From positions 1 through 57,711 of the forward strand of contig JADFXH010000012.1 of NCBI GenBank assembly GCA_015233675.1: a DNA stretch of 57,711 nt, written 5' to 3'. Of this stretch, positions 1 to 57,711 are shown one piece after another (within the stretch, counting starts at the first letter, position 1; the number at the start of each line of letters is the position of its first letter). The translations under genes and the position numbers were made by a program. The stretch is from Candidatus Omnitrophota bacterium (lineage in GTDB: Bacteria; Omnitrophota; Gorgyraeia; Zapsychrales; Fredricksoniimonadaceae). The notes under the pieces were generated by a model. That model was given only the letters and a program-made list of their open reading frames with translations. It was not told where the DNA came from and did no database searches.

Positions 1-35
1 CGAATAAAGGACACGCACCCTCTTCTCCCAAGATC

Positions 36-593
36 GTGATTATTTCCGGCCCCTCGGGATGCGGCAAGACAACCCTGCATAAAGAGTTATTGACAATCCC
101 TCAGTTAAAGGGAATATTAGTCAAAAGCATCTCAGCCACTACCCGCAAGAAAAGACCGGGAGAGCGACATGGCAGGGAGTACTTATTTTTAAGCACAAAG
201 ACGTTTCAAGAGAAGATAAAAAAAGGTTATTTTTTGGAGTGGGAAAAGGTTTTTGATCATTATTACGGGACGCCCAAAAAACAGGCGGTAACACTGCTTA
301 AAAAAGGCATTAATGTCCTTTTATGTATTGATGTCAAGGGAGCAAAGTCCGTGGCCCAAGAGTTTCCTCATTCTTTGAAAATTTTTATCAAAGCCCCTTC
401 AATGAAAGTCTTAGGAGAACGCCTTAAGGCAAGAGGTTCTGAAAACAAAGAGAGCTTGGGACTGCGTTTAAAAACAGCCCGTAGAGAACTCAAAGAAGCT
501 AAGAGATATGATCATGTTCTTATCAACGCGGACTTAAAGAAAGCCCTGGATGCTCTGCAGCGTATTGTTTGCCGTGACCTAGGGATTAATTGA
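36..593 (+). CDS. gmk: Guanylate kinase (frame is open to the window edge, so the true start may lie upstream)
   Basis: P-loop ISGPSGCGKTT, SISATTRKKRPGE, FLEW..VFDHYYGT; precedes rpoZ. Confidence 0.95.
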   Translation: MIISGPSGCGKTTLHKELLTIPQLKGILVKSISATTRKKRPGERHGREYLFLSTKTFQEKIKKGYFLEWEKVFDHYYGTPKKQAVTLLKKGINVLLCIDVKGAKSVAQEFPHSLKIFIKAPSMKVLGERLKARGSENKESLGLRLKTARRELKEAKRYDHVLINADLKKALDALQRIVCRDLGIN

Positions 594-618
594 CAATCTC
601 CTTCGGATATGTTATAAA
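590..618 (+). promoter_or_regulatory. Sigma70-type promoter upstream of rpoZ
   Basis: TTGACA (590-595), 17 nt spacer, TATAAA (613-618) preceded by TGn. Confidence 0.6.
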
Positions 619-753
619 AAAGGTTTTCCTGCAATACTAGGACAAAGGAAATCCGGACGGATTTTAAATACAGGAAATTTTTATTTTTTAATAGAATTTT
701 AATGGAACAAAACCTGATTAAAAAGGTTTAATAACAATAGAGGGAGTATGCAC

Positions 754-1002
754 ATGGCGTATCAACCGCTCGAAGAATTATTGCCCAAGGCAAGCATGAG
801 TGTTTATCGTTTGGTCCGTTTGGCTTCAATGCGTGCCACTGAATTGGCATCAACCGGCGTAAGACTGGTCAATGTTCCTGCCGAACAGAAATTAGCGACG
901 ACAGCATTAGATGAAATCAGGGCAGGGAAGGTTGTTGAAAAAGGCGGAGATATCTTTACTGCGTATCAAGAAGGAAAAGATAAAAAGAATGCCAAGTCCT
1001 AA
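754..1002 (+). CDS. rpoZ: RNA polymerase omega subunit
   Basis: SVYRLVRLASMRATEL...KLATTALDEIRAGKV; gmk-rpoZ-coaBC synteny; start 748 or 754. Confidence 0.85.
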   Translation: MAYQPLEELLPKASMSVYRLVRLASMRATELASTGVRLVNVPAEQKLATTALDEIRAGKVVEKGGDIFTAYQEGKDKKNAKS

Positions 1003-1525
1003 AGTCAAAGAGGTAGTTTTAGGCGTCTGCGGCAGTATTGCGGCGTATAAGGCGGGGGATATCATCCGCCGGCTCAAAGATAATCATTGCGACGTGACTG
1101 TGATCATGACCAAGGAGGCGGCGCAATTTATAACGCCGCTGACACTGGCTTCTTTATCTGGCAGAAATGTTTATAGCGGCATGTTTGATAAAGACTCCAG
1201 TCCAATGGCCCATATTGAACTTGCTCGCAGCGCGGAGATTATTCTTATCGCACCGGCGACAGCCAATGTGATAGGGAAATTAGCCAACGGCTTGGCCGAT
1301 GATTTGCTGACAACCTTCGTGACAACTTCCAGAGCTGAGGTTTTTATAGCTCCCGCGATGAATGATGCAATGTATGCAAATCAAATTGTCAGGGATAACT
1401 GCGCCAAGCTTAAGAAGTATGGATTTAAATTTATTGAGCCCGTGAAAGGGAAATTAGCCTGCGGCACTGTCGGTGTCGGCCATTTGGCAGAAGTCGAAGA
1501 CATTATAAAGGCAATCCTAAAGTAA
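989..1525 (+). CDS. coaC: Phosphopantothenoylcysteine decarboxylase (flavoprotein domain only)
   Basis: VLGVCGSIAAYKA, APATANVIGKLANGLADDLL, APAMN, GKLACG; ATG at 989; no CoaB domain follows. Confidence 0.85.
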   Translation: MPSPKVKEVVLGVCGSIAAYKAGDIIRRLKDNHCDVTVIMTKEAAQFITPLTLASLSGRNVYSGMFDKDSSPMAHIELARSAEIILIAPATANVIGKLANGLADDLLTTFVTTSRAEVFIAPAMNDAMYANQIVRDNCAKLKKYGFKFIEPVKGKLACGTVGVGHLAEVEDIIKAILK

Positions 1526-1552
1526 TAATTGAAGTATGACAGTTTTAGGAGT

Positions 1553-1627
1553 GGCGTGGTAGCCAAGTGGTAAGGCAGTGGTCTGCAAAACCACTATTCA
1601 GCGGTTCGATTCCGCTCCACGCCTCCA
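1553..1627 (+). tRNA. tRNA-Cys(GCA)
   Basis: Acceptor GGCGTGG/CCACGCC, anticodon arm gtggt-ctGCAaa-accac, TTCGA loop, encoded CCA. Confidence 0.95.
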
Positions 1628-1661
1628 AAATAGAGCGGTATGTCTAAATTGAGGGAATCTG

Positions 1662-1745
1662 GGGCGGGTGGCGGAATAGGTATACGCGCAGGACTTAAAA
1701 TCCTGTGACCGTAAGGTCATGAGGGTTCAATTCCCTCCCCGCCCA
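1662..1745 (+). tRNA. tRNA-Leu(TAA)
   Basis: Acceptor GGGCGGG/CCCGCCC, cagga-ctTAAaa-tcctg, long variable arm, TTCAA; CCA not encoded. Confidence 0.92.
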
Positions 1746-1787
1746 TATTTAAATTTTTTAAGCATTTGTGAGAAAAGAGGATGGGAC

Positions 1788-1864
1788 GGACCCGTAGCTC
1801 AGTTGGTTAGAGCGTTTCCTTGACATGGAAAAGGTCACAAGTTCGAGTCTTGTCGGGTCCACCA
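1788..1864 (+). tRNA. tRNA-Val(GAC)
   Basis: Acceptor GGACCCG/CGGGTCC, tttcc-ttGACat-ggaaa, TTCGA, CCA. Confidence 0.95.
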
Positions 1865-1868
1865 GATT

Positions 1869-3599
1869 ATGGAATACAACAGAGACATAGATAAATTAAG
1901 ACACACGTGCGCGCATGTTATGGCCCAGGCAGTGCAAGAGCTCTGGCCGCAGACAAAGGTCACGATAGGGCCCGCCATTGATACGGGGTTTTATTATGAT
2001 TTCGATAAAAAAGAACCTTTCACTGACGAGGATTTACGAAAAATCGAAAAGGCCATGGCCCGTATTATACAGAGGAATGTTCCTCTGACAAGAGTCAGCA
2101 TGCCTCGAGAAGAGGCTAAGAAATTTTTTGCCGCGGCCAATGAAACGTACAAGCTTGAGCTGATCGACGGCATTGCCGACCAGGAAGTGTCTATTTATAA
2201 GACAGGCGATGAGTTCTCCGATTTGTGCAAAGGACCCCATGTGGCTTCAACGGGGATGATTAAAGCCTTTAAATTGCTTTCAGTTGCAGGGGCATATTGG
2301 CGCGGTGACGAAAAAAAACCGATGCTTCAGCGTATTTACGGCACGGCATTTTTTACACAAAAAGAGCTTGATGAGTATTTAAAAATGGTTGAAGAGGCTT
2401 CAAAGCGCGACCATCGCAAAATCGCCACCCAGCTTGATCTTTTTCATATTTATCACGACACCGCCGGAGCAGGGCTTATTTTTTATCATCCTAATGGTGC
2501 CATGCTTCGTAAAGTCATCGAAGATTATGCAAAAACACAGCATTTAAAGCGAGGCTATCAGCTGGTCATGACGCCCAACATTTTAAAGGGCAAGCTTTGG
2601 GAAGTCTCCGGACACGCGGAGAATTACCGCGAAAACATGTATTATTTTAAAGTTGACGACGAGGATTATGCAGTCAAGCCCATGAACTGCCCGGGACATA
2701 TACTTATTTATAAATCCCAGACACGTTCTTATCGCGATTTGCCCATCCGTTATTTTGAGCTGGGGACGGTTTACCGTCAGGAAAAGGCAGGGGTCCTGCA
2801 TGGGCTTTTACGTGTTCGTGGATTTACCCAGGACGATGCCCATATTTTCCTGCGTCCGGACCAGATCAAAAATGAGGTCATTGATGTTATTAATTTTGTT
2901 TTTGATACCATGAATGATTTTGGTTTTCATGACCTGCATATTGAATTGTCCACAAGGCCTGAAAAATTTATGGGCAGCATCGCAAATTGGGACAAAGCCA
3001 CTGCCGCCCTAAAAGACGCCCTGGACACCAAGGGTTTAAAATATGATATTAATGAAGGGGACGGGGCTTTTTACGGTCCGAAGATAGATATCAAATTAAA
3101 AGATGCCATTGGCCGCCAATGGCAGTGCGGAACGATCCAGTGCGATTTCTTTTTGCCTGAACGCTTTGAGCTTAATTATGTGGATGAAACGGGCGCTCAA
3201 GCGCCGCTCGTTATGCTGCACCGGGCGATTTTAGGAAGCCTGGAAAGATTTATCGGAACTCTGATCGAGCATTACGCGGGCAACTTTCCTTTGTGGCTTG
3301 CCCCCAATCAGGTGGCGGTCATTCCTATTAAAAATGAGCATCAAAATTTTGCGATGCAAATTAAAAAAGTTTTGCAGCAGGCAGACATCAGAGTTGTCGT
3401 CGATGATCGTAACGAATCTTTGTCCAAACGTATCCGAGAGGCTTCGGTTAAAAAGATACCTTATCAGATTGTTATAGGCGATAAAGAAGTGCAATCCTCA
3501 CAGGTGGCTGTGCGTCTGCAAAATGGCAGTGATTTAGGGGCCATGAGCCCGGATGCCCTGCTGGGGCTTCTCAAGCAGCAGATTATTGACAAGAAATAG
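1869..3599 (+). CDS. thrS: Threonyl-tRNA synthetase (lacks N-terminal TGS domain)
   Basis: LRHTCAHVMAQA, DLCKGPH, RDHRK, KPMNCPGH, GAFYGPKID, MLHRAILGSLERF. Confidence 0.97.
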   Translation: MEYNRDIDKLRHTCAHVMAQAVQELWPQTKVTIGPAIDTGFYYDFDKKEPFTDEDLRKIEKAMARIIQRNVPLTRVSMPREEAKKFFAAANETYKLELIDGIADQEVSIYKTGDEFSDLCKGPHVASTGMIKAFKLLSVAGAYWRGDEKKPMLQRIYGTAFFTQKELDEYLKMVEEASKRDHRKIATQLDLFHIYHDTAGAGLIFYHPNGAMLRKVIEDYAKTQHLKRGYQLVMTPNILKGKLWEVSGHAENYRENMYYFKVDDEDYAVKPMNCPGHILIYKSQTRSYRDLPIRYFELGTVYRQEKAGVLHGLLRVRGFTQDDAHIFLRPDQIKNEVIDVINFVFDTMNDFGFHDLHIELSTRPEKFMGSIANWDKATAALKDALDTKGLKYDINEGDGAFYGPKIDIKLKDAIGRQWQCGTIQCDFFLPERFELNYVDETGAQAPLVMLHRAILGSLERFIGTLIEHYAGNFPLWLAPNQVAVIPIKNEHQNFAMQIKKVLQQADIRVVVDDRNESLSKRIREASVKKIPYQIVIGDKEVQSSQVAVRLQNGSDLGAMSPDALLGLLKQQIIDKK

Positions 3600-3673
3600 A
3601 ATTTAGAGATAATAGAGCGCTCTTTATAATAAGAGCTATATGTTTAATTAATCGCATACAAGGAGGGTTAACT

Positions 3674-4189
3674 ATTTTAAAGAACATACGGATCAACAAT
3701 CAAATTCGTTCCAAAGAAGTCAGGGTGATCGGCCCTAATTCTGAACAGCTGGGAGTGGTGAACATTAACAGGGCCTTGGAGCTGGCTACTGAATACGGGC
3801 TTGATTTGATTGAGGTGGCTCCCACCGCGGCCCCCCCTGTATGCAGGATTATAGACTTTAGTAAATACAAATATGACCAGCAGAAAAAAGAACGCAAGGT
3901 CAAAAAGCACCAGCATGTGACGCACTTAAAACAAATCAGGATCAAGCCCCACATCGATGATCATGATTTGGAAACAAAAATGCGCCAGGCCATTGCTTTT
4001 TTGACCAAGAAAGACAAAGTTAAAATTAACATGATGTTTCAGGGCAGGGAGATGAGTTTTCGCGATCAATGGAAAGCGGTTTTGGAAAAAGTCGTAGCGG
4101 CCACCGCCGAGTTCGCCATTGTTGAAAAGGCCCCCATAGCGGAGGGGCGTATTGTTTCCATGGTTTTGTCACCTAAATCAGAAAAATGA
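3674..4189 (+). CDS. infC: Translation initiation factor IF-3 with ATT start codon
   Basis: AGGAGG at 3661-3666, in-frame ATT at 3674 giving ILKNIRINNQIRSKEVRVI; APPVCRIIDFSKYKY. Confidence 0.92.
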   Translation: MLKNIRINNQIRSKEVRVIGPNSEQLGVVNINRALELATEYGLDLIEVAPTAAPPVCRIIDFSKYKYDQQKKERKVKKHQHVTHLKQIRIKPHIDDHDLETKMRQAIAFLTKKDKVKINMMFQGREMSFRDQWKAVLEKVVAATAEFAIVEKAPIAEGRIVSMVLSPKSEK

Positions 4190-4255
4190 TACCTGTTTCC
4201 TTGGGAGGGTCATCCTGAGAATATAAGCGAAGGAATTTTTGAAAGGTATAAGGAT

Positions 4256-4468
4256 ATGGCAAAAAAAATAAAATTGAAAACCAAAAAAGCTGCGGCCAAA
4301 CGCTTGCGCATGACTAAAAGCGGTCTATTGAAAAAGCGTAATGCCGGACGTCAGCATATTTTGGGTAAAAAAACACGAAAACATAAACGTCAGTTACGCC
4401 ACAGCGGATACGTATCATCGACGGACGCCAAGCGTATAAGAAAGGTGTTGCCGTATGGTACGCATTAA
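4256..4468 (+). CDS. rpmI: 50S ribosomal protein L35
   Basis: KLKTKKAAAKRLRMTKSG...HILGKK; between infC and rplT. Confidence 0.93.
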   Translation: MAKKIKLKTKKAAAKRLRMTKSGLLKKRNAGRQHILGKKTRKHKRQLRHSGYVSSTDAKRIRKVLPYGTH

Positions 4469-4844
4469 AACAAATGTTTACTCCCATAAGCGTAAAAAAC
4501 GCGTTTTAAAGGAAGCCAAGGGCCAATTTGGCGATCGCAGCAAACGTTATAAAGAAGCCATCAAGTCATTGATCGGGTCCCGCCAATACGCGTATTTCGA
4601 TCGCAAGAAGAAAAAAAGCGAATACAGGAGCCTGTGGATCATCCGGTTAAACGCGGCCTGCCGCGAATCAGGGATTACCTACAGCCGTTTTGTCAGCGGA
4701 CTTAAAGCGGCGAACATCACCCTTGATCGCAAGGTTTTGGCGGATCTGGCAGTAACACAGCCGGAAGTTTTTGCCCAGATAGTTGAGAAGGCGAAAATAT
4801 TAAAGCCTAAATTGGCAACTAAAAAAACAGCCAAGAAAGAATAG
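4455..4844 (+). CDS. rplT: 50S ribosomal protein L20
   Basis: MVRIK...YAYFDRKKKKSEYRSLWIIRLNAACR...LDRKVLADLA. Confidence 0.95.
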   Translation: MVRIKTNVYSHKRKKRVLKEAKGQFGDRSKRYKEAIKSLIGSRQYAYFDRKKKKSEYRSLWIIRLNAACRESGITYSRFVSGLKAANITLDRKVLADLAVTQPEVFAQIVEKAKILKPKLATKKTAKKE

Positions 4845-4875
4845 TCGCGGGAATATTGTTTTTATGTTTTTGAGA

Positions 4876-4904
4876 TGCCCCGCTAAAAAGGCGGGGCAAT
4901 CTTT
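4876..4904 (+). terminator. GC-rich hairpin after rplT, possible intrinsic terminator
   Basis: tgccccgc-taaaaag-gcggggca followed by atctttt. Confidence 0.45.
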
Positions 4905-4917
4905 TAATAAGGCCTCT

Positions 4918-5931
4918 ATGCAGTGGAATTTTCAAGATATATATGATCAAGCCCAAGTTGAGTCTCAGGCAGTTGACAGCCCTCAGGCATTGGAAACTTT
5001 TCGTCTTAAATATTTAGGCAAAAAAGGCCTGGTCGCCGCTATTTTTGCTTCTTTGGCCAGCGCACAGTCAGGCGATAAAGCAGCCATAGGCAAGGGGGCT
5101 AATGATTTACGCGGCCTGGTTGAACGGCTGATCGCAGAGAAATCCGCGATTATCAGCACGGCTAAAATTTTTGAGGAACAGGTGGATGTTTCTTTACCCG
5201 GAACCGGAGAGACGTTGGGGCACACGCATATTTTAACCCAAACCATGCAGGAGATCATTTCGGTTTTTGAGCAGATGGGTTTTGTGACTATTGAGACACC
5301 GGAAATAGAAACAGAATTCCATAATTTTACGGGATTAAACATTCCCATCGACCATCCCTCCAGGGACGCATTTGATACTTTTTATTTAGATGCCCAAGAC
5401 CCTTCGGCAACGGGACGCCGCCTTTTGCTGCGCAGCCATACCTCTCCCGGGCAGGTGAGGATCATGAAACAAAACAAGCCGCCTATGGCGGTGATTGTTC
5501 CGGGCCGTGTGTATCGACCCGACGCGGTAGATGCCAGCCATTCGTTTATGTTCCATCAGATAGAAGGGCTTCTGGTGGATGAAAAGGTGCAATTTTCCGA
5601 ACTTAAAGGATTATTGACGGAATTCTGCAGGCGATTTTTCGGGCCCAAGGTTATCATGCGGTTTCGTCCGCATTTTTTTCCTTTTACTGAACCATCGGCG
5701 GAAGTGGATATCAATGCCGAGGTTTTGGGGATCCAGCGCAAAAAGTGGCTGGAGATTTTAGGCTGCGGCATGGTCAATCCGAAGGTATTTAAAGAAGCGG
5801 GGTATCCCAAGAATAAATACAAAGGATTTGCTTTCGGCATGGGAGTAGAGCGCATGGCCATGCTTAAATACGGCATTAATGACATACGTTTGTTTTACGA
5901 AAATGACGTACGGTTTTTGAAACAGTTTTAG
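4918..5931 (+). CDS. pheS: Phenylalanyl-tRNA synthetase alpha subunit
   Basis: HPSRDAFDTFY, LLRSHTSPGQVR, HSFMFHQIEG, RFRPHFFPFTEPSAE, GFAFGMGVERMAM; ATG at 4918. Confidence 0.96.
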   Translation: MQWNFQDIYDQAQVESQAVDSPQALETFRLKYLGKKGLVAAIFASLASAQSGDKAAIGKGANDLRGLVERLIAEKSAIISTAKIFEEQVDVSLPGTGETLGHTHILTQTMQEIISVFEQMGFVTIETPEIETEFHNFTGLNIPIDHPSRDAFDTFYLDAQDPSATGRRLLLRSHTSPGQVRIMKQNKPPMAVIVPGRVYRPDAVDASHSFMFHQIEGLLVDEKVQFSELKGLLTEFCRRFFGPKVIMRFRPHFFPFTEPSAEVDINAEVLGIQRKKWLEILGCGMVNPKVFKEAGYPKNKYKGFAFGMGVERMAMLKYGINDIRLFYENDVRFLKQF

Positions 5932-5952
5932 TTTATTCTTGTGGAAATAAAG

Positions 5953-6139
5953 TGCAAGGCCAGGAGCATAGCATAATTATCTTCCACACGGAATATTTTT
6001 GCCGTCTGCTTCGGTTTACAACAATTTTGTTCTAAAGATTCTCTTCATTTGGAACAAAATTATTGTAAAGCCTCGCAGACTTTTGGCAAAAAATTCCCGA
6101 ATGTGTGGAAGATAATTATGCTATGCTCCTGGCCAAGCA
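5953..6139. repeat. Long stem-loop 1 in the pheS-pheT gap
   Basis: 32-bp perfect inverted repeat 5958-5989/6103-6134, with imperfect pairing continuing to a loop near 6037-6047. Confidence 0.9.
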
Positions 6140-6178
6140 ATTCTATAGATTGCTGCAACATTTATTATGATTGCATGC

Positions 6179-6410
6179 GCCGGCAATTGGTGAATTTATT
6201 GGTTCGAAGCGACTTGTCATTTTTAGGCAAAAGTTTATTGGTGTTTCGGGAATCCCGAGGCTTTTGGCCGAGGGATGTCTGAATTTGTTTGAGCCTGAAG
6301 CTTCCAGAGAAGCTGAAGGCGAGTTATTCAGACACCGAAACAACAGAAAAACTTTTGACGTTAAAAAAATGACCCAGGAGCGAGAAGCAATAAATTCACC
6401 AATTACCGGT
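6179..6410. repeat. Long branched stem-loop 2 in the pheS-pheT gap
   Basis: Arms 6179-6205/6384-6410 (17-bp perfect core), further paired blocks gtcattttt, caaaagttt, tgtttcgg, tgtctgaat/attcagaca. Confidence 0.85.
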
Positions 6411-6426
6411 GTTCTGGACAAGACAT

Positions 6427-8451
6427 ATGAAACTTTCACTAAATTGGCTTAAGGATTATATTGACACTAAGCTCTCGACTGAAGAGCTTGTTGAGCGGTT
6501 GACCATGGCGGGGCTTGAGGTGGAGGCCCTTGAGACTGTCGACGGGGATACGGTTTTGGAAATTGAAGTGACCCCCAATCGTCCGGATTGCCTGAATATT
6601 TTAGGCCTGGCGAGGGAAATTGGCGCTATTACGGGCCGGAGGGTCAGTAATCCCAAGATAAAAAATTTTAAAACAGGCGTCCTTAAGAGTTTCATCCACA
6701 TTGAAGATAAAAAAGACTGCAGCCGCTACATCGCAACGACGATCCGTGATGTAAATATTACGGACGCGCCCCTTGAAATGAAAAAGCGCTTGGCTTCTCT
6801 GGGATTAAATGCGATCAATAACGCGGTCGATATTACTAATTTTGTTTTGATGGAAACGGGACAGCCGCTGCATGCATTTGATTTTGACAAATTAGCCGGC
6901 GGAAAAATAAATATACGCCGGGCCGCAGACGGTGAAAGTATTGTTACGCTCGACGGTATTGAGAGAAAATTGGACCCTTCCATTTTAGTCATCGCGGATG
7001 CCCAAAAACCTGTGGCCATTGCCGGCATCATGGGAGGCAGGGACACACAGATTACAGCAGGCACTAAAAATATTTTGTTGGAGAGCGCGCATTTTGACAT
7101 GGGCCTTATACGGCGCGCTTGCCGCACCCTGGGGCTTCGCAGCGATTCTTCTTATCGATTTGAACGCAATGTTAATTTTGAAGGAGTTTTAACGGGGGCC
7201 AACCGGGCGGCGGACCTATTAGAGAAGTTAACGGGAGGGTATGTATGCGGGCGCAGTGAGATTTCAGGCAGAGCTCCAAATATTGCCGCTAAAGTAAAAA
7301 TTAAGGTTTCAGAGATAGAATCTTTGCTGGGAGTCCAGATAACCCCTCTTCAAGTTAAAGGATGGCTTAGCAGATTAGGATTTAGGGTTAGTCTTAAGGC
7401 TGGCAATTTGACGGTGACGGCCCCGGATAACCGCGCGGATATTGCGCAAGAAGCGGATGTGATCGAAGAGATCGCCCGCATGATAGGATTTGACCGTCTG
7501 CCTTCCAGCCTTCCTATGATCAGAACGATCAATATTGCCGCGGATAAAAGACCGCGTGAGATTAAGGACAAGATCCGCCGGATATTAACAGCAGGAGGCC
7601 TTGATGAGACCATAACGCTTTCGATGCTTAATAGTAAATCATTAGTTAAAAGCAACATGGCTGACCTGCCAACGGTACGGATTTTTAACCCTCTTAGCCA
7701 GGACCAGGAGCTGATGCGTCCAAGCCTGCTTCCGTCTTTGCTGCAGGTGGTGTTGATGAATATTAACCGCGGACAAAAAGATTTACGGCTTTTTGAAATC
7801 GGCAAACGTTATTTTATTGATACAGAAAAAGAGACACTGGGAATTTTAATGACCGGCCGGCGTACTCATGACTGGCGCTCGCCTAAAAAAGAAGGGATAG
7901 AATTTTTTGATTTAAAAGGCGTTATGGAGGGCATTTTTAAGAATATTGGCACATACGCTGTTTATGAAAAAATCCAAATGCCGGCGTTTGACACTGCCTG
8001 TGCGGCGGCTATCATCGTTGGCGGAAAACAAATGGGGATTTTGGGCAAAATCGAGCGAAAGGTTTTGAATAATTGGGACATCAAGAACCATGATGTTTAT
8101 TTTGCCGAATTGTATTTAGAGGAGATTATCTCCCTGCCGGTCAAACCTTTGAAATACCAGCCTATTTCAGAATTCCCTGCCATTGTAAGAGATGTTTCAT
8201 TAGCTGTTAAAAAGGAAATTCCGTACAAAAAGATAGAAGAGGCCTGCCTGCGGCAGGGGGGAGATATTTTAAGATCCGTGCAGTTTATTGAGCAGTATTT
8301 AGGGGACAAGATCCAATCCGGTTATAAAGGCATCGTTTTTTCCTGCCAGTATCAATCCAGCGCTAAAACCCTGCGCGAAGACGAAGTTTCCGCAGTACAC
8401 GAGCACATCGTACAAGCGCTTATCAGCGAGCTTGCCGCGATCCGTCGATAA
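6427..8451 (+). CDS. pheT: Phenylalanyl-tRNA synthetase beta subunit (no B2 tRNA-binding OB fold)
   Basis: MKLSLNWLKDY, EIEVTPNRPDCL, GQPLHAFD, SDSSYRFER, FPAIVRDVS; ATG at 6427. Confidence 0.95.
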   Translation: MKLSLNWLKDYIDTKLSTEELVERLTMAGLEVEALETVDGDTVLEIEVTPNRPDCLNILGLAREIGAITGRRVSNPKIKNFKTGVLKSFIHIEDKKDCSRYIATTIRDVNITDAPLEMKKRLASLGLNAINNAVDITNFVLMETGQPLHAFDFDKLAGGKINIRRAADGESIVTLDGIERKLDPSILVIADAQKPVAIAGIMGGRDTQITAGTKNILLESAHFDMGLIRRACRTLGLRSDSSYRFERNVNFEGVLTGANRAADLLEKLTGGYVCGRSEISGRAPNIAAKVKIKVSEIESLLGVQITPLQVKGWLSRLGFRVSLKAGNLTVTAPDNRADIAQEADVIEEIARMIGFDRLPSSLPMIRTINIAADKRPREIKDKIRRILTAGGLDETITLSMLNSKSLVKSNMADLPTVRIFNPLSQDQELMRPSLLPSLLQVVLMNINRGQKDLRLFEIGKRYFIDTEKETLGILMTGRRTHDWRSPKKEGIEFFDLKGVMEGIFKNIGTYAVYEKIQMPAFDTACAAAIIVGGKQMGILGKIERKVLNNWDIKNHDVYFAELYLEEIISLPVKPLKYQPISEFPAIVRDVSLAVKKEIPYKKIEEACLRQGGDILRSVQFIEQYLGDKIQSGYKGIVFSCQYQSSAKTLREDEVSAVHEHIVQALISELAAIRR

Positions 8452-8459
8452 AACAAGGT

Positions 8460-10925
8460 TTATTCAGATGCAAGGACCGCCAGCGGGTTTTTGACCGGGG
8501 TGATCTTGAGAATCACCGGAACAATTCCTGAAAAATCATCGGACTTAAACTTCTCCAATAATGCGGGATCGAAGGTCATTTTAACACCTAATCCCTCGCG
8601 GGAAATTTCCAGCCCCATGTTCAGGGCGTTTAAATCAATACCGCCAGGGTCAGTCATCGACGCATCTTTATGCCCGGCAGGCGCAGGATTAAGAGCTTTC
8701 TGGATCGCCTCGATATGGTTATTAAATCTGCCCGCAATGATAGCTTGGGGCAAGTCTTTATTTGTATTCGCCTCATTCATGGCAGACAGTAATTTAAATA
8801 TTTCTGCAGCGATAAGGTCATTGGGATTAATGTCAGGATGGAACAAGGAGATTATTTTTATAATTCTTATGCCCTGCGCATTTTTTAATGTGGCATAGAG
8901 AGTGTCCAAGCTTTTTTGACGCCGCAGCACATTTTGATCGTTTACGATTTCTGTTATCATTTTTTTAATCCCCTCCCGGCTTATGTCTGCACCCGATGCC
9001 TTCTCAGAGGAGATCTCACCCAGCAACTCTTTTGACAAGCTTTCAGCGCTCCTATTGACTTCCTGAGCGAAGACAGGCTCTCCCCTTTGTCTGGTTACCC
9101 GCATCTGCCTGGTGATCTCAATGCGCAATAAAGATTCCAGAAACAGATTTCTTTTATTTTGTCCGTCTCTGAATGGATTGGAATACTGGCCTGTCAATAC
9201 ACGCAAGACCCAGTAACTTCCCCTAACATCCTGGTGCTGGTTTATTTCAGGGCATAGCGGTTTATTATATTCATCGAAACCGGTACCAGGCCAGCCTGTT
9301 ATTTCAATGCGCTTTAGTTCCGTAATTTCTTTTTTAAGAAAGTCCAAATCCCTTCGAGGGCTGTTGAGAACGGCTAGCAGGGCTTCACGAATATCATCAA
9401 TGGCCTTAAACTGATCGAAACGGTCCGGGCTCCACTCATGCTGGAAGACTTCAACCATCATCTTCTTAAAATACTGCCCGAAATAGGTTGCTTCAAAAGA
9501 CACATCAATAAAAGGCATAGAACGTCTGTTTTCCAGAATGCTTTCTGCCAGACGCTCCGCATGCTTTCCGTTATTGCTCTCCATGGCAGGGTCTCTCAGG
9601 GCAGATTTATTTTTAGCGGCCGTGGCAACGGAGTTCATGCTTGTTGTCACCATGGCCATGTCACCACTAACCAATAAATCGTCACCGGCAGACGGCCCAT
9701 GCGTAACCTGCATAGCATGATCGATACCAAGTTGTAAACCACCTGAAAAATATTTACGCGGTATCGGTAGTAGCTCCCCCTCTCCGGCCCTCCCCGCAGG
9801 TGGGAGGGAGGCAACAGTATCTTCCTTAATATAATTAAACACGCCCTTTTTATAGGCTTTCAAATATTGCTGATAAATTTTTTCTTTAACCTTAGGGTCA
9901 TCAGACAAAACACCACTGGTCTTACCTTTATTGCTATACACCTGATTGAGAAGAGATTCTTTAAGCTCCAATTTATACCAAGAGGCTAATATCATCGCGT
10001 AAAACATCTGGCGCAATGGCGTGAAGTTTTTGCCTTGGTTGACTTCTTTCTCGAGTTCGGGGAGGATGATTTCTTTGACGATTTGACTGGCAAATGAGTT
10101 GCTTGGCGAACGGTTTGTTCGCTGGGGTGCTTTCAGTTGCATCGCTTCGTTGGTTGGCAACGTGCTTGGGGACACGTCTCCTTCGGGGGCATGTCCCCTG
10201 GTTGGCAATTGGGTTAATTGGCCCTGGTGTTTTTCCAATGCCAGATAATCTTCTTCCAGCATGATTTTTAGATGAGAACCTACAACATACGCGGCGTTAT
10301 TTTGTTCCAACACTTTGGCCTTATCAGCCACGATCCATACTTTATTAAACGTATTGACAGGGACATCCGTTGTTCCGTACATCTGCAGGGCTTTGGTATA
10401 TACATTGTTCCAGAATTTCTTGCCTAATTCTTTTTCAGGGTAAATAAGGGACGATGTTAATTGCTTGAGGATGTAATCCTGCGCAAGCATGTCTTGTCCC
10501 ATTTCGGTTTGGCCCAACTCTTGCGGGATCATGCGGTTTTTCTCATAAGGGCTTAAGTTAACCCAAAGATCATCTTCTTTGATCGTTAATGCGGCCAAGA
10601 AATACTTGATCAATTTTTGGGATTCAGATTTAAACCCAGCACTGTCGAGTTTGAGTCCGGACTTACCTGTATCCAGAATAAAATCAAAAAGAAGAGGATT
10701 GTCCTTGTGGACCTTGACCCCCTTGATCATGACGGGCATATACGCAGGGCTTAAATTCACCATTGTCCCTGGCGCAGGCAGGCCAAGCAACTGAAGTTGT
10801 GATAGCTTGGCATAGGCTGGATTGCTTGTCGAATTCAAAAAAAATGCCACCAGCACTGTTATGGAAATGAACTTTCGAATGTATGTAACAAGGCATGTAT
10901 TACTATTTAAGGCATATGGGGACAT
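8460..10925 (-). CDS. Large modular, probably secreted protein of unknown function
   Basis: Uninterrupted ORF; AGGAG 7 nt before ATG 10925; signal-like RKFISITVLVAFFL...AYA; C-terminal GGIDLN...GIVPVILKITP. Confidence 0.85.
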   Translation of the reverse strand: MSPYALNSNTCLVTYIRKFISITVLVAFFLNSTSNPAYAKLSQLQLLGLPAPGTMVNLSPAYMPVMIKGVKVHKDNPLLFDFILDTGKSGLKLDSAGFKSESQKLIKYFLAALTIKEDDLWVNLSPYEKNRMIPQELGQTEMGQDMLAQDYILKQLTSSLIYPEKELGKKFWNNVYTKALQMYGTTDVPVNTFNKVWIVADKAKVLEQNNAAYVVGSHLKIMLEEDYLALEKHQGQLTQLPTRGHAPEGDVSPSTLPTNEAMQLKAPQRTNRSPSNSFASQIVKEIILPELEKEVNQGKNFTPLRQMFYAMILASWYKLELKESLLNQVYSNKGKTSGVLSDDPKVKEKIYQQYLKAYKKGVFNYIKEDTVASLPPAGRAGEGELLPIPRKYFSGGLQLGIDHAMQVTHGPSAGDDLLVSGDMAMVTTSMNSVATAAKNKSALRDPAMESNNGKHAERLAESILENRRSMPFIDVSFEATYFGQYFKKMMVEVFQHEWSPDRFDQFKAIDDIREALLAVLNSPRRDLDFLKKEITELKRIEITGWPGTGFDEYNKPLCPEINQHQDVRGSYWVLRVLTGQYSNPFRDGQNKRNLFLESLLRIEITRQMRVTRQRGEPVFAQEVNRSAESLSKELLGEISSEKASGADISREGIKKMITEIVNDQNVLRRQKSLDTLYATLKNAQGIRIIKIISLFHPDINPNDLIAAEIFKLLSAMNEANTNKDLPQAIIAGRFNNHIEAIQKALNPAPAGHKDASMTDPGGIDLNALNMGLEISREGLGVKMTFDPALLEKFKSDDFSGIVPVILKITPVKNPLAVLASE
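9775..9808. repeat. REP-like palindrome translated in frame inside the large ORF
   Basis: ctccccctctccggCCCTCCC-cgcaggt-GGGAGGG; peptide SLPPAGRAGEG; resembles 29127-29159. Confidence 0.5.
10151..10208. repeat. Hairpin flanked by a 10-bp direct repeat inside the large ORF
   Basis: TGGTTGGCAA at 10151-10160 and 10199-10208 flank ggggaca...cTTCGg...tgtcccc; 48-nt offset keeps frame. Confidence 0.7.
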
Positions 10926-11037
10926 ACCATTTCTCCTGAAATTCACATTCTAGCTAAAGGGTGCCATATAATAAGGACGCTGTCAAGAGAAGGGCAGCTA
11001 ATGACTAGAAGCTTTTGCGTGCATAAAAGATCTTCAG

Positions 11038-11046
11038 TGCTATAAT
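11038..11046 (+). promoter_or_regulatory. Extended -10 promoter for 6S RNA/rarA
   Basis: TGc-TATAAT 7 nt upstream of the 6S 5' stem. Confidence 0.55.
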
Positions 11047-11052
11047 AAATTT

Positions 11053-11208
11053 ACCCTGCGCTGTGCGACAGGATCTCGGATGTATTGAACCACAAAACAA
11101 TACTACGGGAGCCGGTCACCTGTTGGCGCGCCTTCGGCGGCCTCAAACTGGCACCCACTTGAGAATGATGGTTCTCATTTACACCAGATTCAACGGCAGA
11201 GGCGGGGT
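11053..11208 (+). ncRNA. ssrS: 6S RNA
   Basis: Terminal pairing accctgc/gcggggt and gctgt/acggc, ttgaacc/ggttc, motifs GGGAGC and GGCACCCAC; near ygfA-rny as is typical. Confidence 0.75.
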
Positions 11209-11214
11209 TTTTAT

Positions 11215-12528
11215 ATGTCCACCAATTTGTTTTCTCCTGATGAAAAACATATCCCCGCAGACGCTCCTTTAAGCGCCCGCATGCGTCCGTGTTCTCTGGA
11301 AGAGGTTGTGGGGCAAAAGCATATTTTAGGAGAAGGGAAATTACTTACCCGCGCCATTGAAGCAGACAGGATTTCATCCCTCATTCTTTATGGCCCGCCG
11401 GGGATTGGGAAAACGACCTTGGCCTTATGCATCGCGCATAAGACCCAATCGCATTTTGAAAGGATCAACGCTGTCTCCTCAAACGTTGAAGAGATGCGCA
11501 AGATCTTGGCCGGCGCCCAAAACCGCAGAATTTCCTCAGGAAATAAGACGCTCCTTTTTATCGATGAAATCCACCGATTCAACAAAGCCCAGCAGGATGT
11601 TTTGATGCCGGATATTGAAGAAGGCAACATTGTTTTGATCGGAGCGACCGTTTTTAACCCCTTCTTTTCTTTGGTCTCTCCGTTACTGTCCAGATCTTTG
11701 ATTTTCGAACTTCAATCGTTGTCGCCTGATGATTTGATGGTTTTAATGCGCCGTGCCCTTGATGACAAAGAGCGGGGATTGGGCAGTTTGCCGGTCACAA
11801 CGGATGACAAAGCTTTAGCATTCTTGTCTACAATCAGCGACGGGGACGGGCGCAAGGCGCTAAATGCTTTAGAGGTGGCGGTTTTAACGACACCTAAGTC
11901 GTCCGACGGAAAAATTCACGTTACTGTTGCCATTGCGGAAGAATCCATACAGAAAAAACAAGTGAATTATGACGCAGATGGGGATGCCCATTATGATACG
12001 GCCAGCGCATTCATTAAATCCATGCGCGGTTCGGATCCAGATGCGGCTCTTTATTGGATGGCCAAGATGATTTACGCGGGAGAGGATCCGCGGTTTATTG
12101 CCCGGCGCATTGTCATTTGCGCGGCTGAAGATGTTGGAAACGCTGATCCCCAAGCGTTGGTTTTGGCCAATGCCGCATTTCAAGCCGCGGAATTTATCGG
12201 ATTACCGGAAGCTCGTATTATTTTGGCCCAGGCCGCTGTTTATGTCGCATGCGCGCCTAAATCTAATGCGGTTTATTTAGCCATTGACAGTGCTTTAGAA
12301 GATGTTAAGAACCAACGTACATATCATGTCCCCACCCACCTTAAAGATGCCCATTACAAAGGGGCAGATAAATTAGGACACGGAGCCGGATATAAATACG
12401 CGCATGATTACCCCCAACACTATGTAGAACAAGAATATATGCCGCATGAGGCACTGTATTACAAACCCACTCTTCAGGGTTATGAAGCCAAGATCAAAGA
12501 GAGAATGGACAAATTAAAGAAAAAATGA
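11215..12528 (+). CDS. rarA: Replication-associated recombination protein A (MgsA/RarA AAA+ ATPase)
   Basis: PLSARMRP, YGPPGIGKTT, LFIDEIHRFNKAQQD, SAFIKSMRGSDPDAALYW, YKYAHDYP. Confidence 0.95.
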   Translation: MSTNLFSPDEKHIPADAPLSARMRPCSLEEVVGQKHILGEGKLLTRAIEADRISSLILYGPPGIGKTTLALCIAHKTQSHFERINAVSSNVEEMRKILAGAQNRRISSGNKTLLFIDEIHRFNKAQQDVLMPDIEEGNIVLIGATVFNPFFSLVSPLLSRSLIFELQSLSPDDLMVLMRRALDDKERGLGSLPVTTDDKALAFLSTISDGDGRKALNALEVAVLTTPKSSDGKIHVTVAIAEESIQKKQVNYDADGDAHYDTASAFIKSMRGSDPDAALYWMAKMIYAGEDPRFIARRIVICAAEDVGNADPQALVLANAAFQAAEFIGLPEARIILAQAAVYVACAPKSNAVYLAIDSALEDVKNQRTYHVPTHLKDAHYKGADKLGHGAGYKYAHDYPQHYVEQEYMPHEALYYKPTLQGYEAKIKERMDKLKKK

Positions 12529-12542
12529 TATTATAAATAAAC

Positions 12543-13094
12543 ATGATGGAGAAAGCCTCTTTAAGAAAGAATTATTTAAAGCTCCTTAAAGAGCAGAATA
12601 AAGAAGATCGTTTGCGTAAAAGCCGTCTGATTGCAGAGCAATTTTGGAAATTGCCTGCCATTCAAAAGGCTGAAAGTATTATGTTTTATGTATCCATGCC
12701 AGGTGAGGTGGATACCTTAGCGATGATTGACAAGGCAATTTTTTCCGGAAAACGGGTAGCTTTACCCATTGTTGAAAAAAATCAAAGGAAGTTAATCCCC
12801 ACAGTAATTTCATCTATGGAAGACGCACATAAGGGCACATATGGTATTGCCGAACCTCAGTATGATCCTGATAAAGAGCTTGATTTAAAGGACCTTGACG
12901 TGGTCGTCGTTCCTGGTCTGGCTTTTGACAGGCTTCATAATCGCTTGGGCAGGGGGGCTGGTTATTACGACCGGTTTTTAAGCATACTTCCACAGACTGT
13001 AACTACTGTCGGGCTCGCTTTTGATTTTCAACTCACCGATTGCCTTCCTACTGAGGCGCACGATATGCGCCTTAATCAAATCATCGCAGGGTAA
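12543..13094 (+). CDS. ygfA: 5-formyltetrahydrofolate cyclo-ligase
   Basis: GIAEP, DVVVVPGLAFDR..NRLGRGAGYYDRFL, PTEAHD. Confidence 0.92.
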   Translation: MMEKASLRKNYLKLLKEQNKEDRLRKSRLIAEQFWKLPAIQKAESIMFYVSMPGEVDTLAMIDKAIFSGKRVALPIVEKNQRKLIPTVISSMEDAHKGTYGIAEPQYDPDKELDLKDLDVVVVPGLAFDRLHNRLGRGAGYYDRFLSILPQTVTTVGLAFDFQLTDCLPTEAHDMRLNQIIAG

Positions 13095-13135
13095 AATTTA
13101 GAATAACGTCAGAGTGACAAAGTTAAGGAGTTGCC

Positions 13136-14707
13136 ATGGAAAGCAATACACTCGGCCAGGCATTAATTTATATTTTTGCAGCCATTGTTTGCGTCATTGT
13201 AGGTTTTTTTCTCAATCGTATTTTAGGCCGTCATCGCGCAGACCAGGCCAATAAAGATGCCGGCGGGATACGTGATTTAGCCCAGCGCGAGGCTGAAACA
13301 ATCCGTAAGGAAGCCCAGTTGCAGGCTAAAGATTTGCTGTTGAAAATGCGCCAGGATTTTGAGAAGGAAACAAAGGAACGCCGTGAAGAGTTAAGCGTCA
13401 TGGAAAAGCGTGTTTTGCAGCGCGAAGAAAATCTTGATAAACGTGTTGATTTATTAGAGAAAAAAGAAAAGGATTTAACCATTCGGCTGGAAGCATTGAT
13501 ACGAGGCGAAGCTAACCTCAAGCAAAAAGATGAAGAGCTGACGAAGGTCTTGGCCCAGGAAAAGGAGCGCCTTTATTCTATTGCAAACCTGACCGCGGAA
13601 GAAGCTAAGCAGATTCTTTTGCGCCGTCTTGAGGAAGAATTGCTTAATGAAAAAGCGCTGCGTCTGCGGCATATGAATGAAGAGATTAAAGAAACAGCAG
13701 AAAAAAAAGCGCGGGAGGTTATCAGCACTGCCATCCAGCGATGTGCTTCAGACCACACTGCTGAGACTACGATTTCCGTAGTGCCGCTGCCTTCTGATGA
13801 AATGAAGGGCCGGATCATCGGCCGAGAAGGAAGGAACATACGCACCTTGGAACAGGCTACCGGGGTTGATATCATCATCGATGACACGCCTGAAGCTGTG
13901 ACTATCTCAGGGTTTGATATGATGCGCCGTGAAATCGCACGCATGGCCTTGGAACAATTAATTGTCGATGGCCGTATTCATCCAGGGCGCATTGAAGAGG
14001 TTGTAGAAAAAGCCAAAGCAGAACTTGAAAAGAAAATCAAGGAAGACGGAGAGCATGCGGTCATTGAGTTAGGGGTTCACGGCATGCATCCGGAACTGAT
14101 TAAATTGGTGGGACGTCTGCGCTACCGCACTTCGTTCGGGCAAAACGGCTTAAATCATTCCATTGAAGTGGCCAAACTTATGGGAATTATGGCGTATCAG
14201 ATGGGAATTGATGTCAAAATCGCCAAACGCGCAGGGCTGCTGCATGATATTGGCAAAGTGGTTTCTTCCGATGTTGAGGAAGGCACACACGCCATTGTGG
14301 GGGGGCGTCTTTCGCGTAAATACGGCGAGTCAGAAGAAGTGGCTTATGCGGTGGAAAGCCATCATGGTGAAGTGGAGATGAATACTGTTTACGGTATTTT
14401 GGTTTCTGCGGCGGACGCTATTAGTGCGGCACGTCCGGGAGCCCGGGCGGAAAGCATGGAAACGTATGTTAAGCGCTTGGAAAATTTGGAGAAAATTTCC
14501 AATTCGTTTAAGGGCGTTGAAAAATCGTATGCTCTTCAGGCAGGCCGTGAAATCAGGATTGTGGTCATGCCAGAGAAGGTCAACGACGATGAGGCCGTGG
14601 TCATGGCGAGGGACATACGCAAAAAAATTGAAGAAGAAATGGAATACCCGGGGCACATAAAGGTCATGGTGGTGAGAGAAATCCGTGCCATTGAGTATGC
14701 AAAGTAG
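13136..14707 (+). CDS. rny: Ribonuclease Y
   Basis: N-terminal TM helix, coiled coil, KH ([14 protein letters not shown]), HD (AGLLHDIGK...SHH). Confidence 0.96.
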
Positions 14708-14738
14708 CGGCATGAGGCGTAAATAAGAAAGCAGGAGC

Positions 14739-15530
14739 ATGAATATATTATGCATCGGTGATATTGTCGGGCGTCCGGGACGTGAGGCAGTGGAATATGC
14801 TTTGCCGAAAATAAAAAAAGAACACCGCATTGATTTCGTGATCGCTAACGCTGAAAACGCATCCGGCGGGGCAGGACTAATCCCTAAAAACGCGAATGAA
14901 ATTTTAGCCTTTGGGGTTGATGTCATAACCATGGGAGACCATGCTTGGGATAAACCTGAAATATTCGCTTATCTGCAGGAACATCAGGACAAAATAGTGC
15001 GTCCAGCCAATTTTCCTGACGGGGCTCCGGGTGTGGGATGGACAATTGCAACGGCATCTAATGGCGTTAAGGTTGGTGTAATAAATCTTTTGGGCCGGAC
15101 CTTTATGCGTTATAATATTCCTTGTCCTTTTTTGGCGCTGGAAAATATTGTTGCTCAAATTAAAGAGCAGACAGCAGTAATCGTCGTTGATATTCACGCG
15201 GAGGCTACCAGTGAGAAGGTGGCATTAGGCCATTATTCGGATGGAAAAGTCTCTCTGATTTTTGGCACGCATACGCATATACAAACAGCTGATGAGAAAA
15301 TTTTGCCTCAAAAGACGGCTTATATCACGGATTTAGGAATGAGCGGTCCTTATGATTCAGTGATCGGTCAGGACAAGACAAAGATCATTAATCGGTTTCT
15401 GACGAGCCTGCCTAGTAAATTTGAAGTGGCTAAGTCACCAGGGGCTCTTCATGGAGTGATCGTTAAGGTGGATCCTAAAACAGGCAAAGCAGAAGGGATA
15501 ACCCGCCTGCAAATGGCCCATGGGGTATAA
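14739..15530 (+). CDS. ymdB: YmdB-family metallophosphoesterase
   Basis: GDIVGRPGRE, NAENASGG, TMGDH, RPANFP, DIHAEATSEK, GTHTHIQTAD; follows rny. Confidence 0.93.
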   Translation: MNILCIGDIVGRPGREAVEYALPKIKKEHRIDFVIANAENASGGAGLIPKNANEILAFGVDVITMGDHAWDKPEIFAYLQEHQDKIVRPANFPDGAPGVGWTIATASNGVKVGVINLLGRTFMRYNIPCPFLALENIVAQIKEQTAVIVVDIHAEATSEKVALGHYSDGKVSLIFGTHTHIQTADEKILPQKTAYITDLGMSGPYDSVIGQDKTKIINRFLTSLPSKFEVAKSPGALHGVIVKVDPKTGKAEGITRLQMAHGV

Positions 15531-15648
15531 AGTGGAATTTTAAGGAAGGGCGTTGGCCCGACCTAGTCAATGAAAAGGCCAGTGGAATTCTAAGGAAGGG
15601 TGTTGCCCGACCTAATCAGTGGAAAAACTTCTGGAATTTTAGGGAAGG
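15531..15648 (+). repeat. ~50-nt tandem repeat (2.4 copies), GGA-rich, each full unit with a hairpin
   Basis: Units at 15531, 15581, 15630: (a)gtggaatt(t/c)taaggaaggg(c/t)gttg(g)cccgaccta. Confidence 0.85.
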
Positions 15649-15655
15649 AGAGCAT

Positions 15656-16048
15656 ATGACTTGGGAGGGAATGGATCGCAGGAAATTTCCAAGAGTAATG
15701 TATCCTTGTATGGTTAAAATTATATCCTCTGACCTGGCCCAAGAGCATATTTTGACCCACACGGAGAACATCGGGTTGGGGGGCATTTGCGTTACTCTTA
15801 AAAATGTGATTAAGTTATTCACTCCCGTTGAAATGGAGATAGACCTTTTAGATCTTGACGAGAATTTAAAGCCTAAAGGCAAGGTGGTTTGGAGTGTCCG
15901 GCGTAAATCCATTGAAATGATCAAACCAATGTTTTATGATATCGGCATAGAATTTACAGAAATTTCCAAACGAGACCATGAACGTCTGCGAGAAGATATC
16001 AAGCGGTTAATTGACAAAGGCGCACAGCTTTCAAAGCCATTTATTTAA
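15656..16048 (+). CDS. PilZ domain protein
   Basis: RRKFPR, ENIGLGG, GKVVWS, DIGIEF. Confidence 0.85.
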   Translation: MTWEGMDRRKFPRVMYPCMVKIISSDLAQEHILTHTENIGLGGICVTLKNVIKLFTPVEMEIDLLDLDENLKPKGKVVWSVRRKSIEMIKPMFYDIGIEFTEISKRDHERLREDIKRLIDKGAQLSKPFI

Positions 16049-16051
16049 TTC

Positions 16052-16411
16052 ATGTTTGACTCCAATCGACGAAAATACCCGAGGATTTATTATCCCTGTC
16101 AGTTGATGATGTGGTTGGATGACGGCTCTAATGAGACAATAATGGCCAATACGACTAATATCGGGATAGGCGGATTGTCGGTGACTCTTAACCAGAAGGC
16201 TAATCTCGGCACAAAGGTGGATATTCAACTTAATTTTTCAAATCCAGCGACTTCCTTTAGATGTAAAGGGGCGGTGGTGAGTTGTCTGCCGGGGGAGAAT
16301 AAAATTTATAATACAGGAATTCGGTTCGAGCCCCTGGATGAAATAAAGGCTGTTTTTCTGGAAAGAAAAATATCCGAGCTTCTTCGGTTGACACAAAAAG
16401 GAAACAATTAA
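16052..16411 (+). CDS. PilZ domain protein
   Basis: RRKYPR, TNIGIGG, GAVVSC, TGIRF. Confidence 0.85.
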   Translation: MFDSNRRKYPRIYYPCQLMMWLDDGSNETIMANTTNIGIGGLSVTLNQKANLGTKVDIQLNFSNPATSFRCKGAVVSCLPGENKIYNTGIRFEPLDEIKAVFLERKISELLRLTQKGNN

Positions 16412-17682
16412 TGGTTCGTGTACGGTTTGCTCCATCACCAACGGGATTTTTGCATATAGGAGGCGCTCGCACGGCGCTTTTTAATTGGATGTACGCTAAA
16501 GCGCAAGGAGGGAAATTCATCCTGCGCATTGAAGATACCGATTGTGTCCGCTCAAAGCCGGAATATCTTGAAGAAATCCTTGAGAGCATGAAGTGGTTAG
16601 GCTTGACATGGGACGAGTATTATAAACAAAGCGACCGTTTTGAGCTATACCGGCAGTATGCAGATAAACTTCTTTCTGAGGATAAGGCATTCAAGGATGG
16701 AGATGCGGTTATCTTGAAGGTCCTCCCGAAAATAATTAAGGTCTATGACTTAATCAGGGGAGAAATCGTTGTTGACACCAAAGAGATCAAGGATCAGGTT
16801 TTAATGAAGTCGGACGGGTCTCCAACATATAGCTTCGCCTGTGTTATTGATGATGCATTAATGGAGGTTTCCTGTGTCATCCGAGGAGAAGACCATATTT
16901 CCAACACCCCCAAGCAGATCCTTATATATGAAGCGTTAGGGTTTAAAGTGCCAAAATTTGCGCACCTGCCGTTGATATTGGACCCGGAAGGCGGCCGCAT
17001 GTCCAAGAGGGCCGGAGCCACCGCGGTCACGGAATACCGTACCCAGGGCTATTTGTCACAGGCGATTGTTAATTATTTGATGCTTTTGGGTTGGTCGCCG
17101 GGAAACAATCAAGAGAAGGTTACGATGGAGGCTGCCCTTAAAAATTTTTCTATTAAAAAAATTAATAAAGCGGGAGCGGCCTTTTCTTTAGAAAAACTCC
17201 AATGGCTCAATAGCCAATACATTAAAGAAATGGACACATCTAAACTAGCAGAAGTCTTAAGACCTCTGGTCGCTGAAAAATATCCCGGTGCGAATATCCA
17301 GGGAAAAGATTTTGATCATATGGTGCAGCTGTTTAAAGGCCGTATGAGCACCCTTCTGGACTTTTTGGACTGGACAGATTTTATATTTAATGACAAGGTA
17401 AATTTTGAAGAAGAAGTCAGGTCCAAGCATTTGTCCCAGGACATGAGCAAAGAGTTCAATTTGTTGGCAGAACGATTAAGCGCTATTAGTGATTTTAATG
17501 TGAAAGCGGCCGAACAGGCTTTTCGAGAAGTGGTTGCCCAATTAGGCATTGAGGCAGGGGCTTTGGTCCATCCTGTAAGAGTGGCATTGACCGGCCGCGC
17601 GGTGGGGCCAGGGCTGTTTGATACCATGGTGGTTTTAGGCCGCGATAAGACCAGTCAACGATTAAAAGAATCTTTTAAATAG
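16411..17682 (+). CDS. gltX: Glutamyl-tRNA synthetase (short, no zinc-binding insertion)
   Basis: RFAPSPTGFLHIGG, LRIEDTD, IRGEDHISNT, RMSKR, C-terminal anticodon-binding domain. Confidence 0.93.
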   Translation: MVRVRFAPSPTGFLHIGGARTALFNWMYAKAQGGKFILRIEDTDCVRSKPEYLEEILESMKWLGLTWDEYYKQSDRFELYRQYADKLLSEDKAFKDGDAVILKVLPKIIKVYDLIRGEIVVDTKEIKDQVLMKSDGSPTYSFACVIDDALMEVSCVIRGEDHISNTPKQILIYEALGFKVPKFAHLPLILDPEGGRMSKRAGATAVTEYRTQGYLSQAIVNYLMLLGWSPGNNQEKVTMEAALKNFSIKKINKAGAAFSLEKLQWLNSQYIKEMDTSKLAEVLRPLVAEKYPGANIQGKDFDHMVQLFKGRMSTLLDFLDWTDFIFNDKVNFEEEVRSKHLSQDMSKEFNLLAERLSAISDFNVKAAEQAFREVVAQLGIEAGALVHPVRVALTGRAVGPGLFDTMVVLGRDKTSQRLKESFK

Positions 17683-17703
17683 CCACCAACACAGCGAGGC
17701 GGC

Positions 17704-17886
17704 ATGCGTAAATTATTAGTAATAACTATTTTATTTTTATTTTTTTGTAACGGATTAGCTTTTGCCGGTGATACTGCACAAAAGACCACAACTTTGGAGG
17801 CCAATACTACTGCCAAGGGAGTTGTTGGTGCCATTGTTAACACTGTTAAAAAATTGGATGAGTGGGTTCAAAATACACTTTGGTAA
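17704..17886 (+). CDS. Small secreted hypothetical protein
   Basis: 60 aa; signal peptide MRKLLVITILFLFFCNGLAFA. Confidence 0.6.
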   Translation: MRKLLVITILFLFFCNGLAFAGDTAQKTTTLEANTTAKGVVGAIVNTVKKLDEWVQNTLW

Positions 17887-17897
17887 ATAAGAAATAT

Positions 17898-17971
17898 TGC
17901 CTTGTCGTCTAATGGTAGGACATGAGATTCTGGATCTCAGTATCATGGTTCGAGTCCATGCGAGGCAACCA
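17898..17971 (+). tRNA. tRNA-Gln(CTG), integration target
   Basis: Acceptor TGCCTTG/CGAGGCA, tgaga-ttCTGga-tctca, TTCGA, CCA. Confidence 0.93.
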
Positions 17972-19438
17972 ATTTGGACAACCCTTCATTTTTGCTAAGA
18001 AAATGTAGGGTTTTTTGTATGCGGCAGTTATAGTTACGTCAAAAAGGGTATAGTTCGAGGCTAATTTTTTTAGGACAATAGCCTTTTCTTCGTGATTTGC
18101 CCTAACATACTGTGGGTACAACAAGTTTGTTAGTTCGAGGGTTTTAACGCCGTCTTCGTAAAAATTAGGGTTAATCTTTTGAGCCTCCACAATTTGGCTG
18201 GCTAAGTCTAGTAAGAGCGTTTTATATTCCGACTCTTTTGATATAAAGACCTCCTCAGCAACTCCACCATCGTATTTGTCGTCATAAAGCCGGTTAAGGC
18301 GATCCTTTACCTTACTGTGCTGGGTTTGAAGCGATTTAAGACGGTTGTCGTGCGCTAGGGACAGGTTTTTACGGTCAAATTCAAGCCCCTCTTTAATCCA
18401 TGAGGCCATGTCTTCGGTAATGATTACCTGCTTAACGGGTTCTTCAAAGAGTTGGGCTAAACGATTCTCTGGGTAATATCCTTTTCCTTCGTGTCTGCCT
18501 TTTGAAAAAGTGCAGTGATAATAAGTATAACGATTATTATTTGGTTTACGCTTCTCTTCCCCCAAGACTTTGCATCCACAATCACCGCAAACCAGAAGAT
18601 TATTAAAGGCAAACTCTTTACGATTGGCTGAGGGATGAAACTTGCCAGTTAAAATTTGTTGGATACGATCAAATAGGGGTTTGGAAATTAAGGGTTCGTG
18701 ACTGCCTTGATAGAGCTTCCCGTGCCAATTAAAGATGCCATAATAAAATGAGTTGTTAAGGATATAGCTCAGGGTGCTTTTGCGGATAGGGTTTCCACGG
18801 GGAGACCGGAAACCATCTTTGTTTAGAATATCTGCGACCATTTGTATTGAATACGTGCCAGAAGCAAAAAGGCCAAAGGCTTTGCGGAGGTGTTCAAAAC
18901 GCTCAGTGTCGATTTCTAATCTTCGGGTTTCCCTATTGTTTTTATAGCCTAGGGGAGCTGTGGCAGGGTATAAACCTTGCTCAGCTTTCTCAACCATTCC
19001 CATTCGAGTTTTGCGAGAAATGTCATTAGACATTTTTTTGGCTACAGCTACTTCAATGTCAAGCATGAAGAGATCATCAGGAGTCGAATCTCTATTGTAA
19101 ATCTTGTTCGAGCGGGAAAAGTGAATGGTTTTATTATGATGCTGAACTAGGTCATAGATTTTGAGCTTATCAAAATCATTACGGGTCATCCGATCAAGAA
19201 TATCAAATATGATGTGCTCAACTTCGGGGTGGGCTTTGGCATAGTCGATCATTTGATTAAAGGCCACACGGTCTTTTTTACGATCCCAAGCGGATTCAGA
19301 AACCTTCCATTGTTTGACTATACTAAAGCCTTTGCGCTGGGCATATTCATGCCCCAGCTTTTCTTGAGCATCAAGGGAATATCCCTCCTTTTCTTGCTCT
19401 TTACTGGATACTCGGACATATAAAAGGGCAGTCTTCAT
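17909..19438 (-). CDS. Large serine recombinase; last codons run antisense through tRNA-Gln
   Basis: YVRVSSKEQ catalytic motif, DRMTRN, APLGY, zinc ribbon CGDCG...YYHC, coiled coil; ends WLPRMDSNHDTEIQNLMSYH. Confidence 0.93.
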   Translation of the reverse strand: MKTALLYVRVSSKEQEKEGYSLDAQEKLGHEYAQRKGFSIVKQWKVSESAWDRKKDRVAFNQMIDYAKAHPEVEHIIFDILDRMTRNDFDKLKIYDLVQHHNKTIHFSRSNKIYNRDSTPDDLFMLDIEVAVAKKMSNDISRKTRMGMVEKAEQGLYPATAPLGYKNNRETRRLEIDTERFEHLRKAFGLFASGTYSIQMVADILNKDGFRSPRGNPIRKSTLSYILNNSFYYGIFNWHGKLYQGSHEPLISKPLFDRIQQILTGKFHPSANRKEFAFNNLLVCGDCGCKVLGEEKRKPNNNRYTYYHCTFSKGRHEGKGYYPENRLAQLFEEPVKQVIITEDMASWIKEGLEFDRKNLSLAHDNRLKSLQTQHSKVKDRLNRLYDDKYDGGVAEEVFISKESEYKTLLLDLASQIVEAQKINPNFYEDGVKTLELTNLLYPQYVRANHEEKAIVLKKLASNYTLFDVTITAAYKKPYIFLAKMKGCPNWLPRMDSNHDTEIQNLMSYH

Positions 19439-19611
19439 TTATTTTTTAGCAACTTCTCTATGTGGTAAGTTTGTATTTTGTTTGGTTGCGATTTTCCATT
19501 CAACCATCGGTTGACGGTAGAGAAGGCAACATTAAGTTTTTCAGCAAGCTCTTCCTGGGAAATTTTATTTTCTAATCTGTAGGTTTCTAGGTGGTCAATT
19601 AGATTTGTCAT
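19435..19611 (-). CDS. XRE-family HTH protein (58 aa, not in the ORF track)
   Basis: MTNLIDHLETYRLENKISQEELAEKLNVAFSTVNRWLNGKSQP; ATGA overlap with the recombinase start. Confidence 0.85.
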   Translation of the reverse strand: MTNLIDHLETYRLENKISQEELAEKLNVAFSTVNRWLNGKSQPNKIQTYHIEKLLKNK

Positions 19612-19654
19612 GGTTTAATCCTTTCTTGCAGAATATAGCGTTTAGTTTTAACGG

Positions 19655-20743
19655 TCAAGTTCTATTTTTAATGAGTTCACTAACCCTCTGAGCGATCTGT
19701 TCTGTCTGTTCCTCCTGTCTTGGTCTATTAAGTAAATTTCTTATTATCTCACCCTGACGATATTCCTCTACATATCCATAGCTAGAGAAAGTTGTTGAAA
19801 CATGGTCATGACCTAAGTTTTGACTCCACGCTTTAAAGTCTTCGGGGGTCTTGCAGAGCGTTTCCCCCAGACGGACAAGCGTTTTGCGAAACAAATGGGG
19901 AGAGGAATATTCTAGCCCAGTCTTTTCAAAGGCTTCTTTAAATATTCCCCGCATTTGATTTGCCGATTGCCAGCACACAGGCTCTATCCCAACACTTGTA
20001 AAGCAGTTGTTTTTATCTAAGCCAATCTTTGTGCGGGGGAATAAGGGGTCATTGATTCCATAGAGTTTTTCTTTAATCAGATAGTTTGCCCAATCCTTGA
20101 CAATTACCTTGATGTCCTCACCAACGGGGAAGAAATAGGTATAAATCGTTTTGCTGAATTTGGTATTTACCTCACCGCCGATTTGTTCAACAAGCTCATC
20201 TTCAAGTTTAAGGTGCTTTAACTTTAGGGAGACTATTGCGCTGTCTCTTATACAGGTAAGAAAGGTAAAGGCCACGATTGCACGGTTACGGCGTTCTATG
20301 TCCGTATTGGCTGGCATGGAAAAGATAACTTGCCTGATTTGCTCTGGTGTCGGCACGGCTTCCCTTTTGGGGGTTTGAGCGATTCTTGTATCCTTTTCGG
20401 ATAGATTGAAGTATTCAATCTCACGAATATCAATGTGGCGGAAGCCTTTTTGGTAAGCCAGCCATTTAAAGAAGTCTTTTAAGTGGCGAAGGGTTGAAAA
20501 AAGCGTAGATTTGCTTAAAGGTTCATGGGACAAGACAGCTTTTGTTTCGGCCAGATGTTTCTTAAAGGCAATCGCCTTTTGTTTGTTAAAAGATTTAAAG
20601 TCTTGAAATTTGGTATAAATTTCATAGCGGGTCATGGCTTGGCGGATATTATCAATGGAGTTCTGGCTTTTCTGGTTGGCTTCTTTTTGCCATTCAAAAT
20701 AAATACGCTTAACTCGCTCGTTGGAGGGGTTGAATTTTGTCAT
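19655..20743 (-). CDS. Tyrosine recombinase
   Basis: Catalytic set R (CIRDSA), K (TKFSK), HxxR (PHLFRK), LGH, Y (SSYG). Confidence 0.9.
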   Translation of the reverse strand: MTKFNPSNERVKRIYFEWQKEANQKSQNSIDNIRQAMTRYEIYTKFQDFKSFNKQKAIAFKKHLAETKAVLSHEPLSKSTLFSTLRHLKDFFKWLAYQKGFRHIDIREIEYFNLSEKDTRIAQTPKREAVPTPEQIRQVIFSMPANTDIERRNRAIVAFTFLTCIRDSAIVSLKLKHLKLEDELVEQIGGEVNTKFSKTIYTYFFPVGEDIKVIVKDWANYLIKEKLYGINDPLFPRTKIGLDKNNCFTSVGIEPVCWQSANQMRGIFKEAFEKTGLEYSSPHLFRKTLVRLGETLCKTPEDFKAWSQNLGHDHVSTTFSSYGYVEEYRQGEIIRNLLNRPRQEEQTEQIAQRVSELIKNRT

Positions 20744-21228
20744 GTTCCTGTCACCTCATTCTTGTCAGTGTTATAGATAGGGGAATTAGACCCAGATAAG
20801 TGTTCATGGTGTATTTTTTGAACCACAAAAATTTTGTGCAATTCATCTAATTTTTTAGGGGAGGATATTTTGTTAAGAGGGGTATTACATTGAACACAAA
20901 GGCCAACTATCATAAGGCGTTTTTCATTTAGGAATTTAATATCAACCACGTTTTCCCAACTGGTGCGGGGTACTCTGCACTTCATACAAAAGAACTCATT
21001 TGGCTGGCAATGCCTTTTTCGGCCACCTTGCCGTTTATCCAGAAATTCTTTTAGATGGAATCCCATAACAAAGAATGGCTTGAGATCATCAATACGGGGC
21101 AATCCTTGCGTGTACCACTCATGAACGGTTCTCTTGTGGACGCCGAATAAGGTCACTATGTCCTGGGTGGAATAGGAAAGGGTCAATTTAATGTGGTGCG
21201 TGTTGTAATTTCTTTTTCTCTTCGGCAT
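20740..21228 (-). CDS. MerR/excisionase-like HTH plus C4 zinc ribbon protein
   Basis: YSTQDIVTLFGVHKRTVHEWYTQGLP; CMKC...CVQC; overlaps the tyrosine recombinase start. Confidence 0.7.
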   Translation of the reverse strand: MPKRKRNYNTHHIKLTLSYSTQDIVTLFGVHKRTVHEWYTQGLPRIDDLKPFFVMGFHLKEFLDKRQGGRKRHCQPNEFFCMKCRVPRTSWENVVDIKFLNEKRLMIVGLCVQCNTPLNKISSPKKLDELHKIFVVQKIHHEHLSGSNSPIYNTDKNEVTGT

Positions 21229-21229
21229 T

Positions 21230-21583
21230 TTATAGCTCGAATATCCTGTCGGTTGCTATGATTTTGTGGGCGAGTTTTTGTTCAGCCTTTTTAATCCAGT
21301 TGCCGTTTAAATCACGTCGGCGTTTCCTTTTAGTTCCTAGAGCCAGGATTTTGGGTAAATCAGCTTTAGGGAAGTCCAGTAGCCATAGAGGGTCATCGGT
21401 GCTCAGTTCGTGCTCTATTAGGCTTTTAGATTTAACTAGGGAGGCAAATTTTGATGACCATGTTGATAGTCTAAAATGAGTTTTACAAAGATCAGGAGGG
21501 GAGGGGTAGATTTCCCCATAGTCAATTAAACAAAAAAGGTCTCCAAGCGCATCCTTCCAAACCAAATGTTGAGGAATTTTCAT
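21230..21583 (-). CDS. Hypothetical protein
   Basis: 117 aa, tightly packed in the island operon. Confidence 0.6.
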   Translation of the reverse strand: MKIPQHLVWKDALGDLFCLIDYGEIYPSPPDLCKTHFRLSTWSSKFASLVKSKSLIEHELSTDDPLWLLDFPKADLPKILALGTKRKRRRDLNGNWIKKAEQKLAHKIIATDRIFEL

Positions 21584-21759
21584 GGGATGGTTTCCCCGTG
21601 ATCTTTTTGGTTGGATTTTTTCAACTCAAGCAGGTAGGAATAAAGGCCAATTACATTGTCTGCAATCTCTTGGGCATCCGCCAATGTTAATGGCTCGGGA
21701 CTGTACGGTTGCCAGAGCTTAATCGTCTTTTCAAGGTATTCTTTGGGGTATTTTGCCAT
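21580..21759 (-). CDS. Small hypothetical helical protein
   Basis: MAKYPKEYLEKTIKLWQPYSPEPLTLADAQEIADNV; 4-nt overlap with the next gene; start 21759 preferred. Confidence 0.65.
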   Translation of the reverse strand: MAKYPKEYLEKTIKLWQPYSPEPLTLADAQEIADNVIGLYSYLLELKKSNQKDHGETIP

Positions 21760-21911
21760 ATAATCACGTTGGTTGAAATACAACGCCTTTAACCTATATG
21801 GCGACAAGTCGCAGTTTTCCCAAAGAATTTTTAGTTTGAATTTAAAAATTGATAAAGATTTTTAGAGGGGGCGAAGGGTTTGTCACGTGACAAATCGATT
21901 TGTCACGCTTG

Positions 21912-22886
21912 TTAAGAGTTAAATTGGATTCGGCAGGTGTAAGCGCCTTCTGATTTGTAGGGGAAGAAAGCGTCTTCGTTAATTTGGAAGTATTTTTGTA
22001 GGGTCTCAGAAAGTCGTTGTTTCTTCTTTTTTATTGTATCGTTGGCTTGAGGGCTATCCCAAGAAATTTGGCCGCTTTCTTTGGACAGGTATTCTAACAG
22101 CGACCACTGAGCATTAGGGGAAAGAGTTCGCTTGTCTTCAAAACCCATTTCTTTGTAATGTGCCACATATTTCTCAGTGCCGATTTTGATTTCGACATTA
22201 TTGCTATCTTTAAACGTCAGGGTAATGTTTTCCCATTTTGTCGGCTTAAAAGACTGGGAGAATTTTGTTGGCGGATCATTGGAAAGGTTTTTCGTCTCAA
22301 GAAGATCGGTTCGTTGTGATCGTGTTTTATAGGCTATAGCTACTTCCTTTTTGAAGTCGGTAAACTCTTCGATATTAACAATTATTGCGATTGTATCGAG
22401 TTCGGGGACGATTTTGGCGTAAGAAATAACAAGCTCCCTCTCTAAAAAGTCCAGAGCGTCTTTACGGAAGTTCGCCATAATTCTTGAATTTCCTATAATA
22501 TGGCTACTCATCAGGGGGAATTTATCAATATTAAGCGAATCAATTTTTATTGTAACCTTTTCAGAGGGGTTCATTTGTAGCTGGTCGTTAATGTCGGTTA
22601 TCAAATTGTATATTTTTTCAAGGTTTAAAGGGCTTAAATCATTCAAACTGGTATCTCTCTGAAAAACATATCCGGCATACCAATTATCAAAAGAATCAAG
22701 TATTGTTAGATGGAAACGAAGAGGGTCTTGACGGACGCCCACTGATATAGCGTTGGGTCTGCTGGGGGGATGGTAGTCTCTGGGGGAGTGGTCTTTTAAA
22801 ACTTTTTCTGCTAGTTCCAGCCAATATATGATGCTCTCTATATGCTCAAGAGGGATTTGTTGCAATGTAGGCAAGTGTCTATCCAA
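21912..22886 (-). CDS. Hypothetical protein with a C-terminal wHTH-like DNA-binding region
   Basis: QWSLLEYLSKESGQISW...KKKKQRLSETLQKYF; the frame stays open upstream to 23084. Confidence 0.65.
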   Translation of the reverse strand: MDRHLPTLQQIPLEHIESIIYWLELAEKVLKDHSPRDYHPPSRPNAISVGVRQDPLRFHLTILDSFDNWYAGYVFQRDTSLNDLSPLNLEKIYNLITDINDQLQMNPSEKVTIKIDSLNIDKFPLMSSHIIGNSRIMANFRKDALDFLERELVISYAKIVPELDTIAIIVNIEEFTDFKKEVAIAYKTRSQRTDLLETKNLSNDPPTKFSQSFKPTKWENITLTFKDSNNVEIKIGTEKYVAHYKEMGFEDKRTLSPNAQWSLLEYLSKESGQISWDSPQANDTIKKKKQRLSETLQKYFQINEDAFFPYKSEGAYTCRIQFNS

Positions 22887-23224
22887 TAAAATACGAACTC
22901 CCTCAGATTTGCCGTGTAAAGCTGTGTCAAGTAGGCTAGGGGCGGGGATTTCAACTTGAAAAGCAAGAGCAAGAAGATCAGGCTCTGGCGGAGTGATCGG
23001 ATTGTTTTTATATTCTTGCCGTATTGCCTGAATTACCAGACTGAACTCATTCTTAGAATAGCTTTTCGTAGTCTTCTCCCTTCTTTATATTGATTTCCAT
23101 ATTATAGCAAAGTATAATGCCTCACAATAAGATTTAGTTACTGAACCGGAGCAAAAGGAGGGTAATAACCCAAGCCATAAGGCTTAAAACACATATATAG
23201 GAGCACCGCTTTTCCTATAAAAAA

Positions 23225-23309
23225 CCAACTTGTCAGAGGAAAAGACTGTGTCCCGACGCACTTCCGTGCGTTCGGGGCAGGCGGTCTTTCGCTTTTACTG
23301 ACAAGTTGG
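23225..23309 (+). other. 85-nt multi-stem hairpin in island A
   Basis: ccaacttgtcag/ctgacaagttgg perfect 12 bp, aaagac/gtcttt, tgtccc/ggggca, gacgcac-ttcc-gtgcgtt. Confidence 0.75.
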
Positions 23310-23330
23310 GCGATGAGACTTAAAAATGCT

Positions 23331-23375
23331 TGCCCCTTTTTTATTTTTTAGGGGAAGCCTAAATAAAAAGGGGCA
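23331..23375 (+). promoter_or_regulatory. Hairpin pairing over the ribosome-binding region of the 323-aa gene
   Basis: tgcccctttttt-attt / aaataaaaaggggca ends immediately before GTG 23376. Confidence 0.55.
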
Positions 23376-24347
23376 GTGATGAACAAACTTGTCTTTTTAA
23401 CCCTTTCAGTTATAACCTCTTTTCTTTTTTTGAACAAACCCCTCTTTGCTTCCGATCAAGAAATAGCCGACCAAATTCAAGGTTTAAGGGATGATTTACG
23501 GCAACAAGCAGTGGATGACGAACAAGAAAAACAAAGAGAGGAATCAAATCAACGCCTAAAAAAGGCTATTGATGATTGGGGAGCTAAGGAAAAAGCAAAA
23601 ATTGATTTAGAAATTCAAAAGGAAAGATCAATAGAAGACCAACAAGATCAAGAGGCTATAAAAAATGCTGAAATAAATGAAAAGGCTCAAACAGAAGGGT
23701 ATATAGCCGGAAAGAAAAAAGAATGTGAGGATCATGCTGTTAAGCTGGGCGGAACCCCAAAAGAAGCCGAAGATGATTGTAGGGATGTAGTGGCCTCCAT
23801 AAGAGGTTTAATGGAATCGAAATCCCCCAAAGAGATTGAAGCAGATGAAAAACAAAAAGAACTCGAGGCTTCACTGAGCGATCTCGATAATCAGTTGGCC
23901 AGTGGAAGAATTTCACAAAGTGAACATGACGGTAAAGAAAAAATGCTACTTGATGATAATAGGAAATGGCAACGGTCTGAAAGTGAATCGTTGACCACGG
24001 CTACCAATAAATTGAAAGAAGATATAGCAGACTCAAAAGCCAGGAGGTTAAATAATTCTTTAAAAAGTACCGACAAGTTGTTGTCCGTTGGAAAGGTTAC
24101 CCAAACTGAGCATGATGTACTAAAAGAAACATTGCTTGCCCCCAACATTCCAGAGGCTGATAGGGAAGCCGTATATGATTTGGTGGGAGCGGTAAATAGA
24201 TATTTGGAATTGGGATGGAAAGAAACGAAGGCGACACAAGCATTGAAGTCAAGAATACTAGACATTGAGGTATCCTCTGGAAAGATAACTAAAGGCCAAT
24301 TTGACGAAGGGAAGATGGAATTGCTCGGGGGTCACGTTACTAAATGA
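23376..24347 (+). CDS. Secreted coiled-coil protein with three SHOCT-like repeats
   Basis: Signal peptide ...PLFA; SGRISQSEHDGKEKMLL, VGKVTQTEHDVLKETLL, SGKITKGQFDEGKMELL. Confidence 0.7.
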   Translation: MMNKLVFLTLSVITSFLFLNKPLFASDQEIADQIQGLRDDLRQQAVDDEQEKQREESNQRLKKAIDDWGAKEKAKIDLEIQKERSIEDQQDQEAIKNAEINEKAQTEGYIAGKKKECEDHAVKLGGTPKEAEDDCRDVVASIRGLMESKSPKEIEADEKQKELEASLSDLDNQLASGRISQSEHDGKEKMLLDDNRKWQRSESESLTTATNKLKEDIADSKARRLNNSLKSTDKLLSVGKVTQTEHDVLKETLLAPNIPEADREAVYDLVGAVNRYLELGWKETKATQALKSRILDIEVSSGKITKGQFDEGKMELLGGHVTK

Positions 24348-24838
24348 GACTAATCTTTTTGATAATGAAAATATTCCGAGTGTGCAATAAATGCAAGTCT
24401 AGGTATTTGCTATTTCATTTAAAGTCGGATTGTAAATTTGCAATAGAGAATTTTCAAGCCCTTAGAGACTTGCTTGTCAAAGCCGCTATTGACGGTCATT
24501 TGGGGGAATCCAATAAAGCCATGTTTGATCTGAGGCTTTCTAAGATAGCTTTCCCATCAGAACAGTTAGATAGAAAAACTAAAGTTTTTGAAGGCACAAG
24601 ATTTTCTAGCGTTCCATTTTTAACAATTCTTTTAATGGTTACCATTGGAACAGCATTGGGTCAAGATAAAGGTGGCTTGATGCAAGGGATAGGAGTGTTC
24701 TTTATTTTTATATGGTTTGTGTTCCTGGGGCGTGGTGGTTTTAATGTGCTTTTTAAACAAATTACCCTTTATGATTTAATGAAGAGGTATAAGTTCAAGG
24801 CAAAAGAAGAGAATTTGAGTTATGAACGTCGCTTTTGA
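24344..24838 (+). CDS. Hypothetical membrane protein
   Basis: Two hydrophobic segments; 4-nt overlap with the upstream gene. Confidence 0.6.
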   Translation: MRLIFLIMKIFRVCNKCKSRYLLFHLKSDCKFAIENFQALRDLLVKAAIDGHLGESNKAMFDLRLSKIAFPSEQLDRKTKVFEGTRFSSVPFLTILLMVTIGTALGQDKGGLMQGIGVFFIFIWFVFLGRGGFNVLFKQITLYDLMKRYKFKAKEENLSYERRF

Positions 24839-25250
24839 ATTTATTTTGATTAACCTGGTGATCTTCGGATCACTTTTTCTGTTTTTACGTTGGGTATGTA
24901 CTCAATCAGCTACATGGAGAAACGTAACGGCTTTTGTTGTTGAGCTGGGATCGGCCTATTCTGCCAGCTTTGTTTTTGATATGCTGGTACAAGCAATCAC
25001 CGGCAGATTGCAGTTTGATAATGTTGTTGCGCCGGTTTGTACATGGTCTGGCATAGCCATTGCTTGTCATTTTTTTGCTAGCGGAACAGCGGTATCAAAA
25101 AAGCCCCTCTATCTTGCCTACCTCATTCTTGGGCTAATAGCTACAGCCGCATGTTTTATTCATACATATAATCTAATAGTCGGCGTGTCTCTATTGGTAA
25201 TCGCTGGGGTTATTGCGTTGATCCCAAGAAATAACAGTCCCCGAATATAA
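24822..25250 (+). CDS. Hypothetical membrane protein
   Basis: About five hydrophobic segments. Confidence 0.6.
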   Translation: MNVAFEFILINLVIFGSLFLFLRWVCTQSATWRNVTAFVVELGSAYSASFVFDMLVQAITGRLQFDNVVAPVCTWSGIAIACHFFASGTAVSKKPLYLAYLILGLIATAACFIHTYNLIVGVSLLVIAGVIALIPRNNSPRI

Positions 25251-25327
25251 ATTATGGATTGATTTTTGAGCGAAATCTGCTTAAACTTACGTTAAGCCGC
25301 TTGGATCAGTTCGTGAGACTCGGTGAA

Positions 25328-25363
25328 AAGCCAGTTGCGAAACTCGTCCAAATGAGGCAACCA
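25328..25363. repeat. attR of island A / left junction of island B
   Basis: GAGGCAACCA identical to the tRNA-Gln 3' end; 25328-25351 matches 27280-27303 at 23/24. Confidence 0.8.
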
Positions 25364-25585
25364 CGTTGGACAAGAGGCCCTTTTGGCGAATATGCTGAAG
25401 GGCTTTTTGTATGTGAGGCAAGGGGTTGCGTCATTAAGGATAACAGCCTTTTCATGGGCGGTTGCCGCAAGATACTGGGAATACAGTAAGTTCATCAGTT
25501 ATTTTACCGTCCATCCTGTCATCAAACAATTTATTGATCCTGTGGGCTGACATTGTCATGTTGTGTTTGAAGCGCGGCAAACACA
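25364..25585 (-). pseudogene. Remnant of a second large serine recombinase C-terminus
   Basis: Fragments LQTQHDNV, RINKLFDDRMDG, NLLYSQY..HEKAVIL, YKKPFSIFAK..CPTWLP align with LQTQHSKV, RLNRLYDDKYDG, NLLYPQY..EEKAIVL, YKKPYIFLAK..CPNWLP. Confidence 0.85.
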
Positions 25586-25668
25586 GAATTAACAAATTTG
25601 ATAGCAGGGAGTAAGAAGTATACTTAACCTAAATTTGGGCACAAATCATTTTTTTACGGAGGAATCCT

Positions 25669-26432
25669 ATGGATGTGACGACAAAGTGGAAAGGCCTCTC
25701 TATTCAAGAAATGCTGGGGAACTCGTGGCGGCTATATCTATAGGGGATCTTTTTTTACAGCCTCAAGCGACAGCCACGAATGGATCGTTCACGCAATCAA
25801 TCCTGATATTTGTTGTATCTACTATCGTGGGCGTAATTTTGACGATATCAGAGTTATATATGTGTTTACTGGTCAGATCGTTAGAACAAAATGACGGGAC
25901 TTCCTGGCAGGATCTGCTGGATACCTCATTAAATAAGATTGGACCGATGATTGGATCGTATATCCCTGTATTTTTCTTTTTCTTGTTGTTTTTTCTGCCC
26001 GGCATAGCTGTTGTTGTATTTCTTCATCCCGATGAATCTACGCAGAAAATTGTGACGACTGGCTGGATGTGGTGCGGAACGGCATATTTTAGTTATAAGT
26101 ACGCTCTTTTACCTACAGTCGTAGCTTACGAGAAACCGGTGTTCATGTCCTACCTAAAGAGAAATGCACAGCTAATCAAGGGATCGTTCTATGATTTTTT
26201 TGGTGCTTATCTGGCGCTGGTCCTGGTTTTGTCCCCTGTCTTTGCTATTTCATTCTTTTCGAGCAGCATCCCTCAGCCATATCAAATGATACTGTCAATA
26301 GTTTCCATTGTCCTCTGGGTTCCTTTAACGCCATTTTGTTTTCACTATTTATATTTTGTATATACCGAGTTGATCCAGAGGGAAAGCAGCCTTCGTGGCA
26401 TTGCACCAGGGAGCGTAGCGCCGACACAATAG
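25669..26432 (+). pseudogene. Multi-pass membrane protein, probably broken near the 5' end
   Basis: GGAGG + ATG 25669 reads MDVTTKWKGLSIQEMLGNSWRLYL then TAG at 25741; the hydrophobic body is in another frame (track ORF 25635..26432). Confidence 0.55.
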
Positions 26433-26708
26433 TAGTTCAAATGCGCTGGCATTGGTCCATACATTAGCCCGGCGAGAGAAAATGTTTATTTACAAATAAT
26501 CAGTTGTCCGTTTTGAAACACTGGTGGATATTATAACTAACATACCTGCCACGCCTCTTGGCTTCGGTCAATGCGCATTTTGGGCAGGTTTTATTGATCT
26601 ACTCCCCGTTTGATGCCTTGTCAAAGGTTTGGTCGGGGTTGTTTTTTTGATTGCACAAGATGAGGGTTTGATATATCCTTTAAGTAAATAGACATTAGGA
26701 GGCTCACT

Positions 26709-26933
26709 ATGCGCAATGAAATTTCTATATCCAATATTTTGAAGCTGGATGTCTCCGAAAGAATCCAGCTGGTGGAAGATGTTTGGGATAGCGTTGCTGC
26801 TGTCCCCGAAGCTATTCCCTTGACAGACAAACAGACAAAAGAGCTGGATCAACGCTTGGCTGCCTACCACAGCAATCCATCAGCCGGATCTCCCTGGAAA
26901 GAAGTCAAACAGAGAATATTGTCCAGAAAATGA
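26709..26933 (+). CDS. Addiction module antitoxin (TIGR02574-like)
   Basis: LKLDVSERIQLVEDVWDSV...ELDQRLAAY...GSPWKEVKQRI; AGGAGG RBS. Confidence 0.88.
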   Translation: MRNEISISNILKLDVSERIQLVEDVWDSVAAVPEAIPLTDKQTKELDQRLAAYHSNPSAGSPWKEVKQRILSRK

Positions 26934-27229
26934 AATACGATCTCATTATTCGACCGGAAGCTGAGCAGGATATGCAAGGCGCTTTTGGCTGGTACGAAGA
27001 TCGTGTTTCAGGGCTTGGCCGAGAGTTTCTGCGTTGTGTGGACGCATCTATAGCTCAAATTAACCGTTCTCCCAAAACACATCCAGTCATATATCAGGAT
27101 ATTCGCAGGACATTGACCCGTCGTTTTCCTTTTGGGGTTTTCTATATTGTAGTTGGTCAAAAGATTATTGTGCTTGCTGTCCTTCATGCACGCAGGGATC
27201 CAAGCATGTGGAAAAGAAGGAAGAATTAA
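26930..27229 (+). CDS. ParE/RelE-family toxin
   Basis: IIRPEAEQDM..A..WYE....GLG.EF, RRFPFGVFY, VLAVLHARRDP; ATGA overlap with the antitoxin. Confidence 0.9.
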   Translation: MKYDLIIRPEAEQDMQGAFGWYEDRVSGLGREFLRCVDASIAQINRSPKTHPVIYQDIRRTLTRRFPFGVFYIVVGQKIIVLAVLHARRDPSMWKRRKN

Positions 27230-27279
27230 CAAGCAGTAAGAAGCTCTGTGGACATGAACTCTTGGGACTCAGGCGAGTC

Positions 27280-27314
27280 AAGCCAGTTGCAAAACTCGTC
27301 CAACAGAGCCAACT
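27280..27314. repeat. attR-like end of island B
   Basis: aagccagttgcaaaactcgtccaa plus gagccaact; the minus strand reads LDEFCNWLDSPESQEFMSTELLTAC*. Confidence 0.7.
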
Positions 27315-27330
27315 TTAACAGTTTTATTGG

Positions 27331-27363
27331 GGCTGTCCGTTTTAAAAATGGACAGCCTTTTTT
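27331..27363 (+). terminator. Intrinsic terminator, probably the displaced tRNA-Gln terminator
   Basis: ggctgtcc-gttttaaaaat-ggacagcc-tttttt. Confidence 0.75.
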
Positions 27364-27399
27364 CTTGTTTTTAACCCAAGAGGTCTTTACAATTAATTC

Positions 27400-29112
27400 A
27401 TGGAATTGCTAAAGAAACGCAGTTTTACCTGGGACCTTTTTTACATCGGACTTATCCTCTTTTTTTCTATCCTTATTTCCTTGCCTCTTTTTAAAGGGCA
27501 ATTTATCTGCAGCAGTGATTACGCCGGGACATTGAGAAACCTTTTAGCCATGAAGCAGTGTTTAGGACATGGCCAGTGGGTGGTACGATGGGTGCCTGAC
27601 CTGTATTTTGGGTACGGTTATCCCCTCTTTAATTTTTATCCTCCGTTATTTTATATTCTGGGAGCTATGATAGCGAATATTGGCGCAGGAATAACCATGG
27701 CCTATGATCTTTCTTTATTTATTATTCTTTTTCTTTCGGGCTGTGCGATGTACCTTTTTGCCCGAGAGCTTTGGGGGAAGCAAGGAGGGTTTGTTTCTGC
27801 GACGGCTTATCTTTTTGCCCCTTATCATATGGTGGACCTTTACATGAAGGCGGCTGGCGCTGAAACCATGTCTTTTATTTTTTTGCCTCTTATTTTATGG
27901 TCTTTTTATAAATTACAGCAAACATCTTTGAAGCGTTACATCGTATACTCGGCCTTATCCTGCGCGGGACTTCTTTTGACGCATAATTGCACAAGCATTA
28001 TTTTCTTTCCTTTGGTGCCTTTTTATATTTTATTGCTTTTTTGGCCGTATTCTTCCTGGCAACGATGGATATCTTTGATGCACAGCTTTCTGGTTTTGGC
28101 GCTGGGAGTTGGATTGGCCGCGTTTTTCTGGCTGCCGGCGTTTGTCGAGAAGAAATTTGTGCACGTGGAATTAATGGGGCAAGGCAATTTAAATTTTAAA
28201 GAAAACTTTGTATATTTTAAGGACTTGATCTCACCTGGTTGGGGCAATAATATGCCTTATTTTGGCAGTCCTCATATGGTTAGCCGTATCGGCATTGTGC
28301 ATGGCCTGTTGGTGTTAATCGTGCTGTTGGGTTTTAAGAAAATTGTTGAGCACAACCCGCGGCTAAATAGACAGATTTTTTTCTTCCTTGCGGCCCTGAC
28401 AGGATCAATCTTTCTTACTATTAATTATTCCATGGTTATTTGGGAGCATATCCGTGTTTTACAGTATTTACAGTTTCCTTTCAGGTTTTTGACTGTTGTT
28501 GTACTTGCGGGCAGTGTTATTGCCGGGGGGGTCGTTTTATGGGTACAGCAGGAGCATCGCTTTAAAGTAATGTTTGTTGCGGTTGTATTGATTTTTTTGA
28601 CAAACTTTTCTTATTGCCACCCGAGAGATACCTTTCCCTGCGACTTAAGGCTTGTCAAGACTGACCCGGGCAAATTTCTTTCCGTATTAGTTCCCCAAGA
28701 TGGAGGGGACTATATTCCGATTTGGGTCAAAAACGGGGTCAAGGGATTACCGAGTTCTATGCCATTACAGAAGCTACAATCGTTTTCAAAAGAGGGTCAA
28801 GTTATTGATTCTACAAAAAGATCACCTTTACGCTACAGGTTCATGGTCCAAGCGCAAAAGGTATCGATATTTTGTTTTAATAGTTTTTATTTTCCAGGAT
28901 GGACGGTAAAAGTGGATGGGCACTATGTAGAAGTTTTAACAGACAATCCTTGGGGGTTCATTATTTTTCCATGTCCTCAGGGTGTCCATAACGTGGATAT
29001 CTATTTTGGGACAACCCCGTTACGCCAAATGGCCAAACGCATCACGATAGGTTCCTTGATTCTGCTGGGGCTGGTCTTTATATTTCCGTTTAGAAAATTT
29101 AATACTGGTTGA
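27400..29112 (+). CDS. Polytopic GT-C-type membrane protein (PTPS-related/YfhO-like)
   Basis: GQWVVRWVPDLYFGYGYPLFNFYPPL, AYLFAPYH, LQFPFRFL, YFPGWTVKVDG. Confidence 0.75.
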   Translation: MELLKKRSFTWDLFYIGLILFFSILISLPLFKGQFICSSDYAGTLRNLLAMKQCLGHGQWVVRWVPDLYFGYGYPLFNFYPPLFYILGAMIANIGAGITMAYDLSLFIILFLSGCAMYLFARELWGKQGGFVSATAYLFAPYHMVDLYMKAAGAETMSFIFLPLILWSFYKLQQTSLKRYIVYSALSCAGLLLTHNCTSIIFFPLVPFYILLLFWPYSSWQRWISLMHSFLVLALGVGLAAFFWLPAFVEKKFVHVELMGQGNLNFKENFVYFKDLISPGWGNNMPYFGSPHMVSRIGIVHGLLVLIVLLGFKKIVEHNPRLNRQIFFFLAALTGSIFLTINYSMVIWEHIRVLQYLQFPFRFLTVVVLAGSVIAGGVVLWVQQEHRFKVMFVAVVLIFLTNFSYCHPRDTFPCDLRLVKTDPGKFLSVLVPQDGGDYIPIWVKNGVKGLPSSMPLQKLQSFSKEGQVIDSTKRSPLRYRFMVQAQKVSIFCFNSFYFPGWTVKVDGHYVEVLTDNPWGFIIFPCPQGVHNVDIYFGTTPLRQMAKRITIGSLILLGLVFIFPFRKFNTG

Positions 29113-29126
29113 TTCTTAGCGAGCGT

Positions 29127-29159
29127 CCCTCTCCCTTTCCCTCCCCTTAAGGGGGAGGG
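29127..29159. repeat. REP-like palindrome
   Basis: ccctctcccttt-CCCTCCCC-ttaag-GGGGAGGG. Confidence 0.6.
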
Positions 29160-29203
29160 AATTTTTTCTTAATACAGACCTGTTACGAAAAATAAAAAAA
29201 CAC

Positions 29204-29232
29204 TTGCAATTTATTTGTTTTTATTTTATACT
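29204..29232 (+). promoter_or_regulatory. Sigma70 promoter of the sulfur amino acid operon
   Basis: TTGCAA, 17 nt spacer, TATACT. Confidence 0.7.
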
Positions 29233-29292
29233 ATACTAACTTGATAGATTTAGATGGGAATGCTTTAGAATATTTTTTGAAAGAAGAAAAAA

Positions 29293-29382
29293 ATGAAAAA
29301 AACTTTTAGCGCTATTTATATGATGATGTGTTGCTATATGGCGATGTGCCGCCTTAGCGGCGGGGGAGGTCTTCCTGTGTGA
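29293..29382 (+). CDS. Met/Cys-rich leader peptide MKKTFSAIYMMMCCYMAMCRLSGGGGLPV
   Basis: 5 Met + 3 Cys in codons 10-19; lies between the promoter and a terminator upstream of metY/cysK. Confidence 0.85.
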   Translation: MKKTFSAIYMMMCCYMAMCRLSGGGGLPV

Positions 29383-29413
29383 CGCATCATTTAACAATTA
29401 GGCATGACGGGAC

Positions 29414-29460
29414 AACCCACTGCTAATACAAGGATAATAAAGCAGCGGGTTTTTTGTTTT
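29414..29460 (+). terminator. Attenuator terminator
   Basis: aacccactgct/agcagcgggtt stem followed by tttttgtttt, upstream of the first structural gene. Confidence 0.8.
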
Positions 29461-29478
29461 ATAAATTTGGAGGACAAA

Positions 29479-29670
29479 ATGAGTAAAAAGCAGAACCAAA
29501 AGAATATTGTGAATGATGCCATTATCAAGGATATTGCGGAAGCTGTCGGATCATTAGAATACGGAATAGTCACAATTAAAGTGCATGAAACTAAGATCAT
29601 TCAAATCGACATTACTGAAAAAAAGCGCTTTGATGATGTCTGGCGCATTGAAGGAGGTGGTGGAATATAG
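29479..29670 (+). CDS. YezD/DUF2292-like small protein with an EGGGGI tail
   Basis: GSLEYGIVTIKVHETKIIQIDITEKKRF; GGAGG RBS; ATG at 29479. Confidence 0.8.
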   Translation: MSKKQNQKNIVNDAIIKDIAEAVGSLEYGIVTIKVHETKIIQIDITEKKRFDDVWRIEGGGGI

Positions 29671-29754
29671 ACATCTTATATTAGAGAAGTTTGCTGTAAA
29701 TTGACCGTACAAAACGGCAATGTTAAAAAAATCAATAAAAAATAAAAATCGAAT

Positions 29755-29802
29755 GATTTTACCAGATAACTGGAGAATCCAAGCTAAATCAGGAGGATTC
29801 TT
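29755..29802 (+). promoter_or_regulatory. Overlapping alternative hairpins at the next RBS
   Basis: gattttaccag-ataa-ctggagaatc competes with gagaatcc/ggattctt, which overlaps AGGAGG. Confidence 0.45.
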
Positions 29803-29805
29803 AAA

Positions 29806-30669
29806 ATGAAACACGTAATCAAATTAGCATTAATCGTTTTAGGTGTTATTTTTGCTGGAAATCAGGCTTGGGCAGGACTTCCTTTAAATAACCTGGAAGG
29901 CGTTGGCGGTGTTGCGTTTAATCCGCTGGCGTATCCCGCAGAAGGAGACCCTCTCTATAGTATCGGAGATACCGAGGTCATAAGCAAGCCAAGGTTTGGT
30001 ACATGGTACGCCCGCCTGGAGCAACCAAAGATCGATTGGGGGTCTATTGGGGGTGCCACGACCTTATTTAAGAGATTAGAAGTTTCAGAAGGTTATCAAT
30101 ACATTTCATGGGCGATTCCTGGGAAGGATTTCCATAAGAATAATATTGGGGCCAAACTTGTGTTATTGCCGGAGAATTCTTTTGATACAAAGTTTCTTCC
30201 CGAAATCTCTGTTGGAACGATTTATAAAACAACGAGCGATAAAGTCCTTCGTCAACTGGGATTGCCGACACACGGATCAGGTGAGGATTGGTATGCTGTC
30301 GCGACGAAAACAATCACTCAGCTGCCTTTGCCGGTTGTCCTGTCAGCTGGTGTTCTTTCGTCAGAAGAGGTTGGGACCGGTGTTCTTGGTTTTACAAATG
30401 AAAGAAGAGAAACCGCTTTTGGAAACGTTGATGTTGTTCTGCCGCACAACTTTGCTGTGGGCTATGAATTCAAACAAGGAGAAGAATACAATAATACAAC
30501 ACCAATACATGGAAATGCCAATTATTGGGATGTGCATGTGGCATGGCTGGCGAATAAGAACCTTACTCTTGTTTTGGCCTATACCGATACGGGAAGGTAC
30601 AATCTTGCCCATAATACAAAGTATGGATTGGGAAGCGGGCCTGTTTTAAGCGCGCAATATGCGTTTTAA
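29806..30669 (+). CDS. Outer-membrane beta-barrel protein (DUF3034-like)
   Basis: Signal peptide ...AWA, LEGVGGVAFNPLAY, alternating strands, C-terminal YAF. Confidence 0.6.
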   Translation: MKHVIKLALIVLGVIFAGNQAWAGLPLNNLEGVGGVAFNPLAYPAEGDPLYSIGDTEVISKPRFGTWYARLEQPKIDWGSIGGATTLFKRLEVSEGYQYISWAIPGKDFHKNNIGAKLVLLPENSFDTKFLPEISVGTIYKTTSDKVLRQLGLPTHGSGEDWYAVATKTITQLPLPVVLSAGVLSSEEVGTGVLGFTNERRETAFGNVDVVLPHNFAVGYEFKQGEEYNNTTPIHGNANYWDVHVAWLANKNLTLVLAYTDTGRYNLAHNTKYGLGSGPVLSAQYAF

Positions 30670-30675
30670 AGAATT

Positions 30676-30716
30676 CCCCCTGCCCCTCTCTTTTTTATAA
30701 TGAGAGGGGCAGGGGG
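30676..30716. repeat. Perfect 15-bp inverted repeat inside the operon
   Basis: ccccctgcccctctc-11 nt-gagaggggcaggggg; no U tract after the stem. Confidence 0.8.
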
Positions 30717-30721
30717 CGTAA

Positions 30722-32059
<1,338 letters not shown>

Positions 32060-32068
32060 GAGGGGTTT

Positions 32069-33004
32069 ATGGCAAAAATATTTATAGACATCACTAAAAC
32101 CATTGGCAACACGCCGTTAGTACGGCTAAATCGCATCACCGAAGGCAGTGAGGCAGAGGTGCTGGTAAAACTGGAATCCTTTAATCCGCTTTCAAGCGTT
32201 AAGGACAGGCTCGGAATTGCGCTTATTGAAGATGCTGAAAAAAAAGGACTTCTTAAAAAAGACACAGTCATTATCGAGCCTACCAGCGGCAATACGGGAA
32301 TTGCCTTGGCTTTTATTGCTGCGGCTAAAGGCTACAAATTGATCCTTACTATGCCGGACACCATGAGTCTTGAGCGCAGGCAATTACTTAAGATTTTTGG
32401 AGCTGAGTTGGTCTTGACTGAAGGGTCAAAAGGCATGAAAGGTGCTATTGAAAAAGCCGAGGAACTCGCTCGCAGCACACCTAACAGCTTTGTCCCGCAG
32501 CAATTTAATAACCCTGCTAATCCTGAAATTCACCGCAAGACTACGGCTGAGGAAATTTGGAATGATACTGATGGTAAAGTTGACATCCTGATTTCCGGCA
32601 TAGGAACGGGAGGTACTATTACAGGTGTGGCCGAAGTCATAAAAAAAAGAAAGAAAAGTTTTAAGGCAATTGCCGTCGAGCCTGATGCTTCTCCGGTTTT
32701 GTCCGGGGGTGTTCCCGGGCCGCATAAGATCCAGGGCATAGGTGCCGGGTTCGTGCCCAAGGTTTTAAATCGTGATATCATCGATGAGGTTATCCGCGTT
32801 ACCAATGAAAATGCCGGAGAAACTGCACGTCGTGCCGCTCGTTTGGAAGGCATTCTTGTTGGGATTTCAAGCGGAGCTGCTTTGTGGGCAGGACTCGAGG
32901 TTGCTAAACGCAAAGAAAATAAAGGGAAAACCATTGTTGTGGTATTGCCGGATACCGGCGAACGGTATCTGTCAACATGGCTTTTCCAAGAAGTTAAGGC
33001 ATGA
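32069..33004 (+). CDS. cysK: Cysteine synthase A
   Basis: [52 protein letters not shown]. Confidence 0.96.
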
Positions 33005-33044
33005 CGAGCGGATACTCTTTGAGCTTGATGAAGGGTAATTAATT

Positions 33045-33308
33045 ATGGAAAATAAAAAGTTACGTATTTATTGCCCGAATGGACTTCATTTACGAGAAGC
33101 GGCCCGCGTTGTTACGGCTGCAAGAAAATTTATTTCTAAGATCCAGATTTGGCATAATTCTACCAAAGCCGATACGCATTCAATCCTCGAGGTGTTATTG
33201 TTGGGGGCCCCTCAAAATTCAGAAATCACATTGGTGATAGAAGGGGCGGACGAAAAAGAGGCAATGAATGAATTAATGCAGATATTTCAGGATGGGGGAG
33301 GGATTTAA
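33045..33308 (+). CDS. HPr-like phosphocarrier protein with a C-terminal FQDGGGI tail
   Basis: CPNGLHLREA (His15 equivalent), HSILEVLLLG (Ser46 equivalent), GADEKEAM. Confidence 0.85.
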   Translation: MENKKLRIYCPNGLHLREAARVVTAARKFISKIQIWHNSTKADTHSILEVLLLGAPQNSEITLVIEGADEKEAMNELMQIFQDGGGI

Positions 33309-33745
33309 ATAGAATACGTTGGTGCTTTTTTAACTGATTCAACCTGATCTGCCAGATCAGCGAAAGTGATATGATCTACAACATCGGAAGTTAATTTAAA
33401 CACCTTTTGCCAAATTGGCCGGAATGCGCATTTGTATAAGTCTCCGCAAGCGGTGTATTTTTTGTTGACGCAGGCAATAGGTTCGAGCGGACCATCGACA
33501 AATCGTACAACTTCTCCTAAAGTTATATTTTGGGGCGGCCTGGAAAGTAAATAGCCGCCAACCTTGCCTCGGCGGCTTTCAATAAAACCGCCTTTTTTGA
33601 GTTCTAATAAAATTTGTTCGAGAAATTTAGTAGGAGCATCAATGCGACTTGCAATTGCAGGAATGGTAACTAATCCTTCGTGATAGTGAAGCGCTAAATC
33701 TAGAATTGCTTTTAACGCGTAGTCGCCTTTATGAGTAATTTTCAT
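33305..33745 (-). CDS. Rrf2-family regulator (IscR/CymR-like)
   Basis: KGDYALKAILDLA, FLEQILLELKKGG, SRRGKVGGYLL, three Cys, ends PTYSI. Confidence 0.92.
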   Translation of the reverse strand: MKITHKGDYALKAILDLALHYHEGLVTIPAIASRIDAPTKFLEQILLELKKGGFIESRRGKVGGYLLSRPPQNITLGEVVRFVDGPLEPIACVNKKYTACGDLYKCAFRPIWQKVFKLTSDVVDHITFADLADQVESVKKAPTYSI

Positions 33746-33777
33746 ATATTATCCTATAATCTCCATTGACATAATGT

Positions 33778-33805
33778 AGTATAAAATATTTTTTGTTTTA
33801 GTCAA
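33778..33805 (-). promoter_or_regulatory. Sigma70 promoter for the Rrf2 gene
   Basis: Minus strand TTGACT, 16 nt spacer, TATACT. Confidence 0.6.
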
Positions 33806-33853
33806 GGCAGTATTTTTAATTTGCTTTTTTAAAAAATATGTGTTAAGCTTTTA

Positions 33854-33869
33854 ATGTAAAGCTTTACAT
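33854..33869. promoter_or_regulatory. Palindromic operator 1 (LacI-like)
   Basis: ATGTAAAGCTTTACAT, perfect 16 bp, just downstream of TTGCTT-17-TAAGCT (33821-33849). Confidence 0.75.
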
Positions 33870-33913
33870 AATAAAAAGAGTCAGTGATTTTTAGGGGGTA
33901 TTTTTTTATTAAG

Positions 33914-33935
33914 TTTATGTAAAGCTTTACATAAA
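33914..33935. promoter_or_regulatory. Palindromic operator 2 (LacI-like)
   Basis: TTTATGTAAAGCTTTACATAAA, perfect 22 bp; same core as operator 1. Confidence 0.75.
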
Positions 33936-33953
33936 TAACAAAGAGAGGACTTT

Positions 33954-35975
33954 ATGGCCAAAAATACTGCTTTGAATGCCGGTCAAAAGATCTTAAACCT
34001 TTTAGTTTTTATCTTCTTTGCAGTTTTTTGTTTGATAATTCCTTCCCTATTAAAAGCTCAAGAAAAAGATAATCCGAATGTTGAAAATTTTTGGAAAAAT
34101 TATTTTCAAGGCAATCTTTTGCCTAAACAGGCATTCAAATTGAACAATCCGGGGCAATCCGTTTTTATGGAGTATAGCAAATATGGTGAATTTCATAATT
34201 TAGGAGAAGCCAATTACCGGTATGCAATTAAGGACAAGGCGGCTTTACAGGAAGCTATAGGAGAGGGGATTTATCCTAATATGGATGTTTTTAAAGATCC
34301 GCAATACCGCAAATTGAATAAACAGGGACTGCTTGACGGGAATCCCTGGGAATATGTGCATTCAAAAGATTTTGAAAAGGCCTTTTATATATGGACTCAG
34401 GCTCAAGAGGATCCGGGGGTCAGAACGTTTTATACGGGCAAGGTTTTGGAAAATGCCGGCCTTATTACGCAGGCAATTAAGTCTTATTATGCGGCGATTG
34501 TTTATTTTCCGCACTCGGCCGCCTGGGCCGCTGACCATTCTTTTGTCTGGTATATTGCGCCGACGGCCATCAGTTCAATTCAGCGTTTGTGCAGGGATTA
34601 TCCTGAGCTTAGCTGTGAACTTAAGGGAGCTTCATTTGAGGTTCAAAAGGGGCTGGCTGTAGATTTAAGTCAGGACATCATTAAAGTTAACCCGGGAAAA
34701 ATAATTCGTAAAACTATCCAGGAAAAAATTAATGAAATGCCTAAGCTGGGTTCTTTAAAAATAGCGGAAACCAGGGGAAATGGTTTGGTCAGGATGATTA
34801 AATTTGCTAATGGCGAATGGCAAATGTTGGTTGAGGGAAAACCATATTTTATCAAAGGCATAACCTATGCGCCTACTGAAGTTGGGCTAGGCCCCAGCAA
34901 GGATTTCAATTTTGATGCCAGATGGATGTCCTCTGACAAAAATAAAAATGGGACCATTGATGCTCCCTATGAGGCATGGGTGGACGATAAGGGGCAAGGC
35001 GGCCAACACAAACCTATTGGTGATTTTGAGTTACTCAAAGAGATGGGGATCAATACTATCCGTATTTACGCGCCTAATAATCCCATTAGTAAATATGATC
35101 CAACCCTGGTTAATAAACCGCTTTTGCGTGATTTGTATAAAAAATTTGGCATTAAAGTGATCATCGGAGATCCGTTAGGCGCTTATACTTTGGGTTCGGG
35201 AGCCTCCTGGGAAAAAGGAACAGATTATACCGATCCCCTGCAACTGGCAAAGATGAAGGAAGTCGTAAGGGCAAAGGTCATGGACCTCAAGGATGAGCCG
35301 TTTGTACTTATGTGGGTTATAGGTAATGAAAATAATCTGCCTCCTAAATACTTAGGAGTTAATGCGAGCAGGACCAATGCGGCCTCACATCCTGAAGCAT
35401 ACGCCAGATTTATCAATGAGATTGCGCAAATGATTCACGAAATTGACGGCAACCATCCTGTTGCTGTCGGGAACCTTGAATTAGGCCTCATAGATTATTA
35501 TAAACAATATGCGCCTGCCATTGACATATTAGGGGTCAACTCTTATCGGGGAGAAGAAGGGTTCGGGGCTCTTTTTATTGATGTTAAAAAAGAGCTGGAT
35601 AAGCCTGTTTTAATAACGGAATACGGTTGTGATGCTTATACGCAGGCGCAAGGGCCGGATGAAGACAGGCAGTTAAAATATCTTCAGGGAAATCTCCATG
35701 ACATTATTTATAATATGCCGGGAGGTCCCGGCGTTGGCAATACCATCGGAGGGGTTGTTTTTGAATACCTGGATGAATGGTGGAAGGCGCCTAATGATCC
35801 CGAAGACCATCAATCAATCGCCTATCAACAAATGGGACAGTCGCCCGACGGATATATTCATGAAGAATGGTTTGGGATTGCAGGTCAGGGCAACGGCAAG
35901 AATTCACCTTTTGAAAGGCATTTGCGCAAGTCGTATTATTATTTGAAAAATATTTTAAACAGTATACCTGAATAA
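33954..35975 (+). CDS. Secreted clan GH-A (GH2-like TIM barrel) glycoside hydrolase with an N-terminal helical module
   Basis: YFIKGITYAP, MGINTIRIY, WVIGNENN (acid/base), KPVLITEYGCD (nucleophile), FEYLDEWWK. Confidence 0.75.
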   Translation: MAKNTALNAGQKILNLLVFIFFAVFCLIIPSLLKAQEKDNPNVENFWKNYFQGNLLPKQAFKLNNPGQSVFMEYSKYGEFHNLGEANYRYAIKDKAALQEAIGEGIYPNMDVFKDPQYRKLNKQGLLDGNPWEYVHSKDFEKAFYIWTQAQEDPGVRTFYTGKVLENAGLITQAIKSYYAAIVYFPHSAAWAADHSFVWYIAPTAISSIQRLCRDYPELSCELKGASFEVQKGLAVDLSQDIIKVNPGKIIRKTIQEKINEMPKLGSLKIAETRGNGLVRMIKFANGEWQMLVEGKPYFIKGITYAPTEVGLGPSKDFNFDARWMSSDKNKNGTIDAPYEAWVDDKGQGGQHKPIGDFELLKEMGINTIRIYAPNNPISKYDPTLVNKPLLRDLYKKFGIKVIIGDPLGAYTLGSGASWEKGTDYTDPLQLAKMKEVVRAKVMDLKDEPFVLMWVIGNENNLPPKYLGVNASRTNAASHPEAYARFINEIAQMIHEIDGNHPVAVGNLELGLIDYYKQYAPAIDILGVNSYRGEEGFGALFIDVKKELDKPVLITEYGCDAYTQAQGPDEDRQLKYLQGNLHDIIYNMPGGPGVGNTIGGVVFEYLDEWWKAPNDPEDHQSIAYQQMGQSPDGYIHEEWFGIAGQGNGKNSPFERHLRKSYYYLKNILNSIPE

Positions 35976-36003
35976 AATACCAACAACCATAAGGGGGTAA
36001 GAT

Positions 36004-36495
36004 ATGAGAAAACTGGCTTTGATTACAGCTATTTTATTTTTAACGGGGCATGTTCAGGGGATAGCTCAGGACCAGCCAAAGGGGCAAACGCCTTCCGGCG
36101 TTCAGTCGGCTGATTTTGGCGATTTTTCATCCAGCACCCTGACCACGAAAGCCTGGGGAGCATTGGCTGGCAATGATGTCAAGATGGTAGAAATTTATGT
36201 CAATAAAACTGTAGAGATGTATGGGGCCAAGGCCAAAGAGATGCAGGCCTCATTAAAGGAATATCCGTATGAATCAAAAGAAAAAATTCACAGTTTTTGG
36301 GCTTTGAACGATGTGGGAACCAGTCTTTATATTTTGGGTTTGGCCTATCAGAACGCCGGCCGCAAAGACGATGCCCGCAAGGCGTACAAGCAAGTGGTAG
36401 ATGAGTATCTCTATGCTCAATGCTGGGATATCAAGGGTTGGTTCTGGAAACCAGCGGAAGCGGCACAACAGAAGCTGGCGGCATTGGACTCTTAA
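36004..36495 (+). CDS. Secreted helical (TPR-like) protein
   Basis: Signal peptide; LTTKAWGAL, WALNDVGT, QCWDIKGWFWKPAEAA. Confidence 0.7.
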   Translation: MRKLALITAILFLTGHVQGIAQDQPKGQTPSGVQSADFGDFSSSTLTTKAWGALAGNDVKMVEIYVNKTVEMYGAKAKEMQASLKEYPYESKEKIHSFWALNDVGTSLYILGLAYQNAGRKDDARKAYKQVVDEYLYAQCWDIKGWFWKPAEAAQQKLAALDS

Positions 36496-36525
36496 AGCGT
36501 CATCGGATTTGTTCCGCAAACTCGG

Positions 36526-37560
36526 ATGGGAAAAATGACTATACATGAAATGGCAAAAAAAACAGGTGTTTCGATTGCTACGATATCACGGGCGATTAAT
36601 CCGCATACCAGAGAAAAAGTGGCGGCAGATACTTTGTTAAAAATCGATCAGGCTCTTAAGAAATATTCGTATACGCCTAATTTAGCTGCCAGAAATTTAC
36701 GGCAATCTTCCACCCAAACGATCGGAGTGGTTATACCGTTTTACAGGGATATTTTTTATAGCGCGTATTACATGCATTTTTTATCAGGGGTTTCTAATAC
36801 GCTAGAGGGTTCCGGCTATCAGTTTAAATTATTAACGTTGGGGCAAGAACAGAAATGGGACCATTATGATTTTCGGTCGGGCGAACAGGTGGACGGGCTA
36901 ATTGTTAGCCTTTGGTTCAGGTATTTTTCCAACAGGCGAGTATTGGAAAAAATTAAAGTTCCCACCGTTGTAATTGATGATTTTGAAGAGGATGTGAAGA
37001 CGATGTTTATAGGCGGTGACCATGTCCTTGGAGGCAGGATCGCGGCGGAACATTTATATTCCCACGGACATCGCAGGGTTGCTATTATTACAGGTCCTTC
37101 ATGGTCCAGAGATTGCCAGCAGAGAGTTAAGGGGTTTCAGGCATTTTGGGAACAACATGGCGAGACGCTTAATCAAGACCTTGTGGTTGGTGCCGATTAT
37201 TTGCAAGATAAGGCGCATGAAGCCTTTGATCAAATTATAAAAACCGACCCAAAAGTTACGGCCATTTTTTGTTGCACTGATATTATGGCCGCAGGGGTCC
37301 TGGAAAGGATTAAAGAATTAAATATTTCCTGCCCCCAGGACATTTCGGTGATTGGCTATGACGATGACTTTATAATTAATGCCCGTTTTCCGTATTTAAC
37401 ATCTATCCATGTGCCGGTTTATGAGATGGCCCAAAAAGCTGCCCAATATATTCTGGAACATTTAAAAAGTAAAAAGAGCAAGAAACTTTTTGCCGGCACA
37501 GAATTTCTGCCGGTACGCCTGATTGAGAGGCAAAGTGTCATGAATTTATCGTCCGTATAA
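36526..37560 (+). CDS. LacI-family transcriptional regulator
   Basis: TIHEMAKKTGVSIATISRAIN, YTPNLAARNL, CPQDISVIGYDD. Confidence 0.93.
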   Translation: MGKMTIHEMAKKTGVSIATISRAINPHTREKVAADTLLKIDQALKKYSYTPNLAARNLRQSSTQTIGVVIPFYRDIFYSAYYMHFLSGVSNTLEGSGYQFKLLTLGQEQKWDHYDFRSGEQVDGLIVSLWFRYFSNRRVLEKIKVPTVVIDDFEEDVKTMFIGGDHVLGGRIAAEHLYSHGHRRVAIITGPSWSRDCQQRVKGFQAFWEQHGETLNQDLVVGADYLQDKAHEAFDQIIKTDPKVTAIFCCTDIMAAGVLERIKELNISCPQDISVIGYDDDFIINARFPYLTSIHVPVYEMAQKAAQYILEHLKSKKSKKLFAGTEFLPVRLIERQSVMNLSSV

Positions 37561-37713
37561 TGCTAAAGAGAATGGACATACGAAGGGATTTCTTTTGTAT
37601 TTGGCAAATTTTCATGAGGATGTTATTATCTAGCGTCAATAGGACATTTAAGCTGGCGCATTTGCCTGCCGGAGCAGGCTCCCGGAGAATTTTCAAAAAA
37701 AAGGAGAGAGAAT

Positions 37714-38628
37714 ATGTTTATGATCGCAGTAGCATTATTAGTAGCAGCTCTGATTATGATTATTTCGAGGGATAAATTCAGGAATGAAAAGGAAGGTTAC
37801 GATTACTCAGGGACAGTAAGGAATTTTATTATTGGAGGAATCATTTTTGCAGGGGTTATTGGTTTTTTTAGTTTGGTAAGGACAGTCCCTGCGGGTCATG
37901 TAGGGGTAGTTGATTTATGGGGCAATGTTGAAGAGCAGGTGAGGAAGCCGGGGATAAATCTGGTGAATCCTTTTGTGAATTTAGTATTAATGGATGTTCA
38001 AACGCAGGAATTAAAAGAAACAATGCAAGTTCCTTCCAAAGAAGGATTGACAATGGATGTGGAAATTTCCATCCTTTACCGCCTTAGCCCCGATAAGGCT
38101 AGCAATATTTATAAAACGATCGGCAGGGATTATGATGAGGTGGTTGTTGTTCCTCAATTTCGTTCTGCCGTAAGAGAAGCCACCGTTTTTTATGAAGCGA
38201 AGGCCCTATATACGTCAAGCAGGGATGAAATAACAAATAAAATTTTTGCTGATTTAGAAAAAATGCTTTCTGAAAGGGGAGTTATTCTTGAGAAAGTATT
38301 GTTAAGAGCGGTTCAACTGCCGGGGACAGTTTCACAGGCAATAGAGCAAAAACTGAAAGCAGAACAGGAAAGCGAACAAATGAAGTTTGTTTTGACAAAA
38401 GAAAGCCAAGAAGCACAAAGAAAAGTTATAGAAGCCAAAGGTATCGCCGAAGCGCAGGGCATTATCAATAAAACTTTAACTCAGGCATATTTACAACACG
38501 AAGCGATTAAAGCTCAAATGATGATGGCTAATAGTTCAAATCACACAACAGTATATATCCCAAGCGGGGATAATGGGATCCCTTTAGTTAGAACGGTTAA
38601 TACAGAAAGCAATCAGACTTCCAAATAA
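37714..38628 (+). CDS. Prohibitin/SPFH domain protein
   Basis: Two TM helices, VPAGHVGVV, VPSKEGL, AIEQKLKAEQE. Confidence 0.88.
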   Translation: MFMIAVALLVAALIMIISRDKFRNEKEGYDYSGTVRNFIIGGIIFAGVIGFFSLVRTVPAGHVGVVDLWGNVEEQVRKPGINLVNPFVNLVLMDVQTQELKETMQVPSKEGLTMDVEISILYRLSPDKASNIYKTIGRDYDEVVVVPQFRSAVREATVFYEAKALYTSSRDEITNKIFADLEKMLSERGVILEKVLLRAVQLPGTVSQAIEQKLKAEQESEQMKFVLTKESQEAQRKVIEAKGIAEAQGIINKTLTQAYLQHEAIKAQMMMANSSNHTTVYIPSGDNGIPLVRTVNTESNQTSK

Positions 38629-38664
38629 AGCGGCAGGATTGATTTTTTAAGCAAAGGATGGGAC

Positions 38665-39053
38665 ATGATAAATAATCGCCAAAGCTTTCGTTTACGTAAG
38701 CAATTTTATGTTACCTGGTCTGTTCCTGTCAAAAAGATAGAGGGTGAAGGTATAATTTTTAATATCAGCCGGTCCGGAATGTTATTCGTTACGGACAAAT
38801 TGTTTGAGCCTGATCAGGGGCTGGATATGTTTTTTAGAATAGAACAGGTTCCCTCTTTTCCCTCCAAAGGTAAGTTGGTATGGTTCAGGAAGGCGGGAAG
38901 AAAGAGCAGTATCAATGCGGAGTGCAATTTTCATACGAGGATGTCCATAGACAGGCATGGATACAATGGATGGAAGATAATATTTTAAAGCTCGCAGATG
39001 CCCAGGACAGTAAGATTCTGGATCGTTTTTTGCACGATGAAGAGTCTTCGTGA
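38665..39053 (+). pseudogene. PilZ domain protein with a frameshift near 38900
   Basis: RQSFR, NISRSG, GKLVWFRK in one frame; KEQYQCGVQF...DEESS* continues in the -1 frame to 39053. Confidence 0.75.
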
Positions 39054-39066
39054 GGACTAAATAGTA

Positions 39067-40175
39067 ATGCTATTTTTGAAGAGACATCTTCCAATTTTTA
39101 TTCTCTGTTTTGTTTTTATTGCCTACCTGCCATGTCTTAAAGCAAATTTTGTAAATTGGGATGACGACGTCCATTTCCTTCAAAATCCTTTTTTAACAGC
39201 ACCCTCTGGGCCGAATTTTTTTGAGATCTGGACAGGCGCCATCAATTATACTTATATCCCTTTGACTACGACCACATGGGCTATCGAACATTATTTTTTT
39301 GGATTCAACCCGATGGTCTTCCACAGTCAGGCAATATATTTTATTTGAATATTATTGTGTTCATGGGGCTGCTTGGAACGTTATGGATTTTACGGCGAAA
39401 CCGGTTATTAATTTTTGCTTTTGCGTTTTATGTTGCGAATATTTTCTTTCTGTTGAGGCTTCACAATGTTTTGGGGCTGGTTTCTGATCGATTTATGTAT
39501 TTAGCGAGTATTGGGCTGTGTATGTTTGCTGCTGTTTTAGTTGAAAAGGCGTTTTCTTGGGCCCAAAACCGGCGTCCAATCTTATATGGGGTTACTTTAG
39601 CTTTGTTGCTGATTGTTGTAATATTGACAAGCAGGACTTGGAGTCAATGTGAGGTTTGGCAAAATAGTGTGAATTTATGGAATAATCAATTGCAATATAA
39701 TTCACGGACTTTGCCATGTTTCGCTTACTGTAAACTGGCGGATGCATATGCGGAAACTTATAAGCAGGCCGTTTCCAAGGGGCAACGATTTGACCAAATA
39801 CGGTCTCTCTATCAAAAAGCCATTGATTTAAAGCCGGATTTTGCCGGCCCTTATTATGGACTAGGAAATCTTTATGCGGACAAAAGAGATGATGTTAGTG
39901 CAGAACGCTTTTATAAAGAGGCGATTGCCCGGGATAGTAAGAATTTCGTGTCATTTTTTAGCCTTGGACAAATTTATCAACATAGAGGGAGCCCTAATAA
40001 AGCTATAAGTTTTTATCACGAGGCAATTTCAGCCCGACCAGAAAACATTAATCTATGTTTGGACATTTTGGAGCAATACAATGATGCCATTAAGGCGCAT
40101 GATAACGCGGAGATTTATCAAAAAGAGAAATCAAAAATGTCTGATTGTGAAAGGCCTGTTATCGTTAGACCTTAA
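39067..40175 (+). pseudogene. TMTC-like TPR glycosyltransferase, split and internally deleted
   Basis: NFVNWDD...YIPL...FGFNPMVFH joins in another frame to VSDRFMYL...W.NS..LW and TPRs; the usual intervening TM region appears absent. Confidence 0.7.
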
Positions 40176-40212
40176 GATGCTTCGCTTGTTACTGTTAATT
40201 GATGGTTCAAAA

Positions 40213-40241
40213 GGAACTTTATGCTGTGGAAATTTGTCTAA
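40213..40241 (+). promoter_or_regulatory. ECF (sigmaE-type) promoter
   Basis: GGAACTT (40213-40219), 17 nt spacer, TCTAA (40237-40241) directly upstream of the ECF sigma gene. Confidence 0.7.
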
Positions 40242-40254
40242 ATGACAGAAGGTA

Positions 40255-40821
40255 TTGATGGAAGATATTAACAAAGATATATTGATCAGGGCGGCTCAAG
40301 GAGATATACAGGCCTTTGAGGATGTTTATAAAGCAAGCAGTAGTTTTGTTTATAATGTTGCTTTCAGGGTCGTTAATAATAGGGAAGACGCTTTAGAGGT
40401 GTCCCAGGAAGTCTTTATGATCATCTATCACAAACTCAAAAATTTTCGTTTTGAGTCATCATTTAAAACCTGGGTTTACAGAATTACAGCCAATAGCGCT
40501 ATTAATTTTGCCAAGAAAAATGCCAGGAAAAAAACAGTGCCGTTTGAAGAATGTTTTGGTGAAGGCGCCGTTGAAAGCGAAGTCAAGGCACATATGGACC
40601 AGGAACATCAGGCCAGTCTGGTTGAAAACTTATTGGGAGAACTTAATGCTGACCAAAGGGCTTGTGTGGTCTTGCGCGATATTCAAGGGTTAAGCTATGA
40701 GGAAATTGCACAAGCGTTAAATATTAATATCAATACGGTGCGTTCAAGATTGAAAAGGGCGCGCGAGAAATTTATGAGTTTAAGAAAGAAGATGGATTAT
40801 GAAAAAGTGCGATCAATTTAA
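40255..40821 (+). CDS. ECF RNA polymerase sigma factor
   Basis: DALEVSQEVF, SSFKTWVYRITAN, LSYEEIAQAL, TVRSRLKRAR. Confidence 0.92.
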   Translation: MMEDINKDILIRAAQGDIQAFEDVYKASSSFVYNVAFRVVNNREDALEVSQEVFMIIYHKLKNFRFESSFKTWVYRITANSAINFAKKNARKKTVPFEECFGEGAVESEVKAHMDQEHQASLVENLLGELNADQRACVVLRDIQGLSYEEIAQALNININTVRSRLKRAREKFMSLRKKMDYEKVRSI

Positions 40822-41284
40822 AAGCCAGATCCTTACGGATTATATGGACAAAGAATTAAATAAAATTTCTATCGAAGAAATAGAAAGCCATTTATTGGAT
40901 TGCGGCGATTGCCGTGTTTTTTTTAAGGAAGTTAAAAATAGAACAGTATTGCCTTTTCAACAGGCAATGCGCCAGCCGGTTCCTGAGGAGCTTTGGGATT
41001 TGGTCAAGCAAAACATAGAACATTCAAATCATGCGACGGTTCATCTTGAGAATTTCATCGGAAAATTAAAAGGATTGATTACTTTTCCGAGAATGATCCC
41101 TGCTTTTGCCAGTCTTATACTAATGCTTTTAGCCGGTTCCGTAGCTCTAAACACAATTCAGACACAGCGCTACCAGGAAAAAGACCAGGGAGAATTTTTG
41201 GTTGCACTGCTGAGTTCAACAGGTTCTCAGGCGTTTTCGGACAGCAGCGATTTAAAAACGCCCATTGAGCATTATTTTCTTTAA
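40799..41284 (+). CDS. Zinc-binding anti-sigma factor
   Basis: DYMD...SHLLDCGDC (HxxxCxxC) plus one TM helix. Confidence 0.85.
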   Translation: MKKCDQFKSQILTDYMDKELNKISIEEIESHLLDCGDCRVFFKEVKNRTVLPFQQAMRQPVPEELWDLVKQNIEHSNHATVHLENFIGKLKGLITFPRMIPAFASLILMLLAGSVALNTIQTQRYQEKDQGEFLVALLSSTGSQAFSDSSDLKTPIEHYFL

Positions 41285-41301
41285 ACTATGAGGGTATTTT
41301 T

Positions 41302-41775
41302 ATGAAAAAATTAAGAAATGCACTACTGGGAATTATAGGGGTGTATGTTTTTGCGACGTTGTCTTTGGCCCAAGCTCAGGATGTCCAAGGCCCCTTCAAG
41401 GCACATTCGGGCCAAGGAATTCAGGAGCTTTACAGCAAGCTTAATTTAACAGATGCCCAAAAGCAGCAGCTGGAAACGAATAAACAGCAGCATCGGGCAA
41501 GGATGGAAAAAGCCCGCCAGGAAATGAAAACGGATAAAGAGGCGCTTCACGGGGAATTAATGAAGCCCCAGCTGGACATGGCCAGGGTCAAGGCAATTCA
41601 TAATCAAATTAAAAGCATTCAATCCGGGATGGAAGACGATAAACTAAGTTCAATTCTTACGGTCAGAGCGATTTTGACACCGGAGCAATTTTCAAACTTT
41701 GTAACCTTGATGCATAAACATAAACAAACTCATGATCAGGGATCAGCAGGCCGCCAGGAAAATGAAGCTAGATAA
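41302..41775 (+). CDS. Spy/CpxP-family periplasmic protein
   Basis: Signal peptide; LNLTDAQKQQL and ILTPEQF motifs. Confidence 0.85.
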   Translation: MKKLRNALLGIIGVYVFATLSLAQAQDVQGPFKAHSGQGIQELYSKLNLTDAQKQQLETNKQQHRARMEKARQEMKTDKEALHGELMKPQLDMARVKAIHNQIKSIQSGMEDDKLSSILTVRAILTPEQFSNFVTLMHKHKQTHDQGSAGRQENEAR

Positions 41776-41777
41776 GA

Positions 41778-42416
41778 TCAGTTTGATCTCTTGTGTTTGA
41801 TATATTCGATAATCGCAGGGATAAGAGAAATAAATACGATCGCTAGAATTACCAGAGAGAAATTTTTACGCACAAAAGGCAGGTTGCCGAAGAAAAAACC
41901 GCTTAATATCCCCACCAAAACCCACGCCGTTCCTCCGACCAGATTATAAATTATAAATTTACCATAAGGCATTTTTCCGACTCCCGCAAGAAAAGGAGCG
42001 AAGGTGCGGATGATGGGGACGAACCTGGTGATGATAATGGTTTTAGCCCCGTACTTTTCAAAAAAGTCATGTGTGCGTTTAATGTAAGCTTGTTTGACAA
42101 AAGGGATGGCGTGATTATTGGTAACCTTGTTTGACAAAAATACGCCGATCGTATAGTTAAGCATGTTTCCCCCAACGGCCGCGACAGTTAATTCCGGGAT
42201 CAATATGTTTAATCGCAGTCGTCCTAAAGCAGCCATTGCGCCTAATACAAAAAGCAGGGAGTCTCCAGGTAAGAATGGAGTGATGACCAGACCTGTTTCA
42301 CAGAAAATAATGAGAAAGAGGATCAAATAAGTCCAGGCATCATACTGGGCGCTGAGGGAAGAGATATGACTGTCTAAGTGGATAAAAAAATCTATTAAAT
42401 GATGAAGAATTTCCAT
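41778..42416 (-). CDS. dedA: DedA-family membrane protein
   Basis: IIFCETGLVITPFLPGDSLLF, RFVPIIRTFAPF; probable start ATG 42416. Confidence 0.9.
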   Translation of the reverse strand: MEILHHLIDFFIHLDSHISSLSAQYDAWTYLILFLIIFCETGLVITPFLPGDSLLFVLGAMAALGRLRLNILIPELTVAAVGGNMLNYTIGVFLSNKVTNNHAIPFVKQAYIKRTHDFFEKYGAKTIIITRFVPIIRTFAPFLAGVGKMPYGKFIIYNLVGGTAWVLVGILSGFFFGNLPFVRKNFSLVILAIVFISLIPAIIEYIKHKRSN

Positions 42417-42593
42417 GACGCAATCATAACTAATTGGGGCATGCTTTGCCATAGAAAACAATAATATTTTCGTTCGAGAGATTGCTAAAGAAAATTTCGT
42501 ATTAATTTACGCAACTTCGATGGACAGCTATTGCTTATCATGGGTTAAAATAGTACGATAAAGAGGTAATAAAATAAATGGAGAGGCGTTTAT

Positions 42594-43271
42594 ATGGGTA
42601 GATTTCTTTTTATTGTTTTTTGTTTGATTATTGCCGGTTTTTGGCTGATTTGGCATTTTAATAAAGAACATGTGTATCAGCAAATGTTGGACCGCCTTCA
42701 GGCAGAGTCTAGGGCCGCTTTGGTGATTGTGACTTCTGTTAATTATGACGAAAGGTCACACCAAAGGATAACTACCATCAAATTTGTCGAAGAAGACAGC
42801 CGGGGACATGCCTTGCCGCCTAAATATTTTACCTTTAACGGGAATTTGATCCAATTTCAATCCCTGGTGGTGCGTTTTGAGGACAAATTTGTTGCTGCAG
42901 GAGATCGTTTTAAAGGCAGGAGTGTTTATTTGTTCTGGAAAGTATTCAGGCTCGATGGCCCCCTTACCCAGGAATTTCCAATAACCCAAGTCAATGAGAT
43001 ACCCGGCGGTTATAAAATTCCCGGGAGGGCCAGTGTTTTTGAGAATAGATTCTGGAAGGACTTTTGGCGCTTTGCTTTTGATGAAAGCAAGGCCAGGAGT
43101 GCCGGCATCAAGAGTGTACAAATCGAGGCCCCGGGAGTTGTTTTTGTTCCAGGGTATTTGTACACGATCCATATTGAGCATAACGCAGGATTGCGGATAG
43201 ATGCCAAGCCCGTAGATTTGATCTTACGCGGAGAAAAGATTTTAAGCGGATTTAAAAAAGATCCCTGGTAA
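42594..43271 (+). CDS. Hypothetical protein with an N-terminal TM anchor
   Basis: 225-aa ORF with a GGAGAGG-like RBS. Confidence 0.7.
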   Translation: MGRFLFIVFCLIIAGFWLIWHFNKEHVYQQMLDRLQAESRAALVIVTSVNYDERSHQRITTIKFVEEDSRGHALPPKYFTFNGNLIQFQSLVVRFEDKFVAAGDRFKGRSVYLFWKVFRLDGPLTQEFPITQVNEIPGGYKIPGRASVFENRFWKDFWRFAFDESKARSAGIKSVQIEAPGVVFVPGYLYTIHIEHNAGLRIDAKPVDLILRGEKILSGFKKDPW

Positions 43272-43338
43272 GACGCATATTTCAAGCACATTTTTTATCG
43301 TAATTTATAGAAATTATGATACTATTCATATCAATCCT

Positions 43339-44472
43339 ATGAAAATCCACGAATACCTGGCCAGAAACTTATTTGCCGAATTCGGAATTCCCATAGCCGA
43401 AGGCGATGCGGCCCAAACGTCTGATGAAGCCCTTTTTATTGCCCATAAGATAGGCTTCCCCGTTGTTATCAAGGCCCAGGTTTTGGCCGGCGGCCGGGGC
43501 AAAGCGGGAGGGATTAAGATTGCCGGCAATGAAAAACAGCTTGTTTACGAATTTAATCGTATCAAAAATTTGAATATCAAAGGATATTGCGCCCAGCGTC
43601 TGTTGATTGTCAAGGCCATTGATATCAAAAAAGAATATTACCTGGCCGTGACCATCGACAATATTAAAGGGGACGCGGTTATTATCGCTTCTGCCGAGGG
43701 CGGGGTTGAAATTGAAGAAACAGCCAAGGCCCATCCAGATAAGATCATCAAATTTTATATGCAGGGGGATAAAATCCTTGATGAAGCGCGCTGGGGCCCG
43801 GTTGCCGTCAGGTTATTTAATGATGCGCGCCTGCAGCAGAGTGCCACTTCCATCCTGAAAAATTTACTTAAATTATTTTTTGAAAAAGATTGTTCTTTAG
43901 CGGAAATTAATCCCTTTGTTGTCAATAAAGACGGCAATTTGGTTGCCGCCGATGCCAAGGTCGTTTTTGATGATAATGCGCTCTATCGCCATCCGGAATT
44001 GATTGCCTTGCGAGACCTGAAATATGAAGATGCCGATGAGCTTGAAGCAAAGGATGAAGGGTTGAGTTTTGTGAAGCTGGAGGGCAATGTCGGCTGCATT
44101 GTCAATGGAGCGGGATTGGCGATGGGAACTATGGACACGGTTAATTTGCTTGGCGGCAGGCCGGCTAATTTTTTGGATGTGGGAGGGTCTTCCAATCCGC
44201 AAAAAGTGCTCAATGCAGTGAAGATTCTTTTGCGTAACAAAGACATTAAAGTCATTTTGATCAATATTTTCGGCGGTATTACCCGTTGTGATGATATTGC
44301 CAACGGGATTTTAACCGCTTTAAAGCAAATTGATATTCCGATCCCATTGGTCATCCGTTTGACAGGAACTAATGAAAAAGAAGCGAAAGCTCTTTTAACT
44401 CAGGCAGGTTTGACAATCTATACATCTATGCGCCAGGCTGTTACGCAAGCGGTAAAAATATCGAAAGATTGA
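43339..44472 (+). CDS. sucC: Succinyl-CoA synthetase beta subunit
   Basis: MKIHEYLA, KAQVLAGGRGKAGG, EINP, NGAGLAM, PANFLDVGG, NIFGGITRCD. Confidence 0.95.
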   Translation: MKIHEYLARNLFAEFGIPIAEGDAAQTSDEALFIAHKIGFPVVIKAQVLAGGRGKAGGIKIAGNEKQLVYEFNRIKNLNIKGYCAQRLLIVKAIDIKKEYYLAVTIDNIKGDAVIIASAEGGVEIEETAKAHPDKIIKFYMQGDKILDEARWGPVAVRLFNDARLQQSATSILKNLLKLFFEKDCSLAEINPFVVNKDGNLVAADAKVVFDDNALYRHPELIALRDLKYEDADELEAKDEGLSFVKLEGNVGCIVNGAGLAMGTMDTVNLLGGRPANFLDVGGSSNPQKVLNAVKILLRNKDIKVILINIFGGITRCDDIANGILTALKQIDIPIPLVIRLTGTNEKEAKALLTQAGLTIYTSMRQAVTQAVKISKD

Positions 44473-44475
44473 AGC

Positions 44476-45354
44476 ATGTCCATACTGATCGATCAAAATA
44501 CCAGGGTTATTGTTCAGGGAATCACCGGCCGTGACGGCTCTTTTCATGCCAAGCAGATGGCAGACTACGGCACTAAAATCGTCGGCGGAGTGACTCCCGG
44601 TAAAGGCGGTCAAGAAATCAACGGGATCCCTGTTTTGAATTCCGTCAAAGAAGCAAAGGATAAAACTAGCTGTGATGCCGCAGTCATTTATGTCCCGGCC
44701 AAATTTGCCAAAGACGCAATACTCGAAGACATTGCCAACGCCATCCCTTTGATCGTTTGCATCACCGAAGGGATCCCTGTTTTGGATATGGTAGAAGTCA
44801 AAAAAGCGTTGAGCCACAGCCAAAGCCGTTTGGTCGGGCCTAATTGTCCGGGATTGATTTCACCAGGTAAAGCTAAGATCGGTATTATGCCGGGACATAT
44901 TCATAAATCCGGCGATATAGGGGTTGTTTCTCGTTCAGGAACTTTGACTTATGAGGTGGTTTACAACCTTACTATTAATAATATGGGGCAATCTACTTGT
45001 ATCGGTTTAGGAGGCGACCCTATTATCGGCACCAGATTTGTTGATGTTCTAAAGTTATTTCAGGAAGACCCACAAACGAAAGCGATTGTAATGGTTGGAG
45101 AAATCGGCGGGGGGGATGAACAGTTGGCCGCAGAGTGTATCAAAAAGCATGTCACTAAACCTGTGGCGGCTTTTATTGCCGGACGCAGCGCCCCTTCGGG
45201 CAAGCGCATGGGGCATGCAGGGGCGATTATTTCTTCCGGCGAATCCACGGCCGACGCTAAAATGCAGATTTTGCGTGATGCGGGGGTTATTATTGTTGAT
45301 TTCCCTGATGAAATCCCTCAGGCTTTGACTGCCCGATTAAAATTAAGGGGTTGA
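44476..45354 (+). CDS. sucD: Succinyl-CoA synthetase alpha subunit
   Basis: [35 protein letters not shown]. Confidence 0.95.
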
Positions 45355-45360
45355 TATCTT

Positions 45361-46395
45361 ATGAGCAGTAATTCTTTTTCTTTATCTAAAGTCAAACATG
45401 TTATTGCGATCTCTTCTTGTAAGGGAGGAGTCGGCAAATCAACTGTTGCCGCCGCCTTGGCCTGGGAATTAGCCCAGAGGGGATTTAAGACAGGACTTTT
45501 GGATGCGGACATTTATGGCCCCTCTCTGCCGGTGCTGTTTAGACTTCAAAATCCTTTGATAGAATCCAATGAATTTAAAATGATCCTGCCCTTTGACTAT
45601 AAGGGGCTTAAACTTATGTCTTTCGGGTTTCTATTAGGAGATTCTCCAGCGGTGCTTCGCGGGCCTATTGTTGCGAGATATATTCAGCAACTATTGTTTC
45701 AAACGGATTGGGGAGAGCTCGATTATTTGATTCTCGATATGCCGCCAGGGACAGGGGATGTTCAATTAACCATAACCCAATCGATTAAATTAACAGGGGC
45801 AGTGATCGTATCAACACACCACAGCCTTTCCCTGGTGGATACCGCTCGCGGCATCCTGATGTTTGAAAAAGTCAAGGTGCCGATCTTAGGAGTGATTGAA
45901 AATATGGCGTATTTTTTAGCGCCTGATACAGGGAAAAAATATTATATTTTTGGGGAACAAAAAGCAGGGGCTATCTCCAAACGATTTGGGGTCAAGACTT
46001 TGGCCGAGATCCCCATCCAGCAGGAGCTTTCAGGGGACATGAGTGTTTACAAAGCCAATCCCTGCATTCAAAAGGCCGTTAATGAGTTGCTGCAAGCCGT
46101 TGAAGAAATGCAGTTGTCTCAATCAGATTTGAAAAATTCCGGCTATAGGGATGGCCATGTGGTATTGACTTTTAGCAACGGACGAGAAATATCAGCAAAA
46201 GCTTTTGACCTTCGGGCTAATTGCCGTTGTGCTTCATGTGTATCAGAGCTGACAGGACAGAGGTTAGCGGACATCAAGAAAATCCCGGAAGATGTCAAAC
46301 CTGAAGAAATTCTGACTTTGGGGAATTATGCCGTTGGTATAACCTGGAGCGATGGCCACGCCTCAGGTATTTATCCTTATAGCATGTTTAGTTAA
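45361..46395 (+). CDS. mrp: Mrp/NBP35 Fe-S carrier ATPase with a C-terminal DUF971-like domain
   Basis: SCKGGVGKST, DADIYGPS, DMPPGTGD, GVIENM; LRANCRCASC...GNYAVGITWSDGH. Confidence 0.88.
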   Translation: MSSNSFSLSKVKHVIAISSCKGGVGKSTVAAALAWELAQRGFKTGLLDADIYGPSLPVLFRLQNPLIESNEFKMILPFDYKGLKLMSFGFLLGDSPAVLRGPIVARYIQQLLFQTDWGELDYLILDMPPGTGDVQLTITQSIKLTGAVIVSTHHSLSLVDTARGILMFEKVKVPILGVIENMAYFLAPDTGKKYYIFGEQKAGAISKRFGVKTLAEIPIQQELSGDMSVYKANPCIQKAVNELLQAVEEMQLSQSDLKNSGYRDGHVVLTFSNGREISAKAFDLRANCRCASCVSELTGQRLADIKKIPEDVKPEEILTLGNYAVGITWSDGHASGIYPYSMFS

Positions 46396-46401
46396 TTATT
46401 A

Positions 46402-46437
46402 GAGGGCAAAGAATCTTAAGATCCTTTGCCCTTCTTT
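46402..46437 (+). terminator. Intrinsic terminator-like hairpin after mrp
   Basis: gagggcaaag/ctttgccctt stem followed by cttt. Confidence 0.55.
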
Positions 46438-46443
46438 GATGAT

Positions 46444-46505
46444 GGATCCCCGCTTGCGCGGGGATGACATAATAGATTTTGTCATTCCCGCGCAAGCGGG
46501 AATCC
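46444..46505. repeat. Inverted pair of REP units (REPIN-like)
   Basis: ggatccccgcttgcgcggggatgaca-taatagattt-tgtcattcccgcgcaagcgggaatcc. Confidence 0.8.
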
Positions 46506-46632
46506 GCTTTTACAAACGGACCCTTCATGTGGCGCAGTCTGTAAACAATCGCCTTTTTTTAAGTAGTTTTTCTTTAATGCAAATGTTAAAATTTTAATTT
46601 GTTAACAGAAATGAAAGTGAGGGTAAAGGACT

Positions 46633-47400
46633 ATGGCCATTTTCTTAATCCCGCTAACAGTAGTTTTGATAGCCTTTTCAGTCAGAATAATTCAGCAGTA
46701 TCAAACAGGTGTTGTATTTCAGCTGGGGAAGTATTCCAGAACGCTTCAACCCGGGTTAAATTTTATTATACCTATCCTTGAAGAAGCAAGGGTTGTGGAC
46801 ATGAGGGTGCTGACTAATGATATTCCCAAACAGCAGGCGATCACCAAGGACAATGTGCCGGTTTCCATCAATGGCGTCGTTTATTTTCAAGTGGTAGAAG
46901 CGCAAACAGCCGTTATAAAAGTTCAGAATTATTTGTATGCGGTCTCCCAATATGCTCAAGCGGCCTTGCGGGATGTGGTTGGAGGGATGACTTTTGATGA
47001 CCTGTTGGCGGAACGTCAAAAAATTGGCGATGAAATTGAAGCCATCATTCAGAAGCAGTCAGAGAATTGGGGACTGAAAGTATCGGCGATCAAGATTTTA
47101 GACGTGGATGTGCCTGAAGAATTAAAGAAGATGATGGCAAGGCAGGCTTCCGCGGAAAGAGAAAAAAGAGCCACGATCACAAAGGCCGAAGGCGATAAAT
47201 TAGCGGCTGTCAACTTAGCAGAAGCAGCAAAAACAATGGCCCAATCGCCAGGAGCCATGCAGTTAAGAACGCTTCAAACCATTGATGGTCTGGGGCCAAC
47301 ACCGTCTAATACGGTTGTTTTGGCAGTTCCGATTGATATCCTGGAATCGGTCAGAGCGCTGACAGCTAAACTCACGGATAAGCAACCGGCGCAATCTTAA
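46633..47400 (+). CDS. SPFH/stomatin-like protein
   Basis: VFQLGKY...PGLNFIIP, ITKDNVPV, QASAEREKRA, AMQLRTLQT. Confidence 0.9.
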   Translation: MAIFLIPLTVVLIAFSVRIIQQYQTGVVFQLGKYSRTLQPGLNFIIPILEEARVVDMRVLTNDIPKQQAITKDNVPVSINGVVYFQVVEAQTAVIKVQNYLYAVSQYAQAALRDVVGGMTFDDLLAERQKIGDEIEAIIQKQSENWGLKVSAIKILDVDVPEELKKMMARQASAEREKRATITKAEGDKLAAVNLAEAAKTMAQSPGAMQLRTLQTIDGLGPTPSNTVVLAVPIDILESVRALTAKLTDKQPAQS

Positions 47401-47414
47401 ACAGCAGGGGATCC

Positions 47415-48521
47415 ATGAAAAAAGTAAAACAGCTTAAAAATATTTTTATTTCAGCCATTCATCAAAATGCAGGTAAGACGACCATATCCCTGGGGCTTTT
47501 TAAGATTTTTCAGGAACGCAAGATCAAAACTGTGTTTATGAAGCCTGTTGGCCAGGAGACCGTCACGTATGAAGAAATGGCCATTGATAAAGACACTTAT
47601 TTGATAGGAGAGGTTTATCACTGCAAGAAACATATCAAAGATATGAGTCCAATTACCGTTGGCCGCGGTTTCACGGAAAAATATATTCTTGAGCCTCAAA
47701 AACAGCAGCTGCAAGATAAGATTTTTAAAGCTTTTCAGACGATCACTAAAGGCAAGGACGCTATTATTGTCGAAGGCACGGGTCACGCGGGGGTGGGCTC
47801 GGTATTTGATTGTTCTAACGCGGATGTTGCTGCCCTGCTTGGGAGCAAGGCCATTATCGTCTCCGGCGGCGGCATTGGCCGTGCTATTGATGAGGTCATG
47901 CTTAATAAAGCCCTTTTTGATCAATGCAAGGTGCCGGTACTGGGTGTCATTATTAATAAAGTATTACCGGACAAATTGGATAAAATTAAAAGCATTGTCG
48001 GCAAGGGATTGGAACGTAAAGGCATACGGCTTTTAGGCGTTATCCCTGAAATGGAAATGTTAAGCGCCCCGACGGTAGAGCAAATCAGGGAGCGTCTGGA
48101 TTTAAGGGTATTTTCAGGGGAAGAAAATTTGCGTGCCCGTGTCCAGAATGCTATTGTTGCGGCGATGGAACCGTATAACATGATCGGCCATCTGCGCGAT
48201 GGGGCGTTGGTGATCACCTCAGGTGACAGGGTGGATAATATGCTGGTGGCTGTTTCTTCGTATTTGCTGCAGCAGGGAAGGGCGGTCAAGGTTGCAGGCC
48301 TCATTTTGACCGGAGGGCTGACTCCTGACCATAAGATCGCGGGGCTGCTTAAAGACAGCCGGATACCGGTGCTTTATTCCGAACAGGATACTTACACCAT
48401 CGCTGCAGCTATCGAGAACATGACCCCCAAGATCCAGAAGACGGACCATGATAAGATCCTGGAAGCCAGGCGTCTGGTCAAAGATTATGTCAATGTGAAT
48501 ATGATCTTAGAAAATTTGTAA
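47415..48521 (+). CDS. BioD-like (AAA_26) plus DRTGG domain protein (Pta N-terminal-like)
   Basis: NAGKTTISLG, FMKPVGQ, IVEGTGHAGVGS, ITSGDRVD. Confidence 0.82.
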   Translation: MKKVKQLKNIFISAIHQNAGKTTISLGLFKIFQERKIKTVFMKPVGQETVTYEEMAIDKDTYLIGEVYHCKKHIKDMSPITVGRGFTEKYILEPQKQQLQDKIFKAFQTITKGKDAIIVEGTGHAGVGSVFDCSNADVAALLGSKAIIVSGGGIGRAIDEVMLNKALFDQCKVPVLGVIINKVLPDKLDKIKSIVGKGLERKGIRLLGVIPEMEMLSAPTVEQIRERLDLRVFSGEENLRARVQNAIVAAMEPYNMIGHLRDGALVITSGDRVDNMLVAVSSYLLQQGRAVKVAGLILTGGLTPDHKIAGLLKDSRIPVLYSEQDTYTIAAAIENMTPKIQKTDHDKILEARRLVKDYVNVNMILENL

Positions 48522-48556
48522 GTATTTTTATCAATTCAGTAAGTTTTTATCTAAAA

Positions 48557-48910
48557 ATGTTAGAATATCTGGCAATTATATTTGCTTTTTTATTTGCATT
48601 GGCGCTTGCGGCGTTTTTGTTGACCCTGCCTAAGATTTTAGGCCCGAAATTTCCCAGCGCAGCCAAATCAAAACCCTTTGAATGCGGCAAGGAGCCTTTT
48701 TCACTGCCCGGCGGCAACAGCCCGATGCATTTCTATATTGTGGCCATGCTTTTTATCGTTTTTGACGTTGAGCTTGTTTTTCTTTTTCCCTGGGCCGTGA
48801 TGTTCAGGGAATTGGGGATTTTTGGTTTATCGCAGATGGCTGTTTTTATGGGTTTTGTGGTCCTGGGATTTATCTATGTATTAAAAAAGGGAGCTTTGGA
48901 TTGGGAGTAA
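48557..48910 (+). CDS. nuoA: NADH-quinone oxidoreductase subunit A
   Basis: PFECG, FYIVAMLFIVFDVE..FLFPWA. Confidence 0.93.
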   Translation: MLEYLAIIFAFLFALALAAFLLTLPKILGPKFPSAAKSKPFECGKEPFSLPGGNSPMHFYIVAMLFIVFDVELVFLFPWAVMFRELGIFGLSQMAVFMGFVVLGFIYVLKKGALDWE

Positions 48911-48924
48911 CCGGGGGAGCTTAA

Positions 48925-49482
48925 ATGAGTTCGGCAGGGAATTTTTTTACTTCAAAATTAGACGACGCCATCGGCTGGGCGCGTAAATTTTCCATTTTTC
49001 AATATCCATTTGTCACTGCCTGTTGCGGTATGGAATATATGTCTACAGCTGCTGCTCACTATGATGTTGACCGGTTTGGTGCGGGCTTCCCGCGATTTTC
49101 TCCCCGTCAGGCAGACGTTCTGTTTGTGGTGGGAACCATCAGCCATAAATTAGCGCCTGTTTTAAAGACGGTCTATGATCAAATGTGTGAACCTAAATGG
49201 GTGATAGCTTTCGGGGTTTGCACGTGCACAGGAGGATTTTACGATAATTATGCAACGGTGCAGGGCATTGATACCATTATCCCTGTGGATATTTATATTC
49301 CGGGCTGCCCCCCGCGTCCGGAGAATGTTATTGACGGTTTAATGAAACTTCAGGAAAAGATACAAAAAAATGAGCAGTCAAGGGCCCTTTATGATCCTTG
49401 TTCAAAAATCGGCCGGCCTGACGGGATTCAGGGCAAGTGTTCCACTGAGGGAAAGATCAAACATATAGAACCTGCAAAATGA
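48925..49482 (+). CDS. nuoB: NADH-quinone oxidoreductase subunit B
   Basis: TACCGMEYM, RFSPRQAD, PEPKW-like CEPKW, YIPGCPPRPE. Confidence 0.94.
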   Translation: MSSAGNFFTSKLDDAIGWARKFSIFQYPFVTACCGMEYMSTAAAHYDVDRFGAGFPRFSPRQADVLFVVGTISHKLAPVLKTVYDQMCEPKWVIAFGVCTCTGGFYDNYATVQGIDTIIPVDIYIPGCPPRPENVIDGLMKLQEKIQKNEQSRALYDPCSKIGRPDGIQGKCSTEGKIKHIEPAK

Positions 49483-50012
49483 CAGAAAACCATACAACAT
49501 CAAAACAACCGGGAATTTTGACTCCTTTACAAAGACTCCAGGAAAAGTTCTCCGATAAGATCATCGAGTCCCATGTATTTCGGGGAGATGAAACTGCCGT
49601 CATTGGTCTGTTAAATTTGCGCAGTGTTGCCCGATTTTTAAAAGAAACGCCAGAAATGGATTTTAACTTTTTAATGGATTTGACCGCTGTTGATTATTTG
49701 TTTTATACCGGGGGACGCGTCCAGAAGGAGTTTCGTTTCGAAGTTGTGTATCATTTTTTTTCGTTGAAGTTTAACAAGCGGATTAGGATTAAAGTCCCTG
49801 TGGATGAGAAAAATCCTCAAGTGGACACGCTCAGCGATCTGTGGGCTTCGGCGAATTGGTATGAGAGAGAAGTTTGGGATATGTTTGGCATTCAATTTAA
49901 AGGACACCCTAATTTGAAGCGTATCTTGATGTATGATCAGTTTGAGGGGCACGCCTTACGTAAGGATTATCCGTTTAATAAACGTCAACCATTAATCGGA
50001 CCGATAAACTAA
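49479..50012 (+). CDS. nuoC: NADH-quinone oxidoreductase subunit C
   Basis: RFEVVYHF, ANWYEREVWDMFGI.F.GHPNLKRIL, LRKDYP. Confidence 0.94.
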   Translation: MTENHTTSKQPGILTPLQRLQEKFSDKIIESHVFRGDETAVIGLLNLRSVARFLKETPEMDFNFLMDLTAVDYLFYTGGRVQKEFRFEVVYHFFSLKFNKRIRIKVPVDEKNPQVDTLSDLWASANWYEREVWDMFGIQFKGHPNLKRILMYDQFEGHALRKDYPFNKRQPLIGPIN

Positions 50013-51334
50013 TGACTCAAAGGCGTTCCATGTTATTAAACGTTGGACCTTCGCATCCGGCAATGCATGGCGTTATCCGCATCATTATGGAATTGGATGG
50101 CGAGAAAATAAAAGGTGCCGATGTAGAGATCGGATATCTTCATCGGGCCTTTGAGAAAATGTGCGAGACAGTGATGTATTCACAGTGTTTTCCCTACACG
50201 GACCGGTTGAATTATGTTTCTCCCTTGATTAATAATGCGGGATTTGCTCTGGCTGTTGAAAAATTATTAGGGATTGACATCCCCGAACGTGCCCAATATA
50301 TACGCGTCATCATGAGCGAGATTTCGCGTGTTACCGACCATTTGACCTGCATTGGCGCTACGGCCATGGAGATGGGCGCAATGACAGCGTTCCTGTATAT
50401 GATCAAGGCCCGGGAATTTTTATATGAACTGATTGAAGAGATAACTGGGGCACGTTTGACTATTTCATATGTCCGTATAGGCGGGGTCAAGGCTGATTTG
50501 ACGCAAGGGTTTGCGGACAGAGCATTTCAAAAGATCGCTAAGGTACGCAAGGTCCTTATTGAGGCAGATGAAATGTTGACCCGTAACCGTATTTTTTCTG
50601 ACCGGATGAAGGATATCGGAAAGATATCGCCAGAAGATGCGATTGCGTATGGGATTACGGGGCCGTTTTTAAGGTCAACGGGAGTGTCGTATGATGTGCG
50701 TAAAGCAAGCCCCTATCTTATCTATGACAAGCTTGAATTTGAAGTTCCATTGGGCAGTAAAGGGGATAATCTCGACAGGTATTTTGTCCGTATGGCAGAG
50801 ATGGAACAAAGCCTCAGGATCATTGAGCAGTGTTTTGTGCAGATACCAGATGGGGAGATCGCTTGCGGATTGACGGGTGAGGTGATACCTGCTGCCCAAA
50901 TGGTGGACCGTGCCAAGATGGGAGAGACCGAAGAATTAATTGAGGATGAAGTCGCCCTGGACCCCACCTTGCAAGGCAGCACAAGAAAGTATCATGATGC
51001 GATCTACGCGCATAAAAAAGACGTGGTGCTTCCTGCCAAAGAAAATACGTACGGCAACATAGAAGGATTGATGAATCATTTTAAACTGGTTATGTACGGA
51101 CATGGGATCCAGCCGCCCGTTGGCGAAACGTACTTTCCAGTGGAGGGCGCCAATGGAGAGCTGGGGTTTTATATTGTTTCTGACGGACGCGACCAGCCTT
51201 GGAGGGTACGTGTTCATCCGCCGTGTTTTGCGATCATGGCCGCGCTGCCTAAATGTTTGATCGGAGGGATGATGGCGGATTTGATCCCAACCTTTGGGTC
51301 AGTCAATATGATTGCGGGGGAGCTGGATAGATAA
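50012..51334 (+). CDS. nuoD: NADH-quinone oxidoreductase subunit D
   Basis: GPSHPAMHGVIR, GYLHR, DRLNYVS, EGANGELG, GELDR. Confidence 0.94.
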   Translation: MTQRRSMLLNVGPSHPAMHGVIRIIMELDGEKIKGADVEIGYLHRAFEKMCETVMYSQCFPYTDRLNYVSPLINNAGFALAVEKLLGIDIPERAQYIRVIMSEISRVTDHLTCIGATAMEMGAMTAFLYMIKAREFLYELIEEITGARLTISYVRIGGVKADLTQGFADRAFQKIAKVRKVLIEADEMLTRNRIFSDRMKDIGKISPEDAIAYGITGPFLRSTGVSYDVRKASPYLIYDKLEFEVPLGSKGDNLDRYFVRMAEMEQSLRIIEQCFVQIPDGEIACGLTGEVIPAAQMVDRAKMGETEELIEDEVALDPTLQGSTRKYHDAIYAHKKDVVLPAKENTYGNIEGLMNHFKLVMYGHGIQPPVGETYFPVEGANGELGFYIVSDGRDQPWRVRVHPPCFAIMAALPKCLIGGMMADLIPTFGSVNMIAGELDR

Positions 51335-51452
51335 TATTGTTGTCGTTGCGAGCAAGTTGCCGGAGAAGCGAACAAAAACAAATTTATTCCTGCTGCCATG
51401 TGATGGAAATACAATCTAGGAGGGGTTTATTTTTAGTGCGGAGTACTTAAAA

Positions 51453-51893
51453 GTGTTTGATAAAATTGCGGCCAAGTATGAGCAAAAGCGTACGGCCATT
51501 TTGCCGCTGCTGCACATCATTCAGGAAAAAGAAGGATTGATCTCGTCAGAGGCAGAAAAAAACATCGCGGAGTATCTTGATGTTCCGGTTGTACATGTCC
51601 ATGAAGTCGTGTCCTTTTATCATTTATTCCGCCAGACACCCAAAGGGAAATATCATTTTTCAATTTGTCAGACTACCGCTTGCGCCTTACTCGGAAGTGA
51701 GGGAATAATTGAACATATTAAAGACAGGCTCGGCATTAAACCCGGAGAAACAACTCCTGACGGGAAATTCAGTTTGAGCGCAGTCGAGTGCTTGGGTGCT
51801 TGTGAAATTGCACCCGTCATGCAGGGGAATAAAGAATATATAGGCTGCTTAAATAAAAAGAAAATCGATGAGATTATCGATCAGAACAGCTAG
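51453..51893 (+). CDS. nuoE: NADH-quinone oxidoreductase subunit E
   Basis: CQTTAC...ECLGACEIAP (2Fe-2S). Confidence 0.92.
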   Translation: MFDKIAAKYEQKRTAILPLLHIIQEKEGLISSEAEKNIAEYLDVPVVHVHEVVSFYHLFRQTPKGKYHFSICQTTACALLGSEGIIEHIKDRLGIKPGETTPDGKFSLSAVECLGACEIAPVMQGNKEYIGCLNKKKIDEIIDQNS

Positions 51894-51896
51894 ATT

Positions 51897-53144
51897 ATGG
51901 AAAAAATAGTAACCCGGCATATGTTCCAAGCCAATACTCAGAATAATTTTATTGGTTATCTAAAAGATAATGGGTATCAGGCTGCCCGAAAAGCGTTGAC
52001 TCAAATGACGCCGGTGGGGGTCATTGACGAAATTAAGAGATCCAACTTGCGCGGACTAGGCGGGGCCGGATTTGGGGCCGGCATGAAGTGGAGCTTTATT
52101 CCGCAGAATAACCTTAAGCCCAAATATTTAGTCGTCAATGGGGATGAGGGCGAGCCGGGGACATTTAAAGATAAATACATTCTTGAACAAGATCCCCATG
52201 CAGTGCTCGAGGGGATCATCATCACTTGCTATGCCGTGGGCAGCCACAAGGCGTACATTTATATTCGCGGGGAATACACAAAATCTTTACATTCAATGCA
52301 AAATGCGGTGGCGGAGGCCACCAAAGCCGGATTCTTGGGGCACGATATCATGGGAACCGGTTATGATATTGATGTTGTTGTTCATCCCGGCGCCGGAGCT
52401 TATATTTGCGGTGAGGAGACAGCATTATTGGAATCGCTGGAAGGGAAAAAAGGATTCCCCCGCCTTAAACCGCCATTTCCCGCAGTGGAGGGGCTGTTTG
52501 GCTGTCCGACGGTCATCAATAATGTGGAAACTATTTCTTGCGTGCCTGCGATTATCAATAAAGGGGCTGAGTGGTACGCAAAATTGGGGAGCGAGAAAAA
52601 TGGAGGGAACCGTTTATTTTGCGTAAGCGGGCATGTCGTTAACCCGGGAGTTTATGAACTTGCACATGGAGTGACATTGCGTGAAATTATTTATGATCAT
52701 GCCGGCGGGTTACCCCATGGCCGTAAGCTTAAGGCAGTAATCCCCGGAGGCATTTCAGCACCGGTTTTGACGCCTGATCAAATTGATGTAAAAATGGATT
52801 TCGATTCTCTTAAAGCCATTGGTTCAATGGCAGGATCAGGCGGCATCATCGTTATGGATGATACCACGGATATGGTTTGGGCGGCGATGATTGCCGCACG
52901 GTTTTTTGCACATGAGTCCTGCGGCCAGTGTACCCCCTGCCGTGAAGGCAGCGGATGGGTTTATCGCATTATTAAAAGGATTTATCAAGGAGGCGCGCGT
53001 GAGCATGATTTACTTAATCTTCCCGGAATTGTGAATAATATCGGAGGCAATACAATTTGTGCGTTTGGAGACGCGATTTCAATGTCCGTCGGATCATATG
53101 TAACTAAATTTCGCAGTGAGTTTGAAGCTAAAATTAAGAGATAA
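51897..53144 (+). CDS. nuoF: NADH-quinone oxidoreductase subunit F
   Basis: LRGLGGAGF, NGDEGEPGTFKD, AYICGEETALL, ESCGQCTPCREG, TICAFG. Confidence 0.95.
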   Translation: MEKIVTRHMFQANTQNNFIGYLKDNGYQAARKALTQMTPVGVIDEIKRSNLRGLGGAGFGAGMKWSFIPQNNLKPKYLVVNGDEGEPGTFKDKYILEQDPHAVLEGIIITCYAVGSHKAYIYIRGEYTKSLHSMQNAVAEATKAGFLGHDIMGTGYDIDVVVHPGAGAYICGEETALLESLEGKKGFPRLKPPFPAVEGLFGCPTVINNVETISCVPAIINKGAEWYAKLGSEKNGGNRLFCVSGHVVNPGVYELAHGVTLREIIYDHAGGLPHGRKLKAVIPGGISAPVLTPDQIDVKMDFDSLKAIGSMAGSGGIIVMDDTTDMVWAAMIAARFFAHESCGQCTPCREGSGWVYRIIKRIYQGGAREHDLLNLPGIVNNIGGNTICAFGDAISMSVGSYVTKFRSEFEAKIKR

Positions 53145-53145
53145 T

Positions 53146-54735
53146 ATGCCAACCCTAACCATTGATGGGAAACAAATAGAAGTCCCCGCAGGGACAACGA
53201 TCATTCAGGCGGCGGACAAGTTGGGAATTACTATTCCCCGGTACTGTTATCATCCGGCGCTTCCCGTATCCGGCAATTGCCGAATTTGCATGATAGAAGT
53301 CGAGAAACAGCCAAAACTGCAAATCTCCTGCTATACGCCGGTTACCGAGGGAATGGTTGTTAAGACAAATTCTCCTAAAGTCCTTGGAGTCCGTAAAACT
53401 ATATTGGAGTTTTTGCTGGTCAATCATCCCGTGGACTGCCCTGTTTGCGACCAGGCAGGGGAATGCAAGCTTCAAGATTATTACATGGAGCATGGCCAGT
53501 ATGACAGCAGGCTTAGCGACGTAAAAGTTAAAAAAGAAAAGAAGGCTTTTTCCATTGGCCCCACGGTCATGCTTGATCAGGAACGCTGTATTCTTTGCAC
53601 CCGTTGCGTGCGCTTCACGGATAATATTACAAAGACCCATGAATTCGGGGTGTTTAACCGGGGGGACCATTCCCAACTGGATGTTTATCCCGGTAAACAG
53701 CTGGATAACAGCTATTCGGGGAATGTTGTTGATATTTGTCCGGTCGGAGCTTTGACTGACAAGGATTTCCGCTTTAAATGCCGTGTTTGGTATTTGGACA
53801 AAACTAAATCAGTTTGTCCGGGCTGCAGTATGGGATGCAATATCACCGTTGAGTGGGATAAAATGCGTCCCGCTCAACTCAAGAAGGCCCGGGTCATGCG
53901 CCTCAAGCCCCGGCACAACCAGGATGTTAATGACTATTGGATGTGTGACAAGGGCCGGTATAAGTACCGTTTTATCGATGAGAATAGAATTCAGCATCCG
54001 CAGCTTAATGACGACGTTATTTTATGGGACAGGGCCATTGATACCGTTGCGCAGGCCCTCAAATCACTTAAAAGTTTCAATCGTACGGACAGGATCGGTG
54101 TTTTAGCCTCTGCGCAATTGACCAATGAGGATCTTTTTGTCATCCGTAAATTATTTAAAGAAACCCTTAAGGGAGCGCAAGTTGATTTTAGGGTGCCCCA
54201 ACCACCTGGAGACAGCGATAGTTTCCTTATTAAAGCAGACAAGAATCCCAATACGGCAGGCGCTTTAAATATTCTTGAGCCTGATGCAGATGCCGCAGGA
54301 ATCGTGCAAAAAGCAATATCCGGAGATATTGATTTGCTGTATGTGTTCGGACATGATTTGATTGCTCTTTGGGACAAAAAGACTGTTGAGCAAATATCCA
54401 GGAAGGCGAAACTTTTTGTTTACCAGGGCAGTAACATCAATGACACATGCAACTATGCTCACCTGAATCTTCCCAGCAGTGTCTACGCAGAAAAGACAGG
54501 CACCTTTACCAATTGTCAGGGAAGGGTTCAGCGGATTTGGCCGGCATTTTTGCCTATAGGCGAGGCCAAAGGGGATTGGGATATCCTCTCATTGCTAAGC
54601 GCAAAATTAGGCGTGCCGTTGGGCTATCAAGATTCTCAGGAAATATTTAAGGACATAGCCGCAACGCTGGCTCCATTTTCCGAAATGTCCTATGAAAAGA
54701 TCTCTGATAAAGGGATGTTATTAAAACTTTTGTGA
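53146..54735 (+). CDS. nuoG: NADH-quinone oxidoreductase subunit G (short form)
   Basis: RYCYH...GNCRIC, NHPVDCPVCDQAGEC, CILCTRC, CPGCSMGC...WMCDKGRY; ATG at 53146. Confidence 0.9.
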   Translation: MPTLTIDGKQIEVPAGTTIIQAADKLGITIPRYCYHPALPVSGNCRICMIEVEKQPKLQISCYTPVTEGMVVKTNSPKVLGVRKTILEFLLVNHPVDCPVCDQAGECKLQDYYMEHGQYDSRLSDVKVKKEKKAFSIGPTVMLDQERCILCTRCVRFTDNITKTHEFGVFNRGDHSQLDVYPGKQLDNSYSGNVVDICPVGALTDKDFRFKCRVWYLDKTKSVCPGCSMGCNITVEWDKMRPAQLKKARVMRLKPRHNQDVNDYWMCDKGRYKYRFIDENRIQHPQLNDDVILWDRAIDTVAQALKSLKSFNRTDRIGVLASAQLTNEDLFVIRKLFKETLKGAQVDFRVPQPPGDSDSFLIKADKNPNTAGALNILEPDADAAGIVQKAISGDIDLLYVFGHDLIALWDKKTVEQISRKAKLFVYQGSNINDTCNYAHLNLPSSVYAEKTGTFTNCQGRVQRIWPAFLPIGEAKGDWDILSLLSAKLGVPLGYQDSQEIFKDIAATLAPFSEMSYEKISDKGMLLKLL

Positions 54736-54810
54736 AATTTATTACTTATAATGCACGCAGCAATGAGTAAATGTTTTTGAGCATACATTTATTGGAAGGG
54801 GAGTAAAAGG

Positions 54811-55893
54811 TTGAACGATGTATTAATCAAATTCATATTAAGCGCAGGCACATTGCTTATCGTGTTTGGCATCGCCGGACTTTTGACCTGGGTTGAACGC
54901 AAGCAAAGCGCGCTTATGCAAGACCGCATAGGCGCAAATCGCGCGACAATTTTTGGGTTTAAGGCCATGGGACTTTTTCATATATTTGCCGATGTCCTCA
55001 AGATGCTCAGCAAAGAAGAGTTCATCCCTGAAGGCGCGAATAAATTTTTGTTTAATCTCGCTCCATATTTATCAATCACTTTTGCTTTGGTTGGTTTCGC
55101 AGCCATTCCCATTGGAGGGGAGTTGGTTTTGAATGGTCACGCAATCCAGCTTCAGGCGGCCAATCTCAATATCGCGCTTATTTATATTTTTGCCATGATG
55201 TCCATGGGGATTTACGGTGTTGTTTTGGCAGGGTTCTCTTCAAACAATAATTATGCTTTCCTGGGAGGGATCCGCGGCGCGGCACAGATGATCTCCTATG
55301 AGATCACCATGGCCGCGGCCATAACGGGTGTTATTATGGTATTTAATACTTTGGACCTTCAAATGTTAGACCGTGCGCAGGGAGCGTACATGTTTGGAGG
55401 GTGGATCCCTAAGTGGGGGGTTTTTGTTCAGCCGCTTTCTTTCTTATTATTTTTGACCGCGGCCGCGGCTGAAACTAAACGTATTCCCTTTGATCTTCCT
55501 GAAGGAGAATCAGAGATCATAGGCTATTTTGTGGAATACAGCGGCATGAAATTCGGGATGTTTTTTATGGCTGACCTCGTTGAAACAGTGCTGGTTGCGG
55601 CTTTGATGACGACTTTATTTTTGGGCGGATGGCAGGTGCCGTATCTTCATCCGGATGGATTTTATTTTCCATGGGGCGGGCATATGGCCCTTTCTAATTT
55701 ACCGGTTGTGATTTTGGGGGTTTTGTCATTCTTTATAAAGGTGAGTTTTTTTATTTGGACCCTAATGGCTGTCCGATGGACCTTTCCCCGCTTTCGATAT
55801 GATCAGCTGATGAATTTGGGATGGAAAATTTTATTGCCCGCGTCGTTAGTTAACATTGCTATTACAGCTGTTGTGATAATTTTTTTGAGATAA
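54811..55893 (+). CDS. nuoH: NADH-quinone oxidoreductase subunit H
   Basis: ERK...MQDRIGANR, ADVLKMLSKE, GAAQMISYE, RIPFDLPEGESE. Confidence 0.95.
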   Translation: MNDVLIKFILSAGTLLIVFGIAGLLTWVERKQSALMQDRIGANRATIFGFKAMGLFHIFADVLKMLSKEEFIPEGANKFLFNLAPYLSITFALVGFAAIPIGGELVLNGHAIQLQAANLNIALIYIFAMMSMGIYGVVLAGFSSNNNYAFLGGIRGAAQMISYEITMAAAITGVIMVFNTLDLQMLDRAQGAYMFGGWIPKWGVFVQPLSFLLFLTAAAAETKRIPFDLPEGESEIIGYFVEYSGMKFGMFFMADLVETVLVAALMTTLFLGGWQVPYLHPDGFYFPWGGHMALSNLPVVILGVLSFFIKVSFFIWTLMAVRWTFPRFRYDQLMNLGWKILLPASLVNIAITAVVIIFLR

Positions 55894-55897
55894 ATTT

Positions 55898-56500
55898 ATG
55901 GGTAATATGACCGAAAAACGCCGCCTAGAGCTAGAGAAATACTTCGATCCCAAGGGCTCTTTTGCTTCATTACGTATGGCCCAGATGAAGCGCGCCTGGA
56001 AACAATCCAATCGCCGAGAGCTAAATTGGCTGGAAAACACTTATATACCGACACTGATGGAGGGGCTTTGGCTGACCTCTAAGCATTTTTTTTACAATTT
56101 AACTTTTCACGTTTTTCATCTTTTTGGTCTTTATAAAGAAATTCCCGCTGCCGTTACCTATCAATACCCGGAAAAACCGCGGCCATTGGCATTACGTTTA
56201 AGGACCCGCCATCGCTTGACCAAACGTGAAGACGGGTCTGTAAGATGCGTTGCCTGCATGATGTGTGAAACTATCTGTCCCGCCAGGTGCATTGAAATTA
56301 CCGCCGCAGAACATCCGGACCCTAATATTGAAAAATATCCTTTTGAATTCAACATTGATTTAGGCAAATGTGTCTATTGCGGTTTTTGTGTCGAAGCCTG
56401 CCCTGAAGACGCCATCCGCATGGATACCAATAAACTTGACATCGCCGAATATACTCGTCAAAATATGATCTACAATAAAAAACGCCTAATGGAAGGATAA
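55898..56500 (+). CDS. nuoI: NADH-quinone oxidoreductase subunit I
   Basis: TYQYPE, CVACMMCETICP, CVYCGFCVEACP. Confidence 0.93.
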   Translation: MGNMTEKRRLELEKYFDPKGSFASLRMAQMKRAWKQSNRRELNWLENTYIPTLMEGLWLTSKHFFYNLTFHVFHLFGLYKEIPAAVTYQYPEKPRPLALRLRTRHRLTKREDGSVRCVACMMCETICPARCIEITAAEHPDPNIEKYPFEFNIDLGKCVYCGFCVEACPEDAIRMDTNKLDIAEYTRQNMIYNKKRLMEG

Positions 56501-56505
56501 ATTAT

Positions 56506-57150
56506 ATGTTTAAACTAACCGGAAAAATAAATGTTGCGCTGGGTGCAGTTGCTATTGCAGGAATTTTTGTTTTGTTTTTAACTGCTTTGTCTCAAGCGGG
56601 AGAGAAGCCGGCTTCAGCTGGGCAGAAAGCGTTTGAGAAATTTTATGTTTACAAGGACAAACCATCTCTTAACCATTTTGCCGCTTCCGGCTTTATGCCG
56701 GATGGGAGATGTGTTTCGATCAATGATGTGTGGGTTGATAATTGCAATGGAAATAGAAGCTGTATTCAAGCTCAATTTGACAGAGATTGTGCGGCTATTG
56801 GTACAGGTTGGGCAGGAGTTTATTGGCTGGAGCCTTCTAATAATTGGGGGGATGTAAAAGGCGGTTTTAATTTAACCGGCGCCAAAAAGCTGGTTTTTTG
56901 GGCCAGGGGAGATAAGGGAGGAGAGGTCGTTACCTTCAAAATGGGAGGCATTGGGATGGGGCATTCCTATCCGGATTCAGACAGCGCTTCAAGCGAGCCA
57001 ATCGTTCTTACAAATAATTGGAAAGAATATTCCATTGATCTTACGGGCAAGGATTTGTCCCATATTATAGGCGGGTTTGCCTGGGTTGGCACAGCAAAAG
57101 AAAATCAGTCTAACATTACGTTTTATTTGGCCAATATTTATTACAATTAA
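56506..57150 (+). CDS. Secreted beta-sandwich (galactose-binding-like/CBM-like) protein
   Basis: Signal peptide; GWAGVYW...NWG...NLTGAKKLVFWARG...WKEYSIDL. Confidence 0.6.
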   Translation: MFKLTGKINVALGAVAIAGIFVLFLTALSQAGEKPASAGQKAFEKFYVYKDKPSLNHFAASGFMPDGRCVSINDVWVDNCNGNRSCIQAQFDRDCAAIGTGWAGVYWLEPSNNWGDVKGGFNLTGAKKLVFWARGDKGGEVVTFKMGGIGMGHSYPDSDSASSEPIVLTNNWKEYSIDLTGKDLSHIIGGFAWVGTAKENQSNITFYLANIYYN

Positions 57151-57171
57151 CCCTATGCAATACTTTGTGCT

Positions 57172-57567
57172 ATGAATATAGAAGTCTTTTCATTATGTGA
57201 TGCCGCAACGGTTGATATAGGCGGAAAATTAAATGTACTAGGCGCATTTGATACAATCTGGACGGCCAATATCCCTGTGCTATATCCTCAATGCGCGATC
57301 GCTTTTAGGGTCAGGTTCGAGAATATTGAACAGGGAGAACACAGGGTCACTGTAAATTTTGTTGATTTGGATGGTAAGCATATTCTACCAGGCGCAAACG
57401 GCACAATTAAGATTGCTTTTCCTGATGAACAAAGGTCGGGGTCAGCAAATTTGGTTTTTAACATTCAAATGTTAAAATTAGAAAATTACGGAGAATATTC
57501 GATTGATCTGGCTGTTGATAGCAGGAAGGAGGCGTCGTTACCGCTTTTTGTAAGGGAAAGGAAATAG
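57172..57567 (+). CDS. Conserved hypothetical protein (DUF6941-like)
   Basis: LCDAA...GKLNVLGAFDTI...GEYSIDL. Confidence 0.6.
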   Translation: MNIEVFSLCDAATVDIGGKLNVLGAFDTIWTANIPVLYPQCAIAFRVRFENIEQGEHRVTVNFVDLDGKHILPGANGTIKIAFPDEQRSGSANLVFNIQMLKLENYGEYSIDLAVDSRKEASLPLFVRERK

Positions 57568-57569
57568 GA

Positions 57570-57711
57570 ATGAGGCGGGTAGCTCATTCGAAAAACACCC
57601 GTACACATTTATATTTCTTATTATTTCTTGCCGTTTTTGGACTCTCTTTTTACATCCAGGTTGCTTTTTTATCCCCCCAAAGCATGTGGCCGGATGAGGC
57701 CCTGTATGGGT
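57570..57711 (+). CDS. Start of an ArnT/GT39-like glycosyltransferase (truncated by the window end)
   Basis: TM helix followed by SMWPDEALYG. Confidence 0.6.
   Translation, partial: MRRVAHSKNTRTHLYFLLFLAVFGLSFYIQVAFLSPQSMWPDEALYG

Follow-up and report, generated by a model that had tools for sequence, protein, structure and literature searches.

Results

Gene content of the leader locus

The window, i.e., the whole stretch of 57,711 nucleotides that was analyzed from a metagenome-assembled genome of Candidatus Omnitrophota, contains a short leader ORF followed by five same-strand genes, namely yezD, DUF3034, metY, cysK and an HPr-like gene, and a convergent gene for an Rrf2 regulator (Table 1). 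The yezD-like product showed a weak likeness to the sulfur-starvation protein OscA (NF033785, 27 bits, below cut-off). Most relatives have the order rrf2-leader-yezD-(DUF3034)-metY-cysK on a single strand. The original prediction had named the controlled operon metY-cysK; we correct this to yezD-DUF3034-metY-cysK. Co-transcription of metY-cysK with yezD in this genome rests on conserved synteny, because a strong, U-less, GC-rich palindrome (30675-30718) precedes metY, and it is possible that this palindrome uncouples the two genes from yezD here.

As the locus also holds an Rrf2 gene of the CymR/IscR-like type, control is probably dual, with a second layer that is protein-based. The Shine-Dalgarno sequence of yezD (29469-74) was unpaired in all folds, i.e., it is not sequestered. 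Searching positions 28000-34000 against Rfam 15 (E <= 10) gave no match except chance miRNA-like matches on a palindrome; no riboswitch or T-box model was found.

Table 1 Features of the leader locus. Positions are those of the window.
Feature	Position	Strand	Remarks
Sigma-70-like promoter candidate, TTGCAA-17-TATACT	29204..29232	+	TTGCAA 29204-29209, 17-nt spacer, TATACT 29227-29232; 9/12 matches
6-4-6 palindrome, TAACTT-GATA-GATTTA	29237..29252	+	Just past the -10 box; 5'-terminal RNA hairpin or operator
Leader ORF, 29 codons	29293..29382	+	ATG 29293, TGA 29380-29382; translation MKKTFSAIYMMMCCYMAMCRLSGGGGLPV
Regulatory codon cluster, AUG AUG AUG UGU UGC UAU AUG GCG AUG UGC	29320..29349	+	5 Met, 3 Cys
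P1 5' arm (first five Met/Cys codons)	29320..29334	+	Pairs with 29377-29390; 3' arm spans the stop codon
Region 1, UGCCGCC (last Cys codon and Arg/Leu codons)	29347..29353	+	Pairs with region 2 (29356-66)
Region 2, UAGCGGCGGGGG (Ser/Gly codons), antiterminator 5' strand	29355..29366	+	Mimics region 4; pairs with 29416-25
Inner antiterminator helix	29369..29412	+	29369-29382 (last codons, stop) with ~29398-29412; encloses the P1 3' arm 29377-29390
Region 3, terminator 5' arm, ACCCACUGCU	29415..29424	+	Pairs with region 4; stem conserved in relatives
Region 4, AGCAGCGGGU (29441-29450), and U-tract, UUUUUUGUUUU	29441..29460	+	U6-G-U4 at 29450-29460
yezD-like gene (DUF2292), first gene past the terminator	29479..29670	+	PF10055, 46 bits
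DUF3034 protein with signal peptide	29806..30669	+	Syntenic in most relatives
metY (O-acetylhomoserine sulfhydrylase / homocysteine synthase)	30767..32059	+	TIGR01326, 681 bits, above cut-off
cysK (cysteine synthase A)	32069..33004	+	TIGR01139, 481 bits, above cut-off
Rrf2-family regulator, CymR/IscR-like, convergent	33305..33745	-	rrf2_super above cut-off; CymR and IscR models below theirs

The leader ORF and its upstream region

An ORF of 29 codons with five Met and three Cys codons in codons 10-19 had been predicted from the sequence alone, and this description held, i.e., eight of the ten codons in this stretch are Met or Cys. Scanning the complete assembly (2.12 Mb) in six frames, we found the leader cluster to be the sole 11-codon window with eight Met/Cys codons, the runners-up having six. 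The cluster is far from a chance occurrence. The start of the ORF lacks a canonical Shine-Dalgarno sequence in this genome and is preceded by just a purine-rich GAAAGAAG. Three leader peptides searched against Pfam and NCBIfam matched no family.

The predicted 5' UTR of the leader ORF is about 54 nt long. A "clean" TTGCAA-17-TATACT promoter had been claimed upstream, and its sequence was confirmed; the match itself is not above chance for the region. Sites with a similar score numbered 12 against 10.3 expected, and since they are no commoner here than in shuffled sequences we treat the promoter as a candidate only. Most relatives differ from this arrangement in that the leader comes directly after the rrf2 gene.

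The 6-4-6 palindrome just past the -10 box lies outside the attenuator proper. The same geometry was found after the promoters of sulfur-gene leaders in six other Omnitrophota (L051, L054, L082, L086, L021 and L017). Its half-sites co-vary between genomes and are not conserved, an RNA hairpin hence fits better. When the palindrome was tested as the operator of an Rrf2 regulon in this genome, a pattern search returned only AT-rich chance matches. Whether it is an RNA hairpin or an operator remains unresolved, both being possible.

Alternative RNA structures between the leader ORF and yezD

A U-tailed terminator after the ORF was likewise part of the original prediction and was confirmed as a hairpin with a U-run at 29415-29460. 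Its stem (29415-29424/29441-29450) has one A x C mismatch and encloses a 16-nt loop; a simple terminator scan missed the hairpin because the loop is longer than 8 nt. With an energy of -10 to -13 kcal/mol in this sequence the hairpin is of modest strength, and the fold of 29240-29470 was only modestly better than shuffles (z = -1.9).

The proposed competing antiterminator consists of AGCGGCGGG (29356-29364) and CCCACUGCU (29416-29424), which can pair at eight of nine positions, one of them G.U. The remaining position is a C x A mismatch, i.e., the same as the mismatch within the terminator itself. A pairing of eight out of nine had been predicted; this was correct, and the pairing is in fact longer than stated, comprising 29355-29364 with 29416-25 and the inner helix. 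Region 2 resembles region 4 (AGCGGCGGG versus AGCAGCGGG) and can therefore take its place on region 3. The likeness recurs in the Velamenicoccus clade, where GGUAGAGGGGGC corresponds to GGAUGAGUGGGC. In this genome the duplex of regions 2 and 3 had an energy of -16.0 kcal/mol versus -10.2 for the terminator hairpin and was equalled or bettered by 5 out of 300 shuffles. The folds of relatives contain counterparts of the inner helix, e.g., CCUAUGUA with UAUAUAGG.

We followed the competing structures by ribosome-masked folding of transcripts that stop short of region 4, in which everything up to 12 nt beyond the A-site was kept from pairing. The antiterminator formed for A-site positions at codons 10, 12, 16, 18 and 19, consisting of 29355-64 with 29416-25 stacked on 29369-82 with ~29398-412. 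A ribosome that has reached the stop codon permits the terminator alone. A stall at codon 14 left the 1:2 helix intact, codons 16-19 should therefore be the more effective half of the cluster. When the masked folding was run at equilibrium on leaders of full length, the results were noisy and in many cases still contained the terminator; the calculation became informative only after cutting before region 4. In the presence of region 4, the terminator fold has an advantage of 2-6 kcal/mol at equilibrium, even if the ribosome is stalled, which means that the choice has to be kinetic, as it is in the classical systems.

Conservation of the leader across Omnitrophota

Conservation of the Met/Cys cluster in orthologous leaders had been proposed as a check on the original prediction, and this check was passed. 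At least 24 further species of Omnitrophota keep a small ORF with a Met and Cys cluster ahead of their yezD/metY or cysH operons. Leaders of relatives were found by a YezD search, by a covariance model built from 4 and then 11 leaders, and by a yezD-anchored scan of public genomes. Among the small ORFs that the YezD search revealed immediately before yezD were MRHGFIRMCCCMAMCRLYGGGDPPM, MNENPKNINMMMCCMRMCCFHGSGGTPV, MNRLFSSIPMMMCCLAVCRLRGGGGPPV and ..ICCMMMHARCC... The covariance model matched 7 of 168 genomes of the order, and 27 of 401 genomes in a phylum-wide sample, 16 of these 27 with a full Met/Cys leader. The yezD-anchored scan added the clade of Ca. Velamenicoccus archaeovorus LiM (MAMYPQDMMCRMMRCLRGRGGPFA and relatives), two leaders whose RNA is unrelated in sequence (MFKKNNCRNLMNLMCPLTMTGGGCM and MFKKNCNNRICSMCMCPLTLTGGGWM) and three short "R-M-C-C" leaders that lack a terminator. 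The leader of strain LiM is located at about 1,422,700-1,422,850 of NZ_CP019384.1. Loci with yezD-metY in Syntrophobacteraceae had no Met/Cys leader.

Met made up 14.6% and Cys 10.7% of the residues in the pooled leaders (n = 28), compared with 2.3% and 1.2%, respectively, in long ORFs of the genome under study, and both amino acids were present in every pooled leader. The order of the Met/Cys codons is shuffled between leaders (MMMCCYMAMC, MCCCMAMC, MMCRTMCC, CCMMMHARCC, CSMCMC, MMTCSMAMCC). AUG/UGY trinucleotides numbered 165, 53 and 10 in frames 0, +1 and +2, respectively, and only the Met/Cys frame is open. The peptides are 18 to 37 residues long, their N-terminal part diverges freely while frame, start codon and Shine-Dalgarno sequence are retained, and for 20 of 24 leaders the start codon has an SD-like 4-mer at a suitable distance ahead of it. 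A shuffled codon order together with a constant composition and a kept frame is what selection on codon identity predicts. An incidental ORF within a structured RNA would not give such a codon pattern.

The element is not confined to the yezD operon. It lies directly before a second metY in one relative (L020), and it heads rrf2-leader-DUF2061-cysH(PAPS reductase)-permease-cysG operons in six other Omnitrophota. From its occurrence before metY and cysH operons we conclude that it serves sulfur assimilation in general. At the Rfam gathering threshold none of 20 related loci gave a match, and yezD loci without the leader likewise had no Rfam element. A SAM-I riboswitch was present in one of 41 relatives, i.e., it is almost missing from the lineage.

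Covariation of the helices

An alignment of 21 leader sequences was fitted to the structure model. In the terminator-permissive fold 84.5% of the cells were paired, compared with 42-56% for slid partners, and 21 pairs showed compensatory changes, a value that 0 of 500 shuffles reached. All 10 pairs of the P1 helix had compensatory changes in this alignment. In the 1:2 helix, pair 39-51 was UA in 8, CG in 6 and UG in 4 sequences; pair 43-55 of the same helix, taken from a separate MAFFT and RNAalifold alignment, was CG in 6, UA in 6 and UG in 4. Independent MAFFT/RNAalifold analysis recovered both the 1:2 helix and the terminator. This protector helix (29347-53 with 29356-66) thus has compensatory CG/UA changes in two alignments, one of them model-fitted.

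For the 2:3 helix 74.6% of the cells were paired versus 33-58% for slid partners, with one pair found as UA in 7, CG in 5 and UG in 4 sequences. Covariation of this helix by itself was not significant against shuffles (138 of 500). The energies of the 2:3 duplexes lay between -11 and -20 kcal/mol, which is at least the terminator strength in most leaders, with a mean z of -1.4 across 24 leaders. Complementarity of regions 2 and 3 is kept in leaders with unrelated terminators, i.e., in L045 (GGGCGGCGGG with CCCCCGCCGC), and it is also kept in L050 (GGAGGCGG with CCGCUUCC) and L020 (CACGGGUGG with CCACUGCCCGUG). The better support for the 2:3 helix comes from these divergent designs, not from covariation. 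The terminator loops of the leader family are long and A-rich (13-19 nt). ORF, Met/Cys cluster, terminator, 1:2 helix and 2:3 complementarity, with their conservation and covariation, are established at the level of sequence comparison, the 2:3 covariation alone excepted.

A conserved terminator module and 3' block

The heptanucleotide GGGACAA (29409-29415) ahead of the terminator stem is strongly conserved. Nine of the 168 genomes of the order have the motif GGGAYAACCCRCTRC, in a single copy each, and the genome under study likewise has just one; a generic repeat or an uptake-signal-like element was ruled out on this ground. Terminators with a conserved GGACGGGACAA flank and no Met/Cys ORF were found at six loci (L073, L078, L082, L083, L086 and L021). 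Without this ORF, the module GGACGGGACAACCCRCURCC sits between rrf2 and yezD and before genes for HPr, a porin-like protein and a family 2A encapsulin. As the module occurs without a Met/Cys ORF, it is possible that a different input acts on that terminator.

The last sense codon was AUG or GUG in 22 of 23 leaders and lies 6-9 nt past a GGAGG-like block. RNA pairing can account for the block that extends from GGAGG to the stop codon; ribosome parking at this site is not excluded and remains a possibility.

Discussion

A probable ribosome-mediated attenuator for Met and Cys

We propose that the leader is likely a classical ribosome-mediated transcription attenuator with Met (AUG) and Cys (UGU/UGC) as hunger codons. 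Translation of the ORF, ribosome stalling, kinetic competition of the RNA structures and the response to both amino acids are inferred. Transcription would start upstream, probably at the 29204-29232 promoter here and by read-through from rrf2 in most relatives, and a ribosome would then translate the 29-codon leader. With ample Met-tRNA and Cys-tRNA, this ribosome is predicted to reach the UGA at 29380, where it would occupy region 2 together with the 5' strand of the inner helix. This would leave region 3 (29415-24) to pair with region 4 (29441-50), and transcription would end at the U-tract before yezD. In the absence of translation, P1 (29320-34/29377-90) and the 1:2 helix (29347-53/29356-66) would lock region 2, again with termination as the result. 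If either charged tRNA is scarce, a stall within 29320-29349 would melt P1, and also the 1:2 helix for stalls at codons 16-19. The freed region 2 would pair with region 3 upon its transcription, stacked on the inner helix, the terminator would be blocked, and the polymerase would read into yezD-DUF3034-metY-cysK. The antiterminator would gain time over the terminator from the long, A-rich loop of the latter.

The target genes, i.e., metY and cysK here and cysH elsewhere, match the sensed amino acids. That ribosome stalling senses both Met-tRNA and Cys-tRNA had been inferred in the original prediction; the inference is supported by the comparison of genomes, with no data on expression, 3' ends or ribosomes behind it. 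The weak Shine-Dalgarno sequence and the modest terminator of this genome count against an attenuator, as do the palindrome before metY, the 2:3 covariation that by itself is not significant, the equilibrium advantage of the terminator fold, the 1:2 helix that survives a stall at codon 14 and the terminator modules without a Met/Cys ORF. Met starvation also limits fMet-tRNA, which would reduce initiation at the leader and favour termination, and this counts against the model as well. A leader that senses Met poses a conceptual difficulty: AUG serves as hunger codon and as start codon alike, and a shortage of Met starves initiation too.

Relation to known regulatory systems

The trpL, hisL, pheL and leuL attenuators of Proteobacteria are well known, as are the thrL and ilv leaders that sense several amino acids. 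Classical leader-peptide attenuators of Proteobacteria are summarised in the introduction of bioRxiv 10.1101/834739. The leader described here resembles the trpL/hisL type in its short ORF with codons for the end products, in its 1:2, 2:3 and 3:4 regions and in its U-tract terminator before the first gene, and it resembles thrL and ilvL in that two amino acids are represented among its codons, both of them products of the genes under control. Unlike the classical attenuators, it is proposed to sense Met and Cys, occurs in Omnitrophota, uses Gly codons as the antiterminator 5' strand and has A-rich loops of 13-19 nt. It differs from them further in that it lies inside the operon, right after rrf2, in most relatives and in that one hunger codon doubles as the start codon.

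Cys-codon leaders have been predicted upstream of actinobacterial cys/cbs operons, without terminators (Seliverstov et al. 2005, PMC1262725). The polycysteine sORFs of mycobacteria contain only Cys as regulatory codons, are leaderless and act translationally via SD sequestration, with no intrinsic terminator (Canestrari et al., bioRxiv 10.1101/834739). In the Cys-codon leaders of Actinobacteria as in the one here, an upstream Cys-rich sORF would report the Cys-tRNA supply to cysteine-metabolism genes. Unlike the mycobacterial sORFs, the Omnitrophota leader is preceded by a 5' UTR or an upstream gene, mixes Met and Cys, has a terminator and an antiterminator, and leaves the SD of yezD free. SAM-I/S-box, Met T-box and CymR control, by which met/cys genes are usually governed, act on the same targets (metY, cysK, sulfate assimilation), and S-box and T-box also share the terminator/antiterminator output. 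In contrast to SAM-I/S-box and T-box, there is no ligand- or tRNA-binding RNA fold here (Rfam negative), and the sensor would be the translating ribosome.

The searched reviews and comparative studies listed attenuation for Trp, His, Phe, Leu, Thr and Ile/Val, and a translational Cys variant in mycobacteria, and none for Met. Neither a Met or Met/Cys leader-peptide attenuator, nor any Omnitrophota leader, nor a control of yezD was described in the literature searched; an older description in a subscription journal is not excluded. The earlier statement that no such system was described in this lineage agrees with our literature and Rfam searches, but Cys-codon leaders are known in Actinobacteria. 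What is new is the specificity, Met together with Cys, and the lineage; the mechanism as such is known. Comparative support for this reading is strong and experimental support is lacking.

Alternative explanations

The leader might be an attenuator that depends on translation and responds to a programmed pause or to the progress of ribosomes in general, with Met and Cys being secondary. The GGAGG-like block 6-9 nt before the final AUG/GUG and the stop codon would then set the time for which region 2 is covered. In favour of such a pause, 22 of 23 leaders end in an AUG or GUG sense codon that follows a G-rich block with an SD-like spacing, L084 retains CCUAUGUAG out of frame, and L085 has just AGAGAGG-N7-AUG-UAA and a terminator ahead of a cysH operon. 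However, RNA pairing covers the same nucleotides (region 2 with regions 1 and 3, CCUAUGUA with UAUAUAGG), and the peptide in this 3' stretch is not conserved (G-R-R-G-M-P-M, A-R-G-G-C-F-M). A pause would moreover leave the enrichment of Met and Cys in every leader and the sulfur-gene targets unexplained, and we regard it as unlikely. We consider about as unlikely an RNA-only switch, i.e., an unknown riboswitch or a target of an RNA-binding protein on the GGACGGGACAACCCRCURCC terminator, next to which the ORF would be incidental. The strong nucleotide conservation, including the unpaired GGGACAA, speaks for it, as does the occurrence of the terminator module without a Met/Cys ORF at six loci, several of them near sulfur genes (yezD, HPr, family 2A encapsulin). 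Against it, neither this locus nor 20 related loci matched Rfam, and the N-terminus of the ORF diverges, yet frame, start codon and SD are kept. Leaders of unrelated RNA sequence (L045, L050, L052) still have Met/Cys clusters, and the codon order is shuffled while the composition is retained.

The least probable of these explanations, and one that we hold very unlikely, is that the ORF encodes a functional Met/Cys-rich micropeptide, which binds metal or sulfur or resides in the membrane, and that the hairpin is its terminator or a partial insulator. Conservation of a small, hydrophobic, Cys-rich ORF across the phylum would fit. Apart from its composition, however, the sequence is poorly conserved, with 18 to 37 residues in shuffled order, and no Pfam/NCBIfam family was matched. 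The ORF is separated by the terminator from biosynthetic genes that run in the same direction, the competing helix overlaps the coding region, and the ORF is always found immediately 5' of sulfur-assimilation operons.

The Met/Cys attenuator can also be read more boldly, as part of a phylum-wide sulfur "ribulon" of at least three sequence-unrelated designs, in which joint reading of Met-tRNA and Cys-tRNA for yezD-metY-cysK and cysH-cysG-permease would replace the absent SAM riboswitches. A GGAGG-AUG/GUG-stop module would in addition park a terminating or newly initiating ribosome over the antiterminator strand, making the fMet/Met supply a separate input. We put this forward as a speculation that is more apt to be wrong than right.

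If the attenuator reading is true, Omnitrophota, a large and almost uncultured phylum, would have in it the regulator of sulfur amino-acid synthesis that has been missing, and a natural, widely conserved Met-sensing leader would show a solution to the initiation problem. The finding ties yezD/DUF2292, DUF3034 and DUF2061, all of which are of unknown function, to sulfur limitation. The alignments made here directly suffice to build a covariance model for annotation.

A start-stop arrangement at the end of the Met/Cys leader

In 22 of 23 leaders a GGAGG-like block is followed, after 6–9 nt, by a final AUG or GUG codon and the stop codon, i.e., a Shine-Dalgarno (SD)-start-stop geometry. One related locus (L084) has kept CCUAUGUAG, but out of frame. 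At another (L085, genome G336), only AGAGAGG-N7-AUG-UAA and a terminator are found, upstream of an operon of DUF2061 and the PAPS-reductase gene cysH.

Positions of the start-stop element and of palindromes in the window
Feature	Position	Strand	Sequence or context
GC-rich perfect palindrome	29132–29161		UUCCCUCCCC UUAA GGGGGAGGGAA with U-run; terminator of the upstream gene
6-4-6 palindrome	29237–29252	+	TAACTT GATA GATTTA; begins 5–6 nt past the –10 box
GGAGG-like block, final AUG/GUG and stop	29365–29382	+	SD-start-stop geometry
GC-rich perfect palindrome	30675–30718		CCCCCUGCCCCUCUC...GAGAGGGGCAGGGGG; DUF3034-metY gap, without U-tail

Divergent leaders, isolated terminators and loci without a leader

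Three short leaders (L024, L027, L047) lack a terminator and carry as their sole cluster an Arg-Met-Cys-Cys run (CGA/AGA AUG UGU UGY). They end 20–30 nt upstream of the yezD SD and might represent a translational variant. The L004/L023 leader of G014, a genome of the same genus as the window, matches the window leader in its 5′ half (YMMMCCYLAMCRL), but its 3′ half is swapped: the putative antiterminator strand and the terminator segments (regions 2–4) are missing, another hairpin without a U-run follows, and the ORF ends in ...ERVLPRKR. This leader could be a decayed or rewired copy.

The conserved terminator module GGACGGGACAACCCRCURCC...U-run occurs without the Met/Cys ORF at L019/L073, L021, L078, L082, L083 and L086. 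These sites lie in the gap between the regulator gene rrf2 and yezD, or upstream of an HPr-like gene, a porin-like gene or a family 2A encapsulin, the latter identified by an NF041162 match above cut-off.

The Met/Cys leader was absent from the rrf2-yezD-metY loci of Syntrophobacteraceae (L053, L058, L059, L061, L062, L064, L066), yet their YezD homologues are close (52–63% identity). This hints at a transfer of the cluster without its leader between Omnitrophota and the phylum of Syntrophobacteraceae.

Palindromes outside the leader ORF

For the GC-rich palindrome preceding metY, Rfam returned only chance miRNA matches. It may uncouple or stabilize the metY-cysK portion of the transcript, an inference from sequence alone.

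A 6-4-6 palindrome 5–6 nt past the –10 box was also found in other Omnitrophota sulfur-gene leaders (L051, L054, L082, L085, L086, L021, L017), with versions such as TAACTC GATA GAGTTA, AATCCC GATA GGGTTA and CATCTC AGTA GAGATG. An element at this position could be an operator for the CymR/IscR-like Rrf2 regulator. The half-sites co-vary among these leaders and are not conserved, which suggests, again on sequence grounds only, a 5′-terminal RNA hairpin more than an operator.

What the first reader, a model, noticed from the sequence alone, without database searches (positions are those of the whole stretch)
29479..29670. YezD/DUF2292-like first gene also ends in a Gly-rich Ile tail (EGGGGI)
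Seen: the DUF2292-like core (YGIVTIKVHETKIIQIDITEKKRF) is extended by DDVWRIEGGGGI. With the HPr-like (DGGGI) and Rrf2 (TYSI) proteins, three small proteins at one locus end in Ile. Inference: a CysK-centred signalling hub in which several partners compete for one docking pocket. This would give a function to an uncharacterised sulfur-linked family.
Basis: partly seen in the sequence, partly recalled or inferred. Interest (0 to 1): 0.65.

Follow-up and report, generated by a model that had tools for sequence, protein, structure and literature searches.

The report
YezD small protein with CysK-docking tail
A 63-residue protein of the uncharacterised DUF2292/YezD family, first gene of a cysteine/methionine synthesis operon, ends in a conserved flexible Gly-x-Gly-Ile tail like the one serine acetyltransferase uses to plug into cysteine synthase (CysK), so it is probably a new CysK-binding partner, though no binding has been measured.

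Summary
Window 29479-29670 encodes a 63-aa DUF2292/YezD protein whose core is followed by DDVWRIEGGGGI. The tail is not chance. In the own genome only 3 of 8014 ORFs end in GGGI, and two of them (YezD and the HPr-like protein) flank cysK.

Across the family, proteins either stop within 4 residues of the core or carry an 11-13-residue extension ending G-x-G-I. All Ile and Gly codons are used, so selection acts on the protein. Tandem two-domain relatives end YGDGI, the last five residues of E. coli CysE. The CdiA-CT toxin ends GYGI. Both are proven CysK active-site plugs.

In loci with at least 6 kb of flank, tailed YezD genes lie within 6 kb of cysK or metY in 45 of 49 cases, and tail-less ones in 1 of 31. 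AlphaFold leaves the tail disordered. The window's CysK keeps the peptide-binding residues.

Best reading (about 0.6): an O-acetylserine-sensitive CysK-docking partner sharing the pocket with CysE (...DFYI) and a CymR-like Rrf2 (...TYSI). Binding, competition and physiological effect are untested. The tail names a partner, not the function of the DUF2292 core.

The scan reached the same idea earlier on another Omnitrophota genome (e1-871550).

The parts
29479..29670 (+). yezD-like gene (63 aa, DUF2292), first cistron of the operon
   Evidence: ORF and sequence. Pfam PF10055 at 46.2 bits against cut-off 22. The 63-aa length is shared by nearly all homologues.
29469..29474 (+). Shine-Dalgarno-like GGAGGA, 4 nt before the ATG
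   Evidence: Read directly from the sequence.
29524..29631 (+). DUF2292 core (residues 16-51); with the preceding helix it models as helix plus beta-hairpin
   Evidence: Pfam and whole-genome matches. AlphaFold2 model: helix 3-24, strands 29-36 and 39-47.
29632..29667 (+). 12-residue C-terminal extension DDVWRIEGGGGI (linker plus docking motif)
   Evidence: Lies outside the Pfam core. Extensions ending G-x-G-I are 11-13 residues long, rarely 15, across the family. Residues 58-63 have pLDDT below 50.
29656..29667 (+). terminal G-G-G-I motif, the proposed CysK active-site plug
   Evidence: Among 66 distinct 3' ends of tailed genes, all 3 Ile codons and all 4 Gly codons are used, followed by all 3 stop codons. 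Same G-x-G-I pattern as E. coli CysE GDGI and CdiA-CT GYGI.
29806..30669 (+). DUF3034 protein with signal peptide and C-terminal ...YAF; probable outer-membrane channel
   Evidence: Pfam PF11231 at 74.5 bits. Syntenic in most Omnitrophota loci.
30767..32059 (+). MetY, O-acetylhomoserine sulfhydrylase
   Evidence: TIGR01326 at 680.7 bits against cut-off 495.
32069..33004 (+). CysK (cysteine synthase A), the proposed docking target
   Evidence: TIGR01139 at 480.6 bits against cut-off 351. 61% identical to E. coli CysK, with the TSGNT loop, the QQF glutamine and the CysK-specific [13 protein letters not shown] segment that CysM lacks.
33045..33308 (+). HPr-like protein ending DGGGI (second tailed small protein)
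   Evidence: PF00381 at 76.1 bits. Tail read. Its tail codons differ from those of yezD.
33305..33745 (-). Rrf2-family regulator ending TYSI (CymR-like tail)
   Evidence: PF02082 at 127 bits. The CymR model scores 90 bits, below its cut-off of 195. In 45 of 46 loci the Rrf2 next to a DUF2292 gene ends aromatic-x-Ile.
29132..29161 (+). terminator-like hairpin closing the upstream gene, so the yezD operon is a separate transcription unit
   Evidence: Consensus scan: 11-bp stem followed by a T run.

Best explanation
YezD is a small cytoplasmic protein built as helix plus beta-hairpin. Its 12-residue flexible C-terminal extension ends G-G-G-I and most likely inserts its terminal isoleucine into the active-site cleft of CysK. 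CysE, CymR and the CdiA-CT toxin dock in that way.

Binding would be competitive with O-acetylserine and with the other Ile-tailed proteins of this genome: CysE (...DFYI), the Rrf2 regulator (...TYSI) and the HPr-like protein (...DGGGI).

YezD is the first cistron of an operon induced by sulfur-amino-acid limitation. I therefore infer that it accumulates during starvation and changes which partner occupies CysK. It could displace the CymR-like repressor or CysE, or throttle CysK when sulfide returns.

Shown here: the tail, its conservation, its match to known plugs and its genomic linkage to cysK/metY. Inferred: the docking itself. More speculative: the regulatory consequence.
For: 1. Motif identity. 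E. coli CysE ends FEYGDGI. CdiA-CT ends KGYGI, and its last 11 residues fill the CysK cleft. The last 11 residues of CysE are the disordered anchor (PMC6829319; PMC12895370). Single-domain YezD ends G-[GDESAV]-G-I. Tandem two-domain DUF2292 proteins end (L/I/M/T)YGDGI.

2. All-or-none tails. I searched 1.84 billion cluster representatives with the tail-less core. Of 75 representatives with a complete core, 22 stop within 4 residues of it, none has a 5-8-residue extension, and 45 have 9-16 residues. Of those 45, 40 end in Ile and 38 end G-x-G-I. None of the 22 short forms ends in Ile. Extensions are 11-13 residues, the length of the CysE and CdiA anchors.

3. Protein-level selection. All Ile and Gly codons are used at the conserved positions, while the linker sequences differ between lineages: DDVW..E.GGGI, NRPVNMDGAGI, SQVEGIYGDGI.

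4. Linkage. In loci with at least 6 kb of flank, cysK or metY lies within 6 kb in 45 of 49 tailed cases and 1 of 31 tail-less cases (Fisher 1.5e-16). Counted by 65%-identity core clusters this is 18 of 19 against 1 of 13 (p = 7e-7). Gene order varies: yezD lies before metY-cysK, directly after cysK, or directly before cysK.

5. Flexibility. The tail has pLDDT below 50 in the monomer, and the tail of the tandem model has no predicted secondary structure.

6. A competent target. The window's CysK has the canonical peptide-binding residues (residue list from PMC12895370).

7. Precedent in the same locus type. The CymR tail YMFYI binds S. aureus CysK at 25 nM (bioRxiv 10.1101/2024.09.19.614015). 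Rrf2 genes next to yezD end aromatic-x-I in 45 of 46 loci.

8. Rarity. Two of the three GGGI-ending ORFs in the genome flank cysK.
Against: No binding, structural or genetic data exist for any DUF2292 protein, and I found no paper on the family's function.

The linkage statistics are inflated by shared ancestry. Most tailed loci come from Omnitrophota and Desulfobacterota, and part of the sample was retrieved by similarity to this window.

MetY is linked about as often as CysK (43 against 41 of 49 loci), so context alone does not pick CysK as the target.

Four of 49 tailed loci show neither gene nearby. L096 heads a sulfate-uptake operon, and L097 sits beside an aminotransferase and a transketolase.

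The -2 position is usually Gly here, whereas the best CysE/CymR-derived peptides carry an aromatic or acidic residue near that position, so affinity could be low.

CysK is nearly universal in the phylum (109 of 121 genomes above cut-off), so genome-level co-occurrence is uninformative.
Confidence: 0.6

Rival explanations
1. YezD is a sulfur-carrier protein of the ThiS/MoaD/CysO/HcyS kind. The terminal Ile is clipped to expose Gly-Gly, which is thiocarboxylated and donates sulfur to MetY or CysK.
For: The window protein ends GGGGI and sits with metY and cysK. From general knowledge, carriers with extra residues after Gly-Gly exist and feed MetY or CysM in some bacteria.
Against: Across the family the motif is G-x-G-I with x = D, E, S, A or V, so removing Ile would not leave Gly-Gly. 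The models show helix plus beta-hairpin units, not a beta-grasp, and there is no ThiS Pfam match. No ThiF-type E1 lies in the conserved neighbourhood: only 4 of 126 loci have one within reach. In L121 that E1 sits beside its own genuine ThiS gene, while yezD heads the next operon. The residue after the last Gly is always Ile. The HPr-like protein carries the same tail on an unrelated fold.
Confidence: 0.05
2. The tail docks into MetY (O-acetylhomoserine sulfhydrylase) or another operon protein rather than CysK.
For: metY is as tightly linked as cysK. The tandem form in L039 lies by metY and the methionine transporter genes with no cysK in view.
Against: I know of no precedent for tail docking into this PLP fold. 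Some loci have cysK but no close MetY homologue next to yezD (L029, L066). The motif equals known CysK plugs residue for residue.
Confidence: 0.1
3. The tail is a generic C-terminal signal such as a degradation tag, PDZ-type ligand or oligomerisation strand, or it has no partner-specific role. Its linkage to cysK reflects only inheritance of one ancestral operon.
For: Hydrophobic C-termini serve such roles elsewhere. Most tailed loci belong to two phyla, so independent events are few. Four tailed loci lack cysK and metY nearby.
Against: Such signals usually tolerate Val, Leu or Phe. Here Ile is found in 40 of 45 extended representatives, and the other five end in K, R, T or V on unrelated tails. 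Linkers diverge while G-x-G-I stays. Gene order around cysK varies. Unrelated proteins in the same loci (HPr-like, Rrf2) carry Ile tails too.
Confidence: 0.2

Closest known systems
Cysteine synthase complex: CysE C-terminal tail in the CysK active site (E. coli/Salmonella ...EYGDGI)
   Same: A flexible tail of about 11 residues ending G-x-G-I with an invariant terminal Ile. A canonical CysK is present. Tandem DUF2292 relatives reproduce YGDGI exactly.
   Different: The carrier is a 63-aa non-enzymatic protein of unknown function, not the acetyltransferase that makes CysK's substrate. Position -2 is usually Gly. No binding has been shown.
CymR-CysK regulatory complex (Bacillus subtilis, Staphylococcus aureus)
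   Same: An Rrf2 regulator with an aromatic-x-Ile tail is encoded beside yezD in 45 of 46 loci. The S. aureus CymR tail YMFYI binds CysK at 25 nM. YezD would share the same pocket and the same O-acetylserine sensitivity.
   Different: YezD has no DNA-binding domain. The Rrf2 here scores below the CymR model cut-off (90 against 195 bits) and comes from Omnitrophota, whereas the paper says CymR has been seen only in Gram-positives.
CdiA-CT(EC536) toxin activation by CysK (tail ...KGYGI)
   Same: An unrelated protein that acquired a G-x-G-I tail to use CysK as a partner. This shows the docking mode is portable between folds.
   Different: YezD is a chromosomal housekeeping-operon protein with no nuclease or toxin domain.
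OscA / YezD (DUF2292) sulfur-starvation response proteins of Pseudomonas and Bacillus
   Same: Same Pfam core. A small first gene of starvation-type operons.
   Different: The window protein scores 27.4 bits against the OscA model (cut-off 85). OscA-like and Bacillus-like members found here end 0-3 residues after the core and have no Ile tail.

Membership tests
DUF2292 / YezD (Pfam PF10055) | Match to the 37-position family profile above the gathering score | tested here: met
   46.2 bits against cut-off 22, residues 16-51. Confirmed by the whole-genome search.
OscA equivalog (NCBIfam NF033785) | Score above the curated equivalog cut-off | tested here: not met
   27.4 bits against cut-off 85. 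Same superfamily, but not an OscA orthologue.
CysK-docking partners (CysE, CymR, CdiA-CT, EGL-9 class) | C-terminal isoleucine, invariant among orthologues | tested here: met
   115 of 120 close homologues. 30 of 30 YezD genes in related genome loci. 40 of 45 extended cluster representatives.
CysK-docking partners (CysE, CymR, CdiA-CT, EGL-9 class) | Terminal residues lie on a flexible, exposed tail of about 10 residues | tested here: met
   Residues 58-63 have pLDDT below 50 and no secondary structure. The extension is 11-13 residues, against the 11-residue CysE and CdiA anchors. This is a prediction only.
CysK-docking partners (CysE, CymR, CdiA-CT, EGL-9 class) | A CysK-type (not CysM-type) enzyme with the peptide-binding residues in the same organism | tested here: met
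   TIGR01139 at 480.6 bits. The TSGNT loop, the Gln of QQF and the CysK-specific loop are present. A second CysK paralogue is 86% identical.
CysK-docking partners (CysE, CymR, CdiA-CT, EGL-9 class) | Physical binding in the CysK active site that depends on the terminal Ile and is released by O-acetylserine | not testable with these tools
   Needs protein or peptide binding assays.
Sulfur-carrier proteins (ThiS/MoaD/CysO) | Beta-grasp fold and an invariant C-terminal Gly-Gly, bare or exposed by clipping | tested here: not met
   Helix plus beta-hairpin model and no ThiS match. Family tails GDGI, GEGI, GSGI and GAGI would not leave Gly-Gly.
Sulfur-carrier proteins (ThiS/MoaD/CysO) | Partner E1 (ThiF/MoeB) encoded nearby | tested here: not met
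   Own-genome ThiF homologues lie on another contig. Only 4 of 126 DUF2292 loci have a ThiF-like gene, and in L121 it sits with its own ThiS.

The most novel reading that the evidence does not exclude
In Omnitrophota and some Desulfobacterota, CysK may be a multi-partner sensor of O-acetylserine and sulfide. At least four unrelated proteins would compete for its active site through C-terminal Ile tails: CysE, a CymR-like Rrf2 repressor, tailed YezD and a tailed HPr paralogue. In this reading tailed YezD is a starvation-induced partner-switching factor. It would displace the repressor or CysE from CysK, giving feedback or memory to the sulfur-starvation response. It would also give DUF2292 its first molecular role.
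Probability: 0.25. Interest if true: 0.75.

Novelty: new variant of a known kind. Interest (0 to 1): 0.6.

Why it matters
DUF2292/YezD/OscA is a widespread small-protein family tied to nutrient-starvation operons, and it has no known mechanism. A conserved CysE-like plug on one subfamily turns 'unknown function' into a direct experiment: does YezD bind CysK through its terminal Ile, and does O-acetylserine release it?

If it does, CysK's role as a regulatory hub extends to a new protein family and to uncultured phyla. That role is so far documented for CysE, CymR, a CDI toxin and nematode EGL-9. Tail-swapping on small proteins would then emerge as a general way to wire new partners into sulfur sensing.

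The same data show CymR-type Ile-tailed Rrf2 regulators outside the Gram-positives.

Tried and rejected
- **Solved structures.** The sequence search for YezD gave only chance hits to GroEL, E about 1.
- **Fold searches.** The monomer model (best E 4.9) and the tandem model (best E 0.09, TM below 0.35) gave no significant match. The core fold stays unassigned.
- **Literature.** Searches for DUF2292, YezD and OscA found only transcriptome or genome mentions and no mechanism.
- **Metagenome scan.** A narrower alignment (A3) worked.
- **Genome-level co-occurrence.** YezD against CysK in 121 Omnitrophota genomes is uninformative, because CysK is nearly universal.
- **MetX as a fifth hub member.** The MetX of the second metY-cysK cluster ends DGYAI, but none of 29 relatives ends in Ile, so I do not count it.
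- **Third GGGI-ending ORF.** It is a prepilin-type protein and unrelated.
- **Long open frame in L068.** A 453-aa frame ends in a DUF2292 domain but has no other domain. It is probably not a fusion.
- **Recent copying of the tail.** The YezD and HPr-like tails use different codons, so there is no sign of recent DNA copying between them.
- **Complex model.** A CysK-YezD complex could not be modelled, because the structure tool takes single natural chains only.

Full report
**What is there.** The ORF at 29479-29670 (+) has a strong GGAGGA ribosome-binding site 4 nt upstream. It encodes 63 residues: MSKKQNQKNIVNDAIIKDIAEAVGSLEYGIVTIKVHETKIIQIDITEKKRFDDVWRIEGGGGI. Pfam DUF2292 covers residues 16-51 at 46.2 bits against a cut-off of 22. 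The OscA equivalog model scores only 27.4 bits against 85.

Downstream on the same strand lie four genes:
- a DUF3034 protein with a signal peptide and a C-terminal ...YAF, probably an outer-membrane channel;
- MetY;
- CysK;
- an HPr-like protein ending DGGGI.

An Rrf2 regulator ending TYSI converges on the HPr-like gene. A strong terminator-like hairpin at 29132-29161 separates the operon from the upstream gene. The genome is a 2.1-Mb Omnitrophota assembly, 65% complete.

**Is the tail more than chance?** C-terminal Ile occurs in about 5-6% of long ORFs of this genome. Only 3 of 8014 ORFs of at least 50 aa end in GGGI. Two of them are YezD and the HPr-like protein, which flank cysK. The third is a prepilin-type protein on another contig.

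Of 120 homologues at 65-100% identity, 115 end in Ile, almost all as G-x-G-I. Most of the few exceptions I read are read-through or frameshifted calls. All 30 YezD genes recovered in the 31 related genome loci (29 Omnitrophota, 2 Desulfarculales) end G-x-G-I.

**Family-wide picture.** To avoid bias I searched 1.84 billion cluster representatives with the core alone, leaving the tail out. Of 75 representatives with a complete core:
- 22 stop within 4 residues of the core;
- none has a 5-8-residue extension;
- 45 have a 9-16-residue extension, of which 40 end in Ile and 38 end G-x-G-I.

None of the 22 short forms ends in Ile. So the tail is a discrete module of fixed length. Among the loci analysed, extensions ending G-x-G-I are 11-13 residues long, with one of 15.

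Linker sequences differ between lineages: DDVW..E.GGGI, NRPVNMDGAGI, VNPGGGFREGDGI, SQVEGIYGDGI. The last four residues stay. At the DNA level all three Ile codons, all four Gly codons and all three stop codons are used, so selection acts on the peptide rather than on the DNA.

A distinct class of tandem two-domain DUF2292 proteins ends (L/I/M/T)YGDGI or GEGI.

**Match to known CysK plugs.** Translating E. coli cysE gives ...FEYGDGI. PMC6829319 states that the last 11 residues of CysE (INHTFEYGDGI) are the disordered anchor. It also states that the last 11 residues of CdiA-CT (KIESALKGYGI) fill the CysK cleft.

PMC12895370 states that the terminal Ile gives about 80% of the binding energy. It names the CysK residues involved as T71, S72, T75 and Q145 in Pseudomonas numbering. 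A 2024 preprint shows the S. aureus CymR tail YMFYI in the CysK active site at 25 nM, and the S. aureus CysE tail DDYII.

YezD tails thus share the pattern (G-x-G-I), the length (11-13 residues) and, in the tandem forms, five identical residues with proven plugs. The window's CysK is 61% identical to E. coli CysK. It keeps the TSGNT loop, the QQF glutamine and the loop that distinguishes CysK from CysM. The genome's own CysE ends ...DIDFYI.

**Structure.** AlphaFold2 on 52 homologues gives mean pLDDT 68.6. The model has a helix at 3-24, a beta-hairpin at 29-36 and 39-47, a short helix at 53-56 and a tail at 58-63 with pLDDT below 50. The tandem form models as two such units with an unstructured tail. 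No solved structure matches by sequence or by fold.

**Genomic linkage.** I combined four sets of loci:
- the window and the related genome loci;
- 14 loci from a survey of 301 Desulfobacterota genomes, in which 15 genomes had a DUF2292 match, one of them the seed genome already counted among the related loci;
- 80 metagenome loci found with a mixed tailed and tail-less core alignment;
- 3 tandem-form loci.

In loci with at least 6 kb of flank, cysK or metY lies within 6 kb in 45 of 49 tailed cases and 1 of 31 tail-less cases (Fisher 1.5e-16). Counted per 65%-identity core cluster this is 18 of 19 against 1 of 13 (p = 7e-7). Related sequences are not independent and part of the sample was seeded from this window, so these p-values overstate the case.

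The arrangements do differ, which argues against a single frozen operon:
- Rrf2-yezD-(DUF3034)-metY-cysK;
- Rrf2-cysK-yezD (L060, L066);
- yezD-cysK (L029);
- HPr-metY-cysK-yezD (L099);
- tandem yezD followed by a Cys/Met PLP enzyme, two further genes and a PALP enzyme (L041).

The one tail-less yezD near cysK (L067) has a tailed HPr-like gene (...MDGAGI) next to that cysK instead.

There are exceptions. L096 and L121 have a tailed yezD heading a porin, sulfate-binding-protein and permease operon. L097 lies beside an aminotransferase and a transketolase.

Tail-less members sit behind Fur, DtxR or Rrf2 regulators and before porin or TonB-receptor genes. The core family is therefore not strictly sulfur-specific.

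**Rivals.**
- *Sulfur-carrier reading (clip Ile, thiocarboxylate Gly-Gly).* This fails on the variable -2 residue, on the fold and on the absence of a neighbouring E1. In L121 a genuine ThiS-ThiF pair lies just upstream of yezD.
- *MetY as the target.* Context cannot exclude this, since metY is present in 43 of 49 tailed loci against 41 for cysK. It has no precedent that I know of, and some loci have only cysK.
- *Generic C-terminal signal or pure shared ancestry.* This is weakened by the exclusive use of Ile, the divergent linkers and the varied gene orders.

**Mechanism proposed.**
- *Shown:* a conserved, flexible, CysE-like G-x-G-I tail on a small protein co-encoded with CysK.
- *Inferred (about 0.6):* the tail plugs into the CysK active site in an O-acetylserine-reversible way. 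It would compete with CysE and with the Rrf2, whose aromatic-x-Ile tail is present in 45 of 46 loci where an Rrf2 neighbours a DUF2292 gene.
- *Speculative (about 0.25):* as the first cistron of a starvation-induced operon, YezD shifts partner occupancy on CysK. It could act as an anti-repressor, add hysteresis, or brake cysteine synthesis when sulfide returns.

The activity of the DUF2292 core remains unknown. It has no conserved Cys. Its conserved residues are YG, Q and (E/K)K.R.

**Novelty and earlier notes.** I found no paper linking DUF2292 to CysK. The scan itself reached the same idea earlier on another Omnitrophota genome (e1-871550). It also treated the HPr-like tail of this window separately (e1-5241385). 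I class the finding as a new variant of a known kind: the known CysK docking mode on a new, uncharacterised carrier family. Interest 0.6.

Noticed in passing
own genome contig C11, locus L157 296-3858 (minus strand): A second metY-cysK pair (this CysK is 86% identical to the window's) is followed by metX (homoserine O-acetyltransferase), which ends DGYAI. None of the 29 MetX relatives I read from other Omnitrophota genomes ends in Ile, so this tail is lineage-specific or chance.
   Followed up: yes
loci L096, L114, L119, L121, L122, L125; window 29806-30669: DUF2292 genes, tailed or not, often sit between a regulator (Rrf2, Fur, DtxR) and an outer-membrane channel gene (DUF3034, Porin_O_P, OprB, DUF6662, TonB receptor). 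This recurring 'regulator, small protein, porin' module is unexplained.
   Followed up: partly
Rrf2 genes in L006-L036, L060-L070, L073-L151; window 33305-33745: Rrf2 regulators adjacent to DUF2292 genes end aromatic-x-Ile in 45 of 46 loci from Omnitrophota, Desulfobacterota and metagenomes. The 2024 CymR preprint says CymR has so far been seen only in Gram-positives.
   Followed up: partly
L067 2015-2275 (minus strand); L099, upstream of metY-cysK-yezD: HPr-like genes ending MDGAGI or TDGAGI lie beside cysK in other lineages. In L067 the neighbouring yezD has no tail. In L099 both proteins are tailed.
   Followed up: partly
L153 (E. coli K-12, NC_000913 2531500-2542000): E. coli CysM itself ends ...QGAGI, a G-x-G-I end. 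E. coli cysK lies directly upstream of ptsH (HPr), ptsI and crr, which echoes the cysK-HPr adjacency in the window.
   Followed up: no
L019 8216-9145: A second CysK-like paralogue (44% identical), directly after cysK, ends ...EDGYEI. This is a cysteine-synthase homologue with its own Ile tail.
   Followed up: no
proteins P0014, P0017, P0028; compare window 29668-29745: Some public gene calls continue past ...GGGGI with Q-T-S-Y..., matching the window's downstream sequence if its TAG stop is read as Gln. These could be a CAG variant or a gene-caller artefact. I did not resolve which.
   Followed up: no
L121 153-5229: A complete protein-thiocarboxylate cluster lies just upstream of a tailed yezD-porin-sulfate transporter operon. 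It comprises a ThiS-fused PALP enzyme, a sulfite-reductase-like protein, TusA, a second PALP enzyme, ThiS, ThiF and a NIL-domain protein.
   Followed up: partly
window 29656-29667: The Gly codons of the tail (GAA GGA GGT GGT GGA) form a perfect internal Shine-Dalgarno-like GGAGG inside the coding sequence, 135 nt before the next gene. This is probably incidental, since relatives use other Gly codons.
   Followed up: partly

Follow-up and report, generated by a model that had tools for sequence, protein, structure and literature searches.

A small HPr-like protein encoded in a sulfur operon of a Candidatus Omnitrophota metagenome-assembled genome (MAG) almost certainly belongs to a real, conserved and sulfur-regulon-specific HPr subfamily, which is defined by an invariant terminal G-x-G-I. 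The best-supported mechanism, and one that we consider reasonably probable from the sequences compared here, is that this C-terminal tail docks into cysteine synthase A (CysK). The components of this picture, the HPr fold and CysE-type tail docking, are known; within the literature searched, what is new is that they are combined, that this combination is confined to sulfur loci and that such tails extend to a wider set of small proteins, and queries for an HPr-like protein or DUF2292 in connection with cysteine synthase/CysK returned nothing relevant.

Results

A sulfur operon with an HPr gene

The window, by which we mean the whole stretch of 57,711 nucleotides that was analysed, carries a sulfur operon of five co-oriented genes, encoding a YezD/DUF2292 protein, a DUF3034 protein, MetY, CysK and the HPr paralog (Table 1). 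The HPr reading frame lies directly after cysK, as the preliminary description of this DNA had stated, with its start 40 nt past the cysK stop, and no terminator-like site was seen in this gap. The absence of cysE from the operon was likewise borne out, as the cysE of this genome was found on another contig (C11) instead, where it encodes a protein ending in DIDFYI. Of the remaining operon products, the YezD/DUF2292 protein gives a weak match to the model for the sulfur-starvation protein OscA, the DUF3034 protein is probably an outer-membrane protein, and the two occur as a pair also in the related loci L007, L012 and L059 (see below). CysK has its TSGNTG Asn-loop and QQF motif intact and matches Mycobacterium tuberculosis CysK1 (2q3b) at an E-value of 2e-134; the sister entry of the latter, 2q3c, contains the CysE peptide DFSI.

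Table 1. Features of the sulfur operon and of the convergent regulator gene in the window.
Feature	Position	Strand	Description	Support
Terminator	29137-29161		strong; upstream of the sulfur operon promoter candidate	
Promoter candidate of sulfur operon	29204..29232	+	sigma-70-like, TTGCAA-17-TATACT	consensus scan
YezD/DUF2292 gene	29479..29670	+	small protein, 63 aa; first operon gene; C-terminus EGGGGI	PF10055, E 3.5e-12
DUF3034 gene	29806..30669	+	signal peptide; terminal ...YAF	PF11231, E 1.3e-20
metY	30767..32059	+	O-acetylhomoserine sulfhydrylase / homocysteine synthase, 430 aa	TIGR01326, 680 bits, above cut-off
cysK	32069..33004	+	cysteine synthase A, 311 aa	TIGR01139, 480.6 bits (cut-off 351)
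Tailed HPr paralog	33045..33308	+	87 aa plus stop; MENKKLRIYCPNGLHLREAARVVTAARKFISKIQIWHNSTKADTHSILEVLLLGAPQNSEITLVIEGADEKEAMNELMQIFQDGGGI	
His15 codon of HPr paralog	33087-33089	+		
Ser46 codon of HPr paralog	33180-33182	+		
Codons for the C-terminal pentapeptide	33291..33305	+	D83-G-G-G-I87, proposed CysK-docking tail	
Rrf2-family regulator gene	33305..33745	-	CymR/IscR-like, convergent, 146 aa; ending PTYSI	PF02082, E 6e-37
Promoter-like site of Rrf2 gene	33778..33805	-	TTGACT-16-TATACT, 10/12	consensus scan

The convergent Rrf2-family regulator scores 90 bits with the CymR model, which is below its cut-off, and its gene meets that of the HPr paralog in a palindrome, ATTTAAAT (33303-33310), that is common to the Ile-stops of both. 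A scan of positions 27000-36000 against Rfam found no riboswitch; one palindromic hairpin (30658-30729) was matched below threshold.

The protein is a second HPr with an intact fold

The HPr paralog is recognised at the family level by Pfam PF00381 (76.1 bits against a cut-off of 23; E-value 2e-21) and by TIGR01003 (73.6 bits against 47.9), and falls far below every cut-off of the equivalog models, which cover the general HPr, NPr and fused PTS proteins (best 57 against 110; NPr, 29 bits against 119). It is a second HPr, outside the equivalog-level ptsH and NPr. His15, Arg17 and Ser46 are all kept (GLHLRE, HSIL), while position 18 has changed from Pro to Glu. An AlphaFold2 (AF2) model, computed from an input alignment of 38 subfamily sequences, has a mean pLDDT of 91.4 and the classical HPr topology, an open-faced β-sandwich of order β-α-β-β-α-β-α, with strands at residues 2-7, 32-37, 40-43 and 60-66 and helices at 16-26, 47-52 and 70-82. 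The top 30 Foldseek matches of this model in the PDB are all HPr proteins (TM 0.85-0.93, rmsd about 1 Å), in agreement with the HPr fold that had been read from the sequence, as had the His15 and Ser46 equivalents. Past the third helix (residues 70-82) only five residues protrude, and residues 85-87 (pLDDT <50) make the sole low-confidence, disordered segment of the model. The translated frame also reads as described beforehand at its end, with G-G-G-I right before the stop, so that the final residue of the chain (...DGGGI) is an isoleucine. Such GGGI ends are rare in this genome, with 3 among 9080 stop-to-stop reading frames of at least 60 aa, two of which flank cysK within 4 kb; the occurrence of this tail beside cysK is more than chance.

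An invariant tail defines the subfamily

Homologs were collected by searching 1.84 billion cluster representatives exhaustively with a profile, and by a second, word-indexed search, and were split by their ending into 111 HPr-family proteins with G-x-G-I and 126 of comparable length without it. FQDG[GA]GI is the ending of all eight metagenomic homologs at 63-87% identity. Variation of the tail among cysK-linked homologs had been set beforehand as a refutation; the hypothesis withstood this comparison, with G-x-G-I invariant in all 111 members at identities of 31-87%, the chain always stopping at the isoleucine and the five last positions distributed as [D 79, N 13]-G-[A 70, G 25, S 11]-G-I. 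The chain ends 72 residues past His15 in 96 of the 111 tailed members, as opposed to 50-115 in other HPrs. In the latter, Glu is the commonest last residue and Ile closes the chain in only 1 of 126, as would be expected if, as had been anticipated, other HPrs do not have the tail. Within 38 tailed members (34-87% identity) the only invariant residues are G13, H15, S46, L53, G67, G84, G86 and I87, the last three of which are invariant over all 111 as well; R17 is retained in at least 90% of the 38.

Two elements of the preliminary description need to be narrowed in the light of these alignments. The Pro-to-Glu change at position 18 is present in the window, but it is specific to the Omnitrophota clade and not typical of the tailed subfamily, which has V in 51, P in 36, E in 9 and I in 9 members at this position. 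As for the tail, its G-x-G part is not new, as G-[F/L]-G-E stands in 15 of the 126 ordinary HPrs where the tailed ones have G-x-G-I. The tail thus has the look of an ancestral end that was remodelled, x having become a small residue and the Glu an Ile-stop, and it is in this small residue and in the terminal Ile right before the stop codon that its novelties lie. On a tree from which the C-terminal columns had been left out, the tail trait changes 5 times, compared with a mean of 79 for shuffled labels, and 102 tailed sequences fall within one clade of 106. The tailed HPrs thus form a largely coherent subfamily rather than a case of scattered convergence.

Tailed HPrs are found in sulfur-assimilation loci

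Twenty loci were examined: those of the window and its close relatives (L003/L004, L007 and L008-L010), seven from distant members (L012-L018), seven from additional Omnitrophota genomes (L053-L059) and that of a second copy in a Chitinispirillaceae MAG (L065). A sulfur-assimilation context is common to all 20, and PTS genes are never found in them. The neighbours encode MetY or another Cys/Met PLP enzyme, CysK, PALP+CBS proteins, Rrf2 regulators, the YezD/DUF2292-DUF3034 pair, rhodanese, the sulfate ABC transporter CysPTWA, serine acetyltransferase and ThiF/MoeZ proteins, and one locus has a cluster for a nitrogenase-like reductase together with an NMT1-type binding protein. The gene most often directly adjacent to the tailed HPr is metY, and only 10 of the 20 loci have a type-A cysK within about 8 kb. 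Where PALP neighbours of about 310 aa were tested, namely the CysK of the window and six enzymes encoded next to homologs, all seven proved to be CysK of type A, with TIGR01139 scores of 461-481 bits (cut-off 351) and scores below the CysM cut-offs.

In a sample of 401 Omnitrophota genomes, HPr is present in 393 and the tailed paralog in only 8. The two are cleanly separated by score, the tailed paralogs having more than 100 bits in an alignment reaching the last column and the others at most 87 bits. In these 8 carriers the tailed paralog is always additional to a canonical HPr and always located beside metY, Rrf2, DUF2292, cysK or the gene of a 74-aa protein. CysK is encoded in all 8 carriers and in 370 of the 401 genomes, so that its co-occurrence with the tailed HPr is uninformative. 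In the Chitinispirillaceae MAG both of the two tailed copies follow cysK-metY, and the canonical HPr belongs to an rpoN-hpf operon; overall, the canonical HPrs of carrier genomes have acidic ends and are encoded in an rpoN-hpf operon or beside ptsI or yvcK. The restriction of tailed HPrs to sulfur loci spans at least Omnitrophota and Fibrobacterota.

The same tail recurs on other proteins of sulfur loci

Among YezD/DUF2292 homologs, 115 of 120 end in G-x-G-I. A family of 74-80 aa, for which there is no Pfam or NCBIfam match, occurs in tailed-HPr loci and ends in FDLG[DS]GI or TFGDGI; neither this new 74-aa family nor the Met/Cys-rich protein was found in the genome that hosts the window, which is 65% complete at 2.1 Mb. 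One Rrf2 regulator ends in TGGGGI, and other Rrf2 neighbours in [TFAS]-Y-[SA]-I, DWVI or DYVI. In a related locus, the last seven residues of a serine acetyltransferase are FENGSGI, the same 7-mer as in an HPr paralog from another organism (P0190). Directly upstream of cysK in L018, isoleucine ends are found on CysA (EYEI), on the HPr paralog (DGAGI) and on a DUF2061 protein (DYEI).

Possible phosphorylation of the paralog

On contig C11 of the host genome, the gene of a canonical HPr (GLHARPAA ... EEEIVS) immediately precedes ptsI. The genome also encodes, elsewhere, a second CysK, and it has three Enzyme I (EI) paralogs, one beside the canonical HPr on C11, one GAF-EI/PtsP-like on C2 and one on C26. 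The last of these was considered as a dedicated kinase and rejected, as its only ortholog (65% identity) is in a genome without a tailed HPr (G336); no dedicated kinase co-varying with the HPr paralog was found. With EI present and His15 and Arg17 strongly constrained, PEP-dependent phosphorylation of His15 by EI is nonetheless plausible on sequence grounds. As for Ser46, a search for HprK/P in the host and the 7 other Omnitrophota carrier genomes gave sub-threshold matches only, for which reason we dropped the Ser46-P route for Omnitrophota; phosphorylation of this residue is unlikely in these carriers. Ser46 is conserved also in the HPrs of organisms without HprK, and its invariance in the subfamily consequently says little.

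Discussion

A proposed client of CysK

The HPr paralog is best explained as a specialised second HPr of the sulfur-assimilation regulon, apart from sugar transport, and the most economical reading of its tail would be a CysK-docking module that was grafted onto the HPr C-terminus or evolved from it. Docking into CysK, its consequence and the phosphorylation of the paralog are proposed here, all three as we infer them from sequence. The earlier inference of a PTS-phosphorylatable CysK inhibitor or adaptor, which would link carbon/energy status to cysteine synthesis, is supported in part. On an otherwise intact HPr domain, with His15, Arg17 and Ser46 in place, the D-G-[G/A/S]-G-I segment after the third helix would insert into the active-site cleft of CysK, where the carboxylate of the terminal Ile would take the subsite of the substrate α-carboxylate. 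By filling the O-acetylserine site the tail would block CysK, to be released by O-acetylserine, and the paralog would compete for the enzyme with the tailed clients encoded in the same genome, which are CysE (...DFYI), the Rrf2 regulator (...TYSI) and the YezD/DUF2292 protein (...GGGGI). As the tail has five residues, the minimum length known to bind, the HPr body would need to abut the mouth of the CysK cleft. Its His15 could probably be phosphorylated by Enzyme I from PEP, and the paralog would then join carbon and energy status (PEP:pyruvate) to sulfur status (O-acetylserine/sulfide). The output could take one of two routes, either a tuning of CysK and of the cysteine/homocysteine split with MetY, or the sequestration and release of the HPr paralog by CysK; phosphorylation of His15 might accordingly modulate the interaction with CysK or be the output of it.

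CysK is known as a moonlighting sensor with only a handful of clients, namely CysE, CymR, CdiA-CT and, in nematodes, EGL-9. The closest parallel is the cysteine synthase complex, in which CysE tails (...YGDGI in Escherichia coli and Salmonella, ...MNLNI in Haemophilus influenzae, ...DFSI in M. tuberculosis) present, like the HPr paralog, a free C-terminal Ile after a flexible G-x-G; the paralog is, like CysE, encoded with a type-A cysK and has a tail that is invariant in its family. Unlike CysE, a hexameric acetyltransferase, it is an 87-aa monomeric HPr fold with about 5 residues protruding, and is not evidently coupled by catalysis to the production of O-acetylserine. The complex is anchored by the terminal Ile of CysE, which in H. 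influenzae accounts for about 80% of the energy of interaction, and in M. tuberculosis CysE ends in DFSI (PMC9547175). On Salmonella CysK, the CysE pentapeptide YGDGI has a Kd of 11.8 uM, CysM being about 400 times worse, and MNDGI one of 306 uM (PMC9547175). As these two values illustrate, Gly-rich tails bind weakly in the form of free peptides when there is no aromatic residue at -2/-3, and this counts against docking, as does the difference between the Gly-rich tail and the tails of the host CysE (DFYI) and Rrf2 regulator (TYSI), which are of an [FY]-x-I class.

Two further clients of CysK are comparable. CymR of Bacillus subtilis and Staphylococcus aureus is a non-enzymatic partner that docks by a C-terminal pentapeptide ending in Ile and turns CysK into an O-acetylserine sensor, and in S. 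aureus this pentapeptide suffices for nanomolar binding to CysK (bioRxiv 10.1101/2024.09.19.614015). The parallel extends to the Ile-tailed Rrf2 regulators encoded beside the HPr paralog, which itself, unlike CymR, is a phosphocarrier fold without a DNA-binding domain. CdiA-CT(EC536), of an unrelated family, has acquired a tail like that of CysE and cannot bind CysK without its terminal Ile (PMC4961446), which shows how readily tail mimicry evolves; it is an interbacterial toxin with CysK as its permissive factor, whereas the HPr paralog belongs to a housekeeping regulon.

From the side of the phosphocarriers, Crh, NPr/PtsO and moonlighting HPr (with glycogen phosphorylase, Rsd and CcpA) offer precedents of HPr folds that regulate non-PTS targets, as is proposed for the paralog. 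Like Crh and NPr/PtsO, it is a second copy beside a general HPr; judged by its sequence it is unlike Crh, which is without His15, in having kept this residue. HPr and its paralogs couple carbon status to catabolite control and to nitrogen, potassium and glycogen metabolism, and we know of no described connection of HPr to sulfur assimilation. The HPr interactions known to us use the His15/Ser46 face, and none of them uses the C-terminus.

Other readings of the tail

Docking into another protein of the sulfur regulon, most likely MetY but also Rrf2, through which homocysteine synthesis or transcription would be controlled directly, strikes us as not very likely, but it is a serious alternative and the one with most in its favour, metY being a more constant neighbour than cysK. 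In most loci metY is immediately upstream or within one gene (L013, L016, L017, L053, L054, L056, L057 and L065), several loci have no type-A cysK within 8 kb (L012, L008 and L014), and MetY and CysM can take a protein C-terminus in their active sites, as with HcyS-COSH in Wolinella and CysO-COSH in M. tuberculosis. Terminal-Ile docking, on the other hand, is the defining feature of CysK partners and is, to our knowledge, not known for MetY; in addition, CysE- and CymR-type proteins of the same loci bear the same tail, and CysK is encoded in every genome with a tailed paralog.

It is improbable that the protein is an ordinary phosphocarrier placed by chance in a sulfur operon, with a tail that is a lineage variant of G-[F/L]-G-E without a docking role. 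Such an origin would be in keeping with the 15 of 126 canonical HPrs that end in ...G[FL]GE at the equivalent position, with the retention of His15 and Ser46 and with the presence of EI, but it would leave the invariance of the terminal Ile and of the exact chain end over 111 sequences at 31-87% identity, the canonical HPr that is always also present, and 20 of 20 contexts in sulfur metabolism, never with PTS genes, to coincidence.

The CysO-CysM and HcyS-MetY systems, in which the Gly-rich C-terminus of a small protein enters an adjacently encoded sulfhydrylase in the manner proposed for the paralog, raise the question of whether the end is a sulfur-carrier pro-form, to be clipped, adenylated by a ThiF-type E1 and thiocarboxylated for delivery of sulfide to MetY or CysK. 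Such thiocarboxylate carriers are known to be accepted by MetY and by enzymes of the CysK family, some carriers are made with extra residues after the GG, and ThiF/MoeB-like genes are present in 3 loci (L007, L014 and L065). The CysO and HcyS carriers, however, are β-grasp proteins that end in G-G and have ThiF/JAMM partners, and the HPr paralog shares none of these features: its fold is that of HPr, x is Ala in 70 of 111 members, so that removal of the Ile leaves A-G and not G-G, the window operon is without a ThiF or JAMM gene, and the same tail is borne by a transcription factor and a serine acetyltransferase. On account of the fold and of the A-G end after clipping we rejected this reading, which we regard as very improbable. 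Equally improbable is a degradation or localisation signal of sulfur-starvation proteins, made of a hydrophobic end after a flexible Gly linker, as the tail is indeed common to several unrelated small proteins of the regulon but matches the experimentally defined CysK-binding tail, including CysE's own, and we know of no bacterial degron of a Gly-rich, terminal-Ile form.

Implications

Beyond the docking of the HPr tail into CysK, which remains our preferred reading, CysK might be the hub of a 'terminal-isoleucine code', in which the active site would be contested by at least five unrelated families, all to be released together as O-acetylserine rises, with the HPr paralog as the channel through which a PEP-dependent phosphotransferase relay would read or set sulfur assimilation. 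We put this forward tentatively and with some doubt. The proposed families are the tailed HPrs, YezD/DUF2292 (including the OscA sulfur-starvation family), the 74-80-aa family, Rrf2/CymR-like regulators and serine acetyltransferase, and the sulfate-pump ATPase CysA and DUF2061 may be members as well.

If true, the tailed HPrs would connect the PTS to sulfur much as PTS-Ntr connects it to nitrogen and potassium, and would provide a new regulatory input, the PEP:pyruvate ratio, to cysteine and methionine synthesis. The "hypothetical" small proteins of sulfur operons, among them YezD/DUF2292 and the 74-aa family, would gain a testable function, and mimicry of the CysE tail would emerge as a general evolutionary route by which proteins are wired into sulfur sensing.

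Isoleucine Tails Beyond the HPr Paralog

The D-G-G-G-I tail of the HPr paralog is not the only one of its kind in the sulfur operon of the window. The YezD/DUF2292 protein encoded in the same operon, to which the OscA sulfur-starvation model shows a weak match, ends in EGGGGI, and a G-x-G-I end is present in 115 of 120 of its homologs (65-100% identity). Such copies also occur at other loci carrying a tailed HPr, with the ends EHGGGI (L007), ADGGGI (L015) and ENGAGI (L058), while one copy at L012 is tailless. The tail suggests a CysK-docking role for this family of unknown function.

A second group of tailed proteins, 74-80 residues long and without a match in Pfam or NCBIfam, ends in FDLG[DS]GI or TFGDGI, which corresponds to the CysE tail of the E. 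coli type. Its genes always neighbour a tailed HPr and/or an Rrf2 gene; no member was found in the window's own genome, which is 65% complete. At locus L018, three consecutive genes upstream of cysK all encode a C-terminal isoleucine: CysA (the sulfate ABC ATPase), the tailed HPr and a DUF2061 protein.

Coordinates of features in the window, in other contigs of its genome (C) and in other loci with a tailed HPr (L)
Feature	Location	Detail
YezD/DUF2292 protein	window 29479-29670
Hairpin	window 30658-30729
Palindrome	window 33303-33310
Rrf2 regulators ending in Ile	window 33305-33745 (-); L054, L056, L057, L058, L059, L012, L065
Enzyme I, ptsI	C11:27815-29449	adjoins canonical HPr
Enzyme I, GAF-EI	C2:61452-62921	PtsP-like
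Enzyme I, third	C26:140477-142246	~590 aa
SAT + PLP-enzyme protein	L003 491-5728; also L008-L010, L055, L056	1400-1750 aa
Met/Cys-rich protein	L007 2439-2918; L003 7153-7698	159-181 aa
Ile-ending trio	L018 3213-5837	CEYEI; DGAGI; IDYEI
Nitrogenase-like cluster	L014 495-9392
74-80-aa family	L007 1885-2109 (-); L003 6261-6485 (-); L015 8620-8862 (+); L055 3-170; L056 15635-15859

Genomic Surroundings of the Tailed HPr

Among the Omnitrophota, several carry the tailed HPr directly downstream of a gene for a very large protein. In this protein a signal-like N-terminal segment is followed by an embedded serine acetyltransferase (SAT) core (SATase_N and Hexapep) at residues 640-860 and, at residues 943-1282, by a Cys/Met PLP-enzyme domain. 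The C-terminus of the SAT is internal and so cannot serve as a free docking tail. Also beside sulfur genes is a protein of extreme methionine and cysteine content (e.g., the runs MMMNGMTMM and CCGCCSCCK) that matches no family and may serve in sulfur storage or metal binding. At L014, a tailed HPr of the GLHLTP type (Arg17 to Thr) resides in a nitrogenase-like cluster with six Oxidored_nitro genes, a NifH-like ATPase, a radical SAM protein and an NMT1-type binding protein, near ThiF-rhodanese and a SAT ending in FENGSGI; this cluster may represent an organosulfur-salvage reductase system.

The window's own genome encodes three Enzyme I paralogs; of 25 relatives, just one has a close ortholog of the third, and the genome of that relative lacks a tailed HPr. 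The sole other GGGI-ending ORF of the window's genome (206 aa, minus strand of C31) carries an N-terminal GFTFTE motif, resembles a type IV pilin or pseudopilin, and probably has no connection with the sulfur loci. Between DUF3034 and metY we observed a palindromic hairpin, with only sub-threshold Rfam matches on both strands; it possibly acts as an attenuator or terminator inside the operon.

Rrf2 Regulators

The HPr paralog and the Rrf2 gene of the window are convergent and overlap by 4 nt at the palindrome ATTTAAAT, which encodes, on opposite strands, the Ile-stop of both. The Rrf2 regulators beside the sulfur operons end in PTYSI, LTYSI, VFYSI, LAYSI, LSYAI, DWVI or DYVI, and in one case in TGGGGI; their best equivalog match is CymR, with a score below the cut-off. 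These termini are consistent with a CymR-like docking of the regulators to CysK.
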